A stretch of 9,017 nucleotides of DNA from Octopus sinensis (lineage: Eukaryota), in assembly GCF_006345805.1 (NCBI RefSeq), contig NW_021828292.1, positions 1-9,017 on the forward strand, given 5' to 3'. How positions within the stretch are numbered: the stretch's first letter is position 1; each line of letters starts with the position of its first letter. This document shows positions 1-9,017 of this stretch, in pieces. The position numbers were made by a program, and so were the translations under genes. The notes under the pieces were generated by a model. The model was not told the DNA's origin. It did not search any database and saw nothing but the letters and a program-made list of their open reading frames with translations.

Positions 1-169
1 TTGTTCATATTTTATTTCTTTTTCGTTTTCCAATCCACTAGTAGATGTAATTTATCTATTTCTTATTATCAATCCGTCGAAACTTTTTTTCCTTTCTTTT
101 TTGACGGGAGGGTCAATATTTTGCAACATTGATTTAAAGTGATGTGGGAGTGTTTTGCTTTGTTTTATT

Positions 170-345
170 TTCTTCTTGTTGTTATTGTTTATATTTTTGT
201 TGCTGTTGATATCATTGTCGAAATGTCATTGTTAATTTCGTCGTTGTTAGAGATTCTCTCGTTCCCCTTGTACGTGTTCTAGCTGTTGTTGTTGTCGTCA
301 CGGTCGTTGTTGCTGTTGTTGTTCTTCTTGTTCGCTATTGTTGCT
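170..345. repeat. Degenerate (TTG/GTT)n low-complexity tract
   Basis: Recurrent gttgttgtt, gctgttgtt and gtcgttgtt runs. Confidence 0.7.
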
Positions 346-380
346 CGTGTTCTCGTTGCTTTCGGTTGGGCCTGTAATAT
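279..380 (-). CDS. Very tentative terminal exon ([33 protein letters not shown])
   Basis: Minus-strand aatatgcag|ATA acceptor, open phase-0 frame to TAG at 281-279, AATAAA at 169-164. Weak pyrimidine tract, low-complexity peptide and no recognised homology. Confidence 0.1.
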
Positions 381-446
381 CTGCATATTAAATTTGTAGT
401 AAGTTGTGTGCAACATGACAAAGGAGCTATTATGGAAAATACGCCA

Positions 447-696
447 AGAGAGAGAGAGGTGGAGAGAGAGGGGTGGAGAGAGAGAGAGAGAGAGACGGAG
501 AGACGGGCAGACAGACAGACAGACAGACAGGCGGGCGGACAGACAGGCAGACACAGAGACAGACAGACACATAGACAGACACACACAGACAGACACACAC
601 AGAGACAGACACACAGACAGACACACATACAGACACACAGACAAACAGACAGACACACAGACAGACACACAGACACACAGACACACAGACACAGAC
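447..696. repeat. Compound microsatellite (AG)n / (GACA)n / (CA)n
   Basis: Direct reading of the sequence. Confidence 0.95.

Positions 697-792
<96 letters not shown>
697..792. repeat. Perfect (AGAT)24 microsatellite
   Basis: 96 uninterrupted bases of AGAT. Confidence 0.98.
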
Positions 793-922
793 GGACACAC
801 AGACAGACAGATTAAAATAAAAGAAAATAGAAGCAAAGAATCTTCATTTCACAGAAAAGATTTCTCAGAATAAATCTTATTTACAAATTTAACAGATTTT
901 GACGCAATTATTGTGTGCGAAT

Positions 923-1495
923 GAAAGGAGAGAATGGGAGGATAAGAATAAGAGAGGGAGAGGAAGAAAGAGAAAAGGAGAGAAAGAGAGAAGATAAGAG
1001 GGAGAAAGCCAGAGACAGAGAAAAACAAAGGGGGAGAGAGAGAGAGAAAGAAATAGAAAGGAAGAGAGAGAGACAGACAGACAGAGAGAAATGCAAAGGA
1101 GAGAAAGGCAAAGGAGAGAAAGAGAGAGAGTGACAAAGAAAGAGAGAAAAACAAAGGCAGAGAGAGAAGGTAAGAGACAGACTGAGATTGAGAGAGAGAG
1201 AGAAAAGGGGAGAGAAAGAAAGAGAGAGGGAAAGAGAGAGGATAAGAGAGAGACGGTAAGAGACAGACTGAGATTGAGAGAGAGAGAGAGAGAGAGAGAG
1301 AAAAGAAATGAAAGGAAGAAAAGAAAGAAAGAAATCATGAACCCAACAGAAAAGCAAACGGAGAAAAAGTAAGAAACAAGAAGAGAAAAAAGGAGAGCGA
1401 GAGAAGACGAGAGGGACAGATTGATAGAGGTATTGAATGAGAGAGGAGAGAGAGAGAGAAAGCGAGAGAGGGAGAGAAACAAATATAGAAGGAAA
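923..1495. repeat. Polypurine (AG/AAAG) low-complexity tract
   Basis: Almost only A and G on the + strand; includes a short internal duplication (1169-1200 and 1255-1286). Confidence 0.9.
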
Positions 1496-1499
1496 GTGT

Positions 1500-1740
1500 G
1501 TTTCTTTCTTTTTATTTTTGTTTGAGGGGGTTTTTTCATCTCTTTTTTTTACGTGTTTTTTTTTTTCAATATTTATGATTATTTTTGTCCATTGTTGGAG
1601 GATATTTTCTGATAATTCTTGTTTATATTTGTTTTGCTTTTATTATTGTATTTTCTCAGAGTGGGTGGGTTTTTTTTTTTTTGTTGGGGTTTTTCCTTTC
1701 CTTTTTGGATTTATCTTGTTGTTTTTTTTTTATTATCGGG
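1500..1740. repeat. T-rich low-complexity tract
   Basis: Multiple T6-T12 runs with sparse G. Confidence 0.75.
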
Positions 1741-1771
1741 GTGGGGGGGGGTATGTAAATTTTCTTCTTAC

Positions 1772-1846
1772 CTGACCAATCATGATTAATCCAGTTCTTT
1801 GCCATTGAAGTTGTCGATAGTGTTGGCAGAACACACGCTGATATGT
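1772..1846 (-). CDS. Candidate 75-nt internal exon of an unidentified gene (frame 0: [25 protein letters not shown])
   Basis: Island of complex sequence between T-rich and (TA)n tracts. Minus strand reads tatatacag|ACATAT...GGTCAG|gtaaga, a consensus donor. Length is divisible by 3 and two of three frames are open. An alternative acceptor at 1837 gives 66 nt. Confidence 0.4.
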
Positions 1847-1848
1847 CT

Positions 1849-2055
<207 letters not shown>

Positions 2056-2123
2056 CACATACACATATGCAATATATTATAAAGAGAGAGAGAGAGGGGA
2101 GAGAAAAGGAAAGAAAGATTATA

Positions 2124-2289
2124 GGCGCAGGAGTGGCTGTGTGGTAAGTAGCTTGCTAACCAAGCACATGGTTCCAGGTTCAGTACCACTGCGTGGCATC
2201 TTGGGCAAGTGTCTTCTGCTATACCCCCCGGACCGACCAATGCCTTGTGAGTGGATTTGGTAGACGGAAACTGAAAGTAGCCTGTCGTA

Positions 2290-2332
<43 letters not shown>

Positions 2333-2549
2333 ATATGTTTGTGTGTCTGTGTTTGTCCCCCCCCCCTCCCATCATCGCTTGACAACCGATGCTGGTGTGT
2401 TTACGTCCCCGTCACTTAGCGGTTCGGCAAAAAGAGACCGATAGAATAAGTACTGGGCTTACAAAGAGTAAGTCCCGGGGTCGATTTGCTCGACTAAAGG
2501 GGCGGTGCTCCAGCATGGCCGCAGTCAAATGACTGAAACAAGTAAAAGA
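2124..2549 (+). mobile_element. tRNA-derived SINE type C (CORE-like segment, internal TA/TG microsatellite), full length
   Basis: A-box-like TGGCTGTGTGG (2134-2144) and B-box-like GGTTCAGTACC (2177-2187). tggcatcttgggcaagt (2194-2210) resembles the start of the CORE/MIR domain from recall. The 3' end ggtgctccagcatggccgcagtc..tgactgaaacaagtaaaag is shared with copies at 7032 and 7449. Flanking repeat ggaaagaaagattat at 2108-2122 and 2604-2618. Confidence 0.9.
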
Positions 2550-2617
2550 AAAAAAAAAGAAAAATGAAAAGAAAAAATACATAAAGAGAGAGAGAGAGAG
2601 AATGGAAAGAAAGATTA

Positions 2618-2710
2618 TGTGTGTGTGTGTGTGTTTGTACGTGCATGTTTGGGTGTGCGTTTCTGGGTGGGTGTGTTTGTATGTGTGTGCATGTATGTGT
2701 GTGTGTGTGT
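2618..2710. repeat. Degenerate (TG)n microsatellite
   Basis: Direct reading of the sequence. Confidence 0.9.
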
Positions 2711-3278
2711 GAGCCATATATTGACCACTCTCTTATATTTATTTTGTAAAAATATTATAATATGTTATAAATAATTATAATAATCCAGGTTTCTCGGAGC
2801 ACTAGGCCACTTGGTGTTGAATAGATATACTATTAAATTAGTATCTAATTCTCTCACCCTATTAATTATTATAATTATGCTGCTTTATTTCTAAATGCTG
2901 TATTTGTTTTCCGTGAAAGTTTGGCGCGCTGTTAGTTGGGGCATTTGAATTACAACGTCGGATGTAATCAATTGAACCACACGCGTATTTATCGTTATGG
3001 TAAAATTCTGGCGTGTGATTGAGTGGATTTCATCCAGATAGTTTTGGCTGACGAGCTACAAATGGATTTTTTTTGTAAGTAAAATTACATTTAATTCATT
3101 AATAGCGAAACAATTGTCCCAAAATAATCTGTATTTTTGTTATTTTTTATTTGCCCTGTCCGTGTGAGCTAACAATCGTACTGACTTTCATGGGAAACAT
3201 GTATTTTCGTGGTTGAAACCTTTTGGATTAACTGGTGCTAGAGTGAGCCATATAGTGACCACTCTCTTATATTTATTT
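2709..3278. repeat. 36-bp direct repeat pair (2709-2744, 3243-3278) flanking ~500 bp of non-repetitive sequence
   Basis: gtgagccatata(t/g)tgaccactctcttatatttattt, 35/36 identical. Confidence 0.9.
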
Positions 3279-3307
3279 ATTTTATAGAAATATATATACT
3301 TTATTTA

Positions 3308-3389
3308 AAAGCAAGAAATAAAAGAAAGAAAGATAAATGAAAGAAAGAAAGAAAGATAAATGAAAGAATGAAAGAAAGAAAGGAAGAAA
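3308..3389. repeat. (GAAA/GAAT)n low-complexity tract
   Basis: Direct reading of the sequence. Confidence 0.85.
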
Positions 3390-3429
3390 CTATGTTCTTT
3401 ATGGTAATCTTCCAAGAGTTACCTCCATA
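3388..3429 (+). mobile_element. Short RTE-like LINE fragment in inverted orientation (NYVLYGNLPRVTSI)
   Basis: 3406-3427 matches the reverse complement of 5419-5440 at 20/22. The peptide resembles the RTE 'LYGxLPxVTxTI' stretch from recall. Confidence 0.55.
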
Positions 3430-3454
3430 TAATTCGGTGTTTGTTCCCCTGCGT

Positions 3455-3612
3455 TCTTCGCAGACGAACACTTTGCTCCAGAATTCCTTCTCCTGCATTG
3501 CTCTTAATAGGTCTTTTTTTCAATAGACCAGTCTCTTTAACCAGATGGTCAATAAATGTCCTGGCAGGATGACCCCCTAAACTGTTCTCATGTTGGTTCC
3601 CACATCAGTATG
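3455..3612 (-). mobile_element. RTE-like LINE, 3' piece of a decayed ORF (LMWEPT*..GHPARTFIDHLVKETGL..DLLRAMQEKEFWSKV)
   Basis: Manual translation with frameshifts and a stop. Resembles the RTE C-terminal pattern 'LLWEPxHGxRxRGRPxxTYIDxLxxDTGL...AMxDRxxW'. Confidence 0.8.
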
Positions 3613-5345
3613 GCGATCTGGCAGAAGCGTTAGCACACCGTGCGAAATGCTTAGCGGTATTTCGTCTGCCGCTACGTTCTGAGTTCAAATTCTGCCTTTC
3701 ATCATTTTGGGGTCGATTAAATAAGTACCAGTTACGCACTGGGGTCTATGTAATCGACTTGACCCGTTTGTCTGTACTTGTTTGTCCTCTCTGTGTTTAG
3801 CCCCTTCTGGGTAGTAAAGAAATAGAAATAGGTATTTCGTCTGCCGCTACGTTCTGAGTTCAAATTTCACCGAGGTCGACTTTGCCTTTCATCTTTTCGG
3901 GGTCGATTAAATAAGTACCAGTTACACACTGGGGGTCGATATAATCGACTTAATCCGTGTGTCTGTCCTTGTTTGTCCTCTCTGTGTTTAACCCCTTCTG
4001 GGTAGTAAAGAAATAGAAATAGGTATTTTGTTTGCCGCTACGTTCTGAGTTTAAATTCCGCCGAGGTCGACTTTGCCTTTCATCCTTTTGGGGTCGATTA
4101 AATAAGTACCAGTTACGCACTGGGGTCTATGTAATCGACTTGACCCGTTTGTCTGTACTTGTTTGTCCTCTCTGTGTTTAGCCCCTTCTGGGTAGTAAAG
4201 AAATAGAAATAGGTATTTCGTCTGCCGCTACGTTCTGAGTTCAAATTTCACCGAGGTCGACTTTGCCTTTCATCTTTTCGGGGTCGATTAAATAAGTACC
4301 AGTTACACACTGGGGGTCGATATAATCGACTTAATCCGTGTGTCTGTCCTTGTTTGTCCTCTCTGTGTTTAACCCCTTCTGGGTAGTAAAGAAATAGAAA
4401 TAGGTATTTTGTTTGCCGCTACGTTCTGAGTTTAAATTCCGCCGAGGTCGACTTTGCCTTTCATCCTTTTGGGGTCGATTAAATAAGTACCAGTTACGCA
4501 CTGGGGTCGACGTAATCGACTTAATCCGTTTGTCTGTCCTTGTTTGTCCTCTCTGTGTTTAGCCCCTTGTGGGTAGTAAAGAAATAGATATTTCGTCTGC
4601 CGTTACGTTCTGAGTTCAAATTCCACCGAGGTCGACTTTTCCTTTCACTCTTTCGGGGTCGATTAAATAAGTACCAGTTATGCACTGGAGGTCGATATAA
4701 TCGACTTAATTCGTTTGTCTGTCCTTGTTTGTCCTCTCTGTATTTAACCGCTTCTGGGTAGTAAAGAAATAGAAATAGGTATTTTGTCTGCCGCTACGTT
4801 CTGAGTTCAAATTCCGCCGAGGTCGACTTTGCCTTTCACATCCTTCGGGGTCGATAAATTAAGTACCCAGTTTCGCACTGGGGTCGATATAATCGACTTA
4901 ATCCGTTTGTCTGTCCTTGTTTGTCCTCTCTGTGTTTAGCCCCATGTGGGTAGTAAATAAATAGGTATTTCGTCTGCCGCTACGTTCTGAGTTCAAATTC
5001 CGCCGAGGTCGACTTTGCCTTTCATCCTTTCGGAGTCGATAAATTAAGTACCAGTTACGCACTGGGGGTCGATATAATCGACTTAATCCGTTTGTCTGTC
5101 CTTGTTTGTCCTCTCTGTGTTTAGCCCCTTGTGGGTAGGAAAGAAATAGGTATTTCGCCTGAGTTCGCTTAGTGGTATTACGTTCTGAGTTCAAATTCCG
5201 CCGAGGTCGACTTTGCCTTTCATCCTTTCGGGGTCGATAAATTAAGTACCAGTTACGCACTGGGGTCGATATAATCGACTTAATCCGTTTGTCTGTCCTT
5301 GTTTGTCCTCTCTGTGTGTAGCCCTTTGAGGGTACTAAAGAAATA
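3612..5345 (+). mobile_element. Head-to-tail array of nine type-A tRNA-SINE units; one headed unit plus eight headless monomers
   Basis: Units at 3612-3830, 3831-4021, 4022-4211, 4212-4402, 4403-4586, 4587-4777, 4778-4963, 4964-5148 and 5149-5345. Only unit 1 has the head seen at 8850. AGTATG is duplicated at 3607-3612 and 5346-5351. Confidence 0.95.
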
Positions 5346-5533
5346 AGTATGTGACTCATTACTTCATCCTTGTTACGAAAGCAGTCTCCACAGAATTTCA
5401 GTCTTTTCTTCTTAATGGTGGAGGTAACACTTTGAAGATTGTGTGGGAACTGCCATTTGATGTTAAGGCTGCTCTCAGAAGTAATGCGCATGTTCCATCT
5501 AGGTTTCTTTCCAGAGTCTTAGTCCATGTAGTG
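5346..5533 (-). mobile_element. RTE-like LINE, middle piece (TTWTKTLERNLDGTCALLLRAAL/NIKWQ..VTSTIKKKRLKFCGDCFRNKDEVMSHI)
   Basis: Overlaps track ORFs 5398..5637 and 4898..5491. Joins in frame to LMWEPT at 3612 once the array and one TSD copy are removed (ATG AGT CAC ATA CTG ATG TGG GAA). Confidence 0.85.
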
Positions 5534-5921
5534 TGGAGGCGCAATGGCTCAGTGGTTAGGGCAGCGGACTCGCGGTCATAGGATCGCGCTTTCGATTCCC
5601 AGACCGGGCGTTGTGAGTGTTTATTGAGTGAAAACACCTAAAGGCTCCACGCGGCTCCGGCAGGGGATGGTGGTGATCCCTGCTGTACTCTTTCACCACA
5701 ACTTTCTCTCACTCTTACTTCCTGTTTCTGTTGTACCTGTATTTCAAAGGGCCGGCCTTGTCACTCTCTGTGTTACGCTGAATATCCCCGAGAACTACGT
5801 TAAGGGTACACGTGTCTGTGGTGTGCTCAGCCACTTACACGTTAATTTCACAAGCAGGCTGTTCCGTTGATTCGGATCAACCGGAACCCTCGTCGTCGTA
5901 ACCGACGGAGTGCTTCCATCC
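5534..5921 (+). mobile_element. tRNA-derived SINE type B, full length, 13-bp TSD
   Basis: A box TGGCTCAGTGG (5545-5555) and B-box-like CTTTCGATTCC (5589-5599). TSD agtccatgtagtg at 5521-5533 and 5922-5934. Second copy at 8210. Confidence 0.95.
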
Positions 5922-6015
5922 AGTCCATGTAGTGCAGCCGTATAAGAGCACGGCTTGTATTGCTGCTCGAGAAAAATATAGTTTTAATTCCTGTTTGCCA
6001 ATACAAAGCTTAAGA
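5922..6015 (-). mobile_element. RTE-like LINE, 5'-most recognisable piece (LKLCIGKQELKLYFSRAAIQAVLLYGCTTWT)
   Basis: LLYGCxTWT is typical of the post-RT region of RTE-clade LINEs. The frame is continuous across the SINE B TSD. The upstream boundary is approximate. Confidence 0.8.
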
Positions 6016-6438
6016 TTTGTGTTGGCAGACGGGAATATTTCTTCTTCGTACCTAAAGGCTTCGCGCAGTTAAAGTCGGGCGACCGAACTCACCGATGAGA
6101 TAAATCTGAAAATAATTAGTTTGTTATACGTTTCTTTGCATGAAAACATCAACAAATATATATTCGAAAAAAAAAACAGCGATGGCGACAGCTGGAACGC
6201 CTCTAATGATACATCGGATCATTAAGCGTGACCTGACGCAAAAAAAAAACAGCAGCAGCAACAACAACAGCATCAAAAACAACATTATGCCTAAAAAAAG
6301 GAAAATATTTATAATGTTGCGTAAGTGTATCCAAAAATGGATGTGTACATGCGTGTGTGTAAATGAGTGTGTGTGAGTGAAAGAGAAAGATAGGGAGACA
6401 GAGAGAGACAGAGAAAGAAAGTGAGGGAGTAAGCTCAC

Positions 6439-6528
6439 TTGCATCGTGGGGATAGTTCTAGAAGGGTCTTCTAAGAAAGACGTGATATTTTGTGAAAAGC
6501 GTCCATTAATAGCTGAGGTTTTTACTTT
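6439..6528 (-). CDS. Tentative 90-nt phase-0 exon (KVKTSAINGRFSQNITSFLEDPSRTIPTMQ)
   Basis: Minus strand reads ttctag|AAAGTA...ATGCAA|gtgagc. Only frame 0 is open, and phase is compatible with the 1772-1846 candidate. No homology recognised. Confidence 0.22.
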
Positions 6529-6540
6529 CTAGAACGGTTC

Positions 6541-6542
<2 letters not shown>

Positions 6543-6598
<56 letters not shown>
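6543..6598. repeat. (TA)n microsatellite
   Basis: Direct reading of the sequence. Confidence 0.97.
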
Positions 6599-6789
6599 GT
6601 TAATCCAAACAAGAAAGCACAAAAAAACACAACGCGAGGACGTGGAACAAATATAGTATTATTGGACGCTCAGGAAATAAGGAGGGTTTAACGTTTCGAG
6701 CGGAGCTCTTCGTCGGAAACATAGGAGAAAGAAAGATCCAAAGAAGGAAAGACAGAGGGAAAAAAATCTCCAACGGTACAGACGCGGTC

Positions 6790-6792
<3 letters not shown>
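6599..6792 (-). mobile_element. Probable Penelope-like element fragment or non-autonomous derivative embedded in (TA)n
   Basis: Complex ~190-bp sequence between two (TA)n tracts, containing a minimal hammerhead motif of the kind known from Penelope-like terminal repeats. No RT or GIY-YIG coding sequence is visible. Confidence 0.6.
6686..6720 (-). ncRNA. Minimal type-I hammerhead ribozyme motif, with core U4 replaced by C
   Basis: Minus strand: GTTT-CCGACGA-A-GAGC-TCC-GCTC-GAAAC-GTT|AAAC. Stem I GUUU/AAAC, stem II GAGC/GCUC, palindromic AACGTT at stem III, putative GUU cleavage triplet. Confidence 0.65.
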
Positions 6793-6796
<4 letters not shown>

Positions 6797-6837
<41 letters not shown>

Positions 6838-6892
6838 ATATATATATAATATATATATATATAAAGTATATATATATATTATACATATATAC
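6797..6892. repeat. (TA)n microsatellite, interrupted
   Basis: Direct reading of the sequence. Confidence 0.95.
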
Positions 6893-7031
6893 ATGCATAT
6901 AAGTATATTCTAATTGATGACTTTAGTATATATACCATATATTAGTGAACATACGAAATACCTTCTATAAAATACCTAAGAAAACCATACACATTGATGA
7001 CTGTTGTTATAACTGGCAACTACAATATGCA

Positions 7032-7389
7032 TACCAACCACATAGTTCTGGGTTCAGTCCCATTGCGTGGCACCTTGGGTAAGTGTCTTCTGCTATAGCT
7101 TCAGGTCGACCAAAGCCTTGTGAGTCGATTTGGTAGAGAGAAACTGAAAGACCGCCGTATCTGTGTTTGTGTCTATCTGTCCGTCAGTCTGTCCCACATC
7201 AGCGCTTGACAACCGATGTTGGTGTATTTACGTCCTCGTAACCTAGCGGTTCGGCAACAGACCGATATAATAAGTACCGGACTAAAAAAAAATATAAGGA
7301 CTGTGGTCGATTAATTTGACTAAAAATTCTTCAATGAGGTGCCCCAGTATGGCCGCAGTCTAATGACTAAAACAAGTAAAAGGTAAAAG
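7032..7389 (+). mobile_element. SINE type C, 5'-truncated and more diverged, almost no internal microsatellite
   Basis: Colinear with 2160-2549 (ggttcagtccc, tggcaccttgggtaagt, cgcttgacaaccgatg, atggccgcagtc, aacaagtaaaag). Confidence 0.85.
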
Positions 7390-7448
7390 CTACCTAATAT
7401 AATAAAACACGATGGCGCATCTGCAAAATACTCAAGTTAACCATACTA

Positions 7449-7920
7449 GGCGCAGGAGTGACTGTGTGGTAAGTAGCTTGCTTACGACCCACATGTTCCG
7501 GTTCAGTCCCACTGTCGTGGCACCTTGGGCAAGTTTCTTCTACTATAGCCTCGGCCGACCAAAGCCTTGTGAGTGGATTTGGTAGACGGAAACTGAAAGA
7601 AGCCCGTCGTATATAGTATATATATATATATCTGTGTGTGTGTGTGTGTGGTGTGGTGCGTGTGTGTGTGCGTGTGTGTGTGTGTGTGTGGTGTTGGTGT
7701 GCGTGTGTGTTTGTGTGTCTGTGTTTGTGTCCCCCTAGCATTGCTTGACAACCGATGGTGGTGTGTTTAGTCCCCGTCACTAGCTGTTCGGCAAAAGAGA
7801 CCGATGGAATAAGTACTGGGCTTACAAAAGAATAAGTCCCGCGGTCGAGTTGCTCGAGTTAAGGCGGTGCTCCAGCATGGCCGCAGTCGAATGACTGAAA
7901 CAAGTAAAAGAGTAAAAGAG
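7449..7920 (+). mobile_element. SINE type C, full length, internal (TA)/(TG)n at ~7610-7727
   Basis: Starts ggcgcaggagtg like 2124 and ends with an (AGTAAAAG)2 tail. No convincing TSD (only atact). Confidence 0.92.
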
Positions 7921-8209
7921 TATACTGACCGCTGTTTAAATCGCCATATTTTCATTGGTGATGTAGACAAACAATGGCGCCATCTTCCCACGCATCCAGC
8001 TGCGAAGCTGCTGATTTGTGGCGGTTGTGGCTATTCAAGTTTCTTCGGCTTCTGTTCCAAAATAACATAGCTTAAAATATATTTTATCACCATGGCTATC
8101 ACCATCAAAAAAAAAATCCAATATGGCGTGATTTACAAACCGAAAGTTGTTAAATTAATGACCTCTTCAAACAACAGTGCTACAGAGAGAAGATGTATTG
8201 GGTAAATGT

Positions 8210-8598
8210 GGAGGCGCAATGGCCCAGTGGTTAGGGCAGCGGACTCGCGGTCGTAGGATCGCGGTTTCGATTCCCAGACCGGGCGTTGTGAGTGTTTTTA
8301 TTGAGCGAAAACACCTAAAGCTCCACGACGCTTCCGGCAGGGGATGGTGGTGATCCCTGTGTACTCTTTCTTTCACCACCCTTTCTCTCACTCTTACTTC
8401 CCTGTACCTGTTGTACCTGTAATTTCAAGGGCCGCCTTGTCACTCTCTGTGTCCCGCTGATATCCCGAGAACTACGTTAAGGGTACCGTGTCTGTGGAGT
8501 GCTCAGCCACTTACACGTTAATTTCACGAGCGGGTTGTTCCGTTGATTCGGATCAACCGGAACCCTCGTCGTCGTAACCGACGGAGTGCTTCCAACTA
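8210..8598 (+). mobile_element. SINE type B, full length, ~13-bp TSD
   Basis: A box TGGCCCAGTGG (8220-8230) and B box GTTTCGATTCC (8264-8274). TSD at(t/g)gggtaaatgt at 8197-8209 and 8599-8611. Colinear with 5534-5921. Confidence 0.95.
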
Positions 8599-8756
8599 AT
8601 GGGGTAAATGTTAATTTGCTGTGTGACTGGAAGAGAAGGGAATACTTTCTCGACGGGATGGTCAGAGAATGAAACGTTCTGCAAGAAGTGATGTTTTTCT
8701 CTGGCCTGAACAGCAAAATTACGTTTTTTGAATCAATGAAAACTAACAAAATGTGG

Positions 8757-8811
8757 TTTCTTTATTAGCCACAAGGGCCCAAAACAGAGGGGGACAAACA
8801 GGGACAGACAG
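8757..8811 (-). mobile_element. 3'-terminal fragment of SINE type A in reverse orientation
   Basis: Reverse complement matches gtctgtccttgtttgtcc(t/c)ctctgt..gcccttgtggg..taaagaaa. A partial repeat acagaggggacaa follows at 8818-8830. Confidence 0.75.
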
Positions 8812-8849
8812 GACACCACAGAGGGGACAATATATAGAACGAATATATA

Positions 8850-9017
8850 GGCGGCGAGCTGGCAGAAACGTTAGCGCGCCGGGCGAAATGCTTCGCGGTA
8901 TTTCGTCTGTCGTTACGTTCTGAGTTCAAATTCCGCCGAGGTCGACTTTGTCTTTCATCCTTTCGGGGTCGATAAATAAAGTACCAGTTTCGCACTGGGG
9001 TCGATATAATCGACTTA
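8850..9017 (+). mobile_element. SINE type A with intact head, running off the window end
   Basis: ggcggcgagctggcagaaacgttagc head (A-box-like TGGCAGAAACG) and B-box-like GAGTTCAAATTC. Body gtcgactttg(c/t)ctttcatcctttcggggtcgataaataaagtaccag resembles the Meta/Sauria-type conserved SINE domain from recall. Confidence 0.93.

Follow-up and report, generated by a model that had tools for sequence, protein, structure and literature searches.

The window analysed here is a stretch of 9,017 nucleotides of Octopus sinensis DNA (assembly GCF_006345805.1, contig NW_021828292.1, positions 1 to 9,017 of the forward strand), and it contains a tandem array of nine units derived from a SINE. The array has no gaps or Ns in the window. 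It is bounded by two copies of the hexanucleotide AGTATG (the TSD) and interrupts a decayed open reading frame of the minus strand. The units (U1 to U9), the host sequence and the other elements discussed below are the following:

3308-3389, minus strand: (CTTT)n tail that follows the host remnant on this strand (TRF)
3390-3606, minus strand: 3' part of the host, the remnant of a decayed ORF with frame shifts (empty site translated in three frames)
3607-3612, no strand: 5' TSD AGTATG, read directly and identical to 5346-5351
3613-3830, plus strand: U1, the only headed unit, with a 15-bp deletion of its own directly downstream of the B-box-like motif (blastn, alignment)
3831-4021, plus strand: U2, head-less, 191 bp, identical to U4 (0 substitutions, 0 gaps)
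4022-4211, plus strand: U3, a mosaic with the 5' part of U5 and the 3' part of U1 (alignment; the perfect run at offset 381 spans it)
4212-4402, plus strand: U4, a copy of U2 (alignment, offset self-comparison)
4403-4586, plus strand: U5, head-less, 184 bp, with a single GAAATA tail (motif, alignment)
4587-4777, plus strand: U6, head-less, 191 bp, with the junction GATATTT (motif, alignment)
4778-4963, plus strand: U7, head-less, 186 bp (motif, alignment)
4964-5148, plus strand: U8, head-less, 185 bp (motif, alignment)
5149-5345, plus strand: U9, the last unit, 197 bp, with a rearranged 5' end (read directly; 13-column insertion in the alignment)
3705-4508, plus strand: 381-bp two-unit block in 2.11 copies at 100% identity (offset self-comparison; TRF)
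5346-5351, no strand: 3' TSD AGTATG, read directly
5352-5520, minus strand: 5' continuation of the host (three-frame translation of the empty site)
5534-5921: second, unrelated SINE, which again interrupts the host
8850-9017, plus strand: solo copy of the array's SINE family, positions 1-168, cut by the end of the window (blastn, 95.8% over 168 nt)

Tandem repetition was detected by TRF at 3693-5345 with a period of 191 bp (8.7 copies, 89% matches, score 2578). A period of 381 bp was also called for the same array (4.3 copies, 92% matches, score 2689), and TRF ranked this longer period above the shorter one (92% vs 89% matches). From U1 to U9, the units measure 218 (the headed unit), 191, 190, 191, 184, 191, 186, 185 and 197 bp. 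The motif G[G/A]TATTT[C/T]G occurs in register nine times, at 3656 (inside U1), 3831, 4022, 4212, 4403, 4587, 4778, 4964 and 5149, and a tenth occurrence at 8897 lies inside the independent SINE copy. Using a consensus of head and body as the blastn query, we found that U1 corresponds to SINE positions 4-237 and that the remaining units begin at position 48. The repeated segment begins at position 48, includes the GAAATA tail up to its last base and spans the 3'-terminal 190 bp of the SINE; beyond the headed unit, it is present in tandem eight times. The head itself (SINE positions 4-47, at 3613-3655) was found once in the array. All eight junctions have the same form, ...AAATA followed directly by G[G/A]TATTT. 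Independent insertions would give each unit a head and insertion boundaries of its own; instead, U2 to U8 start at position 48 and share one junction. The arrangement is that of SINE-derived satellites, in which partial SINE units lie head to tail and the terminal unit is longer and extends to the SINE terminus: in the array, positions 48-237 are represented in eight units and positions 4-237 in a single unit at the 5' end.

An earlier sequence-only reading of this DNA had described one headed unit and eight units of 184-197 bp with a common junction and a single AGTATG TSD, and this description was borne out by the sequence, TRF and blastn. The same reading gave all eight monomers a shared start point, which holds for U2 to U8 but not in this simple form for U9, where the sequence is rearranged after 9 nt. 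It also stated that the monomers keep the B box, and the B-box-like motif GAGTT[C/T]AAATT was indeed present in 9/9 units (GAGTTCAAATTCC in every unit; the A box was judged by eye alone). Finally, the reported lack of a T4 terminator is correct for the unit consensus, which has no T4 run, but not for the actual units: T4 runs were found in 7/9 of them (U1-U7), the first at 3705-3708 in U1.

The sequence interrupted by the array was reconstructed by joining the flanks after removal of the block and of one AGTATG. On the minus strand, the restored site reads ...DEVMSHILMWEPT followed by a stop, i.e., ...KDEVMSHILMWEPT followed by a stop (...MSHILMWEPT). The host remnant at 3390-3606 resembles what we take to be the C-terminal tail of a non-LTR retrotransposon (LINE) ORF2. 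Exact restoration of a host LINE frame had been claimed by the sequence-only reading. The continuous reading through the empty site supports this claim, but the restored frame comprises six codons and then a stop, the remnant is frame-shifted, and the searches did not support its identity as a LINE: the stitched 142-aa peptide had no match in the protein collection or in Pfam, and no copy of the host was detected in 76 kb of Octopus bimaculoides.

Judged by its copies, the array element is a dispersed, modular octopus SINE of roughly 237 bp, because related copies were found in the window, in a 76-kb stretch of an O. bimaculoides chromosome (L001) and on an ENA scaffold, and because the family presents alternative 3' modules. 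The chromosome stretch contains ~15 copies that share the head and the core, and most of these change to another 3' module after position 166, which defines two alternative 3' modules behind a common head and core. Only one of these ~15 superfamily copies is of the array subtype, i.e., has the 3' module of the array; it is located at L001 40897-40605 and is flanked by an 11-bp TSD, TATAAGGCCTA. Another array-type copy was identified on the short ENA scaffold (L033). Dispersed copies at unrelated loci, as expected of a SINE, are represented by the solo copy and by the copies on the chromosome stretch and the ENA scaffold, and alongside the 11-bp TSD of the chromosome copy there is the 6-bp TSD of the array itself. 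The tail of the SINE consists of one or two repeats of (G/A)AAATA. Translations of the repeat matched exonised copies in O. bimaculoides proteins and nothing else in the protein collection. We did not detect a tRNA in the head using ARAGORN, and no Rfam match to a tRNA, 5S or 7SL head was obtained even at E<=10. Searching k-mers of the SINE in metagenome, prokaryote-genome and viral collections yielded chance matches of 19-30 nt or none.

When the array was compared with itself at an offset of 381 bp, we identified a 423-bp run of perfect identity (3705-4127 = 4086-4508 at 100%); at all other offsets, perfect runs did not exceed 64 bp. U2 and U4 presented no differences, and no substitutions have occurred between the two copies since the duplication. 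U1 and U3 differ at four sites, each located 5' of alignment column 139, and the 5' part of U3 is that of U5. The crossover falls mid-unit, within a 42-bp block of identity at 3705-3746 that is also found at 4086-4127 and 4467-4508. A single unequal exchange (or slippage event) in register, pairing U1 with the present U5 at a shift of two units, would leave this signature. Because the duplication comprises exactly two units and has its crossover mid-unit, two of the units would be younger than the insertion and, if the assembly is correct here, were added by unequal exchange. Barring assembly error, the perfect 381-bp duplication also implies that the nine-unit state was not produced by one retroposition. 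The sequence-only reading had placed all nine units in one insertion event and had disfavoured unequal exchange; the duplication contradicts both views, since it points to such an exchange operating at this very locus and after the insertion. The different diagnostic substitutions that the reading attributed to each monomer are found in the other units, but U2 does not differ from U4, and U3 combines U5 and U1 sequence.

Seven units (U1, U2, U5, U6, U7, U8 and U9) constitute the older set, and the solo copy at 8850-9017 was used as a within-genome comparator for the array units. Pairwise differences among the older units range from 4.0 to 10.8%, with a mean of 7.7%, and their mean difference from the solo copy, 3.5 kb away, is 7.1% (only 3.5% for U8 and U9). 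These pairwise distances alone fit a near-simultaneous origin of the older units, and no effect or gradient of similarity between neighbours was seen among the seven. We found 9 parsimony-informative columns in 160, whereas a star model, in which each unit diverges on its own from a common sequence, predicts 2.6 (P=0.0002). A x10 weight on CpG sites raised the expectation to 5.4 columns (P=0.04), and under an extreme weight of x30 the excess of shared sites was gone. The shared states alternate along the array (U2/U6 and U1/U5). Three states are common to all units and missing from the copies of the family outside the array, with two such copies available per column. Two rearrangements are private to the locus, the 15-bp deletion of U1 and a complex indel in U9. 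Together, the informative columns, the alternation, the array-wide states and the private indels suggest descent of the older units in situ. At the same time, four states of U1 are also present in an unrelated O. bimaculoides copy, and U7-U9 carry the alternative states seen in other copies, which hints at heterogeneous sources. On these comparisons, the older part of the array formed early and over a short time.

The units end precisely at the 3' terminus of the SINE: the tail is complete and no flanking base is included. Position 48, where the head-less units begin, corresponds to the apex of the strongest hairpin predicted in the head. TATTTC at positions 50-55 and the tail GAAATA are reverse complements of each other, so that the junctions form small palindromes. 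We searched for microhomology that would account exactly for the junction and found none. Two candidate seeds were examined and rejected. GTAT occurs both in GGTATT, where the monomers start, and in AGTATG of the 3' flank, but this seed would place an A at the junction, where the base is G. The tail and the head share GAAAT (positions 34-38 in the head), and a crossover at this seed would retain GCTTAGC, which is missing from the junctions. U9 is organised differently: it presents GGTATTTCG (5149-5157), then CCTGAGTTC (5158-5166), then GCTTAGTGGTATT (5167-5179) and finally ACGTT.... The segment GCTTAGTGGTATT is head-like and A-box-like, with 12/13 positions identical to the head at 3649-3661, and it is missing from the other monomers.

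We propose that the array is a SINE-derived tandem repeat, in effect a minisatellite, that grew within one SINE insertion and largely by unequal exchange, and we assign this reading a probability of roughly 0.65. A near full-length SINE of ~237 bp evidently entered the decayed retroelement-like ORF remnant with a 6-bp TSD. An accident linked to retroposition would then have generated a dimer of one headed and one truncated unit and, with it, the founding junction between the tail and position 48. The dimer could have formed when another SINE copy, truncated at its 5' end, integrated into the first copy's tail or abutting it. Alternatively, the reverse transcriptase engaged in target-primed reverse transcription could have switched template once and continued from the 3' end of another RNA; we regard these two variants as about equally likely. 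Early expansion and contraction at the DNA level would have yielded most of the seven older units and, once two units adjoined, unequal exchange would have spread the founding junction to each new unit. In the last step, which is the most directly visible, an in-register exchange or slippage between units two apart appears to have duplicated exactly 381 bp.

The exact match between the end of the repeat and the SINE 3' terminus makes a retroposition-linked accident the probable source of the founding junction, in preference to a random duplication of DNA. For a random duplication, ending at this terminus would be a coincidence; it would be automatic for a truncated second copy or for a single template switch. 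In the 76 kb of O. bimaculoides, SINEs of the same superfamily are found head to tail at each other's tails in two places, and some of them are 5'-truncated. These two clusters suggest that a truncated copy adjoining a tail is an ordinary occurrence. Template switching by LINE reverse transcriptases (RTs) is likewise known to produce chimeras, e.g., U6-L1, in which two RNAs lie within one TSD and a 3' end is fused to an internal or 5' point. By analogy, chimeric retrocopies of this type offer a possible route to the founding dimer, limited to a single switch. The link to retroposition made by the sequence-only reading is retained here for the founding junction, given the one head, the one TSD, the fixed junction and the units that end at the SINE 3' terminus. 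Its use of the identical junctions as evidence for a single-event origin is not: unequal exchange carries the junction along with the unit, so eight like junctions represent one event, and a single founding junction copied by exchange gives the same pattern. The objection that head and tail share no homology to seed an exchange is also removed, since none is needed once two units exist and since the two do share GAAAT.

Several other origins were weighed against growth by unequal exchange. In a multimeric retroposition, the seven older units would have arisen in one event of target-primed reverse transcription, with the last two added at the DNA level; the RT, on reaching position 48 of one SINE RNA, would have jumped repeatedly to the 3' end of another, or a Pol III transcript of a tandem master would have been copied. 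The single TSD around the whole block is consistent with such an event, as are the true SINE 3' terminus at the end of every unit and the restriction of the head to the 5'-most unit. The older units are nearly equally diverged, as far from each other as from the solo copy, and unit variants match states found in unrelated copies. Position 48, at the predicted apex of a hairpin, could be a pause or processing site, and the unit consensus contains no T4 run that would interrupt a transcript. However, this scenario requires at least six switches at one nucleotide followed by one full-length read, with no microhomology to guide them and with a cDNA end that matches the acceptor tail in sense and is not its complement. 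To our knowledge, the known template-switch chimeras involve one switch and never six to eight at the same nucleotide. One founding junction and the type of exchange observed here give the same pattern, the shared derived sites exceed the star expectation, and the U9 junction is not simple. Moreover, no tandem array with a period of at least 60 was present in the 76 kb of O. bimaculoides among ~15 superfamily copies, one of them of the array subtype, although this sample has very low power. The read-through by Pol III that the sequence-only reading had listed as a route is blocked today at the array locus by the T4 run in U1, and transcription of the locus as a Pol III multimer is unlikely, the inner units being head-less and this run occurring 90 nt into the headed unit. 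Overall, we consider it unlikely that the older units were produced by one multimeric retroposition. A broader version would have the RT of the partner LINE stop, or the SINE RNA be cut, at position 48, with several jumps to the tails of other SINE RNAs, and would make arrays of one head and n monomers recurrent genome-wide. We regard such concatenation of SINE RNA or cDNA as quite improbable. When ORFs spanning the junction were searched in the protein collection for other arrays, the five matches were solo or exonised Octopus SINEs and none extended across a junction; a repeat search with another query contributed no further match, and eleven ORFs of the window had no exact counterpart on record. 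Should many arrays prove to share the same junction, the locus would instead point to RNA-level concatenation by a LINE RT, which would be a novel way of generating tandem DNA.

Another route suggested by the sequence-only reading was that of non-LTR retrozymes, in which a circular monomer RNA would be reverse-transcribed by the rolling-circle mode. At ~190 nt, the tandem units are of a size seen in animal retrozymes (170-400 nt; PMC7229834), and the fixed junction could be a ligation site. The ribozyme that defines these elements was not found, however: Rfam cmscan, run on the whole window (E<=1) and on 3590-4250 (E<=10), detected neither a hammerhead nor another self-cleaving ribozyme. In addition, a circle of positions 48-237 cannot provide the 44-nt head of the 5'-most unit, and the units are heterogeneous, which makes this route extremely unlikely. 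It is also conceivable that the 381-bp duplication is an over-expansion by the assembler and that the true allele has seven units. Identity of 100% across 804 bp is conspicuous within an array that is otherwise 4-11% diverged, and an O. bimaculoides copy of the same SINE family contains an N10 gap with duplicated flanks (L001 40798-40806). Against this, the array contains neither gaps nor Ns, the breakpoints lie in a block of unit-to-unit identity as expected of real homologous exchange, and a recent real duplication would look identical; we judge an artefact very improbable. Growth by unequal exchange within one SINE insertion remains our preferred reading.

The octopus locus would represent a SINE that is becoming a tandem repeat in its original insertion site, with the founder, the TSD and the trace of a recent exchange all visible. 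Early stages of this kind are needed by the "library" model of satellite birth and have been documented mainly in reptiles. No function is evident for the array. It is probably an ordinary, neutral repeat of variable copy number, and it could serve as a marker locus.

Recent annotations of octopus repeats attribute 4-12% of the genome to SINEs and do not mention such arrays (PMC13282606, PMC12988792), and no paper on octopus SINE arrays was found in the literature searched. In animals, non-LTR retrozymes occur as tandem genomic units of 170-400 nt with presumed RNA-mediated spread (Cervera and de la Pena 2020, PMC7229834); their defining features are circular RNAs and, in each unit, a type I hammerhead ribozyme (PMC7229834). 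The octopus array is similar to them in unit size but differs in that no ribozyme was detected. In the jerboa, Dip/B1 multimers are described as SINE multimers formed by repeated full-length insertions (cited in PMC10702118). Like these multimers, as far as that secondary description goes, and like the O. bimaculoides clusters, the octopus array consists of SINEs in the same orientation that abut each other's tails. Multimers of the Dip/B1 and O. bimaculoides types are, on the same description, separate insertions with their own (partial) heads and their own ages, whereas the octopus array presents eight head-less units and one junction.

Two satellite systems resemble the octopus array more directly in their SINE-derived units. 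PcH-sat of the limpet Patella caerulea has a 179-bp monomer derived from Nin-SINE (PMC11121367) and is a pericentromeric satellite that represents up to about 10% of the genome (PMC11121367). PcH-sat and the octopus array are both mollusc tandem repeats with a monomer that shares a large SINE segment, but the octopus array has nine units and still lies within its founding insertion. In squamates, SINE-derived satellites (sSats) consist of part of a SINE repeated in tandem, and one terminal unit is longer and extends as far as the SINE terminus (PMC10702118). Short sSat loci have few and variable units, and some arrays show dimeric alternation of monomers (PMC10702118). Duplication and unequal homologous recombination have been invoked to explain their growth (Vassetzky, Kosushkin, Ryskov 2023, PMC10702118), and their spread over multiple loci and a subtelomeric bias have been shown (PMC10702118). 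The octopus array shares with sSats the partial units, the longer terminal unit and the dimeric alternation. It differs from them in belonging to another phylum and to an unrelated SINE family, in the SINE 3' tail carried by each unit and in its one clear TSD. SINE-derived tandem arrays are already known and, on these sequence comparisons, the octopus array is a further example.

Two groups of SINE superfamily copies stand out in L001, a 76-kb O. bimaculoides chromosome stretch, which also contains a gapped copy of the window's SINE subtype:

L001 66580-66042, minus strand, cluster of superfamily copies in the same orientation, abutting tails
L001 3764-4540, plus strand, cluster of superfamily copies in the same orientation, abutting tails
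L001 40897-40605, minus strand, O. bimaculoides copy of the SINE subtype present in the window, interrupted by an N10 gap

Each cluster comprises three or four SINEs set right at their neighbours' tails with spacers of 0-14 nt, and each SINE has its own head (some truncated) and a different age. Because these SINEs inserted directly against tails, the clusters suggest that the partner LINE favours tail-like targets. In the third feature, the gap (L001 40798-40806) has ~50 bp duplicated on either side; this looks like a partial dimer but is an artefact of an assembly join.

The window's copy at 8850-9017 and the L001 copies belong to a modular SINE family: positions 1-166 (head and core) are common to both SINE forms and are followed by one of two alternative 3' modules. 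The window's module reads ...GTTTGTCCTCTCTGTGTTTAGCC...GAAATA and the alternative ...GGCCTTGTGCCTAGAATAGAAAAGAATATA, the latter being the commoner of the two in L001. Since one head and core bears either module, these sequences imply two partner LINEs or tail swapping.

A second SINE of ~390 bp, unrelated to the array's SINE, is present twice in the window, with clean TSDs at both copies:

5534-5921, plus strand, copy 1, head GGAGGCGCAATGGCTCAGTGGTTAGGGCAGCGG..., 13-bp TSD AGTCCATGTAGTG at 5521-5533 and 5922-5934
8210-8601, plus strand, copy 2, head GGAGGCGCAATGGCTCAGTGGTTAGGGCAGCGG..., 10-bp TSD GGGTAAATGT at 8200-8209 and 8602-8611

Both TSDs are longer than the 6 bp of the array, and the host ORF remnant surrounding the array is broken by both the array and copy 1. 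The window further contains these repeats:

2040-2572, 7028-7392 and 7443-7919, interspersed repeats, each matched 9-12 times within L001
447-1477, 1850-2054 and 3308-3389, long purine-rich or simple-repeat tracts, including:
477-811, (AGAC)n
951-1301, (AG)n-rich tract
1850-2054, (TA)n
3308-3389, (AAAG)n, which on the minus strand comes directly after the host ORF remnant's 3' end

The (AAAG)n tract may be the microsatellite tail of this remnant. Translations of the interspersed repeats present recurring ...CPRCH...GTEP...-like strings, and a piece similar to these repeats flanks the SINE on L033 (ENA ERZ23499442 scaffold_285125, 543 bp). This scaffold, from a sample labelled metagenome, contains a full octopus-type SINE copy together with part of another octopus repeat, and presumably derives from a cephalopod that was host or prey in that sample.

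Finally, rearrangement of the start of U9, the last array unit, produced TTCGCTTAGTGGT at window 5164-5176, ~25 nt upstream of the unit's B-box-like motif. Among internal units, only U9 combines A-box-like and B-box-like motifs, the A-box-like TTCGCTTAGTGGT matching the Pol III consensus TRGCNNAGTGG at 10 of 11 positions as judged by eye.
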